Below, one piece after another: positions 1 to 64,000 of a DNA stretch of 64,000 nt. Position numbers and translations under genes: made by a program. The notes under the pieces are model-generated. The model saw nothing but the letters and a program-made list of their open reading frames with translations. It made no database searches and was not told where the DNA came from. Origin of the DNA: Candidatus Limnocylindrales bacterium (GTDB lineage Bacteria; Chloroflexota; Limnocylindria; Limnocylindrales; CSP1-4). The stretch lies in contig DATBLH010000022.1 in the NCBI GenBank assembly GCA_036555445.1, forward strand, positions 11,226 to 75,225. The letters run 5' to 3'. Position 1 is the stretch's first letter, and each line of letters opens with the position of its first letter.

Positions 1-1
1 C

Positions 2-2133
<2,132 letters not shown>

Positions 2134-2137
2134 TTCG

Positions 2138-2689
2138 ATGACCGCCGCCCCAGCACCCACCACCCGTGACGCACCGACGCTCCACCTGGCGCGCTGGACG
2201 GTGGCATCCGGCAGCCAGGTCCAGAGCCGTGGCGCCGTCGTCATCGCCTCGGGCGACCACCAGTGGGAGGCGTCCGCCGAGGGCAACGGGGCGGTCGACG
2301 CCCTGTTCCGTGCCGTCGATCGTGCCCTCGCGGGCGTGCTGACCGGCGAGCCACGACTGATCGCCTACGACGTCCATGCGCTGGCGGAAGGACCGGACGC
2401 CGAGGGCCGGGTGACGGTGAAGATCGGACCGCCCGCGGCCGCGTCGGGTCGGCGGGGAACCGGCCGCTACACGGGCGAAATCTCGTCGACCAACATCATC
2501 GCGGCCTCGATCGAGGCGTACATCGAGGCCATCAACGCGATGCTCGCCGAGGAGCATTGGCAGGGCGCCGCCGATGCCGCTGGCAACCGCAAGCGTGCGC
2601 GGGTGACCGCCCCGGACGCGAAGGCGCGCCGCGCCGAGCTGAACGAGGAAGCGGGCGAGATCGACACCACCGAGTGGTTCAACCGCTAG
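2138..2689 (+). CDS. stand-alone LeuA allosteric (dimerisation/regulatory) domain protein
   Basis: AEGNGAVDALFRAVDRAL...ISSTNIIAASIEAYIEAINAML parallels the C-terminal regulatory domain of the upstream cimA product. A GGAGG lies 8 nt upstream of the ATG. High GC3. Confidence 0.6.
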   Translation: MTAAPAPTTRDAPTLHLARWTVASGSQVQSRGAVVIASGDHQWEASAEGNGAVDALFRAVDRALAGVLTGEPRLIAYDVHALAEGPDAEGRVTVKIGPPAAASGRRGTGRYTGEISSTNIIAASIEAYIEAINAMLAEEHWQGAADAAGNRKRARVTAPDAKARRAELNEEAGEIDTTEWFNR

Positions 2690-2781
2690 TCGAATCCTCC
2701 GGCGGACGGCGACCTCGGGCAATTGGCGTCGCGGAGCTCCGCGTTCGACCTCGGTGAGCGAGTGTTAGCCCCAAGTCGAGG

Positions 2782-3642
2782 TTGCTGGCTCAATTGACCA
2801 ACACCGCTGTTGCTTATGCGGGTGAACCAGGGGCGTTCGCGGAGGACGCCGTCCTGGCCGCCTTCGGAGACGTGGCCCGTGCCGGGCTGGGCGGCTTCCA
2901 CGAGGTGTTCGAGGCGGTGGAGGCGGGCAATGCCCCGGCTGGCGTCGTCCCGATCGAAAATCTCGTCGGAGGGACGGTTCGCGAGAACTACGACCTCCTC
3001 CTCGACCACGCGGTCGATGTCGTGGGCGAGGTCGTCGTGCCGGTCCGCCTCTGCCTCGCAGCCCTTCCCGGGTCGCAGCTCGATGCGATCGAGCGCGTGT
3101 ATTCGCACAGCCAGGCCCTGAGCCAGGCCGAGCGGTTCCTGCGAACGCGGCCCTGGACCGTGCTCACGACGTACAACACGGCCGGTGCCGGCAAGCTCAT
3201 CGCGGACCGGGACGAGGCCGGAGCGGCGGCCGTGCTGTCTCCCCGCGCGGCGGGCCTGTTCGGACTCCAGGTCCTCGTCGACGACGTCGCGGACGAGCCG
3301 GACAACCGGACGCGGTTCCTGGTCATCGGCACCGGCGAATCCGCAGATCGACCGCCGTGGCGGGAATCGGTTGGACCGGATCGACGCACGATCCTGGTGT
3401 TCGGCGTCCGCAACGAGCCGGGCACGCTCCTCGGGGCGCTGCGGGTGTTCGCCGCGCGCAATGTCAACCTGTCGAAGCTGGAATCACGACCATCGCGCCA
3501 GGGCGCGTGGGAATACGTGTTCTGGGTCGATCTCGATGCCGGTGCCGACGATCCGGCCTGCGCGGCCGCGATCGACGAGCTACGCGATCACGCGACGATG
3601 GTGCGCGTCCTCGGGTCGTATCGGAAGCCTGCGGGCGACTGA
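2782..3642 (+). CDS. pheA: prephenate dehydratase
   Basis: PDT domain (VAYAGEPGAFAEDAV...IENLVGGTVRENYDLL) plus ACT domain (ESRPSRQGAWEYVFWVDLD). The start is a TTG at 2782; an alternative TTG at 2794 is possible. Confidence 0.85.
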   Translation: MLAQLTNTAVAYAGEPGAFAEDAVLAAFGDVARAGLGGFHEVFEAVEAGNAPAGVVPIENLVGGTVRENYDLLLDHAVDVVGEVVVPVRLCLAALPGSQLDAIERVYSHSQALSQAERFLRTRPWTVLTTYNTAGAGKLIADRDEAGAAAVLSPRAAGLFGLQVLVDDVADEPDNRTRFLVIGTGESADRPPWRESVGPDRRTILVFGVRNEPGTLLGALRVFAARNVNLSKLESRPSRQGAWEYVFWVDLDAGADDPACAAAIDELRDHATMVRVLGSYRKPAGD

Positions 3643-3655
3643 CCCGCCGCGGGTC

Positions 3656-4111
3656 TCAGACCGCGACCGGCTCCCGGACGGGCCGGACCTCGCGGACGGG
3701 CCGGACCTCGCGGACCTGGTGAACGGCGGGTTCGCGGAGCCGGGCGCCGTTGGCCAGCACGCGGCCGGGCACCGGTTCGGACCGGCACGAGAGGTAGAAC
3801 GCCATCACGCGACGGATCCGGCGCTCGTCCAGGGTGGGATCCGCGCGCAGCGCGCGCTCGACCCGTGACAGGGTGTCGGACTCGCGGCGGAGCGGAGCGT
3901 CGAGACCGGCCATCGCGGCGACACCCGCCTCGGGCTGTCCGAGGGCCCGGGCAATCCGGGCGGCGGTGCTGAGCGAGGGCTGGCGACCGCGCAGCAGTCG
4001 CGACAGGGTCGAGTGACTGACCCCCGAGCGTTCCGCGACCTGGCGGAGACTCAGGCGATGCAGGCGGAGCTCGGCGCGGAGCCAGTGGCCAAACGGTTGA
4101 TCGGGCATCAT
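3656..4111 (-). CDS. XRE-family helix-turn-helix transcriptional regulator
   Basis: HTH segment LSLRQVAERSGVSHSTLSRLLRGRQPSLSTAARIARAL. A GGAGG lies 9 nt upstream of the ATGATG start. Confidence 0.8.
   Translation of the reverse strand: MMPDQPFGHWLRAELRLHRLSLRQVAERSGVSHSTLSRLLRGRQPSLSTAARIARALGQPEAGVAAMAGLDAPLRRESDTLSRVERALRADPTLDERRIRRVMAFYLSCRSEPVPGRVLANGARLREPAVHQVREVRPVREVRPVREPVAV
3676..3715. repeat. 18-bp perfect tandem repeat, about 2.2 copies (GGACGGGCCGGACCTCGC)
   Basis: Direct reading: 3676-3693 equals 3694-3711, followed by a partial third copy. It encodes the VREVRP repeats in the C-terminal tail of the XRE regulator. Confidence 0.9.
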
Positions 4112-4294
4112 TCCTCGTCGCCTCCCGGGGGCACGACCGTGAGCGAGCGATGGCAGGGAACCTACTCCCCGTACCTTGCGATACGCCTTGCGGAAACCTG
4201 TCGGATGTGCGACCGGCCTGGTATCCCGTTCAAGACGCGAAGCAGCCGCCGGCTGTCGCCGACGGCTGTCGCCTGCTGAGAGAAGGGTTGAGCC

Positions 4295-4375
4295 CTAGCC
4301 CCAGCGATGGCCCGCCATGGGTGCGAAGTCGGTGTCGGACCGCGAGATGCGATCGCCGTCGACCATGCTGCCCAT
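4295..4375 (-). CDS. possible micro-ORF (26 aa, MGSMVDGDRISRSDTDFAPMAGHRWG)
   Basis: It starts 2 nt after the stop of the preceding micro-ORF. The GC3 bias looks coding. No homology is recognised. Confidence 0.2.
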   Translation of the reverse strand: MGSMVDGDRISRSDTDFAPMAGHRWG

Positions 4376-4377
4376 CG

Positions 4378-4473
4378 TCAACCCCACCGGAATCCGGCGC
4401 CCAGCGTGAGCGCCATCGATGCCAGCAGCGTCAGGACCACGGTGAAGCGCGCCAGGTTCGCCTTCACTGCCAT
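4378..4473 (-). CDS. possible small hydrophobic peptide (31 aa, MAVKANLARFTVVLTLLASMALTLGAGFRWG)
   Basis: An AGGAGG lies immediately upstream (1 nt before the ATG at 4473, 7 nt before an in-frame GTG at 4467). One predicted TM helix. About 26 of 30 codons end in G or C. It sits directly downstream of the riboswitch-like element. Confidence 0.35.
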   Translation of the reverse strand: MAVKANLARFTVVLTLLASMALTLGAGFRWG

Positions 4474-4493
4474 ACCTCCTGAGAGGCCGCACC

Positions 4494-4589
4494 CGATGAC
4501 GGCGGCCGGGCGGTCTTCGTCCTTGCGGAGCCGAAGATCCCTGGCTTTGCGTCCCCGCCTCGCGACGGGTTTGCCCTGGACGACCATCG
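4494..4589 (-). ncRNA. candidate c-di-GMP-I (GEMM-I) riboswitch aptamer
   Basis: The minus strand reads CGAUGGUCGUCCAGGGCAAACCCGUCGCGAGGCGGGGACGCAAAGCCAGGGAUCUUCGGCUCCGCAAGGACGAAGACCGCCCGGCCGCCGUCAUCG. This contains the GGCAAAC-[hairpin with GNRA loop]-GGGACGCAAAGCC core, a second helix capped by GCAA, and a closing CGAUG/CAUCG pairing. Confidence 0.6.
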
Positions 4590-4664
4590 AGCGGAAGACG
4601 GTTTTGTCTTCACTCGCGACGCTAGGGCCGACGACCCACGCGGCCCATAGCCCACTGGTACTGG

Positions 4665-5276
4665 TCAGGCCGGGCGCTCGATGGATGTGTCAGCGCGCAC
4701 CGGGTCCGCCGCCATCGCGACGGGCTCCGCGGGTGCGCTCGGTGGCGGGGTCGCGGGAGCACGTCGCATCGCGGCCACGATCGCGAGCACGACACCGAGT
4801 CCGATCAGGACGTCGCCCACGGAGAACACGTTGGAGAACGGGATCCAGCGGGGGAGGGCGAAGATGTCGGTGAGGAACCACAGCGCGGGATCGGGGATCA
4901 CCGCGCTGTTGGAGTAGATCGTGGCCGGCGATCGGCCGAGCGAGGCGAGGGCCGCAGGCGAGGCCGGCATGAACCCGCCATTGGCGACGATCGCGGCCAG
5001 GTTCGACAAGGCACCCGCGACCACGATCGCGACACCTGGGATGGCCACGTTGCGAAGGACGGCGACGAGGACCATCGCGGTCGAGCCGACATAGATGGGC
5101 GGGCCCAGCGCATCCACCCGCTCGGCGACGAGATCCGAGAACAGGGCGACCTGGACGAGGAGGCCCGCGACCATCAGCCCGCCCCACCGAAAGCGCAGCT
5201 CGAGCAGCCCGGCGATCCGACCGCCGAGGACGAATCCCAGGACGAGCCCGATCAGGAGGGCATACAGCAGGAACAT
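4665..5276 (-). CDS. DUF5317-like integral membrane protein
   Basis: MFLLYALLIGLVLGFVLGGRIAGLLELRFRWGGLMVAGLLVQVALFS...FSVGDVLIGLGVVL. It is multi-TM and the layout matches the DUF5317 family as I recall it. That family is commonly adjacent to c-di-GMP enzymes. Confidence 0.65.
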   Translation of the reverse strand: MFLLYALLIGLVLGFVLGGRIAGLLELRFRWGGLMVAGLLVQVALFSDLVAERVDALGPPIYVGSTAMVLVAVLRNVAIPGVAIVVAGALSNLAAIVANGGFMPASPAALASLGRSPATIYSNSAVIPDPALWFLTDIFALPRWIPFSNVFSVGDVLIGLGVVLAIVAAMRRAPATPPPSAPAEPVAMAADPVRADTSIERPA

Positions 5277-5528
5277 CGCGCCGATGTTCGGTCACGGCGG
5301 GTCTTGTGCAGTTGGGTCCGTGGTACTGGGTCCATCGGTACTTCAGGGCCACCTCGCCGTGGAGGCCCGGCAGGGTACAACGGGACGGTCCTCCAGTCGT
5401 TCCCGGGAGCCTGCCGGTTGGCGCACTCGCGAACCGTCCCCGCAGTCCAGTCAGAGACCCAGAGGCCGCTGCCACCGGTCCCCCAGATCGTGTCCCTCCC
5501 GGTCGAGGAGACCCGTCCTGCGCGCCGG

Positions 5529-8150
5529 ATGCGGCTTCCTGCCGCCGTGCGCGTCTGGGCGTTCAGCGTTTCGCTCGCGGTCGCTGCCACGATCCTGTTC
5601 ATCGGCGAGGTCCGCTTCCTACCCCGGGTGCACACCCCATTCGAGATCCCGTGGCCGGTCATCGCCGCGATCTTCTGCCTCGCCGAGGTCAAGGTCGTGG
5701 AGGTCCACTTCCGTCGCGAGACCCATTCATTCTCGCTGTCCGAAGTGCCGGCGGTCATCGGGCTGTTCTTCCTCCCGCCGCTGGACTACCTGCTCGCGCT
5801 CCTCATTGGCTCCGGATTTGCGCTCGCGGTCCACTCCCGGCAATCCCCGCTGAAGCTCGCCTTCAACCTCTCCTACTACGCACTCGCGGGGGTCGTCTCG
5901 CTCGCGGTGTTCCACGCCCTCGGTGGCTTCGGCGGACCGCCAGGGCCCGGTGACTGGGCGGCAACCTTCGCCGCGACGCTCACCACGTGCGTCCTCGGCG
6001 CGGTCTCGATCGCCACGGTCATCTCCCTCTCCGGCGGCGCACCCCAGTACCGCAAGTTGCCGGAGATGCTCCAGTTCGGCGGGATGGGTGCGCTGGCCAA
6101 CACCAGCCTCGCGCTCCTCGGCGTCTCGATCCTGTGGAGCGATCCGCTCGCCATCTGGCTGCTTGCGGTGCCGATCCTGACCCTCTTCGTCGCGTACCGT
6201 GCCTACGTCTCGGAACGCGAGAAGGGTGAGCGGCTGGAGCTGCTGTACGAGTCGAGCCGGATTCTCCAGCGTTCGCCGGAGCTGGATTCTGCGCTGGTCG
6301 CCCTCCTCGAACACGCCCGCGAGATGTTCCGGGCCGAGCGAGCCGAGGTGATCCTGTACCCGCGCGACGGCGCGGGGGATGCGCTCCGGACGTCGTGCGG
6401 TGCCGACCTGCCGACGGTCGTGATGTCGCCGGTGGCGATCGATCCGCAGGAGCCGGTCCGGCGCCAGGTGACCGAGCACGGTCACGCGATCTTCCACGTG
6501 CCGCTGGGAGGCCGCGACGCCGACGGGATCCGCCAGGCGATGGTCAGCCCCCTGGTCGGGGAGTCCGGGGTGATCGGCACGATGACGATCGCCAACCGGC
6601 TCACCGAGGGGACGAGCTTCGGCGAGGACGACCTCCGGCTCCTCGAGACGCTCGCCAACCAGGCCGCGGTCGCGCTCGAGAACGGACAGCTGGAGCAGTC
6701 GCTCGCCGAGCTGTCGCGGCTCAAGGAGCAGCTCCGCCACCAGGCCTATCACGACTCGCTCACCAGTCTCGCGAACCGCGCCCTGTTCACGGAGCAGGTC
6801 GAGGCGCGGCTTTCCGCGCACGAGGCCGGGGTCACGCCGGTCGTCCTGTTCCTCGACCTGGACGACTTCAAGGTCGTCAACGACACCCTCGGCCACGGCA
6901 CCGGGGACCTGCTGCTGATCGCGGTCGCGGAGCGGATCGCCGGCGCCGTCCGCGCCGACGATCTTGCCGCGCGACTCGGTGGCGACGAGTTCGCGATCCT
7001 GATCTCCGACCGCAGCGGACTGGAGGAGGCGATCACCCTCGCGGGCCGTCTCCTGGACGCGCTCGCCGCACCATTCCTCATCCAGGGCCAGGAGATCCTG
7101 GTCGGGACGAGCATCGGCATCGCAGCGGCACGCCTCGCAGGCGAGCACTCGGACGAGCTCCTCCGCAACGCCGACGTCGCGATGTACACCGCGAAGGCGA
7201 GCGGCAAGCGGCGCTTCGCCGTGTTCGAGCCGACGATGCACGCGGCGCTCGTTGCCCGCCACGAGCTGTCCGCCGAGCTCTCGCGGAGCGTTGCCCGCCG
7301 CGAGCTCGAGGTGTACTACCAGCCGATCATCGACCTGGCCACCCTGCGGATCTCGGGCGTGGAGGCCCTGATCCGGTGGCGCCACCCGGTGCGCGGCCTG
7401 GTCGTTCCCGACGAGTTCATCCGCCTCGCCGAGGAGACGGGGGCGATCATCGCCGTCGGGCGCTGGGTGCTCCACGCCGCGTCCACCCAGGTCGTCGCGT
7501 GGCACAGGCGGTTCGGCTTTCCGCTGAGCCTGAGCGTCAACCTCTCGCCGCACGAGCTCCAGCAGGTGGGCTTCATCGCCGAGGTCGCCGCGATCCTCGA
7601 TGAGACGGGCCTCCAGCCCCGGGACCTGATCCTGGAAATGACGGAGACCGCGATGTTCCAGGACACGCAGACCTCGATCGCCAAGCTCGACAGCCTGCGT
7701 CGCCAGGGCGTCCGGATCGCCGTCGACGACTTCGGAACCGGGTACTCGTCGCTCGGCTATCTGCGCCGGTTCCCGGTCGACATCCTCAAGATCGCGCGGG
7801 ACTTCGTCGGTCAGCGGGACGCTGCCACACCCGACTCTTCGACCGCGGCGGCCGGGCGGACGGAGAGCACCGCGGACGAGGACTGGGCCTTCGCGCACGC
7901 GATCGTGGCTCTCGGCCAGAAGCTCGGCCTCACCATCGTGGCAGAAGGGATCGAGACATCCGGCCAGCTCCAGGCCCTGCGCGAGCTCGGCTGCGAGCTC
8001 GGGCAGGGCTTCCTGTTCCTGCCCCCGGTCGACGGCAACACGTTCGAGGAGTTCCTGACCACCGCCCTCGCGCCGTCAGCTGGCGGAGCCGAAGTCGCGG
8101 CTGCAAGCAGGCCTCCGCTGCCGGAGGGATCGGCGGTCCTCGGCGCCTAG
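5529..8150 (+). CDS. membrane-anchored GAF-GGDEF-EAL protein (diguanylate cyclase/phosphodiesterase)
   Basis: N-terminal TM block, then a GAF-like region, then a GGDEF domain (RADD I-site followed by RLGGDEFAI), then an EAL domain (VEALIRWRHP, DDFGTGYSSL, EGIET, QGFLF). The start is uncertain: the ORF is open from 5304, and ATG 5529 immediately precedes the first TM. Confidence 0.9.
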   Translation: MRLPAAVRVWAFSVSLAVAATILFIGEVRFLPRVHTPFEIPWPVIAAIFCLAEVKVVEVHFRRETHSFSLSEVPAVIGLFFLPPLDYLLALLIGSGFALAVHSRQSPLKLAFNLSYYALAGVVSLAVFHALGGFGGPPGPGDWAATFAATLTTCVLGAVSIATVISLSGGAPQYRKLPEMLQFGGMGALANTSLALLGVSILWSDPLAIWLLAVPILTLFVAYRAYVSEREKGERLELLYESSRILQRSPELDSALVALLEHAREMFRAERAEVILYPRDGAGDALRTSCGADLPTVVMSPVAIDPQEPVRRQVTEHGHAIFHVPLGGRDADGIRQAMVSPLVGESGVIGTMTIANRLTEGTSFGEDDLRLLETLANQAAVALENGQLEQSLAELSRLKEQLRHQAYHDSLTSLANRALFTEQVEARLSAHEAGVTPVVLFLDLDDFKVVNDTLGHGTGDLLLIAVAERIAGAVRADDLAARLGGDEFAILISDRSGLEEAITLAGRLLDALAAPFLIQGQEILVGTSIGIAAARLAGEHSDELLRNADVAMYTAKASGKRRFAVFEPTMHAALVARHELSAELSRSVARRELEVYYQPIIDLATLRISGVEALIRWRHPVRGLVVPDEFIRLAEETGAIIAVGRWVLHAASTQVVAWHRRFGFPLSLSVNLSPHELQQVGFIAEVAAILDETGLQPRDLILEMTETAMFQDTQTSIAKLDSLRRQGVRIAVDDFGTGYSSLGYLRRFPVDILKIARDFVGQRDAATPDSSTAAAGRTESTADEDWAFAHAIVALGQKLGLTIVAEGIETSGQLQALRELGCELGQGFLFLPPVDGNTFEEFLTTALAPSAGGAEVAAASRPPLPEGSAVLGA

Positions 8151-8151
8151 C

Positions 8152-8526
8152 TCAGATCGCGCTGGTGCAGGCCTTGCACTTCGACGCCTCCGGCGCGTTC
8201 GCCTCGCGACAGAACGGGCACGTCTTGACCTCAGCCGGTGGGGGCTCCTTGACGAACGTGCGCGAGATCCACCACACGACCAGCGCGATGATGATGAACG
8301 CGATCACCGCGTTGATGAACGCGCCATAGCGGATCGCCACCCCGTCGCCGAGGTCGATCGCGAGGGAGGAGAAGTCGGCCCTGCCCAGGAGCTTCCCGAC
8401 CGGCGGCATGATGATGTCGCCGACCAGCGAGTTGACCACGGTGCCCAGGGCGCCGCCGATGATCACGCCGATCGCCAGGGCCAGCGCGTTGGTCTTGAGC
8501 AGGAATGCACGGAATTCGTCCAACAT
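8152..8526 (-). CDS. mscL: large-conductance mechanosensitive channel with a C-terminal CxxC...CxxC tail
   Basis: MLDEFRAFLLKTNALALAIGVIIGGALGTVVNSLVGDIIMPPVG is a canonical MscL N-terminus and TM1. The C-terminus is KTCPFCREANAPEASKCKAC. Confidence 0.9.
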   Translation of the reverse strand: MLDEFRAFLLKTNALALAIGVIIGGALGTVVNSLVGDIIMPPVGKLLGRADFSSLAIDLGDGVAIRYGAFINAVIAFIIIALVVWWISRTFVKEPPPAEVKTCPFCREANAPEASKCKACTSAI

Positions 8527-8541
8527 CTGGGTGACCTCCGG

Positions 8542-8946
8542 TCAGTGACCGACCACCTTGGGCAGCGACCTTGCCTGGATGATCCAGCCCTCGATCTGGG
8601 CCTGGCTGGGGATCCGGCGGATCCAGTTGGGCCGGGCGGCATCGACCTCCTGGAACGTCTGCGCCAGGTTCGCCGCGTTGCGCTGCGCGAGCTCCGCCGT
8701 GGAGTCGACGCCGGCTGCCTCGAGCAGGTCGGCGAACTCGGAGCCGACGCCGTCGAGGCGATAGAGGTCGGCATGATTCACCCACCGCAGCAGCTGCCCG
8801 GCGTCGATCCCCGTGGCGTCGGCCAGGGCACGTCGACCGGGGCTCGGCCCAGCCCGCTCGAGCAGATCGGCGACAGTGGTCACGCCGGCATCCCGGAGCT
8901 TGCCTCCGAAGACCGGACCGACCCCCTCGAGATCCTCGATGTTCAT
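8542..8946 (-). CDS. DUF4332-like helix-hairpin-helix protein
   Basis: IEDLEGVGPVFGGKLRDAGVTTVADLL and LDGVGSEFADLLEAAGVDSTAELA form a repeated HhH-type motif, as in DUF4332. Confidence 0.65.
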   Translation of the reverse strand: MNIEDLEGVGPVFGGKLRDAGVTTVADLLERAGPSPGRRALADATGIDAGQLLRWVNHADLYRLDGVGSEFADLLEAAGVDSTAELAQRNAANLAQTFQEVDAARPNWIRRIPSQAQIEGWIIQARSLPKVVGH

Positions 8947-9040
8947 CGCACGCCCTCCTCAAGCTCCACCGGCGGTGGCGGCCCCGATGATAGGCTCGCC
9001 GTCGACCCGCTCGGGCCGTGGCGGCGACGATGAGGACCAG

Positions 9041-10702
9041 ATGGACGAGGCCTTCCGGAGCGCGATCGCCGCCGGCTACGCCACCGACGAGCCAGTGCTC
9101 GTCCTGGGCAGTCCGATGCTGGCCACCGAGGTCGCCGCCGACATCCGGATCCAGGTGCCTTTGTCGATGCTCAACCGGCACGGCCTGATCGCGGGTGCCA
9201 CCGGGACCGGCAAGACCCGAACGCTCCAGCTGATCGCCGGCCAGCTGTCGCGGGCCGGCGTGCCGTGCATGGTCTCGGACATCAAGGGCGACCTGACCGG
9301 GATGGCGGGCCCGGTCGATGAGACCAACCCCAAGCTCCGGGCCCGCGTGGCCCAGCTCGCCTGGCCGCTCCAGCCCACCGGCCATCCCGTGGAGCTGTTG
9401 TCGCTCTCGGGCGAGCTCGGCGCCCAGGTCCGGGCGACCGTCCACTCGTTCGGTCCGCTGCTGCTGGGCAAGGTCCTGGACCTCAACGAGACCCAGACCT
9501 CGATCCTGTCGCTCGTGTTCAAGTACTGCGACGACAATTCGCTGCCGCTGCTGGACCTGGCCGACCTGCGGACGACGCTCCGATTCCTGTCGTCCGACGA
9601 GGGCAAGCCGATCCTCGACGAATACGGCGGGATGTCGCCGGCATCCCTGGGCGTGATCCTGCGGGCCATCGTGGGCCTCGAGCAGGAGGGCGCCGACGTG
9701 TTCTTCGGCGAGCCCGAGTTCGACGTCGAGGACCTCCTGCGGACGACCCCCGATGGTGGCGGTGTCGTCAGCCTGCTCGAGCTCTCGGACGTCATGGAGC
9801 GCCCGCGGCTGTTCTCCACGTTCATGCTCTGGCTCCTCGCCCAGCTGTACGAGGCCCTGCCCGAGGTGGGCGACCTGCCACAGCCCAAGCTCGCGTTCTT
9901 CTTCGACGAGGCGCACCTGTTGTTCGACGACGCGTCGGAGGCGCTGATGGAGCAGGTGGAGCGGACGGCGCGGCTGATCCGGTCCAAGGGCGTGGGCGTG
10001 TTCTTCGTGACCCAGGCGCCGACCGACGTCCCGTCGTCGGTGCTCGCCCAGCTCGGCAACCGCGTCCAGCACGCCCTGCGAGCGTTTACGCCGGAGGACG
10101 CCGACGCGCTGCGGAAGACGGCACGGACATTCCCCTCGACGACGTTCTACGACGTGGAGGAGACCCTGACCTCGCTCGGGATCGGGGAGGCGCTGGTCAC
10201 GGTCCTCACGCCACGCGGCGTTCCCAGCCCCCTGGCGGCAACCCTGCTCGGGCCGCCCGACTCACTGATGGCCGCCCTCCCGGCGGACCAGGTCGCGGCG
10301 CGGATCGCCGGCGGAGCACTCGCCGCGAAGTACGGGGCCACGGTGGACCGCGAGAGCGCCCACGAGATGATCACCCGGCGCCTTGCTGCCGCGAGGGCGG
10401 CCGTCGGAGCCACCGCGATCCGCGAGCAGGTGTCACCCACCACGAGCGGCGGCCTGAACACGATGACCCCGGCCCAGCAGCGGCGCGAGGTTCAGCGGCA
10501 GGCGCGCGAGATGGCGGCCGCCCAGCGGGCCGCCGAGCGGGAGCGGAAGGCTCGCGAGCGCGCGGACCGTGCTGCGGCCCGCCAGCGGGAACGGACGATC
10601 GAGACGGGCATCCGGACCGCCGGTCGGGTCGCGACCTCGCGCGCCGGGCAGAGCCTGCTGCGCGGGATCTTCGACACGCTGTTGGGGGGCCGCCCTCGCT
10701 AG
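9041..10702 (+). CDS. DUF853/YjgR-type HerA-like P-loop ATPase
   Basis: Walker A is GATGTGKTRTLQ. FFFDEAHLLF (Walker B region) and FFVTQAPTDVP are also present. The C-terminal tail is Arg/Ala-rich. ATG 9041 was chosen because the longer ORF from 8813 overlaps the divergent gene. Confidence 0.8.
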   Translation: MDEAFRSAIAAGYATDEPVLVLGSPMLATEVAADIRIQVPLSMLNRHGLIAGATGTGKTRTLQLIAGQLSRAGVPCMVSDIKGDLTGMAGPVDETNPKLRARVAQLAWPLQPTGHPVELLSLSGELGAQVRATVHSFGPLLLGKVLDLNETQTSILSLVFKYCDDNSLPLLDLADLRTTLRFLSSDEGKPILDEYGGMSPASLGVILRAIVGLEQEGADVFFGEPEFDVEDLLRTTPDGGGVVSLLELSDVMERPRLFSTFMLWLLAQLYEALPEVGDLPQPKLAFFFDEAHLLFDDASEALMEQVERTARLIRSKGVGVFFVTQAPTDVPSSVLAQLGNRVQHALRAFTPEDADALRKTARTFPSTTFYDVEETLTSLGIGEALVTVLTPRGVPSPLAATLLGPPDSLMAALPADQVAARIAGGALAAKYGATVDRESAHEMITRRLAAARAAVGATAIREQVSPTTSGGLNTMTPAQQRREVQRQAREMAAAQRAAERERKARERADRAAARQRERTIETGIRTAGRVATSRAGQSLLRGIFDTLLGGRPR

Positions 10703-10736
10703 CCGTCCCAGGCGGCGTGTCCGCGCACCGCCTGCC

Positions 10737-10764
10737 GGGACATCCTCGTCCGGAGTCGTACAAT
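10737..10764 (+). promoter_or_regulatory. possible sigma-70-type promoter (GGGACA-16 nt-TACAAT) upstream of parA-like gene
   Basis: TACAAT at 10759-10764 lies in an otherwise GC-rich spacer, with GGGACA 16 nt upstream. This is sequence pattern only. Confidence 0.25.
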
Positions 10765-10841
10765 CCTCACCCCACCAGCACCCCACGCCGCCGGACGGGC
10801 GACATTCGGGCTGGGCGGTCCCATGGAGCGCCGGGACGCAC

Positions 10842-11666
10842 ATGCGGACGATCGCGGTCATCAATCGCAAGGGCGGTTGCGGCAAGTCGACCACGGCGGT
10901 GAACGTCGCTGCGGCGCTGGGTGAGGTCGGCCGGCGCGCGCTGGTGATCGATCTCGACCCGCAGGGAACGGCCTCCAGCTGGCTGGGTCCGGGACCCACC
11001 GAGGATCGCGACATGTTCGACGCCTTCGTCGGGACCCGCGAGCTGATCGACCTCGCCATCACCAGCCGCGCCGCACGCGTGGACCTGGTCCCGGCATCGT
11101 CGTGGTTGGTGACCGCCGAACAGACGCTCCAGGTGGACCTCGCGCTGGGGGCGATCCGGGCGCTGGAGCGACTTCCGGACGAGTGGGACGTCGTGCTCGT
11201 CGACTGCCCACCCACCCTCGGTTACCTCGGCAGCGCCGCCCTGTGCGGATGCCACGAAGCCCTGCTGCCCACGGAGCCCCATGCCCTCGGCCTTGCCGGG
11301 ATCGCGGACGTGCTGGCCGAGATGGACCGGATCCGCGGCAGGCTCAATCCGGGCCTCGTCCTGACCGGGATCGTCGTCGATCGAGCCAGCCACACGCGAC
11401 ACGCCCGAGAGGTCATCAACGACCTGCGGACCGAGCACGGCGACGACGTCCTGCTGCCGACGATCCGGGTCAGCATCCGGGTGGCGGAAGCCGCGGCCGC
11501 CGGCCTCCCGGTCACGGCGTACGTGCCGGACGCCGCCGTGAGCCACGACGTCCGTGCCGTCGCCGCCGACGTCCTGCGTCGCGATCCGGACAACGGCCAC
11601 AAGCAGGAGTCGTCGAACGGCGGCTGGCGCGGGATCATGGGCCGGCTCGTGGGCGCCGGCGCCTGA
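10842..11666 (+). CDS. ParA/MinD-family ATPase (no adjacent ParB)
   Basis: MRTIAVINRKGGCGKSTTAVNVAAALGEVGRRALVIDLDPQG carries the deviant Walker A motif. Confidence 0.85.
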   Translation: MRTIAVINRKGGCGKSTTAVNVAAALGEVGRRALVIDLDPQGTASSWLGPGPTEDRDMFDAFVGTRELIDLAITSRAARVDLVPASSWLVTAEQTLQVDLALGAIRALERLPDEWDVVLVDCPPTLGYLGSAALCGCHEALLPTEPHALGLAGIADVLAEMDRIRGRLNPGLVLTGIVVDRASHTRHAREVINDLRTEHGDDVLLPTIRVSIRVAEAAAAGLPVTAYVPDAAVSHDVRAVAADVLRRDPDNGHKQESSNGGWRGIMGRLVGAGA

Positions 11667-11693
11667 GCCGGGCCCCTCGGGACGCCCTCGGGC

Positions 11694-12512
11694 CTAGTCG
11701 ATCACCAGGTCGGGCGGGATCGGCTCCGCTGGCTCCGGATAGCGTGGATCCAGGTTCGTGAGCGTGTCGGCGAGGATCTGGGCCACGGCCAGGTTGCGGA
11801 ACCACTTCCTGTTCGCGGGGACGATGAACCACGGCGCGACCGGCGTCGAGCAACGCGTGAGCACCTCCTCGTACGCGGCGATGTAGTCGTCCCAGCGGCG
11901 GCGCGTCTCGAGGTCACCCATCCGGAACTTCCATCGCTTCTCGGGGTCGGCGACACGTGCCTGGAAACGCTCGCGTTGCTCGTCCCGATCGATGTACAGG
12001 AAGAACTTGAGGATCGTCGTGCCCTCTGCGGCCAGGAGCTGCTCGAAGGCGTTGATCTGCTCGTACCGCGGCCGCCAACGTCGCTCCGGGACCAGCCCGA
12101 GCACCCGCACCACGAGCACGTCCTCATAGTGGGAGCGGTCGAAGATCGCGATCTCGCCGTTGGCCGGGACGCGCGCGTGGACACGCCACAGGTAGTCGTG
12201 GGCGAGCTCCTCCTCGGTCGGGACCTTGAATCCGTGGACCGGGCAGCCGAGCGGGTTGAAGGCACCCATGACGTGCTCGATCGTGCCGCCCTTGCCGGCC
12301 GCATCGATGCCCTGGAGGACGACCAGGACCCGCCGCCGATTCTCGGCCCACAGCCGCTCCTGGAGGATCCGGAGTCGGGCCAGATCCCGCTCCAGCTCCT
12401 GGGCGGCCGTCTCCTTGCGCCGGCCGTACGTCGCGGCCGGATCGACCGCCCCGAGATCGACCGTGGTCCCAGGCACCACGCGGAGCGCCGCCGACAGGTC
12501 GCCCGGATTCAT
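11694..12512 (-). CDS. ppk2: polyphosphate kinase 2 family protein
   Basis: VLVVLQGIDAAGKGGTIEHVMGAFNPLG...FDRSHYEDVLVVRV. ATG 12512 is preceded by GGAGG. The upstream 178 codons of the 450-aa ORF are antisense to the dehydrogenase gene. Confidence 0.85.
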   Translation of the reverse strand: MNPGDLSAALRVVPGTTVDLGAVDPAATYGRRKETAAQELERDLARLRILQERLWAENRRRVLVVLQGIDAAGKGGTIEHVMGAFNPLGCPVHGFKVPTEEELAHDYLWRVHARVPANGEIAIFDRSHYEDVLVVRVLGLVPERRWRPRYEQINAFEQLLAAEGTTILKFFLYIDRDEQRERFQARVADPEKRWKFRMGDLETRRRWDDYIAAYEEVLTRCSTPVAPWFIVPANRKWFRNLAVAQILADTLTNLDPRYPEPAEPIPPDLVID

Positions 12513-12572
12513 GACACCTCCTCGTCCGGACCAGAGGGTAGCCTGTCGCTTGCCCCGCAACGGAGTCTTGCC

Positions 12573-13646
12573 TTGGACCTCGAGACCCTGATCCGCGACT
12601 GGCCGGGCGAGGCCGTGGTCAGCCACCACGACCGCGCAAGCGGCGCCTGGATGTTCATCGCGATGCACTCCACCGTGCTCGGACCGGCCGGCGGCGGCAC
12701 CCGGATGAAGGTCTACCCGTCGCTCCCGGATGCGCTCACCGACGCGATGCGCCTGGCCGAGGCGATGACGAGGAAGATGGCCATCCTCGATGCTCCCCGC
12801 GGAGGCGGCAAGGCGGTCCTGGCGGTGTCGGAGATCCCGCACGGCGAGGCGCGACGCCGGATGCTCCTCGCCTATGGCGATCTCCTGGCATCGCTCCGCG
12901 GCGCCTTCCACACCGGTCCGGACGTCAATACCGACGACCGTGACATGGACGTTGTCGCCGAGCGTAGCGAGTTCGCGTCCGGACGGACGGAGGCGAACGG
13001 CGGCGCCGGCTCGTCTGCGCCGGACACCGCGGTGGGCGTGCATCACGGGATCCGGGCATCACTCGCGCACGTCACCGGCTCGGCCGACGTTCGCGGACGC
13101 ACGATCGCCATCCAGGGGGTCGGTGGAGTGGGGAGCGTGCTCGCACGGCGACTCGCCGACGAGGGGGCAAGGGTCGTCGTCGCCGATACCGATCACCGGC
13201 GGGCGGTCGAGCTCGCGCGAGAAACCGGCGGCCGCGTGGTGTCCCCGGACGAGATCCTCGAGCAGCCATGCGACGTCCTCGCGCCGTGCGCGCTCGGCGG
13301 TGTCCTGGACGCGGAGAGCATCCCGCGGCTGCATTGCCGGATCGTGGCCGGAGCCGCCAACAACCAGCTGGCCACCCCGGCCGACGCGAACCGCCTCCAC
13401 GAGGCGGGGATCCTCTATGCGCCCGATTTCGTGATCAACGGCGGCGGCGTCCTCCACGTCCTGGGGCTCGAGGTTCTCGGCTGGACGCGGGCGCACCTGG
13501 AGGACCGGCTGCTCGGCATCGGGGGCACCCTCGCCGACGTCTACCGGCTCGCCGATGCCGACGGAGTCACGACCGAGGAGGCAGCCGAGCGCCTCGCCGA
13601 CGAGCGGATTGCCCGCGGGCCGTCGCAGCCCGCGCATGCCGGCTGA
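12573..13646 (+). CDS. Leu/Val/Phe (Glu/Leu/Phe/Val family) amino-acid dehydrogenase
   Basis: GGTRMKVY...PRGGGKAVL contains the catalytic Lys. IQGVGGVGSVLARRLADEGARVVVAD is a Rossmann fold. TTG start at 12573, with GGAG 7 nt upstream. Confidence 0.8.
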   Translation: MDLETLIRDWPGEAVVSHHDRASGAWMFIAMHSTVLGPAGGGTRMKVYPSLPDALTDAMRLAEAMTRKMAILDAPRGGGKAVLAVSEIPHGEARRRMLLAYGDLLASLRGAFHTGPDVNTDDRDMDVVAERSEFASGRTEANGGAGSSAPDTAVGVHHGIRASLAHVTGSADVRGRTIAIQGVGGVGSVLARRLADEGARVVVADTDHRRAVELARETGGRVVSPDEILEQPCDVLAPCALGGVLDAESIPRLHCRIVAGAANNQLATPADANRLHEAGILYAPDFVINGGGVLHVLGLEVLGWTRAHLEDRLLGIGGTLADVYRLADADGVTTEEAAERLADERIARGPSQPAHAG

Positions 13647-13707
13647 GGATCGCCGCGTCGGGGACTAGAATCGGCGGACTCATCGCCGATCTCCACAGGA
13701 GGCCTCG

Positions 13708-15153
13708 ATGGCCACCGTCGCGGGCGTGAAGCCCCACCCGATCTTCCTCGCCGGCCGCTGGGTCGAGTCGCCGGACGAGCTCCGGATCGACAATCCCGCC
13801 GATGCCGACAACCCGGCCGGCGCGACCTACAACGCCACAGCCGAGCAGTACGACCAGGCCGCCGAGGCGGCCGTTGCCGCGTTCGAGACCACGCGCGAGC
13901 TGCCGGCCTACGAGCGGGGCCGGATCCTGCGCGACATCAGTGCCGGGATCAAGGCACGGCGCGAGGAGCTCGGGCGGCTGATCGCGCTCGAAGCTGGCAA
14001 ACCGATCCGCGACGCGCTGATCGAGGTCGATCGCGCCACCCTGACGTTCCGACTGGGCGCCGAGGAAGCCGAGCGGATGACCGGCGAGACGATCCCGCTC
14101 GACCTGTTGCCATCGTCCAAGGGCCGGACAGGAATCACCCGCCGTTTCCCGATCGGTCCCGTCGCCGGGATCAGCCCGTTCAACTTCCCGCTCAACCTCG
14201 CCGCCCACAAGCTGGCTCCGGCGATCGCGTCCGGGAACCCGATCGTCCTCAAGCCGCCGTCGAAGGATCCGCTCACGATGCTCGCGGTGGCCGAGATCAT
14301 CGAGCAGGTGGGCCTCCCCGAGGGCGCGGTGAGCATCCTGCCGATGACCCGCGAGCTGGGCGACCGGATGGTGGCCGATCCCCGGTTCAAGCTGCTGACG
14401 TTCACGGGCTCCCCGTCGGTGGGGTGGCGGATGAAGGAGCGGGCGGGCAAGAAGAAGGTGGTCCTGGAGCTCGGCGGCAACGCCGGCGTGATCGTCGACC
14501 GCTCGGCCGATCTGGACTGGGCGATCCGGCGCGTCGTGGTCGGCGGCTTCACGTACGCCGGTCAGGTGTGCATCAGCGTTCAGCGGATGTACGTCCACGA
14601 CGCGATCTGGGACACGTTCATGGAGCATTTCGTGGAGGCCGCCCGGGCGGTCAAGGTGGGTGACCCGCTGGACCCCCAGACCGAGATGGGCCCGATGGTC
14701 GACGGCGCCGCCGCCGAACGAACGCAGCGCTGGGTCGACGAAGCGGTGGCGATGGGCGGCAAGGTGCTGCTCGGCGGGACCGCGAGCGGCACGTTCTTCC
14801 CACCCACGATCCTCACCGACGTGCCGGTCTCGGCCCAGGTGTGCTCGAGCGAGGCGTTCGCCCCGCTCGTCGTCGCATTCAGGTTCTCCGACTTCGGTGA
14901 CGCCGTGAGGGCGGTCAACGACTCGTCGTTCGGGCTCCAGACCGGCGTGTTCACAAACGATCTTGCCAACGCGTGGAGTGCGTTCTCGGGTCTCGAGGTG
15001 GGTGGGGTGATCGTCAACGACGTGCCCACGTATCGGATCGACCACATGCCCTACGGCGGGGTCAAGGACTCCGGCCTCGGCCGCGAGGGCCTTCGCTGGT
15101 CGATCGAGGACATGACCGAGCTCCGAATCATGGTCCTCGCCTGGCCCAGCTGA
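13708..15153 (+). CDS. NAD(P)-dependent aldehyde dehydrogenase
   Basis: ISPFNFPLNLAAHKLAPAIASGNPIVLKPP, ELGGNA (catalytic Glu) and GQVCISVQR (catalytic Cys). AGGAGG lies upstream of the ATG. Confidence 0.88.
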   Translation: MATVAGVKPHPIFLAGRWVESPDELRIDNPADADNPAGATYNATAEQYDQAAEAAVAAFETTRELPAYERGRILRDISAGIKARREELGRLIALEAGKPIRDALIEVDRATLTFRLGAEEAERMTGETIPLDLLPSSKGRTGITRRFPIGPVAGISPFNFPLNLAAHKLAPAIASGNPIVLKPPSKDPLTMLAVAEIIEQVGLPEGAVSILPMTRELGDRMVADPRFKLLTFTGSPSVGWRMKERAGKKKVVLELGGNAGVIVDRSADLDWAIRRVVVGGFTYAGQVCISVQRMYVHDAIWDTFMEHFVEAARAVKVGDPLDPQTEMGPMVDGAAAERTQRWVDEAVAMGGKVLLGGTASGTFFPPTILTDVPVSAQVCSSEAFAPLVVAFRFSDFGDAVRAVNDSSFGLQTGVFTNDLANAWSAFSGLEVGGVIVNDVPTYRIDHMPYGGVKDSGLGREGLRWSIEDMTELRIMVLAWPS

Positions 15154-15246
15154 CCGCGCGCTGAGCGGGCACCGGCCAGGGGCGCCGTCCCGCGACCCGG
15201 GACGTGCTGCGCCGCGCGTCGAGGCGCCCTGCCAGACTCCGGCGCC

Positions 15247-16425
15247 ATGGACCTGTCGCTGACACCTGCCCAGCAGGAGCTGCGGGACCGAGCGGATGCC
15301 TTCGCCCGGGAGGTGCTGAGGCCGCTCGAGCTCGACTTCGAGCGGTCCGGGGGACGCCTGGATCCCGACGCCGAGCGCGACCTCAAGGCACACGCGATCC
15401 GGGCCGACCTCCATGGCGGGAACCTGCCGCGGGATGTCGGCGGCCAGGGCTGGTCGGCGCTGGAACAGGTCCTCGTCCACGAATGCCTGGGCGCCGTCAC
15501 CGGTGGCCTGTGGGGCTTCATCCCGGGCGCCTACAACGTCCTCGGCGTCGGCGATGCCGACCAGCGTCGGCGGTACCTGGAGCCATCGTTGCGCGGCGAG
15601 CGCAACGGCAGCTACGCGATCACGGAGCCCGGTGCCGGATCCGATGCCCGGGCGCTGGAAGCGACAGCGGTCCGGGACCCGGCGACCGGCGAATACGTCC
15701 TCAACGGCGAGAAATGGTTCGTGACCGGGGCCCCCGACACCGACTTCATGATCTTCCACTGCCACGTGATCGGGCCCGACGGTGCCCGCGAACCGACGCT
15801 GTTCCTCGTCGACTACGACACGCCCGGTGTCCGGCTGACCCACGACCCGGACTACATGCACACGTTCGCGGATCGCCATCCGCAGTTCGTGCTCCAGGAC
15901 GTCCGGGTTCCGGAATCGGCGGTCCTCGGTGGCCTGGGTCGTGCCGACGACCTGACGAACGACTGGTTCGTGGAGGAGCGGCTCCACATCGGGGCCCGGT
16001 GCACCGGTGCCATGGAGCGCCTGATCGAGGAATCGGTTGCCTACGCGGTCGAGCGACGCCAGTTCGGAGAGCGGATCTACGACTTCCAGGGCGTGAGCTT
16101 TCCGCTTGCCGACTCGGCGGCCGATGCCGCGGCCTCCCGACTCCTCACCCGGGAGGCCGCCTGGCTGGCCGAGAACGGGTCGGATCCGAAGGTCGTCCAC
16201 GCGAAGGCGTCGATCGCCAAGCTGTTCGCCTCCGAGGCCGCGTTCCGCTGCGCCGATCGGGCGGTCCAGGTGTTCGGTGGCCGCGGCTACATGCGCGAGA
16301 CCGCCGCCGAGCGCTTCTTCCGCGAGCTCCGGGTCGACCGGATCTGGGAGGGCACGTCGGAGATCCAGCGGCTGATCATCGCCCGCGCGCTCGAGAAGCG
16401 CGGCGTGTCCCGCGTGGTCGGCTGA
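15247..16425 (+). CDS. acyl-CoA dehydrogenase
   Basis: YAITEPGAGSDA and the C-terminal GGRGYMRETAAERFFRELRVDRIWEGTSEIQRLIIARAL. Confidence 0.9.
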   Translation: MDLSLTPAQQELRDRADAFAREVLRPLELDFERSGGRLDPDAERDLKAHAIRADLHGGNLPRDVGGQGWSALEQVLVHECLGAVTGGLWGFIPGAYNVLGVGDADQRRRYLEPSLRGERNGSYAITEPGAGSDARALEATAVRDPATGEYVLNGEKWFVTGAPDTDFMIFHCHVIGPDGAREPTLFLVDYDTPGVRLTHDPDYMHTFADRHPQFVLQDVRVPESAVLGGLGRADDLTNDWFVEERLHIGARCTGAMERLIEESVAYAVERRQFGERIYDFQGVSFPLADSAADAAASRLLTREAAWLAENGSDPKVVHAKASIAKLFASEAAFRCADRAVQVFGGRGYMRETAAERFFRELRVDRIWEGTSEIQRLIIARALEKRGVSRVVG

Positions 16426-18653
16426 TGGGGTTGCCGGCTCGGACCGACGATCCGGATGGCGTCGCCTCCGAGGGTGGTGACGCGATCGCCCGTGCCGTGA
16501 TCGACCTCCGGCCCCTCTACGCCCCACGCTCCATCGCCGTCGTGGGAGCGTCGCCCCGGAACAACCTGGCCCAGACCGTGCGCGACAACCTGGTCCGGAT
16601 GGGCTCGGCGACCCGCTGCTGGTTCGTCAATCCGCGATACCCGGAGGCGTGGGGATCGCCGTGCTACCCGAGTCTCGATGGCCTTCCGGAGCGCCCGGAG
16701 CTCGTGCTCGCGGCGGTGGGCCCGGCGAACGTCACCGCCGTGATCGTCGATGCCGCGGCGGCGGGCGTGCCGGCCGCGGTGGTCGTGGGCGGAGGCGTCG
16801 TCGAGGGGGGACCCGCCGCCGCGGCGATGCAGCGCGAGGTGGCGCGGATCGCAACCGACCACGGGATCGCCCTGCTCGGTCCGAACTGCATGGGGGTCCT
16901 CGACCTGGTTGCCAATACGGCGGCGTACATCGGGGACGTCAGTCCGTGGTTGCGCCGTGGCGGTGTGGCCGCCATCGCCCAATCCGGATCGGTGGCCGAC
17001 GCCTTCATCCACTCGGGCGACCGAATCGGGTTCAGCCGGATCGTCAGCTCCGGGTCGGACGCGGTGCTCGATGTCTGCGACCACCTGGCCTACAGCGTGG
17101 ACGATCCCCAGACCCACGCCGTCATCCTGTTCATCGAGGGCTTCCATCGCCCGGAGCGCTTCCTGGCGCTCGCGGACCGGGCGCTCGAGCTCGGCAAGCC
17201 GATCCTCGCGGTCAAGGTCGGCCGCTCGGAGCACGCGCAGACGGCGGCCCTCGCCCACTCCGGTTCCCTGGCCGGCGAGGACCGCATCACCGACGCGGCC
17301 CTCGAGGCGAGCGGCGTCATCCGCTTCGCCGATCTCGATCACCTCCTGGAGGCGGCCGAGTTGATCGACGGCTGCCAGCGGCTCGGGCGCGGCGTCGGTC
17401 GCGGCCGCACCGGGGTGGTCACGGTGTCGACCGGTGAAGCCGCCCTGGTCGCCGACCTCGCCGGCGGGCTCGGGCTCGACCTGCCCGAGGTCCCCGAACC
17501 GGCGCGCCGCCGGATCGAGGCCGACCTGCCAACGATGGGCTTCATCGCCAACCCGCTCGATCCGTGGGGAGCCGCCGAGGCACCGATCGCGTACCGAGCC
17601 GCCCTTCGCGCGCTCGCGGCCTCCCACGCCTACGACGTCCTGGCGGTCGTCCACGACTTCCCGTACCGGTCCCTGACCAACGAGGTCGAGGTGGCGCTCG
17701 ACGTCGTCGACTCGCTGCTCGAGGCGACCGCCGATCGTGACGACCTGCTCCCGGTCTATGTCTCGCTCACGTCCGGGGAACCGACGCCCGAGGTGAAGAC
17801 CCGGCTGGACGATGCCGGCGGCGTCCCGCTGCTCCGCGGCGCGACCGAGGCATTCGGAGCGATCGCGGCGCTCGGCCGGTGGGAGGTGCGGCGCGAGGCG
17901 CGTCTCCGGGACGGACCCTGGCGCCCGGGCTGGCCGCTCCTCGCCGACGATCGGACGCCGGCGGCCTACGACCGTGCGGCTGCGCCGGCCATCCGGGGCA
18001 CGGCGCCAAGAGCCCTGGCCGAGCGCGAGAGCCTGCACCTGGCGGCCGAGGCCGGGATCCCCACGATTCAGGCGCGGGCCGCGCGGGATGGCTCGGAGGC
18101 CGCCCAGGTTGCGGTGGACCTGGGCTTTCCGGTCGTCGTCAAGCTCGACGTCACGGGCCTCGCCCACAAGACCGAGGTCGGCGGGGTAGCCCTCGGCCTC
18201 GCCGATCAGGCCGCCGTCCGGGACGCGACCGCGCAGCTCCTCGAGTCGGCTCGGCGTGCCGGCCTCGATTCGAGGGGCGTCCTCGTGGAGCCGATGGCAC
18301 CGGCCGGGGTCGAGCTCATCCTCGGGTTGCGACGGGACCCGCTGTTCGGGCCGGCCGTCATCGTGGGTCTGGGTGGGACGCTGGCCGAGACCCTGGACGA
18401 CGTCGCCGCCGCCCTGGCGCCCATCACGCCGGCCCATGCGGCCGCGCTGCTGGACCGACTTCGTGGGAGCCGGATCCTCGCGGGCGTCCGAGGGAGTGCG
18501 GCCATCGATCGCGGGGCGGTGATCGAGGCGATCGTGGCGCTCGGCCGGCTGGGTTGCGAGGACGAGCGGCTGCTGGAGGTGGACCTCAACCCCGTGATCG
18601 CGTGGGCAAACGGGGTCGTGGCGGTGGACGCGCTCGTCGTCCTCGACGCCTGA
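16425..18653 (+). CDS. ADP-forming acyl-CoA synthetase (acetate--CoA ligase family: CoA-binding, CoA-ligase and ATP-grasp domains)
   Basis: RSIAVVGASPRNNLAQTV (CoA-binding), GPNCMGV, AIAQSGS, and a C-terminal ATP-grasp region (FPVVVKLDVTGLAHKTEVGGVALGL). The ATG overlaps the TGA of the preceding gene (TGATG). Confidence 0.85.
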   Translation: MGLPARTDDPDGVASEGGDAIARAVIDLRPLYAPRSIAVVGASPRNNLAQTVRDNLVRMGSATRCWFVNPRYPEAWGSPCYPSLDGLPERPELVLAAVGPANVTAVIVDAAAAGVPAAVVVGGGVVEGGPAAAAMQREVARIATDHGIALLGPNCMGVLDLVANTAAYIGDVSPWLRRGGVAAIAQSGSVADAFIHSGDRIGFSRIVSSGSDAVLDVCDHLAYSVDDPQTHAVILFIEGFHRPERFLALADRALELGKPILAVKVGRSEHAQTAALAHSGSLAGEDRITDAALEASGVIRFADLDHLLEAAELIDGCQRLGRGVGRGRTGVVTVSTGEAALVADLAGGLGLDLPEVPEPARRRIEADLPTMGFIANPLDPWGAAEAPIAYRAALRALAASHAYDVLAVVHDFPYRSLTNEVEVALDVVDSLLEATADRDDLLPVYVSLTSGEPTPEVKTRLDDAGGVPLLRGATEAFGAIAALGRWEVRREARLRDGPWRPGWPLLADDRTPAAYDRAAAPAIRGTAPRALAERESLHLAAEAGIPTIQARAARDGSEAAQVAVDLGFPVVVKLDVTGLAHKTEVGGVALGLADQAAVRDATAQLLESARRAGLDSRGVLVEPMAPAGVELILGLRRDPLFGPAVIVGLGGTLAETLDDVAAALAPITPAHAAALLDRLRGSRILAGVRGSAAIDRGAVIEAIVALGRLGCEDERLLEVDLNPVIAWANGVVAVDALVVLDA

Positions 18654-18705
18654 CGGCCGGTTCCCGCCGCGGGGCGCGCCGAACCTCCGGACGTACACTC
18701 CATCG

Positions 18706-20433
18706 ATGACCACGACCCCCGAGACGCCGTCGGCTACCGGTCCGAGGACGGCGGCCGACCTCCTCGTCGCGTGCCTCGAGGCGGAAGGCTGCGACTTCGT
18801 GTTCTCGGTGCCCGGCGAGGAGACGATGAGCATCCTCGACGCCCTCTCGCGCTCGTCGAGCATCCGCCATGTGACCACGCGCCACGAGCAGGGGGCGGCG
18901 TTCATGGCCGACGTCTACGGTCGACTCACCGGTCGCTGCGCGGTCGCGATGTCGACCCTCGGACCGGGCGCCACGAATCTCATCACCGGGATCGCCGACG
19001 CCTACCTCGATCGAGCGCCGATGGTCGCGATCACGGGCCAGGCGGGCTCGGACAAGCTGCACAAGGAAGCTCACCAGGTCGTCGACATCGTGAACATGTT
19101 CGAGCCGGTCACGAAGTGGAATGCGCGCGTCGAGCGCGTCGACGCGATCCCCGAGATCGTGCGCAAGGCATTCCGGGTCGCGACCCTGGAGAAGCCCGGC
19201 CCGACCCACCTCGAGCTGCCCGAGAACCTGGCCGCGATGGAGCCCGAATCGGGCGACGTCATCCAGCCGCTGCCGCCGACTCTCGCGTACTTCCCCGAGC
19301 CCACGGATCAGGCGATCGAGCACGCCGCGCGGCTGATCTCGGTCTCCGAGCGGCCTCTGATCCTGGCCGGCAACGGCGTCCTCCGCCGACGGGCGTCGGC
19401 CGAGCTGCGTGCCCTCGCACGCGGCCTCCACATCCCGGTGGCCGTGACGTTCATGGGCAAGGGCGCGATCGACGACCGCTCGCACCTGTCCCTGATGGCG
19501 GTCGGCCTCCAGGCACGCGATCACGTCCTCACCGGGTTCGATCGCGCCGATCTCGTGATCTCGGTGGGTTACGACCCGGTGGAGTACGCCCCGTCCCGCT
19601 GGAACCCGGACGGCAGGCAGCGGATCGTCCACGTCGATACCCAGCCGGCCGAGGTCGACGTCGCGTATCGGCCGCAGGTCGAGCTGATCGGGGACATCGA
19701 CGGGACCCTGCGCCGGTTGCTGTCCGCGCTCCAGCCACTCGGGATCTCGGGTCGTGACGCCACGGACCGCCATGCGGCCCGAGAGACGATCGTCCACGCC
19801 GATCTCCGCCAGCAGCTCCTCGAGGACATGGCGGCGTTCGAGCACGACGACAGCTTCCCGATCAAGCCCCAACGCGCGCTCGTCGAGCTGCGACGGCTCC
19901 TCGATCCCAACGACATCGTCGTCTCCGACGTCGGTGCCCACAAGATCTGGGTCGCTCGCCTGTTCCAGGCGTACGAACCGAACACGGTGATCATCTCCAA
20001 CGGCTTCGCGGCGATGGGGATCGCCCTCCCGGGTGCGATCGCGGCCAAGCTCGTCCATCCCGATCGTCACGTCGTCGCGCTGTGCGGCGACGGCGGGTTC
20101 CTGATGAACGTCCAGGAGCTCGAGACCGCGCGCAGGATCGGCGCCAACATCACCGCCGTGATCTGGCGCGACGACGGCTACGGACTGATCGACTGGAAGC
20201 AGCGCAATATCTATGGCCGGCCGTTTGCGGTCGAATTCGGCAACCCGGACTTCGCGGCCCTCGCCCGCTCGTTCGGCGTGGCGGGGTTCCGCGTGGAGTC
20301 GGGCGCAGATCTCGGGCCGGTGCTCGCGCAGGCGCTCGCCGTGGATGGGCCGTCGGTCGTCGAGATTCCGATCGACTATCGCGAGAATCTTCGACTCACC
20401 GAGCATCTCGGCGCGCTCCACGACATGGCCTGA
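18706..20433 (+). CDS. thiamine-diphosphate enzyme, catabolic acetolactate synthase (AlsS)-like
   Basis: AADLLVACLEAEGCDFVFSVPGEE, GPGATNLITGIADAYLDRAPMVAITGQ, and the ThDP motif GDGGFLMNVQELETARRIGANITAVIWRDDGYG. Confidence 0.85.
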   Translation: MTTTPETPSATGPRTAADLLVACLEAEGCDFVFSVPGEETMSILDALSRSSSIRHVTTRHEQGAAFMADVYGRLTGRCAVAMSTLGPGATNLITGIADAYLDRAPMVAITGQAGSDKLHKEAHQVVDIVNMFEPVTKWNARVERVDAIPEIVRKAFRVATLEKPGPTHLELPENLAAMEPESGDVIQPLPPTLAYFPEPTDQAIEHAARLISVSERPLILAGNGVLRRRASAELRALARGLHIPVAVTFMGKGAIDDRSHLSLMAVGLQARDHVLTGFDRADLVISVGYDPVEYAPSRWNPDGRQRIVHVDTQPAEVDVAYRPQVELIGDIDGTLRRLLSALQPLGISGRDATDRHAARETIVHADLRQQLLEDMAAFEHDDSFPIKPQRALVELRRLLDPNDIVVSDVGAHKIWVARLFQAYEPNTVIISNGFAAMGIALPGAIAAKLVHPDRHVVALCGDGGFLMNVQELETARRIGANITAVIWRDDGYGLIDWKQRNIYGRPFAVEFGNPDFAALARSFGVAGFRVESGADLGPVLAQALAVDGPSVVEIPIDYRENLRLTEHLGALHDMA

Positions 20434-20446
20434 GGCGCTGGCGGTC

Positions 20447-21013
20447 ATGCCGGCGATGGAGGTGCCGATCGGGACGAGCCGCCTGGCGATCGTGCGTGGC
20501 GACATCACCCGCGTCGAGGCCCACGCGATCGTAAACGCCGCGAACGAGTCGCTCGCGGGTGGCGGCGGTGTCGACGGCGCGATCCATCGGGCGGGCGGCC
20601 CGGCGATCATGGCCGATCTCGAGCGCCGCTACGGTGCCATCGGGGTCCGGCGCTGCCCGACCGGGCGTGCGGTGCTCACCGATTCCGGCGAGCTGCCCGC
20701 GCGCTGGGTCATCCACGCCGTGGGACCGCGCTGGCGAGGTGGAGGAGACGATGAGCCGGAGCTGTTGGCCGGCGCCTACCGCATGTCGATGGAGCTGGCC
20801 CGCGAGGTGGGCGCCCGGACGGTGACGTTTCCGGCGATCAGCTGCGGGATCTATGGCTACCCGCTCGACCAGGGCGCCCGGGTCGCGCTCCGCACGATCG
20901 CCGGCACCCTCCGGGAGCAATCCGGGGAGATCGAACGGGTGACCTTCGTGCTGTTCTCGGCCGACACCTACGACGCGTTCGGGGACGAGCTCGGGCGGCT
21001 GCCGCCAGCCTAG
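20447..21013 (+). CDS. macrodomain protein (O-acetyl-ADP-ribose deacetylase-like)
   Basis: LAIVRGDITRVEAHAIVNAANESLAGGGGVDGAIHRAGGP...FPAISCGIYGYP. Confidence 0.88.
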   Translation: MPAMEVPIGTSRLAIVRGDITRVEAHAIVNAANESLAGGGGVDGAIHRAGGPAIMADLERRYGAIGVRRCPTGRAVLTDSGELPARWVIHAVGPRWRGGGDDEPELLAGAYRMSMELAREVGARTVTFPAISCGIYGYPLDQGARVALRTIAGTLREQSGEIERVTFVLFSADTYDAFGDELGRLPPA

Positions 21014-22047
21014 GCCGGAAGCAGCGCTCGCAGCTCGGCGTCCATCTGCCGCAGTGCCTCGATCGCGGCCACGACCTGGCTGGCCGAGCTCACCTGGACG
21101 TCCCGGTTGAGGGCTGCGCCATCGAGCCCGGGCCGGGCCGCCGCACTGACGGCCTGGAACTGGTCGGCCATCCGCAGCGGCAGGTCGCCAAGCCCGGGAA
21201 TCGACGCCAGGCGACCCGCCTGCTCGGCACTCGTGAACGCATCGGCGTTCGCCTGGCGGATGAGGCCCTTGAGGAGCTCCGGGCGCGCCTCCGCTCCCTT
21301 GTCGAGCTCGGCCTGGAGCGCCTCCTGGTCCGCGAACATCCGGTCGTCGGAGAGGGCAAGGTTGCGGATCTGGGACAGGATGCCAGGGGTGAACGAGTTC
21401 GCGGGGGAGGGTGTCGGCCCCGTGCTGGGCGATGGGCTCACGCTCGGCCCGATCGTGGGACCCGGAGTGGCCGGCGGGATGGAGGCCACGGAGCCCGACG
21501 GTGGTGGCGTTGGGCTGGGGATGATCCGCGGGAGTGTCCCCGCGATCGTCACCGGAACGGCGATCGCGGCCACCAGCAGGACCATGAGCGCGGTCGCGAC
21601 GCGCTCGGGCCCGAAGGTGGCACGAATGCCGCCCTGCGCGCGGGCGCGCGCGACCTGTCGCGCATGGACCAGCGGGGCCTCACGGGTCTCCGCGTCGTCT
21701 GCGGGCGTCGCGGGCGGGACTTCGCGGCGGGCGGGGTGAGCGGTCGTCGCTTCCGTGCTCGAGAGACCGGCGGCCGCGGCCCGTGCAGCGCGCAGGGGAA
21801 GGACCGCTCCGCGCTGGCCGGGCGGCTTCTCCTCCGGCGGTGGGGACGCCGCGTCGGGGGCGGGCGGCTTCGCGGGTGCCGTGGTCGTGCGCGACCTGCC
21901 CGTCGTCTGGCTCGGGCGCCGGGGTGCGGTGCGGCGTCGGACGCCGGCCGGCGTCTCCTTGGAGCGACTCCGACGCGGTCGGCGAGGTGCCGCGCCGTCA
22001 CCGCCTTCGGCGGCGTCGTCCGGTCCTGGCCCCGGTGGTGGCGTCAC
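21010..22047 (-). CDS. hypothetical single-pass membrane protein with a Pro/Arg-rich N-terminus and a helical C-terminal domain
   Basis: The GTG start overlaps the upstream stop (GTGA). TM segment is ATALMVLLVAAIAVPVTIAGTL. GC3 bias is consistent with coding. No family recognised. Confidence 0.55.
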   Translation of the reverse strand: MTPPPGPGPDDAAEGGDGAAPRRPRRSRSKETPAGVRRRTAPRRPSQTTGRSRTTTAPAKPPAPDAASPPPEEKPPGQRGAVLPLRAARAAAAGLSSTEATTAHPARREVPPATPADDAETREAPLVHARQVARARAQGGIRATFGPERVATALMVLLVAAIAVPVTIAGTLPRIIPSPTPPPSGSVASIPPATPGPTIGPSVSPSPSTGPTPSPANSFTPGILSQIRNLALSDDRMFADQEALQAELDKGAEARPELLKGLIRQANADAFTSAEQAGRLASIPGLGDLPLRMADQFQAVSAAARPGLDGAALNRDVQVSSASQVVAAIEALRQMDAELRALLPA

Positions 22048-23153
22048 GAGACGGCGACTCCCACCCGGGGCGTGGGCCGGAGGCCCGCCTCGAGGTGCTC
22101 ACCGGTCAGCCCGGCGATGCCGCGCATCGCGATCAACGCCCGGGTCGGCTGGGACCGGTGCGAGATGATGCATCGGTCGTTGACGCACAGCGGATCCAGC
22201 TCGTCGAGCGGGCGGCGAAGGACCACCGAATCGGGGGATGAATCGAGCGGCCCGAGCACCTGGAACTCCACCCCGGCACGGACGATCGCATAGCGCGCCC
22301 CGACGACGAGCCCGGCCGTGCCGCCCGTGAACACGCCGGTCGCGAGGAGGGACGTCGGCGACGATGCTCCGTCGCCCGGGTCTGCAGCGGGGCCGGCGAC
22401 CGCCGCCTCGAGCGGACGGGCCGCAGGCGTACCGTTGCGCTCCGCTCCGCTCCCGGGAGCGGCGGCCGCTGGCATGACGAACGATCCGCCGGTGATGCCC
22501 GAGAACGCGGTCGCGGCGGTCGCGGCGGGTGCGGCGGGCGCGGTCGGAGCCGGGGCCGGCACGCGGACCTCCGGGACCGGCGTGGGTCGCGCCGACGGGG
22601 CCGGTTCCACGGGAGCCTGGCGGGCGGGAGGCGGTGGGAGTTCCCGTGTCGTCTCCTGGGCGACCGGCACTTGCTGGGCCGGGGCCGGGCCGCCGGAGGT
22701 CCACGGCATCGACGGGGCCGTGCTGGCGGCCGGTTCCGTCCAGGTCGGTGGGGGCGAATCGGGAACCGCCGACGGGACCGGCTCCGGGCGTGCCGATCGC
22801 CGAGTACCAGCTCGATCGCCGCGAACCGGCAGGAGCGCGGGATGGGCGACGGCCCTCGTCGCCGCACGCCCGGCCACCACGCCGATCAGCGGGCCGCGCG
22901 CCGGCTGGGTCGTATCCACGCCGCAGTTGTCACATCGTCGAAGCCACCCACGGGTGCGCGTCCCGCACACGGGACAGATCGCGGGCGGCGACAGCCATAC
23001 GAGGACCGGCCCCAGCGGACCCAGGGCCACGCCGTAGATGAACCAGAGGATGGCGCTCCGGCGACGCGCAATGGCGATCTGGGCCGCAAATGTGCCCGAA
23101 ATCGACAGGATGGTGACCGCGGTCAGCCCGAGGCCGATGAGAAAGGAATCCAA
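22044..23153 (-). CDS. hypothetical membrane protein (2 TM, CxxC...CxxC zinc-ribbon, long Pro/Ala-rich linker, unknown C-terminal domain)
   Basis: MDSFLIGLGLTAVTILSISGTFAAQIAI...ICPVCGTRTRGWLRRCDNCG. GC3 bias is consistent with coding. No family recognised. Confidence 0.55.
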   Translation of the reverse strand: MDSFLIGLGLTAVTILSISGTFAAQIAIARRRSAILWFIYGVALGPLGPVLVWLSPPAICPVCGTRTRGWLRRCDNCGVDTTQPARGPLIGVVAGRAATRAVAHPALLPVRGDRAGTRRSARPEPVPSAVPDSPPPTWTEPAASTAPSMPWTSGGPAPAQQVPVAQETTRELPPPPARQAPVEPAPSARPTPVPEVRVPAPAPTAPAAPAATAATAFSGITGGSFVMPAAAAPGSGAERNGTPAARPLEAAVAGPAADPGDGASSPTSLLATGVFTGGTAGLVVGARYAIVRAGVEFQVLGPLDSSPDSVVLRRPLDELDPLCVNDRCIISHRSQPTRALIAMRGIAGLTGEHLEAGLRPTPRVGVAVS

Positions 23154-23249
23154 CCTGCTCCGATCACGCCTCCGTTGCGCCCCGTTGGAGCGGACGCTTC
23201 ATGCTACCCGACGACTACGTGGAGCGACCGTGTGACGGACCCCCGACGG

Positions 23250-23978
23250 TCACTCGACGGTGCCTCCGGGCTCCGGGGCGTGCACCTCCACGTCACCCAG
23301 CCCTCGCTCGGCGAGTTCCGAGCGGAGCGCGTCCGGTGTGCCGGCGAGGGCCGGAAACGTGCCGTAATGGAGGGGCATGACGTGCCTGACACCCAGCCAC
23401 TCGACGGCCATCGCCGCCTCCCGCGGGCCCATCGTGAAGTGGCCTCCGATGGGCAACAGCGCGAACTCGGGCCGGTAGAGCTCGCCGATCAGCCGCAGAT
23501 CGCCGAACAGCGCGGTGTCGCCGGCATGATAGAAGCGGAACCCGTTCTCGAGCTCGACCACGGCCCCGACGGGCTCGCCGAGATAGATCGGCACCTCGGC
23601 CGTGCCATAGATGTCGCCCGCCGAGTGGTCGGCATGGGTGAGCGTGACCTTCACGCCACGCGCCTCGACCGTGCCGCCCTTGTTCATCCCGATCACGGTG
23701 TCCTTGTGGGCGTAGTTGCGACCGAGCCACAGGGACAGCTCGTGGATGCAGGGCCAGGTCGGCCGGGTCCGGCTCGCGATCGCGAGGCAGTCACCGAAAT
23801 GGTCGAAGTGGCCGTGGGTGACGATCATCACGTCGCACCGATCGACCTGTTCCGGGGGCTTCGGGCTCTTCGGATGGCTGAACCACGGATCGATCAGGAT
23901 CGTCAGGCCGCCCGGGGTTCCGACCTCGACGCACGAGTGTCCGTACCAGGTGAACGTGGTGTCGCGACCGAGGGGCAT
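23250..23978 (-). CDS. UPF0173-type metal-dependent hydrolase (MBL fold)
   Basis: TWYGHSCVEVGTPGGLTILIDPWF...DVMIVTHGHFDHFGD. Confidence 0.85.
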   Translation of the reverse strand: MPLGRDTTFTWYGHSCVEVGTPGGLTILIDPWFSHPKSPKPPEQVDRCDVMIVTHGHFDHFGDCLAIASRTRPTWPCIHELSLWLGRNYAHKDTVIGMNKGGTVEARGVKVTLTHADHSAGDIYGTAEVPIYLGEPVGAVVELENGFRFYHAGDTALFGDLRLIGELYRPEFALLPIGGHFTMGPREAAMAVEWLGVRHVMPLHYGTFPALAGTPDALRSELAERGLGDVEVHAPEPGGTVE

Positions 23979-24043
23979 GAATCACCTCCGTCGGGATCGT
24001 AGCCTCGGACGGCCGCCCGCGAGGGCCACGCTACACTCCGGCC

Positions 24044-24880
24044 GTGCCCGCCGAGCGGATCGCCCAGAACCTCGCATTCATCAACTGGACGGTCCTGGTG
24101 GGCCTCGCGGTGGGCTCCTTCGGCGCCGTGGTCCTGGCCCGGCTCCGGACCGACGCTACCCGTGGCTTCGTCGCGTTCACCGCCGGCTGCGCCCTCGTCC
24201 TGGGCCTGCTCGGCCTCGCCTCCGACCTCGGGTTGCCACCGTCGCTGGTTGGTTCGCCGATCGTCGCCGATCCAACGTGGGACCAGCCGCGACGGATCGC
24301 GTTGGGGCTGTTCTGTGCCCTGGCGATCGGATACGCGATTGCCTTGGCGCGCCGCCGGCGCGCACCGATCCTCGCCGCCGGCGGACTCGCCGCGGCGGGA
24401 GCCACCCTCGCATTCGGTGCCCTCGGCTGGGGCGGCACGATCGCGGGCGCCGTACCCCTGCTGCTCCAGCTGGTCATCCTCGCGGCGGCGACCGGCGGGG
24501 TGTTCGCGGCAATGATCCTCGGCCACTGGTACCTCGTCACGCCACGCCTGTCCGAAGGGCCACTGGTGCTCTTTGCCCGGATCCTGACCGGGATCGTTGC
24601 CGCCCAGATCACGCTGTTCGTCGTCTGGGTCGCGACCGGAGCAGGGCCGGCTGGACCGGGTCCGTTCGGCGTGCTCGGCGGTCCGTGGGCCCTGTTCGTC
24701 TGGCTCCGGCTGCTGGTCGGGCTCGTGTTCCCGCTCGTGGTGTCGTGGGCGGCGATCCAGACCGCCCGCACCCGGTCGATGGAGTCGGCAACCGGTCTCC
24801 TGTACATCGACGTCGGGGCGATCGCAGCCGGCACGATCCTGGCCTCGGGCCTTTACTTCGGGGCGGGCCTGCTCGTGTGA
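24044..24880 (+). CDS. hypothetical polytopic membrane protein
   Basis: About 8 hydrophobic segments and strong GC3 bias. GTG start. No family recognised. Confidence 0.6.
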   Translation: MPAERIAQNLAFINWTVLVGLAVGSFGAVVLARLRTDATRGFVAFTAGCALVLGLLGLASDLGLPPSLVGSPIVADPTWDQPRRIALGLFCALAIGYAIALARRRRAPILAAGGLAAAGATLAFGALGWGGTIAGAVPLLLQLVILAAATGGVFAAMILGHWYLVTPRLSEGPLVLFARILTGIVAAQITLFVVWVATGAGPAGPGPFGVLGGPWALFVWLRLLVGLVFPLVVSWAAIQTARTRSMESATGLLYIDVGAIAAGTILASGLYFGAGLLV

Positions 24881-24902
24881 GCGGGGTCGAGCCACCTACA
24901 GG

Positions 24903-25664
24903 ATGACGATCCACGTTCGGCTGTTCGCGATCCAGCGAGAGCTGGCCGGGACGCGGGCCGTGGACCTCGAGGTTTCCGACGGTGCGACGATCGAGGACGC
25001 ATGGGTCGCGCTCGTGGAGCGCTTCCCGATCCTCGCCCCGGGCCGCCCGGCGATCCGGTTCGCGGTCAACGGGGAGTATGCGGACGCCGACCGGGCGCTC
25101 GCGCAGGGCGATGAACTCGCCTGCATCCCACCCGTGAGCGGCGGTGACCCGGACGACGCGCGGCGGATCCTGGAGCTGCGTGCCGAGCCGTTCGGGGCCG
25201 GCATCCTGGCCGAGCTCGGCGACCGGCTTGCGACCGACGCGGACGGTGCGGTGGTCGGCTTCCTCGGTCGCACGCGGGTCACCCCCGGGACGCCGGCGCC
25301 CGGCCAGGAGGCGGAAGCCGAGCGACACGCCGGGCGCAGCGTGGAGCAGCTGTCCTACGAGGCGCACGAGACGATGGCCCTGTCGGTCCTCGAGGCGATC
25401 GCGGACGAGATCCGGGACCGCTTCGGGGTCGAGCGGCTCGCGATCGTCCATCGCACCGGCGACGTCCCGCTCGGCCAGCCATCGGTCGCCGTCGTCGCCG
25501 TCGCGCCTCACCGCGATGCAGCGTTCCGGGCGGCGCGGCACGCGATCGACGAGACGAAGGGGCGGGCACCGATCTGGAAGGCGGAGCGATTCGGCGACGG
25601 TCACGTCTGGATCGGGTCACCGGCCCGGACGGGTCCCGCAGCGGCAGACGAGGGCGAGGGATGA
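24903..25664 (+). CDS. fused molybdopterin synthase MoaD-MoaE
   Basis: The N-terminal ThiS/MoaD fold ends in ...ACIPPVSGG. A MoaE domain follows (AVVGFLGRTR...LAIVHRTGDVPLGQPSVAVVAVAPHRDAAFRAARHAIDETKGRAPIWKAE). Confidence 0.85.
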   Translation: MTIHVRLFAIQRELAGTRAVDLEVSDGATIEDAWVALVERFPILAPGRPAIRFAVNGEYADADRALAQGDELACIPPVSGGDPDDARRILELRAEPFGAGILAELGDRLATDADGAVVGFLGRTRVTPGTPAPGQEAEAERHAGRSVEQLSYEAHETMALSVLEAIADEIRDRFGVERLAIVHRTGDVPLGQPSVAVVAVAPHRDAAFRAARHAIDETKGRAPIWKAERFGDGHVWIGSPARTGPAAADEGEG

Positions 25665-26497
25665 GGGTCTATCTCAGCGTGGACATGGAGGGCATCGCCG
25701 GGATCAGCCATCCGGGTCCAACCGGACGCGACGACAAGGGCTATCCGGCCAGCGTGGAGCTGATGGTCGGCGAGGCGAACGCGGCGATCGAGGGCGCCAT
25801 CGCGGGCGGTGCCACCGACATCCTCGTGAACGACAGCCACGGCGGGATGTACAACCTGCGACCGATCGACCTCCACCCGGCGGCCCGCGTGCTCCAGGGC
25901 CGGAAGACGTGGTCGATGGTCGCGGGTGCGCAGCCCGCCGAAGGCGAGGCGCCGTTCGGCGTGGCCCTGTTCGTGGGCTATCACGCCCGCGCCGGCCATC
26001 CGACCGGCACGATCGCGCACACGTTCACCGGTCGCCCCACGCTCACGACGCTGGCCGGGCGACCAGCTGGCGAGACCGCGATCAACGCATCCGTGCTCGG
26101 TGCCTGGGGCATCCCGGTCGGTCTCGTCGCGGGCGACGATGCGCTGGCGGACGAGGTTGCCGATTGGCTGCCGGCGGCCGAGCGCGTCGTTGTCAAGCAC
26201 GGCGCCGGAGGCTGGGCGGCGGCATCCATTCACCCGGAGCGGGCGCGTGACCTCATCCGTGACGGTTCGCAGCGGGCGGTGCAGCGCGCTGCGGCGGGTG
26301 ACCTGCGACCACTGGTGGTCCGGCCGCCGGTGACGATCGAGGTCGAGTACCACCTCGGGATCGAGGCTGACTACGCGGCGATCGTCCCGGGCGCCGAGCG
26401 GTATGGCGATCGCGGCGTGCGGTTCACGGCCCCGGATCCGGTGACCGCCTATCGCGGCTTCCTGGCCGGCGTCCGGCTCGCGGCGACCGTGGAGTGA
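25661..26497 (+). CDS. M55 family metallopeptidase (DppA-like D-aminopeptidase)
   Basis: MRVYLSVDMEGIAGISHP...EANAAIEGAIAGGATDILVNDSHGGMYNL. ATGA overlap with the preceding gene. Confidence 0.85.
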   Translation: MRVYLSVDMEGIAGISHPGPTGRDDKGYPASVELMVGEANAAIEGAIAGGATDILVNDSHGGMYNLRPIDLHPAARVLQGRKTWSMVAGAQPAEGEAPFGVALFVGYHARAGHPTGTIAHTFTGRPTLTTLAGRPAGETAINASVLGAWGIPVGLVAGDDALADEVADWLPAAERVVVKHGAGGWAAASIHPERARDLIRDGSQRAVQRAAAGDLRPLVVRPPVTIEVEYHLGIEADYAAIVPGAERYGDRGVRFTAPDPVTAYRGFLAGVRLAATVE

Positions 26498-26530
26498 CGG
26501 GCCGCTGACACGCTGACGCATACTCGGATC

Positions 26531-28150
26531 GTGCCGACGTCCCTCGGAGACCTCGATCGGCTGTCCGATCTCGCGACCACGATCGCGGGAGCGTGGGGTG
26601 CGCGGGCGCGCTCCTCGACCTCCACCGGCCAGGAGCGCGCGATCCTGCGGTTGTTCGGCGTTCGCGGTCTCGACCGGGCCGGTCACCCGCTCGCGGCCGA
26701 GGTCGTCGAGCGGTACGCCGGCCAGCACCCGGAGCGTCTCGCCGGCGGGATCGCGCTTCCATTTGCGATGGCCCTTCTCGAGTACGACCTGGCGCCCCAA
26801 CAACTGGCGCTCGACGTCGCGTCGGGCGCGGTCGACCTCGCCTTCGAAGCCGAGCTCCTCGGCCAGCCCGATCGTCGTGCGGTCGCCGAGGTCGAGGCAC
26901 GCCGGCTCACGGCGGCGGCATACGAGCGGATCGACGCCAACCGGACCGCCCGGCATGAGCTGCTCGACCTGCTCGGTGAGCCCGCCGGCCCGTGGGTCGG
27001 CACGACGCTTTCGCGGCCCACCGCCGCTCCCGCGCTGGAGGAGGCAATCGGGCTCGTCCGGGATGGCTTCGATCTCCTCCGGGTCGAAGTGCCCGTGGGC
27101 TGGGAGCTCGCGACCCGGCTCCTCGACGCCGGGATGTCCGGTGTCGCCAGCGACCAGGATCCTGCCGATCGCCTCGGCGACGAGGCCTGGGAGCCCGCAC
27201 CGACCGGGAGCCAGCGGGCGCTGGCCGCCCTCCGTCACGCCCTGGACGAAGCGGCAGCGGAACGTCGGAGCTACGTTCGCCTCGCGACGGCGGCGCCGGC
27301 CCTGGCCGCTCCGGAGCAGGCTGTCGTGGCCGCCTTCGAGCGCGTGGATGTCGTCGAGGCCGACCCGCTGAGCGAGATCGTCGCCGGCCGCGTCGACCCG
27401 GACCGCGCCCTCGCCGACCACGCCTTCGCGCATCGCCTGATCCAGCGTGGCGGCGCGACGCTGCTCGTGGGGGCGGGGCCGCTCGTCGTTGCGCCCGACC
27501 TGGCTCGCGGGCTCCCTTCGGATCCGGCGACCCGGGCCGGCCGCGCGCTCGCCCTCCAGCTGCTGGGTGTGGCCATTGCGCGGGCAGACGGTCTGCCGGC
27601 CGACCGGATCGTCGTCTCAGCCCTGCCAACCTGGCTGACGGACGAGCCCGACCCGATCCCGAGCGCCGTGGCCGAGGTCAGCGTTCGCCGCGAGCTCCTG
27701 CCCGGCCACCTCCTCGCGTTCGCCGAGACCGCCGGCGCCGAGCGGGCTCATCCACCGGCATGGCCGTACCTCATCACCGCCGCCCTCAGCCGCGGCACCA
27801 CGAGCGACGGCGCGCCCGGGCCCCTCCTGCTGCGGACGACACCGACCGGCGATGGCCCGAGGCGCCTCCACGAGGCACGCTCGGCGGCGATGGTGGCCGC
27901 CGAGCTCGCACGGAGCGTCCGTGGCGGGCAACTCGAGGGCGCCGCCCTCGCCCATGCGAAGGGCGCCGTGTCGGCCGCGATCGCCACGCTCGAGCGGCTG
28001 GCCGACGGTGGCTGGCCCTCGGTCCTCGGCGAGACACCTTCCGGGGCTCGCCGGGATCGGCCGCGTCTGGGCGCCGATGCCGTCACCGAGCGAACCGAGT
28101 CCTTCGACCCGCTCGCCGATCCGACCGCGCCGGTGCAGGGTCGCCGCTAG
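26531..28150 (+). CDS. lysine 5,6-aminomutase alpha-subunit-like protein (orphan, divergent)
   Basis: ERAILRLFGVRGLD and SYVRLATAAPALAAPEQAVVAAFERVDVVEADPLSEIV line up with my recollection of KamD (ERAVCRLLGIDGVD and KYIRLCNYCSGLCMPEIAAMGAIERLDVMLNDALYGIL). The length of about 540 aa fits. This needs HMM confirmation. Confidence 0.45.
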   Translation: MPTSLGDLDRLSDLATTIAGAWGARARSSTSTGQERAILRLFGVRGLDRAGHPLAAEVVERYAGQHPERLAGGIALPFAMALLEYDLAPQQLALDVASGAVDLAFEAELLGQPDRRAVAEVEARRLTAAAYERIDANRTARHELLDLLGEPAGPWVGTTLSRPTAAPALEEAIGLVRDGFDLLRVEVPVGWELATRLLDAGMSGVASDQDPADRLGDEAWEPAPTGSQRALAALRHALDEAAAERRSYVRLATAAPALAAPEQAVVAAFERVDVVEADPLSEIVAGRVDPDRALADHAFAHRLIQRGGATLLVGAGPLVVAPDLARGLPSDPATRAGRALALQLLGVAIARADGLPADRIVVSALPTWLTDEPDPIPSAVAEVSVRRELLPGHLLAFAETAGAERAHPPAWPYLITAALSRGTTSDGAPGPLLLRTTPTGDGPRRLHEARSAAMVAAELARSVRGGQLEGAALAHAKGAVSAAIATLERLADGGWPSVLGETPSGARRDRPRLGADAVTERTESFDPLADPTAPVQGRR

Positions 28151-28166
28151 TCCCGCGCCGTTCGTG

Positions 28167-28198
28167 CACCCGGCCGAATCGCGTATGCACGCCGGGTG
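28167..28198. terminator. GC-rich hairpin in a convergent intergenic region (CACCCGGC-16 nt-GCCGGGTG)
   Basis: Perfect 8-bp inverted repeat just downstream of the stop at 28150. No U-tract. Confidence 0.3.
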
Positions 28199-28240
28199 AA
28201 CGCAAACGCGGCGCCGACCCGGCACGGCCCCTTCCAGATC

Positions 28241-28270
28241 GGATTCCACGCACGAAGCCGTGCGGAATCC
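28241..28270. terminator. GC-rich hairpin in a convergent intergenic region (GGATTCCaCGCAC-GAAGCC-GTGCGGAATCC)
   Basis: An 11-12-bp inverted repeat with one bulge, between two convergent genes. It could act in both directions. Confidence 0.35.
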
Positions 28271-28358
28271 GGGTCCGGGACGCGGACCTGGGCGAGAGCG
28301 TCAGGTGGCGGTCGTTCGCGATTCGGGGCCGGGTCGGGCCACCCTCCCCCTGATCGCC

Positions 28359-29183
28359 TCAGGCGTCCTGCCAGCCGTGCTCGGGGCGATAGCCGATCAG
28401 CTCTCGCGCGTGATCGATGGAGAGCAGCGTCACCCGGCCCTCCACCGGGCGTCGGAGCTCGACGTCTGGGAACACCTCGGCCATGAGATCCGCACTGGGC
28501 CGGGTCATCACCGTGTCCGCCGCGGCCACGATGCACACGTCCGAGCCCTCGATCGGCGCCGTCAGGCCGAGCCGGATCGCCTGCGCCACGTCCCGGGCGT
28601 CGACGTAGCCCCACAGGTTCCACTTCCGGAGCGTGGCGTCGTCCTGGAATGACGGGAAGCGCGCGTATTCCTCGGGCTCCATGATGTTCGAGATCCGAAG
28701 CCCGAGGAACGGGATCCCGGTCTGGCGCGCGAACTGGCTCGCCATCGTCTCGCCGACCAGTTTCGACAGGGCATACGACGTCTCGGGTCGCGGCGGGTGG
28801 GTCTCGTCGATGGGGGCGAATGCCGGCGGCGTGTCGAACGGCAACCCGAGCACGGTCTCGCTCGAGGCCCAGACGACGCGCTGCACTCCGGCTGCCACCG
28901 CCGCCGCGAACACGTTGTACGTCGACAGGGCGTTGATCCTGAACGTCTCGCCGGTCGGACGCAGCTCTGGTGCCGGGATCGCGGCGAGATGGACGACCGC
29001 GTCCGCTCCGGCGACAACGTCGTGGGCCTGGCCGAGCTCGGTGAGATCCGCTCGCACGCACAACCCGTGCGGGCTGCCGTCATGGGTGAGGTCGACGTTG
29101 AGGACGTCGTGGCCGTGGTGGCGAAGGTCCCGGACCACCCAGCGACCGGCCTTGCCGCTCCCGCCCGTCACCACGATGCGCAT
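28359..29183 (-). CDS. NAD-dependent epimerase/dehydratase family protein
   Basis: MRIVVTGGSGKAGRWVVRDL (Rossmann fold) and the YALSK catalytic motif. ATG 29183 was chosen; the longer ORF to 29354 overlaps hypA. Confidence 0.85.
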   Translation of the reverse strand: MRIVVTGGSGKAGRWVVRDLRHHGHDVLNVDLTHDGSPHGLCVRADLTELGQAHDVVAGADAVVHLAAIPAPELRPTGETFRINALSTYNVFAAAVAAGVQRVVWASSETVLGLPFDTPPAFAPIDETHPPRPETSYALSKLVGETMASQFARQTGIPFLGLRISNIMEPEEYARFPSFQDDATLRKWNLWGYVDARDVAQAIRLGLTAPIEGSDVCIVAAADTVMTRPSADLMAEVFPDVELRRPVEGRVTLLSIDHARELIGYRPEHGWQDA

Positions 29184-29221
29184 GCGTCGATTGTCGAGGG
29201 TTGTCGCGGCCGCCGTCGCGC

Positions 29222-29554
29222 TCACTCGAGGGCCACGAGCTCGAGCTCGGCCGTCCGAGGCGCCGAATGGATGGCATCGCACGCCGGGCACACCGCGAGA
29301 GATCCGCCGATCTCGTGTTCCGGCCCCAGGGTGCCGGCGAAGCCGCAGGGGCACTCGAGACGCCGTTCGAATCGCATCGTCTCCAGCCGTGCACCGGCCA
29401 GGGGTCCCTCGGCCGTGAGCATCTCGAACGCCTGGCGCAACGCGTCCTCGGACACCGTCGAGGCGTGGCGAACCACGATCCGCTCAATCCTCGCTCCACC
29501 AACCTCGTCGAGACATGACGCGATCAGGGCTTCGGTCAACGCGATCTCGTGCAC
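29222..29554 (-). CDS. hypA: hydrogenase nickel-insertion protein HypA
   Basis: The N-terminus is MHEIALTEAL (MHE Ni-binding motif). The C-terminal Cys cluster is ECPCG...VCPACD. Confidence 0.85.
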   Translation of the reverse strand: MHEIALTEALIASCLDEVGGARIERIVVRHASTVSEDALRQAFEMLTAEGPLAGARLETMRFERRLECPCGFAGTLGPEHEIGGSLAVCPACDAIHSAPRTAELELVALE

Positions 29555-30009
29555 GAGGCCTCGTCTCGTCTCTGCGCCCCGCGGTCGGCCACCATCGCCG
29601 CGATGACCTCAACCGCTCGTCGGAGCCCGCGCTCTGCGGCGGCCGTTCTGGGGTAGCCGAGGTCCAGGGACTCGACGCCGATCCGGACGGTGATCGCGTC
29701 CGCAACCCCGCCATCCAGGAGCCGGGCAAGCTCAACCAGCGCAGCCGGGGTCACGTGGTGCGAGAACGACCCCGGACGTGCGTCTCCGATCGGGCCCACG
29801 GCAATCCGGCCGGGTGCCAATCGGATGTCTGCATCGACGAACACCACCAGGCTCGCCGCAGCCACGTCCACTGCCAGCTCCGGGGTCAACTGACGGACAG
29901 ATCGCGTGCGTACGCCGGCCAGCCGCGCATCGGTCGCCAAGGCCTCCGCCACGGCTCGGCCCACGCCATCGTCGGCACGCAGCTCGTTGCCGACGCCGAT
30001 GATGAGCAC
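29536..30009 (-). CDS. hoxW: hydrogenase maturation endopeptidase (HoxW/HyaD family)
   Basis: VLIIGVGNELRADDGVGRAVAEAL. The start is uncertain: GTG at 30009 or CTG at 30036, with the ORF open to 30129. Confidence 0.8.
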   Translation of the reverse strand: MLIIGVGNELRADDGVGRAVAEALATDARLAGVRTRSVRQLTPELAVDVAAASLVVFVDADIRLAPGRIAVGPIGDARPGSFSHHVTPAALVELARLLDGGVADAITVRIGVESLDLGYPRTAAAERGLRRAVEVIAAMVADRGAQRRDEASCTRSR

Positions 30010-30032
30010 GTGACCGGTGTCCGCGCTGTCCG

Positions 30033-31466
30033 TCAGCGCCGGATCTCGTCCAGGACGACGCCGTCGTTGGTCAGCAGCGTGATCTCGAGCGGCATGTCGC
30101 CGAGCGCATGGGTGGAACAGGACAGGCACGGGTCGTAGCAGCGGATGACCGCCTCGACACGGTTCAGCATCCCCTCGCTCAGCCGATCGCTCTTGACATA
30201 CCGTCGTGCGACCTGGGTGACGCTCTCATTCATCGCCAGGTTGTTGTGGCCGGTCGCGATCACGAGGTTCGCCCACTGAACGATGCCATCGTCGTCTACG
30301 CGGTAGTGGTGGATCAACGTCCCGCGCGGCGCCTCGGACACGCCCACCCCCTCGTTTCGGTTGATCGGGGCATGGCTCCGCACGCGGGGACTCAGGATTC
30401 CCGGATCGCGCAACAGCTCGGCGATCCGCTCGATGCCAAAAAGCACCTCGATCAGCCGAGCGTAGTGGTAGTGGAACGTGCTGGACGGCATTCGACCAAC
30501 CCGGCTCCGGAACGCCTTCAGCTCGGCGTCCGCTCCGGGGGTCCCGAATCGGTCCGAGACGACCAGCCGCGCCAGCGGACCCACGCGGTAGATCCCGGCC
30601 GGGTAACCCGCCGGCTTCCAGTAAACGGACTTGAGATAGCTCCACGGCTCCACCGCCTCGCCGATGACGTCCTGGTACGACCGGGGATCGATGTCGTCAG
30701 CGAGCCGGTCACCATTCGCGGACACGACCCGCAGGCGGCCGCCATAGTGATCCATGCGGCCTTCATCGTCGACGAGGCCCATGTAGGCCGACGGGAAGCT
30801 ACCCAGGCCGGCAGCCTCCTCCTCCCAGCCGACCAGTTCCGTCTGATACCAGTCCAGTGTGCGGCGGATTGCGGCGAGAGCACCGGGAATCGTGGCCACG
30901 ATCCGGTCGCGGGTCTCGGCCGTCAGCGGCGCATCCACGCCCCCCGGCACCACCCAGGCGGGGTGGATGCGCTTGCCACCCAGCCACTCGATGATCTGCT
31001 GCCCGAACCGTCGGACCGCGATCCCGTCGCGGGCCAGCTGGGGATGGTGCTGGGCAACGCCCACGATGTTCCGGACCGCGGGATCGCCGTCGAAACCGAA
31101 TAGCAGGTCCGGGGACGACAGGTGGAAGAAGCTGAGCGCGTGCGACTGGACGAGCTGGGCGAGGTTCATCACCCGTCGCAGGTCTGCGCCGGTGGGTGGC
31201 GGCTCGACGGCGAGAATCTCGTCGCACGCCTTGGCCGAGGCCACGAGGTGACTGACCGGGCAGATGCCGCAGATCCGCGCCATGATCGACGGCATCTCGT
31301 GGATCGGGCGGCCCTGCACCATCCGCTCGAAGCCACGGAACTGGGTGACGTGGAAGAACGCCCGATCCACCGCTCCGTCGGCGTCGAGGTGGATCGTGAT
31401 CTTCGAGTGGCCCTCGATCCGCGTGACCGGATCGATGACAATCGTGCTGGCCGGCTCGGTGGTCAT
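30033..31466 (-). CDS. hoxH: [NiFe] hydrogenase large subunit, bidirectional (group 3) type
   Basis: DPVTRIEGH, the N-terminal metal motif RICGICPVSH, and the C-terminal DPCLSCSTHALG followed by a 21-aa extension for proteolytic maturation. Confidence 0.92.
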   Translation of the reverse strand: MTTEPASTIVIDPVTRIEGHSKITIHLDADGAVDRAFFHVTQFRGFERMVQGRPIHEMPSIMARICGICPVSHLVASAKACDEILAVEPPPTGADLRRVMNLAQLVQSHALSFFHLSSPDLLFGFDGDPAVRNIVGVAQHHPQLARDGIAVRRFGQQIIEWLGGKRIHPAWVVPGGVDAPLTAETRDRIVATIPGALAAIRRTLDWYQTELVGWEEEAAGLGSFPSAYMGLVDDEGRMDHYGGRLRVVSANGDRLADDIDPRSYQDVIGEAVEPWSYLKSVYWKPAGYPAGIYRVGPLARLVVSDRFGTPGADAELKAFRSRVGRMPSSTFHYHYARLIEVLFGIERIAELLRDPGILSPRVRSHAPINRNEGVGVSEAPRGTLIHHYRVDDDGIVQWANLVIATGHNNLAMNESVTQVARRYVKSDRLSEGMLNRVEAVIRCYDPCLSCSTHALGDMPLEITLLTNDGVVLDEIRR

Positions 31467-31468
31467 CG

Positions 31469-31999
31469 CTAGCGTCCGAACCGGGCGCCCGTCGTATCGG
31501 GTTGGCGGCCCTCGATGAGGTCGATCACGGCGGCGAAGATGAGGTCGGCGGACGGCGGGCAGCCGGGGAGGTAGACGTCCACGGGGACGACCTGGTGGAC
31601 CGGCCGGCTGGTCGGCAGGAGCGCGGGCACCACGTCCAGGGGCGGGCGGCGATTCAGGGTGGCATTCTCGACGTAGGCACGCTCCAGGAGCGGCCGGGTC
31701 CCGATCGGATTGCGCATCCCGGGCACGTTCGCCGTGACTGCGCAATCGCCGAACGAGACCAGCGTCTGCGTGCGCTCGCGGACAAGGCGGATCTTGTGCA
31801 GATCGTCTTCGCTGGACACCGCCCCTTCGACGAGGCACACGTCGACACCATCGGGGTACTCCTTGGCGTCCACGAGCGGGCTGTACACGATATCCGCCCG
31901 CGCGGCGACCTCGAGCAGCCGTTCATCCATGTCGAGGAACGACATGTGACAGCCCGAACAGCCGTCGAGCCAGACGGTAGCCAGCCGGGGTCGCGTCAC
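31469..31999 (-). CDS. hoxY: [NiFe] hydrogenase small subunit (NuoB-like)
   Basis: LDGCSGCHMSFLD, GDCA and LPGCPP. The GTG start overlaps the hoxU stop (GTGA). Confidence 0.9.
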   Translation of the reverse strand: MTRPRLATVWLDGCSGCHMSFLDMDERLLEVAARADIVYSPLVDAKEYPDGVDVCLVEGAVSSEDDLHKIRLVRERTQTLVSFGDCAVTANVPGMRNPIGTRPLLERAYVENATLNRRPPLDVVPALLPTSRPVHQVVPVDVYLPGCPPSADLIFAAVIDLIEGRQPDTTGARFGR

Positions 32000-32709
32000 G
32001 ATGGCCCGTCCTGGCCGACCGCGCGCAGGTAGGGGAGATAGGGCCGCCTGGCCTTGCTCCCCTCGGCGATCGAGCGGCCCTTCTCGAACAGGGCACCGGT
32101 GGGGCAGACCTGGACGCACTTGCCGCAGCTGGTGCAGGTCGAGGACGCGCCCCACGGTGTACCCATGTCGGTCACGACCCGGGCGTCGAGACCGGCGCCC
32201 ATCACGCCCCACGTATGCGCCCCCTCGATCTCCCCGCACACGCGAACGCAGCGAGTGCACATGATGCAGCGGTTGTGGTCGATCGCGAACAGCGGGTGGG
32301 TCGCGTCGATGCCGACGTTCGGATTGATGACCGGCAGCTCGAAGTGCTGGACGCTCAGCTGCTCGGCGCGATCCTGGAGCTCGCAGTGGTTGTTGGCGAC
32401 GCAGATCGAGCAGATGTGATTGCGCTCGAGGTACATCATCTCGACGATCGTCCTGCGGTATTCGACGAGTTCGTCGGACGCGGTCGTCACCTCCATCGCC
32501 TCCGCCACGGGGGTGGTACAGGCCGGCGTGAGCTTGGGCGACCCGGCGATCTGGACCACGCACATCCGGCAGCCGCCAGTGTCCGACAGGCCGTCGAGGT
32601 GGCACATCGTCGGGATCGAGATGCCGTTCTCGGCGGCGACCGAGAGGATCGTCTGGCCGTCGGCGCCGGCCACGTCGTGGCCGTCGATGCGGAGCGTGTG
32701 GACCGTCAC
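31996..32709 (-). CDS. hoxU: diaphorase iron-sulfur subunit HoxU (NuoG N-terminal-like, 2Fe-2S plus 4Fe-4S clusters)
   Basis: [40 protein letters not shown] and [16 protein letters not shown]. The GTG start overlaps the hoxF stop. Confidence 0.9.
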
Positions 32710-34367
32710 GCGGACACCGCCTCGGGCGCCATCTCGCATACGCCCGCCGGGCAGCGCCGTTCCTCGATGTGGGCGAGGTACTCGGACCGGAAGTAGCGCA
32801 GCGTGCTGAATACCGGATTCGGCGCCCCCTGCCCAAGACCGCACAGGCTCGTCCGCTGGACCATGCCCGCCAGGCGCTCCAGTGTCACGAGGTCGGCCGT
32901 CGACGCCAGGCCGCTCGTGATTCGGGTCAGCAGCACGTGGAGCTGGGTCGTCCCGACGCGGCAAGGGACGCACTTGCCGCACGACTCCTCGCGCATGAAG
33001 TCCATGAAGAAGCGGGCCAGGTCGACCATGCAGCTGGTGTCGTCCATGACGATCATTCCGCCCGAGCCCATCATCGAGCCGATCTTCGTGAGCGATTCGT
33101 ACTCGACCGGCATGTCGAGGAACTCGGCCGGGATGCAGCCACCCGCAGGGCCGCCGGTCTGAATGGCCTTGAACTCGCGGCCGTCGACGATGCCGCCGCC
33201 GATGTCGAACACGATCGCCCGGAGCGTGGTTCCCATCGGGACCTCCACCAACCCGGTGTTGACGACGCGACCTGCCAGCGCGAACACCTTGGTGCCCCTG
33301 CTGCCCGCGGTCCCGATGGATGCGAACCAGTCGCCACCGTTGCGGATGATCGGCGGAACGTTGGCGAACGTCTCGACATTGTTGATCAGCGTCGGGCGGT
33401 CATACAGCCCGGATACCGCCGGGTACGGTGGTCTCGGGACCGGCGAGCCGCGCCCACCCTCGATCGATGCGATGAGCGCGGTCTCCTCGCCGCAGACGTA
33501 CGCCCCTGCGCCGAGACGGACGTCGACTTCGAACGAGAACTTCGTGTCCATGATGGTGGCCCCGAGGTAGTCTCGCCGGGTGGCGTCGCGGATCGCCTTC
33601 CGAACCCGCGCCACGACCAGTGGGTACTCGCCGCGACAGTAGACGTAGCCTGCGGAGGCGCCGACGGCGTAGGCTGCGATCGCCATCCCCTCGAGCACCC
33701 GGTGCGGGTCGCTCTCGAGGATATTGCGGTCCATGAACGCTCCCGGGTCGCCCTCGTCGGCATTGCAGATGACGTAGCGAGGGGTTCCGGTCGCCTTGGC
33801 GACCGTATTCCACTTGAGCCCGGTTGGATAGCCAGCTCCGCCGCGTCCTCGCAGGCCGCTGGTCGTGATCTCATCGCGGACCTCCCCAGGGGTCATCGTC
33901 CTGATCGCGCGCCCCAGGGCCGCGTATCCGCCGGCATCCAGGTAATCGTCCAGGCTCTCGGGGTCGATCCGGCCCGAGTTCTCGGTGGCGATCGGCACCT
34001 GGCGCTCGAAGAACTCGCGCTGGGTCGTGCTCGCGGCGTGCTGCGGGCCTGCTGTCAACGCCTCGAGGATCGGCGCGAGCTCGTCCGGACGGACGCGGCT
34101 GAACATCTGCCCGGACTGCGGAACGTGGACGAGCGGGCCCTCGGCGCACAGACGCAGACAGCCGACTCGCTTGACCTCGACGCGGGACGGGCCGCGCTCC
34201 GCGATCTGCGTGCCGAGCTTCGTCAGCACCTCGTGCGACGATCGGGACAGACAGCTGACGGCCTCGCACACGTAGGCTGAGAGACCGGCGGACACGGCTG
34301 GATGCGTGTCCTCAACGGGTCGGCGTTGCGAGGCGCCGTCGCCGCCCGGGGTCGCGGTCTCGCTCAC
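32706..34367 (-). CDS. hoxF: diaphorase NAD(H)/FMN-binding subunit HoxF (NuoF-like)
   Basis: [31 protein letters not shown] and [12 protein letters not shown]. An N-terminal thioredoxin-like 2Fe-2S region is present. Confidence 0.92.
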
Positions 34368-34855
34368 AATGCTCGGAGCCTCGTGGCCAGCTCTTCACCA
34401 TCAACGTGGTCCTCGAATCGGCCGTCCACGATCGCGGCGGGAGCCAGGCTGCACGCACCGAAGCAGCGGCCGGTCAGCAGGGACAGCTTGCGGTCCGCCG
34501 TCGTCTCGCCCGGCGCGATGCCGAGGGACTCTTGGATTCGGGCCAGGATCGGCAACGCGCCATTGATGTAGCAGGCCGTGCCGGTACAGACCACGCACGT
34601 GTGCTCGCCGCGTGGCTGCAACGTGAAGTACGAGTAGAACGTCGCAACCCCGTACACGGTCGACGGCGGGATCGCGAGCGCCTTCCCGATATACCGGAGG
34701 GCCTCGTCGTCGATGTAGCCGAAGGCGTCCTGTGTCGCGTGGAGTGCCTCGATCAGGGCGTCGCGCCGGTAGCCAAGGCGCTGCATCCTGGACTCCACCT
34801 TCCGCCAGCGCTCGTCGTCAGCGGGCGGGGCGGATCTGCTGACAGGGACAACCAA
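34364..34855 (-). CDS. hoxE: diaphorase 2Fe-2S subunit HoxE (NuoE-like)
   Basis: [16 protein letters not shown]...[16 protein letters not shown]...[14 protein letters not shown] at 34855 with GGAGG 6 nt upstream was chosen; the ORF is open to 34927. Confidence 0.85.
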
Positions 34856-34949
34856 ACCCGTCCTCCGGCAGGCAACTACTGCACCTAACCGTATACCACT
34901 CCACAAGACCGATCCGCACTCGACCAACCGGCCTATGATCGTGGGGCCA

Positions 34950-35195
34950 ATGTGCCTGACCTATCCAGGCCTCGTCGTCGCCGTCGATGAGGTCAGCGCC
35001 GTCGTCCGCGGCGAGCACCGCGACTACCGGGCCTCGACGATCCTGGTGCCGGATGTTTCGCCGGGTGACTATGTGGTCGTTGCGGCCGGCACGATCCTGG
35101 AACGCCTCGACCCCACCGAGGCGGCGGAGATGCGCGCTCTCCTTGCCGGCGATGTCGCGCCGTCCGGGCGTCCAGCAGATACGGGAGGAATGTGA
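34950..35195 (+). CDS. hypC: HypC/HybG/HupF-family hydrogenase assembly chaperone
   Basis: MCLTYPGLVVAV... has the obligatory N-terminal Met-Cys, and ...PGDYVVVAAGTILERLD follows. The track ORF begins 5 codons earlier at 34935. Confidence 0.8.
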   Translation: MCLTYPGLVVAVDEVSAVVRGEHRDYRASTILVPDVSPGDYVVVAAGTILERLDPTEAAEMRALLAGDVAPSGRPADTGGM

Positions 35196-36121
35196 TGTCG
35201 TCGTCGACGGATGTCCGTCGCGGGATCCTGCTCGCCGCGGGGACGGCACTGATCAGCGGCGTCGCCGTGTTCCTCAACTCATTCGGGGTCAAGGCGGTCC
35301 CGGACGCGGCCGTGTATACGACTGCCAAGAACCTCGTCGCCGCCGCGATCCTCGTCGCGGCTTCGATCGCCCTACCGGGGCGGCTGACGTGGCCGGCCCC
35401 GCGTTCGCGCGCTTCGGCCGGACTGATCGCGATCGCCGTCATCGGCGGCAGCGTCCCGTTCGTGCTGTTCTTCAGCGGACTCGCCATCGCGACCGCGCCC
35501 ACAGCCGCCTTCATCCACAAGACGCTGTTCATCTGGGTCGCACTGCTCGCCGTCCCCCTGCTCGGCGAGCGACTTGGCTTGATGCCCATCGCGGCCCTGG
35601 GCGTCCTGCTCGCCGGCCAGATGCTCGTGGCACCGCCGACCGGTGTCGGCATCGGGCCGGGCGAGCTGATGATCGCGGCCGCGACGGCGCTGTGGTCGGT
35701 TGAGGTCATTATCGCGAAGCGCCTGCTCGGCACGGTCCCTGTGCGCACGGTCGCCGTCGCCCGGATGGCGCTTGGGGTGCTGATCCTGGCCGGCTACCTC
35801 GTCGTCGCCGGAAAGCTGGGCACGATCGCCGCGATCACGACCACGGGCTGGCTCTGGATCGGCGTCACGGGCGTTCTCCTCGCGGGCTATGTGGGGACGT
35901 GGTACGCGGCCCTTCGCGAGGCGCCGGCGACGGCGGTGACGAGCATCCTGGTCGTGGGGGCCGTGGTGACCGGTGTGCTGTCGGCCGTCTCGGCCGGCGC
36001 CGTGCCCGTTGGGGCGGTCGTGGGGGGCTATCTGCTGATCTTCGTCGCCGTGGCCGGGATCGCGATCCTTGCGATTGGCGGAAGAGGACGTTCCGAACCC
36101 CGTGCTCGCGCCGCCTCCTAG
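35192..36121 (+). CDS. EamA/DMT-family transporter
   Basis: Ten hydrophobic segments arranged as two EamA-like halves. ATGA overlap with hypC. Confidence 0.75.
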   Translation: MMSSSTDVRRGILLAAGTALISGVAVFLNSFGVKAVPDAAVYTTAKNLVAAAILVAASIALPGRLTWPAPRSRASAGLIAIAVIGGSVPFVLFFSGLAIATAPTAAFIHKTLFIWVALLAVPLLGERLGLMPIAALGVLLAGQMLVAPPTGVGIGPGELMIAAATALWSVEVIIAKRLLGTVPVRTVAVARMALGVLILAGYLVVAGKLGTIAAITTTGWLWIGVTGVLLAGYVGTWYAALREAPATAVTSILVVGAVVTGVLSAVSAGAVPVGAVVGGYLLIFVAVAGIAILAIGGRGRSEPRARAAS

Positions 36122-36866
36122 CCGAACCCGACCAAGCGGGCCGCTCCTGTTCGCACGCTACGCCTACGGCCCAAATCGTCTGGGGCTGTGCGGTCCAGAC
36201 GATGCGGCGTCACTGTTCGGTGAAGCCACCGAGGGCGGTGACGAACGCCAGGTGCGCGAGTTGGCGCGCGGGTTTGAGGGCGCGTATCCGTACCTGGAGC
36301 TGATCGCCCGCGCCAATCGGCGTCCGGACCCACTGTCAGCAGATGTCGTGGAGGCATACTGGCTGGGCGGCCCCCTCGTCGAGGCCGTCACCCCGAACCA
36401 GCTCGCCGATTCGTTGCGGACCAGATTCCGGCCACGACTCCGGGCGAAGACCTACAGCGAACTGCGGGACTCGGCCCCTGCCGGCTCCAAGCCCGTCCAC
36501 GCGTTCCACGTCCTGGACGTGTTTCCGAGGGTGGGGTTGATGCGAAGCGAACAGGCCGATCACGTCGTGGAGACGATGGATCGGTGTCGCGTCCGATGGG
36601 GGCGGGTCGTCGAGCGCGCAAGCGACGAGTTGGTCGTGCGCGCCGTGCCGCTGGCACTCGCCGAGGGCAAGCTCGCCTTCGGCGAACCGCGGATCGAGCG
36701 CATCACGGCATTCCGCGACGGGCGCGGGTTCATCGGCGAGGTCGGCCCAGGTGACGTCATCTCGATTCACTGGGATTGGGCATGCGAGGTCCTCGACGGC
36801 GCCAGACTCGAGCGTCTGATCGCGACCACCCGTCGCGAGCTCGTCATCGCCAACCGCACCATCTGA
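36069..36866 (+). CDS. conserved hypothetical protein (DUF6390-like as recalled) with a HypC-like C-terminal segment
   Basis: LLFARYAYGPNRLGLCGPDD...GAYPYLELIA, with GC3 bias consistent with coding. The start is ambiguous (TTG 36069 or GTG 36102) and both overlap the eamA 3' end. Confidence 0.6.
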   Translation: MRLAEEDVPNPVLAPPPSRTRPSGPLLFARYAYGPNRLGLCGPDDAASLFGEATEGGDERQVRELARGFEGAYPYLELIARANRRPDPLSADVVEAYWLGGPLVEAVTPNQLADSLRTRFRPRLRAKTYSELRDSAPAGSKPVHAFHVLDVFPRVGLMRSEQADHVVETMDRCRVRWGRVVERASDELVVRAVPLALAEGKLAFGEPRIERITAFRDGRGFIGEVGPGDVISIHWDWACEVLDGARLERLIATTRRELVIANRTI

Positions 36867-36945
36867 CGGGCCCCGCGAAGTGCGGGCTCTGCCGGCGCCG
36901 GAACATCGCCGCGGGCAAGATCGACCGGGGCCGTTGAGGAGGAGG

Positions 36946-37021
36946 TGGAGCGGGAGACGGGATTCGAACCCGCGACATCTTGCTTGGGAAGCAAGCACTC
37001 TGCCAGCTGAGTTACTCCCGC
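36946..37021 (-). tRNA. tRNA-Gly (anticodon CCC), CCA encoded
   Basis: The reverse complement folds as a cloverleaf: acceptor GCGGGAG/CUCCCGC, D stem ACUC/GAGU, anticodon stem CUUGC/GCAAG with loop UUCCCAA, T arm GCGGG-UUCGAAU-CCCGU, discriminator U, then CCA. Confidence 0.93.
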
Positions 37022-37133
37022 TCGACAGGGCGTCATTCTAGCAAGGCAGGTGGCCCGCGCCATCTCCGGCGTGCCCGGCGTTGCCGCGATGCCACGCGAC
37101 GGGTGCTCGACCGGCGCCTGCTATCGTCGGGTG

Positions 37134-37868
37134 ATGGACCAGGCAACCGCAACGCTCGATCGACCGCACGACGGGTCGGCGGAGCCCAGGGTGCTGGTCC
37201 CCGATTGGCTGGGACGGGTGCCCTATCGCGATGCCTGGCGGCTGCAGAAGGAGCTCGCCGCCCGGCGCGCGGACGGTGGGATCCCCGACCGGCTGCTGCT
37301 TCTCGAGCATCCCGCGGTCCTGACGCTCGGCCGTCATTCGGATGTGCGCCACGTCCTCGCCTTGCCGGGGGAGCTGGCCGAGCGAGGGATCGAGGTCATC
37401 CGCGTGGAGCGCGGCGGCGAGGTCACCTATCACGGTCCGGGTCAGCTGGTCGCGTATCCGATCGTGCGGCTCAGCGATCGCGGCATCCTCCTTCGCCCGT
37501 TCGTCCGGGCGCTCGAGGCGGCGATGACCGACACCTGCGCCACGTTCGGCGTCACGGCCGGGCGGCGCGACCGTGAGCCCGGGTGCTGGGTGGACGCTGA
37601 CACCGACGCCCCACGCAAGATCGGCGCCCTCGGCGTTCGCCTCGAGCGCGGCGTCACGTATCACGGGATCGCGCTCAACGTGACCACCAACCTCGCCGAC
37701 TTCGAGCTGATCGACCCCTGTGGGATGCCCGGCGTGGCATCGACCTCGATCGCCGCCGAGCGGGCGCGAGCTGGCGACGGGCGCGCGGCGCCCACCGTCG
37801 AGGCCGCCGCCACCGTCTTCGCCCGCGCGCTCGCGGCCCGGCTCGGCGAAGCCGCCCGACCCGGCTGA
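37134..37868 (+). CDS. lipB: lipoyl(octanoyl) transferase
   Basis: LLLLEHPAVLTLGR, RGGEVTYHGPGQLVAYPI and KIGALGVRLERGVTYHGIALNV. Confidence 0.9.
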   Translation: MDQATATLDRPHDGSAEPRVLVPDWLGRVPYRDAWRLQKELAARRADGGIPDRLLLLEHPAVLTLGRHSDVRHVLALPGELAERGIEVIRVERGGEVTYHGPGQLVAYPIVRLSDRGILLRPFVRALEAAMTDTCATFGVTAGRRDREPGCWVDADTDAPRKIGALGVRLERGVTYHGIALNVTTNLADFELIDPCGMPGVASTSIAAERARAGDGRAAPTVEAAATVFARALAARLGEAARPG

Positions 37869-38884
37869 TGGGTGCCGGGCTGTTCGAGCTGCGCCGGGAT
37901 CCGGTCACCGGCTGGTGGGTAGCCACGGTCGTCGACCGGGCCTTCGATCGGGATCGCTTCTCACGGGCCGCCGAGCCGATCGACGACGGCGACGACTGCC
38001 AGAACTGCCGGCTCCCGGCGGGCGAAGGCGTCCGCACCCGGATGCTCAAGGACTTCGCGTTCCACGTGGTCGGCTCCGAGGACGAAGCGCGGGATCTCGA
38101 CCAGGGGCTCGCGCAGGTCGAGATCGCTCAGGCTCGTGCCGCCGGCAGCTGGCGAACGGTGGTCGCGCCGCCCGGCGAGCACCGTCCGCTCCATGCCGTC
38201 GGCGATCGGATGATCCAGTCCCTCGTCGCCGGCGCCCGGTCGATCCTTGCCGACGCGCGTGGCGCGGGGCAGACCGACTACGTCCAGGTCGTCCAGAACT
38301 GGGGTCGCCAGTCCGGGGCGCGATCGAACCATCTGTGCCTCGACCTGTACGACCTGCCCCAGGTGCCCCACCGGATCGCGGAAGAGATCGGGGGCGCGGC
38401 ACGGTTCGTGATCCGGGAGGGTGAATGCCCGTATTGCCGGCTCGTCCGGGACGAGGTGCGACGCCCGGATCGCCTGGTGTGGGCCGACCACTCGAGCGTC
38501 GCGTTCGCGCCCTGGGCATCGCGATCCGCGTTCGAGGTCTGGATCGTCCCCCGACGCCACGAGGCGGATTTCGGACGCGCTTCGGATGCGGACCTGGCGG
38601 GGACCGTCGAGGCCCTCCGCCAGGTCCTCTCACGCCTTGCGACGGCACTCGACGGACCGCCCTACAACCTGGTCCTCCACACGGCCCCCCTGCGCGAGCA
38701 GGTCGACGCCACGTATCACTGGCACTGGGAGATCCACCCCCGCTTGCGGGAGATCGCGGGACTGGAACTCGGGACCGGCCTGCCGGTCAACCCGGTCTCG
38801 CCCGAGGACGCGGTGGAGGAGCTGCTGGCTGCCGTCGGGCCGCGCGACGCCGAAGCCGTGGCCGGCGACGGGCGATGGCGTTGA
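37868..38884 (+). CDS. galactose-1-phosphate uridylyltransferase-like (GalT/HIT superfamily) nucleotidyltransferase
   Basis: LRRDPVTGWWV, CxxC motifs (CQNC and CPYC) and YHWHWEIHPRL in the second half-domain. The ATG overlaps the lipB stop. Confidence 0.7.
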   Translation: MGAGLFELRRDPVTGWWVATVVDRAFDRDRFSRAAEPIDDGDDCQNCRLPAGEGVRTRMLKDFAFHVVGSEDEARDLDQGLAQVEIAQARAAGSWRTVVAPPGEHRPLHAVGDRMIQSLVAGARSILADARGAGQTDYVQVVQNWGRQSGARSNHLCLDLYDLPQVPHRIAEEIGGAARFVIREGECPYCRLVRDEVRRPDRLVWADHSSVAFAPWASRSAFEVWIVPRRHEADFGRASDADLAGTVEALRQVLSRLATALDGPPYNLVLHTAPLREQVDATYHWHWEIHPRLREIAGLELGTGLPVNPVSPEDAVEELLAAVGPRDAEAVAGDGRWR

Positions 38885-39014
38885 CGATCGGGGGCACGAT
38901 CCGCACGACCAGCATCGCGACCGGGCGTCACACGCGGGCAGGGCCTCTCGTCTACGGACCGTTCCAGGAGTGTTCATCGCGGAGCCCAGTGCCGCGCGCC
39001 CTGGCGGAGTACCG

Positions 39015-39677
39015 ATGGTCAGCGGCGAACTCACCGGTCATCTGGGCGCCCGATCCGCCCCGGACGGCGCGGCGATGAGCGGCACCTGGGATCACGCGAC
39101 CGCGGGCGCCTTCGTCGAGGAGCTGTTCGCCAGACACCACGCGGAGATCCACGCCTATCTCGTGCGGATGCTTCGGGATCCCGAGCTCGCCGCGGACCTC
39201 ACCCAGGACGCGTTCGTCAAGGCCTATCGCAACCACGCGACGCTCGAGAAGCCCGAGAATGCGCGGGCCTGGCTGTACCAGATCGCCCACCGGGTCGCCC
39301 TCGACGAGCTGCGACGCCGGAAGATCGTCCGCTTCCTCCCGTGGACCGGGGAATCCAGGGGCGCCGCACCGTCGGTGGAGCACCAGGCGATGGACGTGCG
39401 GCTGTCAGGCGATCTCGAGCGGGCCCTGGCACGCATCCCCGAGCGCCAGCGAGCCGCACTGCTGCTGGCCGAGCTCCACGACCTGACCGGGCTGGAGCTC
39501 GCGGCAAGCCTCGGCGTCAGCCACGTCGCGGCACGGGCGCTCCTCACCCGCGCCCGCGAGAGCCTGCGACAGGCGCTCGCCGCAGAACGCGCCGCAGCGG
39601 CCGACGCCGACACGCGTCGAGAGCCGTCCAAGGATGCCTCCTCGCGACCTGCACGACCCCTTGGAGGCGGCCGATGA
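39015..39677 (+). CDS. ECF-type sigma-70 family RNA polymerase sigma factor
   Basis: Region 2 is DLTQDAFVKAY...ARAWLYQIAHRVALDELRRR. Region 4 is ERQRAALLLAELHDLTGLELAASLGVSHVAARALLTRARESL. Alternative start at 39075. Confidence 0.88.
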   Translation: MVSGELTGHLGARSAPDGAAMSGTWDHATAGAFVEELFARHHAEIHAYLVRMLRDPELAADLTQDAFVKAYRNHATLEKPENARAWLYQIAHRVALDELRRRKIVRFLPWTGESRGAAPSVEHQAMDVRLSGDLERALARIPERQRAALLLAELHDLTGLELAASLGVSHVAARALLTRARESLRQALAAERAAAADADTRREPSKDASSRPARPLGGGR

Positions 39678-41521
39678 CCTGGCGCCGCTTCCTGGGCAAC
39701 CGCCGCCAGCCCGACCAGTGGCCGGATCCGCACGAGCGCGCACGCACGCGGATGGCCGAGCAGCTGGACTGGCCGCTCGAACCGGCCGAGGAAACCTGGC
39801 TTGGCGGGCACCTCGAGAGCTGCAGCGAGTGCTCGGCGGTAGCCGCCGACTATGCGGCGCAGCGTCTCGAGCTGCGGGCCCTCAAGGGTCGTGCGCCGGA
39901 GCCGCCGCGGGACCTGTGGGCGCGGACCGCTGCCGCAATCGAGGCCGAATCCGCGCGTCGCGGGACATCCGGCGAGCGGACGCCGGTGACCGACAGGGCC
40001 CTTCGGTTGCCGCTGGGGGCGATCTCCGGCGTCCTGGTCGTCGCGGTCGTGGTCGGAGCCTCGCTCCTGTCACAGGGCCCGCTTCCCCCGCCGATCCAGA
40101 GTCCGGTCGCGTCCTCGCCGGGCGCGGTGGCCACGCCTTCGCCGGGCGCATCGCCACTCCGCATCGACCGGGCCGATGACGTGGCCTGGATCCAGATCGA
40201 TGCGTCCGGTGATGCGAACGTCAAGTCCGCACCCATCGACGAGGTGTGCCCGGACGGGCGGACGAGCGGCTGTCAGCCGATCGACGGCTCGACGACGCGG
40301 CAGCTCAAGCTCAGGCAGGCACCGGTCGCGGTGGTCCGCTCGCCGGCCGAGGGGGAGCTGATCGTCGTCAATCGACCGGCCGGCGCCACCAGCGACACCG
40401 TGTATGCGGTGCCGGCACCGTCGCCCACGGGGCGGCCCTCCCCGACGCCATCCGTTGGGAGCGGGCCATCGAACACGCCGGTCCCGACACCCGAGCAGAC
40501 CCCGACCGCGACCATCCGCCCGACGGAATCGGCGTCTCCGCCGACGTCCACGCCGTCGACCGGCTCGGGGTCCGCGTCGCCGTCGGAATCCGCTCTGCCA
40601 ACCGCCACCCCCATCCCGCCGGTCGAGGGTGCGATCGCAATCGCAACCGATGTCGTCCTCGTGGGTGACACAGCCGCGTACTCCCCCGACGGTCGGTGGT
40701 TCGCATTCTCCGCCCGACCCGCCGACGGTTCGACCGGACCGGACGTGTACATCTGGCAGTCCGGCCAGGCGTCGGCGGTCGCGGTGACCACCGACCACCG
40801 GACCGTGTTCGCGTCGTGGCTGGGCGAACAAATCCTTGCCAGCCGTGCGATCGACCCCTCGGCGGATCCCGCGTCGTCCGAGACCCCGGGATCGACCGAT
40901 CCGTCCCAGCCGGCCAAGGCGTCCGCGTCGACGTCGCCCGCGACGTCATCCGTCCCCGACGGCATGGTGTTCGACAGCGAAGTCGTCCTCATCGATCCCA
41001 ATGACGGCACCTCGGTCTCGCTCGGTGGTGGCGCGTGGCGACCCACCGTTCGACCGGGCGAAGACGCCGCCGTCTACTGGGACGGCACCCTCGAGGCAGG
41101 CGAGAACGGCGTCCTTCGAACGGCCGACGGCCGCCTCGTCCTGGGACGCTGGCCGACGGACGACGGCTCGCGCGATCCGCAGGTGATCGCCGACGACGCC
41201 GTCGCCGACTGGGATGCTCGCTGGGATGCCACCGGGACCCGGCTCGCGGTCTGGGTGGCCGACGGCGAGGACCCGGAGCTCGGTACCCTCACCCTCTATC
41301 TCGTCGACGCCGAGTCCGGACGCTTCGATCGGGGAGATCGGCCGTTGCGCGACGTGCCGGCCCGGCGCGGCTTCTCGCTCGCGGAGGGTCGCCTTGCCTG
41401 GGTGACCCCGGCCGCAGAGGACGGTGCCGGCAGCCGGGTCCAGGTCCTGGCCTGGACCGACGACGGCTTCGGCAAGGTCGAAACGCTTCCCGGGGAGGCA
41501 ACGATCGTCGTCATCCGCTGA
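39674..41521 (+). CDS. anti-sigma factor (zf-HC2) with a large extracytoplasmic domain
   Basis: HLESCSECSAVAADY is an H-x3-C-x2-C motif. It is followed by TM GAISGVLVVAVVVGASLL, a Ser/Pro/Thr-rich linker, and PD40/TolB-like strands (YSPDGRWFAFSARPADGSTGPDVYIW). ATGA overlap with the sigma gene. Confidence 0.8.
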   Translation: MTWRRFLGNRRQPDQWPDPHERARTRMAEQLDWPLEPAEETWLGGHLESCSECSAVAADYAAQRLELRALKGRAPEPPRDLWARTAAAIEAESARRGTSGERTPVTDRALRLPLGAISGVLVVAVVVGASLLSQGPLPPPIQSPVASSPGAVATPSPGASPLRIDRADDVAWIQIDASGDANVKSAPIDEVCPDGRTSGCQPIDGSTTRQLKLRQAPVAVVRSPAEGELIVVNRPAGATSDTVYAVPAPSPTGRPSPTPSVGSGPSNTPVPTPEQTPTATIRPTESASPPTSTPSTGSGSASPSESALPTATPIPPVEGAIAIATDVVLVGDTAAYSPDGRWFAFSARPADGSTGPDVYIWQSGQASAVAVTTDHRTVFASWLGEQILASRAIDPSADPASSETPGSTDPSQPAKASASTSPATSSVPDGMVFDSEVVLIDPNDGTSVSLGGGAWRPTVRPGEDAAVYWDGTLEAGENGVLRTADGRLVLGRWPTDDGSRDPQVIADDAVADWDARWDATGTRLAVWVADGEDPELGTLTLYLVDAESGRFDRGDRPLRDVPARRGFSLAEGRLAWVTPAAEDGAGSRVQVLAWTDDGFGKVETLPGEATIVVIR

Positions 41522-41599
41522 TCGAAACTCGCCGCGCAGGCATCCCACGGGACGGCCCGTGACTGGCGGTCAGCCACCGGATGGCGTATCGTCCCATGC

Positions 41600-42151
41600 G
41601 TGCGACCCGGCAACAAGGTCGCGGGAGCGGCGATCGTCGCCGTCCTCGTGACAGTCGCCCTGCCGGGCTTCGTGGGCCAGCGAGTCCCCGGCCCCGAGCA
41701 GCCCTTCGACGCAGCGGCGTTCCGGACGGTCCCGGCGAACGCGGACGTGGACAGCTTCGTGATCGATCCCCTCGATCCTGCCTTCCGGTCAGCGGGCTTC
41801 CTCGCGGCCGACGCCACGTTCATCGAGCCCGGCCTGATGCTCGCGGCGCCCACCAAGCCGCCTGTCAGCCAGCCCAACGCCGGTCACCTGAGCGTGCTCA
41901 AGCCGCCGCGCTACACGCTCTCCGGCTACGCCACCTTCTATGACAACGGGACCACGGCGATGCGACTGCCGCGTGGAACGGTGGTCGTGATCTGCGGAGC
42001 GGGCGGCTGCGTCGATCGGGTGATCAACGACTACGGGCCCAGTGCGGCGAACCCGGAGCGGATCGTGGATCTCTATCGGCCGGACTTCTTCCGCGTCTGC
42101 GGCTGCCCGTCCTGGAGCGGCACGACCAGGGTGACGGTGCGGGTCTACTGA
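41600..42151 (+). CDS. secreted RlpA-like double-psi beta-barrel (DPBB) protein
   Basis: Signal-like N-terminus. The C-terminal region is GYATFYDNGTTAMRLPRGTVVVICGAGGCVDRVINDYGP. Confidence 0.65.
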   Translation: MRPGNKVAGAAIVAVLVTVALPGFVGQRVPGPEQPFDAAAFRTVPANADVDSFVIDPLDPAFRSAGFLAADATFIEPGLMLAAPTKPPVSQPNAGHLSVLKPPRYTLSGYATFYDNGTTAMRLPRGTVVVICGAGGCVDRVINDYGPSAANPERIVDLYRPDFFRVCGCPSWSGTTRVTVRVY

Positions 42152-42193
42152 CCCGCGCAGGGTCCGCCGGACCCTGCGGTATCCTCTGTTCGA

Positions 42194-42839
<646 letters not shown>

Positions 42840-42840
42840 G

Positions 42841-43881
42841 GTGACCGCGGTCGACGAGCCTCGGTCGGCCCTCGCATCACCATCCCCCGATCTGCCGCTC
42901 GTCGACGAGCCGCCGACCGAACCCTGGCCCCACCGCCACCTGCTCGACGTCGATCTCCTGACCTGGCCCGAGATCGAGCTCGTCCTTCGGACCGCGGACG
43001 CCATGTCGGAGGTCCTCGCCCGGCCGATCCCGCGGGTCCCGGCCCTGCGCGGGACGAACGTGACGATCCTGTTCTACGAGGCCTCGACGCGAACGCGGGT
43101 CTCGTTCGAGGTCGCCGCAAAGAATCTCTCCGCCGACGTCGTCAACATCGCATCGTCGACCTCCTCGGTGAGCAAGGGCGAGTCGCTCGTCGACACCGTC
43201 CGGACGATCGAGGCCCTCGGAGCCGAGATCCTGGTCGTCCGGCACCCGGTCTCCGGGGCGCCACAGCTCGCGGCCGACACCTTCTCGGGATCGGTGGTCA
43301 ACGGTGGCGATGGCTGGCACGCACACCCAACGCAGGCCCTCCTCGACCTGTACACGCTGCGGCAGCACCTGCCGGCTGGATCGGTCGCCGGGCGGAAGAT
43401 CGTGATTCTCGGCGACCTGCTCCACTCCCGGGTCGCCCGTTCGAACATCTGGGCCCTGACCGCCGCCGGCGCGGACCTGTGGCTGTGCGCACCGGCCACC
43501 CTCGTCCGCGGCTTCGAGACGTGGGCGCGTGCCGGCGCACGCGGGCATCGGTTCACCGTGACCACCGATCCGGTCGCCGCGCTGCGCGACGCTGACGCCG
43601 TGATGGCGCTCCGGATTCAGCGTGAGCGGATGGCGAGCGGGTTGCTGCCATCGCTCCGGGAGTACGCCGCCCGCTACGGGCTGACCGCCGAACGGCTCCG
43701 ACTCGCGAAGCCGGGCGCGATCGTGCTCCACCCAGGACCGATGAACGAGGGCGTCGAGATCGCCTCCGACGTCGCGAGCGGCGGCCAGTCGGTGATCACG
43801 GACCAGGTTTCGAACGGCGTCGCGATCCGCATGGCCCTCCTCTACCTGCTCTCCGGTGGGCGCGGCGAGGAGCGGGCGTGA
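42841..43881 (+). CDS. pyrB: aspartate carbamoyltransferase catalytic subunit
   Basis: ILFYEASTRTRVSFEVAAKNL, HPTQALLD and HPGPMNEGVEI. GTG start 2 nt after the pyrR stop. An N-terminal extension of about 30 aa is present. Confidence 0.92.
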   Translation: MTAVDEPRSALASPSPDLPLVDEPPTEPWPHRHLLDVDLLTWPEIELVLRTADAMSEVLARPIPRVPALRGTNVTILFYEASTRTRVSFEVAAKNLSADVVNIASSTSSVSKGESLVDTVRTIEALGAEILVVRHPVSGAPQLAADTFSGSVVNGGDGWHAHPTQALLDLYTLRQHLPAGSVAGRKIVILGDLLHSRVARSNIWALTAAGADLWLCAPATLVRGFETWARAGARGHRFTVTTDPVAALRDADAVMALRIQRERMASGLLPSLREYAARYGLTAERLRLAKPGAIVLHPGPMNEGVEIASDVASGGQSVITDQVSNGVAIRMALLYLLSGGRGEERA

Positions 43882-45254
43882 CCGACCTGGATCTCAGTCG
43901 CGCCTGGCTGGTCGACCCGGCTGCCGGGCGCGAGGGGCCGGGTGAGATCGTGGTCCGGGGCGGGATCCTGGAATCGGTGGCCTGGCTCGACGGCGCGGAG
44001 GCCGACGGCGTGGACGACACGGGGATGGTGGTCGCGCCCGGCTTCGTCGACCTCCACGCACACCTGCGAGAGCCCGGCAACGAGGATGCCGAGACAATCG
44101 AATCCGGGCTCGCGGCCGCGGCCCACGGCGGGTTCACCACCGTGTGCGCCATGCCCAACACGTCGCCACCGGTCGACGACCCGGCGATCGTTGCCAGGCT
44201 GCGCGCGACCGCGGAATCGGCCGTCTCGCCTGCTCGCCTGCTCGCCTACGGCTGTGTCTCGGTGGGCAGGAACGGCGAGACCCTGGCGCCCATGGGTGAG
44301 CTCGCCGACGCCGGTGTGATCGGCTTCTCCGACGACGGGGCGCCCGTGCACGCTACCGCGCTCCTGCGGAACGCCCTCGCGTACGCGGGTGCGCTCGAGC
44401 TGCCCGTGGTCGACCACGCCGAGGACCCGTCGCTGACGGCCGGTGCCGAGGCCAACGACGGCCTCGTCGCAACCGTGCTGGGCCTGCGGGGCTGGCCCGC
44501 AGCCGCCGAGGAGGCGGCCGTCGCCCGTGACCTTGCCGTCCTCAAGGACGTGCGACGCGACGTCCCTGGGGTGCGGCTCCACCTCACCCACCTCTCGACC
44601 GCGGCCGCCCTGGACCTGGTGCGACGAGCGCGGGCGAGCGGGCTCCCGGTGACCTGTGACGTGACACCGCACCACCTCGCCCTCACCGACGAGTGGCTGG
44701 CCGGCGCGCGCCGCTTCGGCTGGCAGGCGAATGGCGGCGATCCCTGGGACGACGGCGCGATCACCGCGAAGCCCTACGATCCGTCCCTGCGGGTCAACCC
44801 GCCGCTCCGCACCCCGGCCGACAGCATCGCCTGTCTCGATGCGCTCGTCGACGGGACCGCGGATGCTGTGGCCACCGACCACGCGCCGCATCGATCGGTC
44901 GACAAGGACGTGGAGTTCGGCCTGGCAGCCAACGGGATTGCAGGACTGGAGACGGCGCTCGGCCTCCTCCTGGAGGCTGTCGATGCCGGTCGGATCACGC
45001 TGCGGCGGGCGATCGAGGTGCTGACCGTCGGTCCGGCCGGAGTTCTTGGGGGCCGGTTCGGCCAGCCGCCCGGCCTGGTGGAGGGGCAGCCGGCCGACCT
45101 CGTCGTGTTCGACCGCTCGGAGCGGTGGACCGTCGGACCGGAGACGCTCGCCACCCGAGGCCGCAACACTCCGCTCCTGGGTCGACAGCTACCGGGCGCG
45201 GTGCAGGTCACGATCGCGTCCGGCAGACTCGCGTACCAGTCCCAGGCCGGCTAG
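43878..45254 (+). CDS. pyrC: dihydroorotase
   Basis: APGFVDLHAHLREPG, FTTVCAMPNT and ATDHAPH. GTGA overlap with pyrB. Confidence 0.9.
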   Translation: MTDLDLSRAWLVDPAAGREGPGEIVVRGGILESVAWLDGAEADGVDDTGMVVAPGFVDLHAHLREPGNEDAETIESGLAAAAHGGFTTVCAMPNTSPPVDDPAIVARLRATAESAVSPARLLAYGCVSVGRNGETLAPMGELADAGVIGFSDDGAPVHATALLRNALAYAGALELPVVDHAEDPSLTAGAEANDGLVATVLGLRGWPAAAEEAAVARDLAVLKDVRRDVPGVRLHLTHLSTAAALDLVRRARASGLPVTCDVTPHHLALTDEWLAGARRFGWQANGGDPWDDGAITAKPYDPSLRVNPPLRTPADSIACLDALVDGTADAVATDHAPHRSVDKDVEFGLAANGIAGLETALGLLLEAVDAGRITLRRAIEVLTVGPAGVLGGRFGQPPGLVEGQPADLVVFDRSERWTVGPETLATRGRNTPLLGRQLPGAVQVTIASGRLAYQSQAG

Positions 45255-45285
45255 GCCCCCGTTCGTCCGGTACCCTGCGCGGGCG

Positions 45286-46644
45286 ATGGCTGAGGGGATC
45301 CGGTCCGGAGCGACGATCAACCGGGACTACGAGAAGCGTCCGTACTGGCACGCGACGATGCCGGCCCTGCCCGAGCGGTCCGGCCGGGAGCTGCGGGAGC
45401 GGGTCGACGTCGTCGTCGTCGGTGGCGGCTACACCGGCGTGGCCTGTGCCTGGAAGCTCGCTGCGTCGGGTGCCTCGGTGACCCTGCTCGAGACGAACAA
45501 CCTGGGCTGGGGAGCATCGACTCGCAACGGCGGAATCATCCATCCCGGCTTCAAGTGGGGTCCGGCAGAGCTCACCGAGCGCTATGGCGACGCCGTCGGC
45601 CCCGCCCTGTATCGCGAGACCCAGGCGGGCTACGCCTTCGTCCGGGACACGATCCGAGCCAACAGGATCGCATGCGAGTTCCGCGAGCAGGGGCTCCTCG
45701 AGCTCGCGTCCGGCCACAGCCATGTGCCGGAGCTGGCCGAGGCGCAGGAGGGCCTGGCGTTCATCGGCGTCGACTCGCAGGTGCTCGCCGGCTCCGAGCT
45801 CCGTGCCGAGATCGGCAGCGACGCCTTTCCGGCCGCGCTCGCGATGGGCGGGAGCGGGCTCCTCCACCCGGGCAAGTGGTTCGCAGGGCTGGTGGGCCTC
45901 GCCGATGCTGCGGGTGCGGATCTCCACGAGGGCGTGCGGGCGCGCCGGATCCGGCGCGGACGGGACGGCCGGATGACGGTGGATACGAGCCGGGGACGGA
46001 TCGACGCCGGCGATGTCGTGATCGCCACGAACGGCTATACGGACGGTGTCGCGCCGTCGCTGCGGCGCCGGATCCTCCCGATCGGCAGCTACATCATCGC
46101 CACCGAGCCGCTGCCCGAATCGCTGGCCCGCCAGGTGGCCCCCACCGGGCGGGCATTCTTCGACACCAAGAACTTCCTCAACTACTGGCACGTGAGCGAG
46201 GACCGCCGGATGCTGTTCGGCGGCCGGGTGAGCTTCATGCCGACGAACGTCGACCGGACGGCAGGACTCCTCCATCGCCAGATGCTTTCGATCTACCCGG
46301 AGCTCGCCGATTACCGGATCGAGTACTCCTGGGGCGGCAAGGTCGCGCTGACGATGGACCGGATGCCGCACGTCGGACGAATGGCCGGGATCGCGTACGC
46401 GATGGGCTATTGCGGGACCGGCCTGGCGATGTCGACCTATCTGGGAGCCAGGGTCGCCGAATGGCTGGGAGGAGGGACGGCCCCGGCGCTCGCCCGCCTG
46501 GAGTTCCCGATCGTTCCCGCACCGTACGAGGGTCGGCCCTGGTTCCTGCCGGTCGTCGGCGAGTGGTTCCGCTTGAAGGACTGGCTCGCCCGTCGCTCGC
46601 GACCGAGCGACGTCTCGCCGGTCGAGGCCACGCGCGGAGGCTGA
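45286..46644 (+). CDS. FAD-dependent oxidoreductase (DAO/glycine-oxidase-like family)
   Basis: VDVVVVGGGYTGVACAWKLAASGASVTLLE is a dinucleotide-binding fold. The DAO-like length is about 450 aa. Confidence 0.8.
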   Translation: MAEGIRSGATINRDYEKRPYWHATMPALPERSGRELRERVDVVVVGGGYTGVACAWKLAASGASVTLLETNNLGWGASTRNGGIIHPGFKWGPAELTERYGDAVGPALYRETQAGYAFVRDTIRANRIACEFREQGLLELASGHSHVPELAEAQEGLAFIGVDSQVLAGSELRAEIGSDAFPAALAMGGSGLLHPGKWFAGLVGLADAAGADLHEGVRARRIRRGRDGRMTVDTSRGRIDAGDVVIATNGYTDGVAPSLRRRILPIGSYIIATEPLPESLARQVAPTGRAFFDTKNFLNYWHVSEDRRMLFGGRVSFMPTNVDRTAGLLHRQMLSIYPELADYRIEYSWGGKVALTMDRMPHVGRMAGIAYAMGYCGTGLAMSTYLGARVAEWLGGGTAPALARLEFPIVPAPYEGRPWFLPVVGEWFRLKDWLARRSRPSDVSPVEATRGG

Positions 46645-46689
46645 CCGCCCGCCGGAGGCACCGGCGGGGTTCGCATAGACTCGTGCGCC

Positions 46690-47055
46690 GTGACCTCCGA
46701 ACCCCCGACCGGCGACCGTCCGGTCCAGTACCGTGGCGCGCCGCTCGATGCCGCCCGCGGCCCGGGGCTGGGCTGCTTCCGCTTCCAGCTGCTCGTGCTG
46801 GCCGGCCTGATCGTGCTCACGCCGCTGTCGGTCGCGTGGCACTGGCCGGCCGCGGTCAGTGCGGTGCTGCTGGTGGTCGTGATCGTCCTCCTGCTGGTCG
46901 CCGGCCAGACGATCATCTTCCTGCTCCGGATCGTGGCCGCGGACCGGCGAGCCGGCCGCCGTCGTCCCCTGTCGGGCGCGAGTCCGACGGTCGGCGAGCT
47001 CGAGGACGAGACGATTTCCCCACGGCCAGCCGACGATCCGAGCGTGCGAGAATGA
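46690..47055 (+). CDS. hypothetical small membrane protein (2 TM)
   Basis: FQLLVLAGLIVLTPLSVAW and AVSAVLLVVVIVLLLVAGQTIIFLL. Strong GC3 bias. GTG start. Confidence 0.5.
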   Translation: MTSEPPTGDRPVQYRGAPLDAARGPGLGCFRFQLLVLAGLIVLTPLSVAWHWPAAVSAVLLVVVIVLLLVAGQTIIFLLRIVAADRRAGRRRPLSGASPTVGELEDETISPRPADDPSVRE

Positions 47056-47092
47056 GCCGCCCATCCCAGCGTCTCCGAGGAGTTATCGACCC

Positions 47093-47419
47093 GTGCCCGT
47101 CCTGGCGACCTACTTCTCCGTTCGCCGTGGTCGCGACCCGTTCTTCAAGTTCTTCATGCGCACGATCTTCCCGCGCCAGGTCCGCGAGTACGAGCAGCGG
47201 TTCGGGATCCGCTTCCTCGGCTGGTACAACGTGGCGTATGGCTGGGACTTCGACAACGTGATCCTTCTGGAGCTCCCCGACTACGCAACGCTCGATCGCC
47301 TCGAGGTCGACGAGGCGACCCGGACCCTGGGCCATCGGGCCGGTGAGTGGCTCTTCGAGCGCCATCATTCGATGTTCCTCCGCGAGCGAATGGGCTCCGA
47401 TCTCGAGTACCACGGCTGA
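47093..47419 (+). CDS. hypothetical small soluble protein (possibly ferredoxin-like/NIPSNAP-like fold)
   Basis: GAGGAG lies 9 nt upstream of the GTG. GC3 bias is consistent with coding. GIRFLGWYNVAYGWDFDNVILLELPDYATLDRL. No confident family. Confidence 0.55.
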   Translation: MPVLATYFSVRRGRDPFFKFFMRTIFPRQVREYEQRFGIRFLGWYNVAYGWDFDNVILLELPDYATLDRLEVDEATRTLGHRAGEWLFERHHSMFLRERMGSDLEYHG

Positions 47420-47440
47420 CTGAAGGGAGGCGATCGCCCC

Positions 47441-48370
47441 ATGGACACCGGACGCAACGACTTGCTCGGTGAGCTGGCGGCAGACGCCGCCCTGGAACGG
47501 ACGGACTATGTCCGCCAGGCAGCCGAGCAGCTCCATCGCTTCCTGGAGGCGAACCGGGAGCGCATCCAGGAGCTCGGTGGTCTCACGCTGATCGACGACG
47601 AGCCGGACTACCTCTCGATCGCGCCCGATCTCTCGTTCCGCAGCCGCAGCCGCTATCTCGACGACCTGACCAACGAGTGGGTGAGCGAGACCGAGGTCAT
47701 CGAGAGCGCCTCCGAGCTGGTCGAGCTGTACAACCCGGCCGACATCTACGCCGCGTTCGCGGAGGCGGCGCGCGAGTCGGCAGGGCTGGGCGAGGAGCCG
47801 ACCGCCGCGGAGGAGCTGATGGACGTGGCCGGGGTCGCGCCCGACGAGAGCTTCGCGTACGGCCGCGAGGACCCCTATGCCGCAGCCGCCGACGACTGGG
47901 CGGCCGGTCAGCCGGTTCCGGAGGAAGCCGACGACGAGCTGTCCGCGGCCCGTCGCCTGTACGACCTCGCGCTCGAATACCAGGAGCGGAGCCAGCGCAG
48001 CGAGGCGCGACTCCTCGAGCGGTTCGAGGTCGCCGCCGGCAACCTCACGAGCCGGATCGGCGACATGGTCATCGTCGACGACGACGACGAGCGCTTGACC
48101 CTCACCGCCGATGAGGGCTTCCGTGCCGAGGTCGTCCCCGAGGATGGCGATGGCCAGTGGAAGACGCTCTCGACGCCCGACGAGCTGGTCGAGTTCTACG
48201 ACCCGACCGACGTGTTCGGCGACCTCGCCGACTCGCTCGCCGAGGCATGGCCCGCGGTCGCACCCGAGACCGAGACCGAGCCGGCGTCCGAGCCCGACGT
48301 CAGTGGCGAACAGGAGGCCGAGCCCGAAGCCGACGATGGCGACGTGACGAGTGACGGCAATCGCCCCTGA
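47441..48370 (+). CDS. hypothetical strongly acidic protein with an internal two-fold repeat
   Basis: SELVELYNPADIYAAFAEAA and DELVEFYDPTDVFGDLADSLAEA terminate two similar modules. The C-terminal tail is rich in Asp and Glu. Confidence 0.6.
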   Translation: MDTGRNDLLGELAADAALERTDYVRQAAEQLHRFLEANRERIQELGGLTLIDDEPDYLSIAPDLSFRSRSRYLDDLTNEWVSETEVIESASELVELYNPADIYAAFAEAARESAGLGEEPTAAEELMDVAGVAPDESFAYGREDPYAAAADDWAAGQPVPEEADDELSAARRLYDLALEYQERSQRSEARLLERFEVAAGNLTSRIGDMVIVDDDDERLTLTADEGFRAEVVPEDGDGQWKTLSTPDELVEFYDPTDVFGDLADSLAEAWPAVAPETETEPASEPDVSGEQEAEPEADDGDVTSDGNRP

Positions 48371-48401
48371 CCGCCCGGCAACCGGCTCCGGTGAGCGTTC
48401 C

Positions 48402-49262
48402 ATGCGCCTCGCCGGCGCCGAGCTCGTGGACAGCCGGGAGATCCTGCCCGGCCAGTGGCTTCAGTCGTTCCACGCACCGTGGCTGGCCACGGGATCGAGA
48501 GCCGGCCAGTTCGTCCACGTTCGGACCGGGGACCTGTCGGGCCTGATCCTCCGGCGGCCGTTCTCGCTCAACACCGTCGACCCCGCGTCGGGCATCGTGA
48601 CGATCCACTTCCGGACCATCGGCCGCGGGACGGAGTGGTTCACGCGGCTCCGGCCGGGGGACGTGATCGACATGCTCGGTCCGCTCGGGCGCCCGTTCGA
48701 GGTGGACCCGCGTTCGCGGCACCTGCTCCTGGTCGCGGGCGGGTTGGGGATCGCCGGCGTGCGGATGCTCGCCGACGAGGCGGTCCGCAACGGTCGCCAG
48801 GTCACCCTGCTGTTCGGCGCCGCCTCGGCGCGCGAGGTCTACCCGTCGGCGCTCCTGCCGGACGAGGTGGAGTACATCGTGGCCACCGAGGACGGCTCGT
48901 TGGGTCACCCGGGCTTCGTCACCGAGCTCGTGGCCGACTACGAGGCCTGGGCGGACCAGGCATTCGCGTGCGGGCCGTGGCCGATGCTCGCGGCCCTCGC
49001 CGGTCTGGCGGCCACCAGGCGTCGCCGGCTGGGCGTCGCCTCGCTGGGGCGCAAGCGCGGCGCACGCCGTCCGACCATCGCCGGGTCGCCGGCGGCACGG
49101 CGCAAGGCGTTCCTCCAGGTGTCGATGGAGCAGAACATGGGCTGCGCGGTCGGGGCGTGCCTCGGCTGCGTGGTCATGGGTGTCACAGGACAGCCGCAGC
49201 GGGTCTGCCGCGAGGGCCCGGTGTTTGCGTCCGACGAGGTCGCGTGGGACGCCGGCTGGTGA
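48402..49262 (+). CDS. pyrK: dihydroorotate dehydrogenase (type 1B) electron-transfer subunit
   Basis: RRPFSL (FAD-binding RxxS), LLVAGGLGIAGV, and the C-terminal 2Fe-2S cluster MGCAVGACLGCVV...VCREGPVF. An alternative GTG start is at 48351. Confidence 0.88.
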   Translation: MRLAGAELVDSREILPGQWLQSFHAPWLATGSRAGQFVHVRTGDLSGLILRRPFSLNTVDPASGIVTIHFRTIGRGTEWFTRLRPGDVIDMLGPLGRPFEVDPRSRHLLLVAGGLGIAGVRMLADEAVRNGRQVTLLFGAASAREVYPSALLPDEVEYIVATEDGSLGHPGFVTELVADYEAWADQAFACGPWPMLAALAGLAATRRRRLGVASLGRKRGARRPTIAGSPAARRKAFLQVSMEQNMGCAVGACLGCVVMGVTGQPQRVCREGPVFASDEVAWDAGW

Positions 49263-49269
49263 GGCGCCG

Positions 49270-50427
49270 ATGAAGGCGAAGAAGCGGGTCGTGACCTCCA
49301 CCGGGGTTCGGGCTGCCGGCACCCGCCGGACCCCGACAGTCCGCCGGATCAAACCGGCGATCGGACCGGCATCACCCCGGAACCGGAACCGCCCGGTCGG
49401 CGGCAGCGACGGATCTCGCGGCGCCGCGATCGCGGCGCTTCCCGAGGACGAGGCGACGGTCGACCTATCGGTCGACCTCTCGGTCGATCTCGGCCGCGGA
49501 CTCCGGTTGGCGAACCCGGTGCTCGTTGCCTCGGGCTGCTTCGGCTATGGCGTCGAGTACGGAGACGTGGTGGACGTCCAGCGCCTGGGCGCCATCTGCT
49601 GCAAGGGGACCACGCTCAAGGCACGGATCGGCAACCCCCCGCCGCGTGTCACCGAGACCCCGGCCGGGATGCTGAACTCGATCGGGCTCCAGAACCCGGG
49701 TGTCGATGCGGTCCTGGACCGGTACGCGCGCACCTGGGCGGGCTGGCGGGTCCCGGTCATCGTCAACGTCGCCGGCGAGTCGGTCAGGGACTACGTTGAG
49801 GTGGTGCGCCGACTCGACGGGCAACCCGGGATCGCCGGCGTCGAGCTCAACATCAGCTGCCCCAACGTCGGCCGCGGCGGCCTCCAGTTCGCGATCGATG
49901 CCGAAGGAGCGGCTTCGGTCACGGCGGCGGTCCGGCGGGCCACCGACCTGCCGTTGCTGGTGAAGCTGTCGCCGAACGTCGCCGACATCCGTCCGATCGC
50001 CCGGGCGATCGCGGATGCGGGTGCGGACGCGCTGAGTGCGGTCAACACCCTGTCCGGGATTGCCGTCGGCGCGAGCCGTGAGCGTCCGCTGCTGGGCAAC
50101 GTGTTCGGCGGTCTGAGCGGTCCGGCGATCAAGCCGATCGCGCTGCGAGTTGTATACGAGGTGGCCCAGGTCGTGGACCTGCCGATCGTCGCGATCGGTG
50201 GCGTCACCGAGCTCGCCGACGTGCTCGACTATCTCTCCGTGGGTGCGACCGCCGTCCAGGTCGGAACGGCGATCTTCGCCGATCCCACGATCCCCGCCCG
50301 TCTCGTCGACGGACTCGCCGGAGTGTGCCGGGATCGCGGGCTCGACTCCTACCGTCCGCTCGTCGGCACCGCGCTGCCCCGCAAACCCGGTCCACCGTCC
50401 GCGAAGGGGGTCGAGTACCGGCCCTGA
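49270..50427 (+). CDS. pyrD: dihydroorotate dehydrogenase (type 1B) catalytic subunit with a basic N-terminal extension
   Basis: NPVLVASGCFGYG, NSIGLQNPG, ELNISCPN and VKLSPN. The only in-frame starts upstream of the catalytic core are ATG 49270 and GTG 49291. Confidence 0.88.
   Translation: MKAKKRVVTSTGVRAAGTRRTPTVRRIKPAIGPASPRNRNRPVGGSDGSRGAAIAALPEDEATVDLSVDLSVDLGRGLRLANPVLVASGCFGYGVEYGDVVDVQRLGAICCKGTTLKARIGNPPPRVTETPAGMLNSIGLQNPGVDAVLDRYARTWAGWRVPVIVNVAGESVRDYVEVVRRLDGQPGIAGVELNISCPNVGRGGLQFAIDAEGAASVTAAVRRATDLPLLVKLSPNVADIRPIARAIADAGADALSAVNTLSGIAVGASRERPLLGNVFGGLSGPAIKPIALRVVYEVAQVVDLPIVAIGGVTELADVLDYLSVGATAVQVGTAIFADPTIPARLVDGLAGVCRDRGLDSYRPLVGTALPRKPGPPSAKGVEYRP
49459..49494. repeat. 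12-bp imperfect tandem repeat x3 (GTCGACCT[A/C]TCG)
   Basis: gtcgacctatcg, gtcgacctctcg, gtcgatctcggc. It encodes VDLS-VDLS-VDLG at the junction between the pyrD extension and the catalytic core. Confidence 0.85.
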
Positions 50428-50463
50428 CCGGCCACTCGAGCGTCACGGCCATACACTCCCGCC

Positions 50464-51135
50464 GTGACCACCCTCAAGCCCGCCGCCGCGGCATCGGCGG
50501 CGGCCGCCCTGGCCGCACGCGTTGAGCACCTGTTCCGGAGCTCGGGTGCCCTGCGGGACGGGCACTTCCTCCTGAAGTCGGGCCGCCACTCGGACGCCTA
50601 TCTCGAGAAGTTCGCGCTGCTCTCGGACCCGGCGGTCACCTCTGAGCTCTGCGGCCTGTGGGCCGCCGCTCACCGGGACGACCAGGGCCGCGCCAGCGTC
50701 GACCTCGTTGCGGGTCCGACCACCGGGGGCGTCATCCTCGCCTTCGAGACCGGCCGCCAGCTGGGCGTGCGGGCGATCTTCGCGGAAGAGGCGAAGGATC
50801 CGGACGGTGGCACACGACGCGAGTTCCGACGCGGCTTCCGGATCCAGCCCGGCGAGCGTGTCCTCCTCGTCGACGACATCCTCACCACCGGCGGCTCCCT
50901 GCTCGCGATGCTGCCTTCGATCGAGGCGATGGGTGGCGAGGTGGTCGAGTGTGCGGTGCTCGTCGATCGCAGCGGTGGCCGTGCCAGCCTGACTTCTGGA
51001 TCGGGTCGCGTCTATCCGCTGCGGCCGCTGTGGGTCCTGGACCTGCCGTCGTGGGAGTCCGGCCCGGCAACGTGTCCGCGGTGTGCCGCCGGGGAGCCCA
51101 TCAACGCCCCGGGCAGCACCGGCTCGCAGGCGTGA
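50464..51135 (+). CDS. pyrE: orotate phosphoribosyltransferase
   Basis: GHFLLKSGRHSDAYLE, then the PRPP motif VLLVDDILTTGGS. Confidence 0.88.
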   Translation: MTTLKPAAAASAAAALAARVEHLFRSSGALRDGHFLLKSGRHSDAYLEKFALLSDPAVTSELCGLWAAAHRDDQGRASVDLVAGPTTGGVILAFETGRQLGVRAIFAEEAKDPDGGTRREFRRGFRIQPGERVLLVDDILTTGGSLLAMLPSIEAMGGEVVECAVLVDRSGGRASLTSGSGRVYPLRPLWVLDLPSWESGPATCPRCAAGEPINAPGSTGSQA

Positions 51136-51461
51136 AGAGCGCCGCGATCGCCGTCATCCTGCTCGCTGCATCCCTGCTGGCCTGCGGCTCGTCGGGACCG
51201 AGCGACCGGGGTGCACCGGGATCGCCTGTCGAGGGGATCGTGATCCGGGTCGAATCGAGCGGCCTGACCGATGTCCAGGGGTTCGCGCTACGGACGAACG
51301 ACGGCCAGACCCTGGAGTTCCGGCTGGGGCCGCTCGAGAACGGCGCCCAGTTCCCGCCGGGTCACCTGGCCGAGCACCAGGCGAACTCCGCACCCGTCCG
51401 CGTGTTCTTTCGGCTCGAGGGCGCCGACCGGGTGGCGTTCTGGATCCAGGACGCGGGCTGA
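51132..51461 (+). CDS. small lipoprotein, function unknown
   Basis: The GTG overlaps the pyrE stop (GTGA). VKSAAIAVILLAASLLACGSS carries a lipobox (LLAC). Confidence 0.6.
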   Translation: MKSAAIAVILLAASLLACGSSGPSDRGAPGSPVEGIVIRVESSGLTDVQGFALRTNDGQTLEFRLGPLENGAQFPPGHLAEHQANSAPVRVFFRLEGADRVAFWIQDAG

Positions 51462-51467
51462 GCGCGA

Positions 51468-52406
51468 CTACTTGACCTCGTCGAGGGCGGCGGTCAGCTC
51501 GTCGTCGGAGAAGATCAGCTCGAACGAGCCGCGAACGATGCCGTCGCGATCCACGACGTAGACCCAGGGCTCGGCGAGGAGCCCGAAGTCGTCGACCGCG
51601 GGAACGGTCTGCAGCTGCTGATTGACGTCCAGGACGGGCTGGAGCTGGTCCTGGTCGAACGTGAGCTGGTACGGCTCGACGTGGATGAACGTCACCGACG
51701 GGTAGCGCTCCACGAACGGCTTGAGCCGATCGAGGGTTGGGCCGCACTGGGCCGTCTGGCAGAACTTCGGGGTCGCGAAGACGAGCACGAACGGATCACC
51801 GTCCTTGAGGGCCTGCGCCTCCGAGGTGCGATAGAAGGCCGCCAGCGGGTGGGCGTCCGTGGACAGCCGCGACAGGTCGCCGCCAACATCGTCCGCCGTG
51901 GGGGTCGCGACCGATGGCGCCTTCTCGCCCAGGGCGATCGCCGACCGGGTCTCGGCGACGGGCAGCTCGAGGCGGATCGTCTCCTCGGCCCCGCGCAGGC
52001 CGGGGGTCGTGAACTCGGCCGTCCACTTGCCGGCCTTCGGAAAGTCGACCTCCGAGACGTAGATGCCACGCTCGTTCACGATCCCCCAGACGAAGGTCGC
52101 CGGTCCGGCGTCGATCGCGGCGCCCCCATCCGAGGGTACGAAGCGCACGGCGACCGCTCGATCCGGCGCCGCGATCGGCAGGTTGGTCGACGGGTCGACG
52201 ATGCCGAACAGGAAGCGCTGTGGTCCCACGGCGACGTCGGGCGAGATCGCGACCGGCAGCACCGATGGCCCGCCGGAGCCGCCGATGACGATCGGTGAGG
52301 GTGTCGCGCTGGGCGGGGGCGTCGGCTCGCTGGCGCCCGGGCCCGAGCACGCGGCCACCAGGACGGTCACGGTGATGAGGGACAGGATGCGCCGCGAGGT
52401 CATCAC
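51468..52406 (-). CDS. thioredoxin-fold (TlpA/Sco-like) lipoprotein
   Basis: The signal peptide with lipobox is ILSLITVTVLVAACSG. The C-terminal redoxin-like segment is FVLVFATPKFCQTAQCGP...PWVYVVDRDGIV. It is divergent from ctaA-ctaB. Confidence 0.6.
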   Translation of the reverse strand: MMTSRRILSLITVTVLVAACSGPGASEPTPPPSATPSPIVIGGSGGPSVLPVAISPDVAVGPQRFLFGIVDPSTNLPIAAPDRAVAVRFVPSDGGAAIDAGPATFVWGIVNERGIYVSEVDFPKAGKWTAEFTTPGLRGAEETIRLELPVAETRSAIALGEKAPSVATPTADDVGGDLSRLSTDAHPLAAFYRTSEAQALKDGDPFVLVFATPKFCQTAQCGPTLDRLKPFVERYPSVTFIHVEPYQLTFDQDQLQPVLDVNQQLQTVPAVDDFGLLAEPWVYVVDRDGIVRGSFELIFSDDELTAALDEVK

Positions 52407-52506
52407 CCAGAGGGTACGTGAAGGTGTCGGAAGCCGGTTTCGAACGCCCCCGCGCTACAATCGCCGGCGTCCCCCGGATCCCGATCCTCGACATCGAGAG
52501 GCCCCG

Positions 52507-54342
52507 TTGCGTCGATACCAGCGTCTCGCTGCGACCACCCTCGTGGCGACGCTCCTTCTCGTCACCATCGGCGTCGTCGTGCGGGCCACGGGCTCCGGGA
52601 TGGCGTGCCCCGACTGGCCGGGTTGTCATCCCGGCCGGTTCCTCCCCGCCGTCGAGGATGGGGCCGGCGTGTGGCTGGAATGGCTGCATCGAACGATCGC
52701 CGTCGTGCTCGGATTCCTCGTCCTCGGCCTCGCGATCGTCGCGCTGCGCTCGCATCGCGACCGGCCGGCGATCCTGTGGCCGAGCCTGGCCGCCGTGCTC
52801 CTCGTTGGCTTCCAGGCGTGGCTCGGTCGTGAGACGGTCCGGCTCGGTAACTCCGGCGAGTCGGTGACCGCGCATCTCGCTGCCGCGATGGCTCTCGTCG
52901 GACTGGTCGTGTTCCTCATGGTGCGGTCGCTGTTCCCGGCCCGGATCGGCGGTCGCGGCGGCAGCCAGCGGTTCACGCTCCTGGCAGCGTTCGGGGCGGC
53001 CGCGGTCTTCGCCCTGCTCCTGTTCGGCAGCCAGGTCACCGCGCTCAATGCGGCCCTCGTGTTCCCGGACTGGCCGCTGATGAACGGGTCGCTGGCTCCG
53101 GCCCTGGCCACGGAGCCGGTCGCCGCCCACGTGCTCCACCGCTGGGTCGCCATCGCGGTCGGCGCCCTCGTCGCGGCCATCGCGATCGCCGCCTGGAGGA
53201 CCCAGCGCGGGCGGCCGTGGGTCGTGTGGCTGGCCCTGGCGGTCGCCGTCCTGTATCCGATCCAGTCGCTGATCGGCGGGCTCCAGGTCCTCACGCGGCT
53301 CGAGGAGTGGACCCAGACCCTCCACGTCGCCCTGGGCGCCAGTCTCTGGGCGCTCCTGGTCGCCGTCGCCACCGGTGCCCACTACGCGGCACGCGCAGCC
53401 TCACCGGTCCAGGACGTGGTCGGTCCGTCGGGCCGGCGCTCGTCGCTCGAGACGGTGCGCGCGTACGTCGCGCTGACGAAGCCCCGGATCATCGAACTGC
53501 TCCTGGTGACCACCGTCCCAGCCATGGTCCTCGCGACCCGCGACCTGCCGGGGGTCGAGCTCCCGGCGTTCGGTGGCCTCGTGTTCTGGACGCTGCTCGG
53601 CGGGTCGCTCGCGGCCGGCAGCGCCAACGCGATCAACTGCTATCTCGACCGCGACATCGACGAGCTGATGGCGCGCACGCGGCGCCGTCCGCTGCCGGCC
53701 CACCAGGTCGAGCCCGCGCGCGCGGTCTCGTTCGGCATCGTGCTCGGCGTGGTCTCGATCGCGGTGATGGCCGCGTTCGTCAACCTGGTGTCGGCGTTCC
53801 TGACCTTGCTCGCGATCGCGTTCTACGTGGTCGTGTACACGATCCTGCTCAAGCGCTCGACACCCCAGAACATCGTCATCGGCGGAGCCGCCGGCGCGCT
53901 GCCGCCCGTGATCGGCTGGGCGGCCGTCACGGGCTCGGTCGGCCTGCCCGCGCTGCTCCTGTTCGCGCTCGTCTTCTATTGGACGCCGCCGCACTTCTGG
54001 GCGCTCGCGCTCCGGATCCGGCGCGATTACGCCGCGGCCGGGGTGCCGATGCTGCCGGTGGTCCGCGGCGTCCCCGAGACGGCCCGCCAGATCGGCCTGT
54101 ACTCGATCCTCCTGGTGGCGATCAGCCTGGTGTTCTTCGCGGTTGCCCGGATGGGCCCCGTGTATCTCGTCGCGGCCGTCGTCCTGGGAGCCATCTTCCT
54201 GGTCCAGGCATTCCGCCTGTGGCGTGAGGCGTCGTCACCGGAACGCAGTCTGGCCCAGTCGATCCGGCTCTACCGCTATTCGATCACGTACCTGTCGCTG
54301 CTGTTCCTCGCCGTCGCGGTGGACGCGATCGTCATCGGCTGA
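52507..54342 (+). CDS. ctaA-ctaB: fused heme A synthase (CtaA/COX15) and protoheme IX farnesyltransferase (CtaB/CyoE)
   Basis: The N-terminal half has GMACPDWPGC, WLHRTIAV, HLAAAMAL, HVLHRWVA and LHVALGASLW (CtaA His/Cys pattern). The C-terminal half has LTKPRIIELL, NCYLDRDIDELMARTRRRPLP and YWTPPHFWALAL (UbiA/CtaB). There is no stop codon between them. TTG 52507 follows GAGAGG. Confidence 0.85.
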   Translation: MRRYQRLAATTLVATLLLVTIGVVVRATGSGMACPDWPGCHPGRFLPAVEDGAGVWLEWLHRTIAVVLGFLVLGLAIVALRSHRDRPAILWPSLAAVLLVGFQAWLGRETVRLGNSGESVTAHLAAAMALVGLVVFLMVRSLFPARIGGRGGSQRFTLLAAFGAAAVFALLLFGSQVTALNAALVFPDWPLMNGSLAPALATEPVAAHVLHRWVAIAVGALVAAIAIAAWRTQRGRPWVVWLALAVAVLYPIQSLIGGLQVLTRLEEWTQTLHVALGASLWALLVAVATGAHYAARAASPVQDVVGPSGRRSSLETVRAYVALTKPRIIELLLVTTVPAMVLATRDLPGVELPAFGGLVFWTLLGGSLAAGSANAINCYLDRDIDELMARTRRRPLPAHQVEPARAVSFGIVLGVVSIAVMAAFVNLVSAFLTLLAIAFYVVVYTILLKRSTPQNIVIGGAAGALPPVIGWAAVTGSVGLPALLLFALVFYWTPPHFWALALRIRRDYAAAGVPMLPVVRGVPETARQIGLYSILLVAISLVFFAVARMGPVYLVAAVVLGAIFLVQAFRLWREASSPERSLAQSIRLYRYSITYLSLLFLAVAVDAIVIG

Positions 54343-54372
54343 GGCAGCCGCCGCCAAGCCGGCCCGGTTCGA

Positions 54373-54388
54373 TGTGCATCGGCTGCAC
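54373..54388. repeat. 16-nt motif TGTGCATCGGCTGCAC, copy 1 (contains inverted repeat GTGCA-N5-TGCAC)
   Basis: An exact second copy lies 124 bp downstream. A degenerate copy, GTGCGTGGGCTGCAC, is at 54426-54440. Confidence 0.85.
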
Positions 54389-54496
54389 GCTTCGACGGCT
54401 GGCGACATCGACCGAACGCCGGACGGTGCGTGGGCTGCACGGTATGACGTCCAGGGGCCCGGATGCGGCGGGCGGTCGCGCCCTCCGCTGTCGGGG

Positions 54497-54512
54497 TGTG
54501 CATCGGCTGCAC
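54497..54512. repeat. 16-nt motif TGTGCATCGGCTGCAC, copy 2
   Basis: Identical to 54373-54388. It is followed by three copies of GTCAGCCG (54527-54553). Confidence 0.85.
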
Positions 54513-54810
54513 ACCCGCCACGGGGGGTCAGCCGAGTCAGCCGGGGTCAGCCGAGGAATCGGGCCGCAACGTGCCCGGCTGGCACCCACCCGACGCGCCC
54601 CGACCTCCGCCCCCGATCTCCGCCCTGAAGCCGGCGCGGCATGCGCGCAGGGCATCTAGCTTCGAACGAGGCGCATGTCCAGGCGCCAGATCGCTCCCTC
54701 CGGCGTCATTCGATGCGCCAGGCGCATGGACCATCGGCGGCGGGCCTTCGTGCGCCTCCGGAAGGGCGCCCGGTCGACCCTTGATGCGCGCGCGGGCACG
54801 CCGGACGACC

Positions 54811-55320
54811 TCAGGACCGCCAGGACCACCTCGGCTTGTCCACCCATGAGCAGGTCCCGGAGACGCCACCGAGCAGGGTGCAAAGCCCGCGTGCGCCGCT
54901 GCTCATCACGAAGTCGTGGTTGCGCCGGAAGATCGGGGCAGCCAGTGGCGCGAGGAGGTTCATCCACCAGCGGGTCGTGGACACGTTCCAGTCGTAGCGC
55001 GCGATCGTCGTGGAGCCCTCCTGGGTCAGCGTCCACACCCCGGTCCCCTCCAGCTCGCCGCTCGCACGACCTGCCAGCACGCCCGGAGCTTCGACCCGCT
55101 CCACGCGCAGGTCGAAAGCCAGGCTGTACGGGAGCGCGCCCTTGAACGTGTACCGGCGAACGCTGCCGACCCCGGAGACCGGATCGCCGGGGTCCAGCTC
55201 CTCGACAGCGGTCACGGCCCGCCACCACGACGGCCACGCGAGCGAGTCCCGGATCGCGTCGTAGACGCGCCCGATCGGCGCGTCGAGCTGCCACACGGTG
55301 ACGAACGAATAGCTGGCCAC
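54811..55320 (-). CDS. SRPBCC (polyketide cyclase/START-like) family protein
   Basis: FVTVWQLDAPIGRVYDAIRDSLAWPSWW...GELEGTGVWTL. GTG starts are at 55320 and 55329, downstream of AGGAGG. Confidence 0.7.
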   Translation of the reverse strand: MASYSFVTVWQLDAPIGRVYDAIRDSLAWPSWWRAVTAVEELDPGDPVSGVGSVRRYTFKGALPYSLAFDLRVERVEAPGVLAGRASGELEGTGVWTLTQEGSTTIARYDWNVSTTRWWMNLLAPLAAPIFRRNHDFVMSSGARGLCTLLGGVSGTCSWVDKPRWSWRS

Positions 55321-55450
55321 GGAACGCACCCCTCCTCGAAGCCGCCGGCCGACGGCCGACCGGGTGATCGTCAAGGATGATGCGCTCCTGCGAGGCGCTG
55401 CGGATCACCGAGTGCCCGCCCACGACCCGGCAACTGGCACACTCCCCGCG

Positions 55451-57031
55451 ATGGACCTCCACTTCCTCGGTGGCGCAACCACCGTCACCGGCTCCCAGTT
55501 CCTGCTCGAAACGGCTTCGGCCCGGATCCTCATCGACTGCGGCCTGTTCCAGGGCAGCCCGAGCGAGGCCGTCCGGAACCGGATCCCGCTCGCGTACGAC
55601 CCGGCCACGCTCGACGCGATCCTGATCACCCACGCGCACCTGGATCACTGTGGCCTGCTGCCGGTGGTCGTCCGCGATGGATTCCGCGGCCCAATCCACG
55701 CGACCCACGGCACGATCGAGCTGGCGGAGCTCGTGCTGCTCGATTCCGGGCGCCTCCAGCAGGAGTTCGCCAAGCGCGAGGCGAAGTGGGAGCGACGGCA
55801 CCCGGACCTCGCCGGGGAGGACGACCGGCGCGAGCGCGAGGTCTACGACGAGGCGTTCCGGCTGTCCACCGCAGGTGGCGTCGCACCGGAGGCGGCAACG
55901 CTGGCGGCGCCAACCGTGTCGGAGGAGGTCGCGCTGGACATGGAGGCCGACCTGCGGTCGCAGCCGCCCGAACTCGACGTCGACCTCGATGAGGCGCTGT
56001 ATACCGAGCGCGAGGCCCGCCAGGTCCTGGAGCGCTTTCGGCCGTTGCGCTACGACGAGCCCGTGGAGGTGGCCGAAGGGATCCGCGCCACGTTCGTCGA
56101 CGCCGGGCACATCCTTGGCTCCGCGATCATCCGCCTCGAGGTCACGGAACCGGGCAAGCCGGATCGGCTGCTCGTCTTCTCGGGCGACCTCGGCCGCCCT
56201 GGCACGCCGATCATCCGCGATCCGACCGTGGTCACCGATGCCGACTACGTGATCGTCGAGTCGACGTATGGGGGTCGCGAGCACGAGCCCCAGGCAGAAG
56301 CGATCCGGATCCTCGCCGAGACCGTGCAACTGGTCGCCGAGGCCAACGGCGTGCTCCTCGTCCCGTCGTTCGCGATCGGCCGAACCCAGGAGGTCGTGTG
56401 GGAGCTCGACCGCCTCGTGGAGCGCGGTGAGATCCCGCTCCTCCCGCTGTATCTCGATTCGCCGATGGCCTCCGCCGCCACGGGGATCTATCGGCGCCAT
56501 GCCGAGTACTTCGACGAGGACGCGCGTCGCGTGCTGGGCACCGAGGGCACGCCGCTCGACTATCCCAAGCAGTTCGTGACCAACAACTTTCGGGATTCGG
56601 AGGCCATCCCCAGGGCAGCTCGCCCGTACCTCATCGTGGCCTCCAACGGGATGCTCACGGGCGGTCGAGTCCTTGGCCACCTTCGCCGCCTGATCGACGA
56701 TCCGACGGCCACGATCCTGTTCGTCGGCTACCAGGGCGAGGGAACCCTGGGCGCCCATCTCCAGGCCGGCGCGACCACCGTCCGGCTCGACGGCCAGGAT
56801 CGGACCGTGCGCTGCAAGGTCCGCTCGATCAGCGGGTTCTCGGCCCACGCCGACGAGAGCGAGCTCCTGGCGTGGCTCAGGGCGTTCGGCACGAATGGCG
56901 GGCGACGCCCGCGACGTGTGTTCCTCGTCCACGGCGACCCGGAGGCGCAGCAGGCTCTCGAGCCAAAGGTGACGGCGCTCGGGTTCCGGGCGTACGTCCC
57001 GCGCTGGCGGGAGCGGGTTCCCCTCGACTAA
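55451..57031 (+). CDS. MBL-fold beta-CASP family RNA-metabolising hydrolase
   Basis: FLLETASARILIDCGLFQG, ILITHAHLDHCGLLP, and VESTYGGREH followed by beta-CASP and RNA-specificity-like regions (FSAHADESELLAWL). Confidence 0.82.
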   Translation: MDLHFLGGATTVTGSQFLLETASARILIDCGLFQGSPSEAVRNRIPLAYDPATLDAILITHAHLDHCGLLPVVVRDGFRGPIHATHGTIELAELVLLDSGRLQQEFAKREAKWERRHPDLAGEDDRREREVYDEAFRLSTAGGVAPEAATLAAPTVSEEVALDMEADLRSQPPELDVDLDEALYTEREARQVLERFRPLRYDEPVEVAEGIRATFVDAGHILGSAIIRLEVTEPGKPDRLLVFSGDLGRPGTPIIRDPTVVTDADYVIVESTYGGREHEPQAEAIRILAETVQLVAEANGVLLVPSFAIGRTQEVVWELDRLVERGEIPLLPLYLDSPMASAATGIYRRHAEYFDEDARRVLGTEGTPLDYPKQFVTNNFRDSEAIPRAARPYLIVASNGMLTGGRVLGHLRRLIDDPTATILFVGYQGEGTLGAHLQAGATTVRLDGQDRTVRCKVRSISGFSAHADESELLAWLRAFGTNGGRRPRRVFLVHGDPEAQQALEPKVTALGFRAYVPRWRERVPLD

Positions 57032-57133
57032 CGCCCCCGCACGTGATGACCCCGCGTCGGTCCATCAGGCGCGACACGGAGGGCATTGGACGGGGCCCGC
57101 CCGAGAATCCCGGTCCACCCCTTGGAGTCTGTC

Positions 57134-58474
57134 GTGACCTCGATGCCTGCCTCCCCGACCGCCGGACCGTCCTCCCCGCTCACCGCCCAGGAACTCGCCG
57201 CCGTGCGTCGCGAGTACCGATCGGCCAGCCTCCTGCCACCGCGCGTGTTCCACGACCCCGCCATCCTCGACTTCGAGCGCGAGCACTGGTTCGCGCGCGA
57301 CTGGGTCGCGGTCGGCCGCGAGGAGGAGGCCGCCAATCCGGGCGAGTACTTCCTGGCCGACGTTGCCGGTGAGAGCGTGATCGTCGTCCGCGGCCAGGAT
57401 GGCCAGCTGCGCGCGTTCTACAACGTCTGCCGCCACCGCGGCACGCCGATCCTGGAGCAGGACTGCGGAAAGCTCGTCCGCTTCCAGTGCCCGTATCACG
57501 CCTGGGTCTACGACCTCGAGGGCCAGCTCCAGCGCGCCAAGCACACCGACGACCTGATCGAGTTCGAGCCGGCCGAGAACAGCCTGGTCCCGGTCCGCTG
57601 CGAGACCTGGCAGGGATTCGTGTTCCTGTCGCTCGACGCGGCGTCGGAGCCGCTCCATGCGTTCCTGTCCGATCTCGTCGACCACTTCGACCGGTTCGAC
57701 TTCTCGGCCCTCCGCCGCGCACGACGCCTCGAGTACGACGTCCAGGCGAACTGGAAGGCGATCGCGGAGAACTACTCCGAGTGCCTCCACTGCCCCGGAG
57801 TCCATCCCCAGCTCAACCGGTTGACGCCGTACGACCTGGGTGGCGACTACGAGGGCGTCGGTCCGTGGAAGGGTGGCTGGATGGAGCTGGTGGGGCCGGC
57901 CGAGACGATGTCGCTCGACGGCGCCAACCACGGCCGCGCACCGTTGCCCGGCATGGAAGCCGAGGACCTGCGCCGGATCTACTACTACGTCCTGTGGCCG
58001 AACCTGCTCGTCAGCCTCCACCCGGACTACCTGATGGTTCACCACGTGTGGCCCGTCGAGCCGGGGCAGTCGAAGGTGTACTGCGACTTCTACTTCGACC
58101 CGGCCACGATGGAGGACCCGGCCTTCGATCCCGAGGACGCAATCGGCTTCTGGGATCAGACGAACCGCCAGGACTGGCACGTGTGCGAGCTCCAGCAGCG
58201 CGGCACCCGCTCTCGCGCCTACACCGCCGGCCGCTACACGAACCAGGAGGACTCGGTCCACGCGTTCGACCTGATGTGCGCCGACCGGTATGCGGGTGAT
58301 GGGATCCGGACCCACCGGGGCAGCCGTCACGAGGCCGACGGCACCGCCGCACAATCCATCGACCACCGTCCGGGGCGCCCGACCGAGCCGGCGGTCTCCA
58401 CCACACGCCGCCGCGAGGCACGCACCCGATCCGCCGCCCACAGTCGAACAACGACCGAGAGGGGAGCGGCATGA
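57134..58474 (+). CDS. Rieske [2Fe-2S] aromatic-ring-hydroxylating-oxygenase-type alpha subunit (GbcA/choline-monooxygenase-like)
   Basis: The Rieske motif is CRHRGTPIL...CPYHAWVY. The mononuclear-iron region is ENYSECLHCPGVHP. GTG 57134 has GGAG 6 nt upstream. Confidence 0.85.
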   Translation: MTSMPASPTAGPSSPLTAQELAAVRREYRSASLLPPRVFHDPAILDFEREHWFARDWVAVGREEEAANPGEYFLADVAGESVIVVRGQDGQLRAFYNVCRHRGTPILEQDCGKLVRFQCPYHAWVYDLEGQLQRAKHTDDLIEFEPAENSLVPVRCETWQGFVFLSLDAASEPLHAFLSDLVDHFDRFDFSALRRARRLEYDVQANWKAIAENYSECLHCPGVHPQLNRLTPYDLGGDYEGVGPWKGGWMELVGPAETMSLDGANHGRAPLPGMEAEDLRRIYYYVLWPNLLVSLHPDYLMVHHVWPVEPGQSKVYCDFYFDPATMEDPAFDPEDAIGFWDQTNRQDWHVCELQQRGTRSRAYTAGRYTNQEDSVHAFDLMCADRYAGDGIRTHRGSRHEADGTAAQSIDHRPGRPTEPAVSTTRRREARTRSAAHSRTTTERGAA

Positions 58475-59649
58475 CCGTCGAGAGGCGCGCCCAGCCGTTC
58501 GACATGAGCCTCGTCCAGCGGGGCGCCCGCAACCGGCGGACCCCCTACTACGAGGCCACCCAGCGCTACGGCCCCGAGGGCTTCACGGTCTACAACCACA
58601 TGTACTTCCCGATCCGATTCGACACCTTCGAGGCGGAGTTCGAGGCGCTCCTCAACGACGTCACGATCTGGGACGTCTCGGTCGAGCGATGCCTCGAGGT
58701 CTCGGGGTCCGACGGCTTCCGGTTCGCCCAGCTGCTGACCCCCCGGGACCTGTCGAAGTGCGCGGTGGGCCAGGCGAAGTACGTGGTGATCTGCGATCGC
58801 GACGGCGGGATCCTCAACGACCCGGTGCTGACCCGGATGGACGAGAACACGTTCTGGTTCGCGCTCGCCTCGTCCGATGCGCTGTTCTTCGCCCGCGGCC
58901 TGCGCAACGCGTATCCCGACCTCGACGTGACGATCCGCGAGGCCGACGTCGCGCCACTCCAGGTCCAGGGCCCGAAGTCGAAGGACCTCGTCCGCGACCT
59001 GGTGGGCGACGGGATCCTCGATCTCAAGTACTACTGGTGGCGACGGGCGGAGATCCGGGGCATCCCGGTCGTGATCACCCGGACCGGCTGGACGTCCGAG
59101 GTGGGCTACGAGATCTATCTCCTCGACACCAGTCGCGGCAACGAGCTCTACGAGACGCTGATGGAGGTCGGCGCTCCATATCGGGTCAAGCCCACCGGGC
59201 CTTCGGACATCCGGCGGATCGAGGGCGGCATCCTCAACTGGGGCGCCGACATGACGTACGAGAACAACCCGTTCGAGGTCGGCCTCGATCGACTGGTCGA
59301 CGTCGGCCTGGCCGACGACGCCTCGATCTCGATCGCGGCGCTCCGCGCGATCAAGGACCGCGGCGTGACCCGGAAGCTGGTCGGCGTCGAGCTGGACGGC
59401 GACCCGTTCCCGGGCCTCAACAATGTCAAGTGGCCGGCCTACCGGTCCGACGGTGGCGACCACGTGGGCAAGGTGACGTCGGCGATCTACAGCCCGCGGC
59501 TCGGGCGCAACATCGGCTACTGCTGGCTGCCGGTCGAGCTGGCCGGGGAGGGGAGCCGGGTGCGGGTCGACTCCGAGTGGGGGACCCGGACCGGCACCGT
59601 GGTGCCGATGCCATTCGTCGATCCCGAGAAGCGAATCCCGGTCGGGTGA
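58471..59649 (+). CDS. GcvT-family aminomethyltransferase-like (DmdA-like, folate-dependent demethylase candidate), paralog 1
   Basis: RRTPYYEATQRYGPEGFTVYNHMYFP, WDVSVER, GGILNDPVL, VQVQGPKSKD, TRTGWTSEVGYEIYL and NNPFE. ATGA overlap with the Rieske gene. Confidence 0.8.
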   Translation: MTVERRAQPFDMSLVQRGARNRRTPYYEATQRYGPEGFTVYNHMYFPIRFDTFEAEFEALLNDVTIWDVSVERCLEVSGSDGFRFAQLLTPRDLSKCAVGQAKYVVICDRDGGILNDPVLTRMDENTFWFALASSDALFFARGLRNAYPDLDVTIREADVAPLQVQGPKSKDLVRDLVGDGILDLKYYWWRRAEIRGIPVVITRTGWTSEVGYEIYLLDTSRGNELYETLMEVGAPYRVKPTGPSDIRRIEGGILNWGADMTYENNPFEVGLDRLVDVGLADDASISIAALRAIKDRGVTRKLVGVELDGDPFPGLNNVKWPAYRSDGGDHVGKVTSAIYSPRLGRNIGYCWLPVELAGEGSRVRVDSEWGTRTGTVVPMPFVDPEKRIPVG

Positions 59650-59657
59650 GGTGACAC

Positions 59658-60827
59658 ATGGGCGCATTGGAAACGGCCGAACGGTCGACCTCGAGCACGC
59701 TCTACTTCGGGCCCTGGTATCGCAAGTCGCCGTTCTTCGAGAAGACCCTGGCCGCGGGCTGCTCGGCCTACGACATCTACAACCACATGTACCTGCCGGG
59801 CTACTTCGGGGACCCGATCGAGGAGTACTGGGCACTGCTCAACGAGGTGACCCTGTGGGACGTCTCGGTCGAGCGGATCGTCGAGATCACGGGACCGGAT
59901 TCGTCGGCGTTCATCAACACCCTCACGTGCCGTGACCTGACGAAGTGCGCCGTCGGGCAGGGGAAGTACGTGCTCATCACCGCCGACGACGGCGGGATCA
60001 TCAACGACCCGGTGCTCCTCCGCGTCGAGGAGAACCGCTGGTGGCTCGCCCTTGCCGACTCGGACGCGGGGTTGTGGGCGCGCGGCGTCGCCGTCCACAG
60101 CGGTCTCGATGTCACGGTGCGAGAGCCGGACGTCTTCCCGGTCCAGGTCCAGGGCCCGAAGTCGAAGGACGTCATCCGCTCCCTGTTCGGCGACGCGGTG
60201 GCCGATCTCCGCTACTACTGGACGGCCCAGACCGAGCTCGACGGGATCCCGGTCGTGATCAGCCGCACGGGCTGGACGGGTGAGGTCGGCTACGAGGTCT
60301 ATCTGCGCGATCCCACCCGCGGTGGTGAGCTGTGGGACCGGATCATGGAGGCCGGCGCGCCGCACAACATCCGGCCGATCGCGCCGTGCGAGGCGCGCCG
60401 GATCGAGGCCGGGATCTTCAACTACGGCTCGGACATGACGATCGCGAACAACCCGTTCGAGATCATGGGCCTGGAGCGGCTGGTCGAAGAGCAGGACGCC
60501 GACTACATCGGCAAGGCCGCGCTCGAGGAGATCCGGCGACGCGGCGTGAGCCGTAAGCTGGTCGGGATCGAGGTCGGCGGCGAGCCACTCCCGTTCGAGC
60601 TCCACGAGAAGCGCCCCGCGCTCCATGACGGCCAGGCCGTGGGCACCCTGACCGACCTCATCTGGTCCCCCCGGCTCGAGAGGAACATCGGCTACGTGTG
60701 GCTGCCGATCGACCTGTCGGGTCCCGGGACGGCCCTCGAGGTGGTGGCCCCGGACGGCTCGCGGTGGCCGGCCCAGTCCGCGGCGATCCCGTTCCTCGAC
60801 CCGAGGAAGGACATCCCCAAGGGCTGA
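59658..60827 (+). CDS. GcvT-family aminomethyltransferase-like (DmdA-like), paralog 2
   Basis: Colinear with paralog 1 (IYNHMYLP, WDVSVER, GGIINDPVL, VQVQGPKSKD, SRTGWTGEVGYEVYL, NNPFE). It starts 8 nt after paralog 1 ends. Confidence 0.8.
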   Translation: MGALETAERSTSSTLYFGPWYRKSPFFEKTLAAGCSAYDIYNHMYLPGYFGDPIEEYWALLNEVTLWDVSVERIVEITGPDSSAFINTLTCRDLTKCAVGQGKYVLITADDGGIINDPVLLRVEENRWWLALADSDAGLWARGVAVHSGLDVTVREPDVFPVQVQGPKSKDVIRSLFGDAVADLRYYWTAQTELDGIPVVISRTGWTGEVGYEVYLRDPTRGGELWDRIMEAGAPHNIRPIAPCEARRIEAGIFNYGSDMTIANNPFEIMGLERLVEEQDADYIGKAALEEIRRRGVSRKLVGIEVGGEPLPFELHEKRPALHDGQAVGTLTDLIWSPRLERNIGYVWLPIDLSGPGTALEVVAPDGSRWPAQSAAIPFLDPRKDIPKG

Positions 60828-60904
60828 GTCACCCGGCGTGGGGCGCCGCACCCGCCGCGCCCAAATCGACCGCACGATGCGCCACCGCATGCCGGCGCGA
60901 CAAC

Positions 60905-61702
60905 CTAGGCCGGCGAGGACCTCGCCTCGCCCCGGAAGGCGCCGACCCGCCACGCGACCAGGATGATCGTCGCGGTGACGGCCACGATGATCGTCGAGAT
61001 CGCGTTGATCTCCGGGGTCACGCCGAACTTCAGCCGGCCGTAGATGTAGAGCGGCAGGGTGGAGTTGCCGACGCCGGCGTTGAACGTCGTGACCACGTAG
61101 TCGTCGAACGACAGCGCGAACGAGAGCATGGCCCCGGCGAAGACGGCGGGGGCGATGAGTGGCAGCGTGACGTGGACGAACGCCCCCGTCGCCGAGGCCC
61201 CGAGGTCACGCGCCGCCTCCTCGAGCTGCGGATTCATGCTCGCCGCCCGGGCCCGGACGGTGACCGCCACGAACGAGATGCAGAACGTGACGTGGGCGAT
61301 CGAGAGTTGGACGAACGACCCGTGCGCCCCGAACAGCTGCAGGAAGAACAGCAGCAGCGAGAGCCCCATCACGATCTCGGGGGTGACCATCGGCAGCAGG
61401 AGCAGGGTCTCGGTAACGCCCTGGCCGCGGAATCGGAGACGCGCGAGTCCCAGTCCCAGCAACGCCCCCAGCAGCGTGGACACGATCACGGCCACGACGG
61501 CGATCCGGAGGGTCACGAACAGCGCGTCGATCAGCTCCTCGTTCTGGAACAGGCGCGGGTACCAGTCGAGCGTGAAGTCCTGGAACGCCACGCCCCGCCG
61601 GGCGCTGTTGAACGAGAACAGGATGAGGACCGCGATCGGCGCGAACAGGAACGCGTAGACCGCGACAGCGAACCCCGTCAGCCATCGGTTCCGGGTCTGC
61701 AT
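60905..61702 (-). CDS. ABC transporter permease (PotC-like, spermidine/putrescine type)
   Basis: Six TM segments. EAA-loop region LEEAARDLGASATGAFVHVTLPLIAPAV. Confidence 0.85.
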   Translation of the reverse strand: MQTRNRWLTGFAVAVYAFLFAPIAVLILFSFNSARRGVAFQDFTLDWYPRLFQNEELIDALFVTLRIAVVAVIVSTLLGALLGLGLARLRFRGQGVTETLLLLPMVTPEIVMGLSLLLFFLQLFGAHGSFVQLSIAHVTFCISFVAVTVRARAASMNPQLEEAARDLGASATGAFVHVTLPLIAPAVFAGAMLSFALSFDDYVVTTFNAGVGNSTLPLYIYGRLKFGVTPEINAISTIIVAVTATIILVAWRVGAFRGEARSSPA

Positions 61703-61724
61703 CAGTGGCCTCGGCTCATGCCCG

Positions 61725-62582
61725 TCACGACCCGACCACCTCGCGCCGCAGGGTCCGGATCGCGACCAGCGTCCCGGCCAGCGTCACCACCATGAGCACG
61801 AACCCGAGTGCGGCGCCGTAGGGCCAGTCCCGGTTGGCCAGGAACAGCACCTGGATGTTCTTCGCGATCGTGGTCGTCTCCGGACCGCCGAGCAGATCGG
61901 GGGTCACGAAGTCGCCGATGGCGGGGATGAACGTGAGCAGCCCGGCGGCCACGATCCCGGGCATCGTGAGTGGCAGCGTCACGTTGACGAACGCCGATCG
62001 CCCGGTGGCGTACAGGTCGCGGGCCGCGGCCACGAGACTTGGATCCAGCCGGTCGATGGACACGAACAGCGGCAGGATCGCGAACGGCAGGAACCCGTAG
62101 GTCATGCCCAGGATCACCGACAGCTCGGTGTTCATGAGGATGATCGGCTGGCTGGTGAGCCCGAGTGCCTGGAGCAGCGAATTCACGACCCCGTTGTCCC
62201 GGAGCACGATCATCCAGGAGTAGGTCCGGATCAGGTAGCTGGTCCAGAACGGCAGCATGACCAGGATCAGGAGCAGCACCTTGCGACGTCCGCCGTAGCG
62301 GCTGATCCAGTACGCGATCGGATAGCCGATGAGCAGGCACAGGATCGTCGTGACCGCGGCGAACCGGACCGAGTTCAGGAACGTGGCCAGGAACACCGGA
62401 TCGAACGCCCGCGCGTAGTTATCGAACGACGGGCTGGACAGGTCGATCCGGTCGAGGGCGCCGCGGTCGCCGAGGCTGACGACGAAGATGATGGCGAGCG
62501 GCACCAGGAAGAACAGCGCCAGCCAGCCGGCGCCGGGAAGGATGAGCGCCAGACCGCGAAGCCGGGCCAGCGCTCCGGTCAC
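61725..62582 (-). CDS. ABC transporter permease (PotB-like)
   Basis: Six TM segments. LVAAARDLYATGRSAFVNVTLPLTMPGI. Confidence 0.85.
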   Translation of the reverse strand: MTGALARLRGLALILPGAGWLALFFLVPLAIIFVVSLGDRGALDRIDLSSPSFDNYARAFDPVFLATFLNSVRFAAVTTILCLLIGYPIAYWISRYGGRRKVLLLILVMLPFWTSYLIRTYSWMIVLRDNGVVNSLLQALGLTSQPIILMNTELSVILGMTYGFLPFAILPLFVSIDRLDPSLVAAARDLYATGRSAFVNVTLPLTMPGIVAAGLLTFIPAIGDFVTPDLLGGPETTTIAKNIQVLFLANRDWPYGAALGFVLMVVTLAGTLVAIRTLRREVVGS

Positions 62583-62594
62583 GAGGCGGTGCGC

Positions 62595-63815
62595 CTATCC
62601 TCGGAGCTGCTGCCAGCGCGACAGGTACTCGTCCCTGACGTCCTGGCTGAGGCTCAGGAGCTCCTCCAGCTTGTCCACGATCTCCTGGTCGGGATTGATC
62701 GTGGGGTCGTCGAGGATCTCGGGGAGGATGAACTCCTTGGCGGCCGCGTTGGGTCCCATGTAGTAGATGAGGTTGGTGTTTGCGGCACTGTTCTTGGCGT
62801 CGAGCACGTGGTTGATGAACAGCTGCGCGGCGATCGGGTGCGGTGCCCCGGACATCACGGCCAGCGCGTCCGAGCCCTTCACGCCGCCCTCTTCCGGGAT
62901 GTAGTAGACGACGTTCTCGTTGACCTCCTGGATGGCGTACCGATCGGCGCCCCAGATGTGGCCGATCCAGATGTCGCCTGAGGTCATCGTGCCGATCGTG
63001 TCGGTGGAGTACGTCCGCACGAGTGGCTTCTGTTCCTGGAGTCGTGCGAGCGCCTCGTCCAGCTCGGAGGTGTTCTCGGTGTTCGCCGAGTAGCCGAGCT
63101 GGATGAGGGTCAGCCCAAAGACCTCCTGCCAGTCGTCGAGCATCGAGATGTGGTTGGCCCACCGGGCATCCCACAGCGCGTTGGAGCTGGTGAGCTCGTC
63201 GGTGATCCGTGCGGTGTCGTAGCCGACGCCAGTGGTCCACCACATGTACGGCACCGAGTGCGCGTTGCCCGGGTCGTAGCCGGGATTGGCCCACTCCGCG
63301 CCCAGGTTGCCGATATTCGTGAGGAACGCCGGGTCGAGCTCGATGATCGTGCCCTTCTCGATGAGGCCCGGGATGTCGACCGAGATCGGGAAGCTCAGGT
63401 CGTAGCCCCCACCGTCGGTGCCCAGGTTCGTGTACATCTCGTCGGTGGTCGAGAAGAAGCTCTGGGTGACCTTGACGCCGTAGCTGCTCTCGAACGAGGC
63501 GATGACCTCGTCGGCGAGGTAATCGGTCCAGTTGTAGATGAACAGCTCGGACTCGGGCGACGGCAGCGGCGTTGGCTCCGCACTCGCACTGGGCGATCCA
63601 GCCGAAGCGCCCGGCGTTGCCGACGGCGAAGCGCTGGCCGAAGCGGGCGGGCTCGCCGTGCAGGCGGCGATGACCGGGGCCAGTGCGGCCGCCGGCCCCA
63701 CCCTGGCGATCGTCTCCAGCAGCTGGCGGCGGCTGATCCGCCGCTCGACCATGTAGCGGACGAGCGCCTTCTCGAGGTCGATCGACGAGCCGTCGTGGGC
63801 GTGTCGGTCGGTCAT
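62595..63815 (-). CDS. ABC transporter substrate-binding lipoprotein (PotD/PotF-like) with a Tat-type signal
   Basis: The twin-arginine signal is ISRRQLLETIARVGPAAALAPVIAAC. The body is LFIYNWTDYLADEVIASFESSYGVKV. The ATG overlaps the upstream ATPase stop. Confidence 0.85.
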   Translation of the reverse strand: MTDRHAHDGSSIDLEKALVRYMVERRISRRQLLETIARVGPAAALAPVIAACTASPPASASASPSATPGASAGSPSASAEPTPLPSPESELFIYNWTDYLADEVIASFESSYGVKVTQSFFSTTDEMYTNLGTDGGGYDLSFPISVDIPGLIEKGTIIELDPAFLTNIGNLGAEWANPGYDPGNAHSVPYMWWTTGVGYDTARITDELTSSNALWDARWANHISMLDDWQEVFGLTLIQLGYSANTENTSELDEALARLQEQKPLVRTYSTDTIGTMTSGDIWIGHIWGADRYAIQEVNENVVYYIPEEGGVKGSDALAVMSGAPHPIAAQLFINHVLDAKNSAANTNLIYYMGPNAAAKEFILPEILDDPTINPDQEIVDKLEELLSLSQDVRDEYLSRWQQLRG

Positions 63816-64000
63816 GGTTGGTCCTCCTCATGCCCGTTGGCACTCGATGCGAGGACCAGCGCCTCGCCCGGTGCCCAGTGCAGCGCGACCTCGCTTCCGA
63901 CCGGGAATCGGGTACCGGCCCTGGGGGTTCGGGCAACCAGGTCGAGGCCACCGGTCGTTCGGACGTGGTATTCGATCGTGGTCCCGAGAAACGCGAGCTG
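63812..64000 (-). CDS. ABC transporter ATP-binding protein, C-terminal (TOBE-like) fragment; 5' part outside the window
   Basis: My own translation of the minus strand gives QLAFLGTTIEYHVRTTGGLDLVARTPRAGTRFPVGSEVALHWAPGEALVLASSANGHEEDQP*. This is PotA-type C-terminal domain topology. The TGA overlaps the next ATG. Confidence 0.7.
   Translation of the reverse strand, partial: QLAFLGTTIEYHVRTTGGLDLVARTPRAGTRFPVGSEVALHWAPGEALVLASSANGHEEDQP

Follow-up and report, generated by a model that had tools for sequence, protein, structure and literature searches.

The 64-kb window analysed here, meaning the whole 64,000-nucleotide stretch of DNA, contains a spacer between a gene for a DUF5317 membrane protein and a small hydrophobic ORF. 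The initial annotation had read this spacer as a c-di-GMP-I (GEMM-I) riboswitch. The locus thus raises two questions: whether the RNA belongs to that class, as opposed to one of its pocket variants, and which gene it might control.

Identity of the aptamer

The 96-nt RNA quoted in the initial annotation matched the window exactly (4589..4494, minus strand). The motifs it had named were all found: GGCAAAC, the 6-bp CCCGUC/GGCGGG stem with its GCGA loop, GACGCAAAGCC and the second helix, as well as the closing helix formed by CGAUG (4589-4585) and CAUCG (4498-4494). An Rfam cmscan of the 64-kb window at gathering thresholds returned one tRNA and one riboswitch match, the latter (59.4 bits, E 1.7e-11, clan CL00126) well outside chance. 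Clan competition suppressed a second match to the same clan, which likewise reached its own threshold. The element is detectable by standard Rfam models and any Rfam-based pipeline would pick it up. The minimum free energy (MFE) fold of the spacer (z = -0.14) is uninformative because the sequence is about 70% GC (70.5%); the case for the element therefore rests on the covariance model and comparative data. Coordinates are collected in Table 1.

Table 1. Features of the riboswitch locus, in window coordinates.
Feature	Position	Strand	Basis or remark
c-di-GMP-I aptamer core	4497..4584	-	RF03167 59.4 bits, E 1.7e-11; RF01051 53.5-58.9 in orthologues
G20 equivalent	G4575	-	cmscan alignment
A47 equivalent	A4548	-	cmscan alignment
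C92 equivalent	C4502	-	cmscan alignment
P1b	G4574-C4573 with G4550-C4549	-	aptamer core
P1a and GCGA loop	4569-4564 with 4559-4554; loop 4563-4560	-	aptamer core
P2	4546-4504	-	aptamer core
Aptamer with extended closing helix	4488..4594	-	P1/P1ext 5′ strand 4594-4581, 3′ strand 4501-4488
TAGCGT, -10-like TAnnnT, ~7 nt upstream of 5′ hairpin	4619..4624	-	putative promoter of riboswitch-sORF transcript
5′ hairpin H0, GAAGAC-AAAACC-GUCUUC	4594..4611	-	directly 5′ of extended P1
Shine-Dalgarno (SD) hairpin GCCUC-UCAG-GAGGU, contains AGGAGG (4480-4475)	4474..4487	-	constrained and free folds
Start-codon hairpin GUGAAGGCG-AACCUGG-CGCgCUUCAC	4442..4467	-	overlaps sORF1 codons 1-9
sORF1, 29 codons + stop, (M)KANLARFTVVLTLLASMALTLGAGFRWG (MKANLARFT...GAGFRWG)	4378..4467	-	conserved in 22 loci
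sORF2, 26 codons + stop, MGSMVDGDRISRSDTDFAPMAGHRWG (...AGHRWG)	4295..4375	-	ORF in ~18/24 modules
Terminator-like hairpin CAGCCGUCGG-CGACAG-CCGGCGGCUG, then CUUCGCGUCUUG	4231..4268	-	read from sequence
DUF5317 membrane protein gene	4665..5276	-	Pfam PF17248, E 6.6e-27; conserved upstream neighbour
Multi-TM GAF-GGDEF-EAL gene	5529..8150 (ORF from 5304)	+	Pfam; likely start M76 of 5304 ORF
XRE HTH gene	3656-4111	-	Pfam

In the Rfam scan, the top family was RF03167 ('c-di-GMP-I-GGC') and not RF01051. If this label were correct, the element would be a variant with an altered pocket that senses another signalling molecule. RF03167 was indeed the best-scoring family for the window and for 13 of the 16 orthologues (60-67 bits, each with a lower clan match hidden behind it), yet the window cleared its gathering threshold of 59 by a mere 0.4 bits. 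The diagnostic nucleotide of the variant was absent. At the position of A47 in the Vibrio cholerae Vc2 aptamer, where the RF03167 consensus has a conserved G (GACGC-G-AAgCc), the cmscan alignment placed an A in the window (GACGC-A-AAGCC). The same A was found in all 16 aptamer-bearing orthologous loci and in every generic GEMM-I match listed from a metagenome pattern scan. Three orthologues fell below the RF03167 threshold (L015, with 58.1 bits, L023 and L026), yet scored 58.9, 55.6 and 53.5 bits, respectively, on RF01051, the threshold of which is 35; in the window, the score of the suppressed match is masked. Given the A at the diagnostic position and the RF01051 scores, we rejected the GGC reading, which we regard as highly improbable, and judge the RF03167 label to be a clan-competition artefact, a small model of high GC content scoring higher here than the broad one. 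The name 'GGC' reportedly denotes the nucleotides at positions 20, 47 and 92 (Weinberg et al., PNAS 2017).

The remaining pocket positions point in the same direction. G20, A47 and C92 contact the ligand in Vc2 (PMC4744006); their equivalents G4575, A4548 and C4502 were invariant among 17 aligned sequences. Invariance of G4575 also means that the hallmark of c-AMP-GMP (GEMM-Ib) aptamers, an A at the G20 position, is absent. The first hairpin (GC/GC, then AAA//GAC, then CCCGUC/GGCGGG with the GCGA loop), the AAA linker (A4548-A4546) and the variable-length second hairpin that follows it fit the original definition of GEMM, including its GYRA-loop subtype (PMC1950547). An interhelical C-G pair is universally conserved in the class (PMC4744006); candidate partners here are C4551 (of GAC) and the bulged G4511 (GAC-CG-CCC), both invariant. 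We conclude that the element has the features of a canonical class-I c-di-GMP riboswitch aptamer of the GYRA-tetraloop GEMM-I type.

Comparative data were obtained from a search with the DUF5317 protein, keeping one genome per species, which yielded 31 loci. Nearly all of these lie in metagenome-assembled genomes (MAGs) labelled Chloroflexota, Chloroflexia or Ca. Limnocylindria/Limnocylindrales (53-66% identity), and a few in MAGs of Actinomycetes or Acidimicrobiales. The aptamer was present in 16 of the 31, in 15 of them just 3′ of the DUF5317 gene on the same strand; in the remaining locus (L025) the distance is about 1.7 kb and the strands are opposite. Beside DUF5317, the pair of small ORFs recurs in many Chloroflexota from soil; one Actinomycetes MAG (L028) also carries the module.

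In the 17-sequence alignment the aptamer core was almost invariant. Its helices, which the initial annotation had singled out for a covariation check, were paired in 91.2% of cells, as compared to 31-52% when partners were slid. Changes on both sides occurred at 10 pairs versus 1-4 in the slid controls, and none of 500 shuffles attained the observed value. Covariation was located in inner P1, in P1a and in distal P2. The inner pairs of P1 occur as CG, UA, UG, GC and AU, with both sides changing in five of six pairs and the inner four covarying. P1a was 99% paired, with compensatory changes, and P2 94-98% paired, its distal stem covarying (UA/CG at columns 60-99, CG/UA at columns 63-96). Together, the covariance-model matches in the window and 16 orthologous loci, the covariation and the canonical ligand-contact nucleotides bear out the GEMM-I reading, and these comparisons showed both the identity of the aptamer and its conservation as a predicted structure.

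The small reading frames downstream

A small ORF lies 3′ of the aptamer in all 16 genome loci, starting about 100 nt downstream, and in seven metagenome modules; the placement of the aptamer before small ORFs is thus shown by the alignments to be fixed in many species. In the window, the AGGAGG motif and the hydrophobic ORF reported previously were both found, the ORF ending at a stop codon at 4380-4378 and starting at either of two codons: a GTG at 4467, 7 nt past AGGAGG, or an in-frame ATG at 4473, separated from it by 1 nt only. By this spacing, the GTG is most plausibly the start of sORF1. Fourteen loci encode MKANLARFTWAVALLASMALTLGAGMRW-type peptides of 28-32 amino acids, and two encode a related type (MKTKLALFRGKSFRALFTLSSLASAALVLEAAQRWK). 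A second frame, sORF2, begins with an ATG 2 nt past the sORF1 stop, consistent with its translation being coupled to that of sORF1. Likewise, in about 18 of 24 modules an sORF2-type ORF starts 1-12 nt past the sORF1 stop and ends with (E/P)(A/S)G(H/Q/R)RW(x). Towards the N-terminus its sequence varies, and in some cases is not hydrophobic. The sORF1 end, GAG(M/I/L/F)(R/K)W, resembles that of sORF2, so that an AGxRW motif sits at or near the C-terminus of both peptides. Each peptide is about 28 residues long and combines basic N-terminal residues with one hydrophobic helix.

The conservation downstream of the aptamer might be that of RNA, the sORFs remaining untranslated and the region serving as an extended expression platform or as a riboswitch-controlled small RNA. 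The first eight sORF1 codons, conserved at the nucleotide level and able to form a hairpin, would fit such a role, as would the poorly conserved N-terminal part of sORF2. The pattern of substitutions speaks for translation. Pairwise differences in sORF1 amount to 0.27, 0.15 and 0.39 at codon positions 1, 2 and 3, with third-position variation dominating, and 39% of differing codons are synonymous in frame as opposed to 12% and 7% in the shifted frames. Reading frame, length and stop codon are all kept in 22 loci. In the sORF2 motif, the Gly codon wobbles through all four forms (GGG/GGU/GGA/GGC), and natural in-frame fusions of sORF1 to sORF2 occur (P0121, P0143). By these measures sORF1 is shown to evolve as a protein-coding sequence, and we consider the untranslated alternative very unlikely.

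A phmmer search with the 31-residue window peptide against 1.84 billion representative sequences returned 46 clusters. Most of these are ORFs mis-called with N-terminal extensions translated through the aptamer, recognizable by the read-through strings QGKPVARRGRKARD, RANPSRGGDAKPGI and PGQTRREAGTQSQGS, one per frame; about 26 informative cases display this read-through. A few clusters are sORF1-sORF2 fusions or carry extra residues past RW. Neither peptide matched a Pfam or NCBIfam family. We also considered an arrest peptide acting through its stop-codon context, a reading weakened by homologues that extend 7-12 residues past RW.

Downstream of sORF2, the window contains a GC-rich, terminator-like hairpin whose tail includes U residues. 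A strict terminator scan made no call at this hairpin (4231..4268). Relatives have GACCGUCGG...CCGGCGGUC hairpins with U-containing tails 3′ of the sORFs, two of them (L006 and L028) clear terminators. The XRE regulator gene, placed downstream by the initial annotation, does lie there in the window; since none of the relatives has a homologue close to the element, it was discarded as a riboswitch target. On this comparative basis, we judge the regulated unit to be a mini-operon made up of sORF1, a coupled sORF2 and the terminator-like hairpin, the XRE regulator not being a conserved target.

Leader anatomy and control

The region between DUF5317 and sORF1 has an elaborate predicted anatomy. 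In the aptamer-constrained fold, CCGCUCGAUGG.CG pairs with CG.UCAUCGGGUG.CGG (P1/P1ext), so that P1 extends to 10-13 bp and adjoins the SD hairpin. Similar SD hairpins (GACUC-N3-5-GAGUC) occur in eight relatives and are weaker or absent in others. A local hairpin is predicted at the position of H0 in nearly all of 24 leaders. Its 5′ arm is purine-rich (GAGGxx) and its 3′ arm pyrimidine-rich and anti-SD-like (xxCCUC), a polarity kept in most leaders while the sequence differs (GAGGAC/GUCCUC, GAGGGCG/CGCCCU, GGAGCGA/UCGCUCC...). At the other end of the leader, codons 1-8 of sORF1 show hardly any synonymous variation (Ala3 is GCG in 16/16, Leu5 CUG in 20/21, Arg7 CGC in 19/21), later codons varying freely. 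The start-codon hairpin is paired in 87.7% of cells versus 26-59% with slid partners, and one locus (L007) has an AUG/CAU compensatory change; these figures do no more than suggest conservation as a structure.

Upstream of H0, many orthologous leaders, if not all of them, share the placement of a hexamer of the TAnnnT type (TAGCGT, TAGGTT, TACCTT, TACGTT...), as recognized by eye; some lack it. From its position we infer that TAGCGT could be the riboswitch-sORF unit's own promoter. A strict sigma-70 consensus scan found no promoter, including in the interval between DUF5317 and the aptamer. The latter result would also suit an element belonging to the transcript upstream, whose main role would be to protect or define, as a ligand-bound structure, the 3′ end of the GGDEF-EAL/DUF5317 mRNA, with the sORFs not being controlled. 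The element lies 70-200 nt 3′ of DUF5317 on the same strand (except in L025), and there is a precedent in the Vc2 aptamer, reported to stabilise upstream small RNAs (bioRxiv 10.1101/617340). Three observations weigh against this role: the -10-like hexamer and the 5′ hairpin recur just 5′ of the aptamer; the same aptamer subtype precedes unrelated ORFs without DUF5317 (L048, L052, L068, L102, L140); and one metagenome contig (L129) carries two complete riboswitch-sORF modules in tandem. At least three of the unrelated ORFs found behind the aptamer on metagenome contigs resemble proteins with signal peptides. We consider the upstream role unlikely as the main function; it is compatible with control of the sORFs, the two not being mutually exclusive.

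The explanation that we favour, and find likely, is that of a canonical GEMM-I riboswitch in the leader of its own short unit comprising sORF1 and a coupled sORF2. In order, the unit would consist of the -10-like hexamer, the 5′ hairpin, the long P1 extension enclosing the aptamer, the SD hairpin, sORF1, sORF2 and the terminator-like hairpin. Cyclic di-GMP, whose synthesis or breakdown would fall to enzymes like the neighbouring GAF-GGDEF-EAL protein, would bind the aptamer junction and stabilise P1, thereby altering translation initiation at sORF1; sORF2 would follow by coupling. Control is probably translational, as the leader anatomy points there, the SD sequence and the start codon of sORF1 both being predicted to lie within conserved hairpins.

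The direction of control is less clear. The hairpin GGCCGC (4507-4502)/GCGGCC (4490-4485), which the initial annotation had put forward as a possible expression platform, was found in the unconstrained MFE fold of the window, where it shares nucleotides with the C92-equivalent region as well as with the anti-SD arm. It is the only alternative pairing in the window that competes with the SD hairpin, and it would draw on nucleotides of the aptamer that would be locked once ligand is bound. The hairpin is not conserved in this form in the relatives, so a platform model built on it is tentative. To predict ON or OFF behaviour, aptamer-enforced and free ensembles were compared in 24 leaders, using three leader lengths; accessibility of the SD sequence or of the start codon did not change consistently between them (means 0.39/0.39 and 0.19/0.23). 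The ligand-free RNA might already contain the long P1 extension. A long-range pairing of GCCAGG in P2 with CCUGGC in codons 4-6, present in many free folds, was set aside on two grounds: P2 is expected to fold even when no ligand is bound, and genes without CCUGGC are also found behind this aptamer subtype. The GGCCGC/GCGGCC arrangement in the window parallels a model put forward for Vc2-tfoY, an OFF switch in which the aptamer is followed by an anti-RBS element (bioRxiv 10.1101/617340). By analogy, we lean slightly towards an OFF switch here; the lean is only weak because the GGCCGC/GCGGCC pairing is not conserved in relatives.

Genomic neighbourhood and known systems

Pfam searches confirmed the neighbours described earlier: DUF5317 and the XRE HTH gene on the minus strand and the GAF-GGDEF-EAL gene on the plus strand. 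The sequence of the GAF-GGDEF-EAL protein shows a multi-TM region at the N-terminus, intact GGDEF and EAL motifs and an RxxD I-site. An identical contig at JGI has the gene called from M76, as a protein of 873 amino acids. Among the 31 relatives, 17 have a GGDEF-EAL gene linked to DUF5317. The divergent arrangement noted initially is that of the window, whereas in most relatives this gene lies directly upstream of DUF5317 on the same strand. Riboswitch and sORF are both absent at 13 of the 31 DUF5317 loci. In these 13, no GGDEF-EAL match was found in the orientation seen at riboswitch loci, L027 and L031 giving weak (38-40%) matches. Two further loci (L001 and L021) have an sORF 3′ of DUF5317 and no aptamer, indicating that the peptides are independent of the switch and that their link is with DUF5317 more than with the riboswitch as such.

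The AlphaFold2 model of DUF5317 (pLDDT 90.5) is a five-helix membrane protein, and the family has two invariant Asp residues, D137 and D155. These residues prompted the idea of an aspartyl protease resembling LspA (signal peptidase II) that would cleave AG|xRW. This idea was not supported, as a Foldseek search of the PDB gave a best E of 3.7 with no LspA match and a profile search of PDB sequences gave 0 matches. Our literature search found no paper on DUF5317. The two peptides are probably small membrane-associated products that act with DUF5317, with the GGDEF-EAL enzyme, or with both. A more speculative proposal, which we think may well be wrong, is that a single, hitherto undescribed c-di-GMP feedback module of Limnocylindria-like Chloroflexota comprises the riboswitch, both AGxRW micropeptides, DUF5317 and the GAF-GGDEF-EAL enzyme with its multi-TM region. 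Here c-di-GMP would set the output of tiny membrane or exported peptides, and AGxRW would be recognised or processed by DUF5317 or by the membrane domain of the enzyme, retuning c-di-GMP turnover or cell-cell signalling.

The locus places a well-supported c-di-GMP effector in Ca. Limnocylindria-like Chloroflexota, here known almost only from MAGs; a literature search on c-di-GMP riboswitches in Chloroflexi listed only unrelated papers, and one on GEMM with a small ORF found none. It also indicates that, with automated Rfam annotation, canonical c-di-GMP-I aptamers of high GC content can end up labelled as the orphan 'GGC' variant, a mislabelling that would contaminate searches for the ligand of that variant. 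A conserved, unannotated micropeptide pair would be the direct riboswitch target; gene callers often extend its ORF through the aptamer. DUF5317, a family without a described function, gains a testable functional link. Interest would grow if the peptides turned out to be components of c-di-GMP feedback or of signalling.

Compared with known systems, the element is near-identical in high-GC sequence and structure to the RF03167 consensus, the model on which it has its highest bit score; it differs in having A at the Vc2-A47 position, in the window and all relatives, in place of the variant's defining G. With the c-AMP-GMP (GEMM-Ib) riboswitches of Geobacter it has a common fold and clan. The pocket of those variants is altered, having A at the G20 position (PMC9481103), whereas the window pocket keeps G4575. 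By analogy only, the peptides may be likened to MgrB-type modulators and to Phr/SHP-type pro-peptides in being very short, with a basic N-terminus, a hydrophobic helix and a near-C-terminal motif, and in being encoded beside signalling-protein genes. They differ in having no sequence relationship to these by Pfam and NCBIfam, and some sORF2 copies lack the hydrophobic segment.

The closest likeness is to GEMM-I (RF01051) as in V. cholerae Vc2 (tfoY) and Vc1 (gbpA). Common features are a first hairpin of 2 bp and 6 bp with a 3-nt internal loop and a GNRA loop, the AAA linker, the second variable hairpin, the G20/A47/C92 equivalents and the position in a 5′ leader; as proposed for Vc2, an anti-SD element lies downstream of P1 in what is probably a translational platform. 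Unlike Vc2 and Vc1, the present element occurs in Chloroflexota/Limnocylindria and some Actinomycetes, has a GYGA instead of a GAAA tetraloop and UCCAG as J1/2, and has a very long P1 extension with a conserved hairpin on its 5′ side. Its apparent target is a pair of ~28-aa ORFs instead of an ordinary protein gene. We judge the AGxRW pair, tied as it appears to be to DUF5317 and a GGDEF-EAL enzyme, to be a previously undescribed riboswitch target. The riboswitch class is already known, and what is new is its host lineage, its elaborate leader and the conserved AGxRW micropeptide pair as its putative target.

Copies and gene calls of the riboswitch-sORF module

The c-di-GMP-I aptamer is followed by two small ORFs, sORF1 and sORF2. 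A mechanical ORF list of the window includes a 69-aa ORF that starts from an ATG (4587) within the aptamer and continues in frame into sORF1. This error is repeated in the public gene calls of dozens of relatives, where proteins mis-called in this way contain aptamer-encoded strings such as QGKPVARRGRKARD. In two database proteins matching the sORF1 peptide (P0121 and P0143), a single reading frame joins sORF1 and sORF2, thus placing on one peptide two motifs of the AGxRW type, found at or near the C-terminus of either product. Apart from these fusions, other homologues extend 7-12 residues beyond the RW.

The metagenome contig L129 carries two complete modules in tandem, about 530 nt apart, each composed of a −10-like hexamer, a 5′ hairpin, the aptamer, sORF1 and sORF2; their leaders are near-identical. 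In the related locus L007 (3883-5513), the module lies between two DUF5317 paralogues, all on the same strand.

The same aptamer subtype (GCCAGGGAUC...GACCGCCCGG) also precedes unrelated ORFs in five metagenome contigs (L048, L140, L052, L068 and L102), and at least three of these ORFs (in L048, L140 and L052) resemble genes for signal-peptide proteins. The c-di-GMP riboswitch regulon is therefore probably wider in these bacteria.

Other features of the window

Features in the window
Feature	Position	Strand
LeuA/HMGL-like synthase gene	373-2133	+
183-aa ORF	2138-2689	+
Terminator-like hairpin	4243-4268	-
69-aa ORF	4378-4587	-
Post-DUF5317 motif (CCAGTACCAGTGGGCTATGGGCC)	4642-4664	-
tRNA gene (RF00005, 68 bits)	36949-37021	-

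Besides the riboswitch, the tRNA is the only Rfam match at the gathering threshold within the window. Directly 3′ of the synthase gene, a separate ORF whose sole match is the LeuA allosteric dimerisation domain may represent a duplicated or split regulatory domain.

Conserved elements flanking the module

A conserved motif of the approximate form GGTACC-N6-9-GG(G/C)C(T/C)AT(G/A)GG directly follows the DUF5317 stop codon in the window and in the related loci L001-L030, even in the aptamer-free locus L001. The motif is not spaced like a sigma-70 −35/−10 pair.

The terminator-like hairpin is also found 3′ of the sORFs in L002, L008, L023, L026 and L129. Both its structure and its sequence (ACCGUCGG...CCGGCGGU) are conserved across species, and such sequence conservation is unusual, being atypical of an intrinsic terminator.
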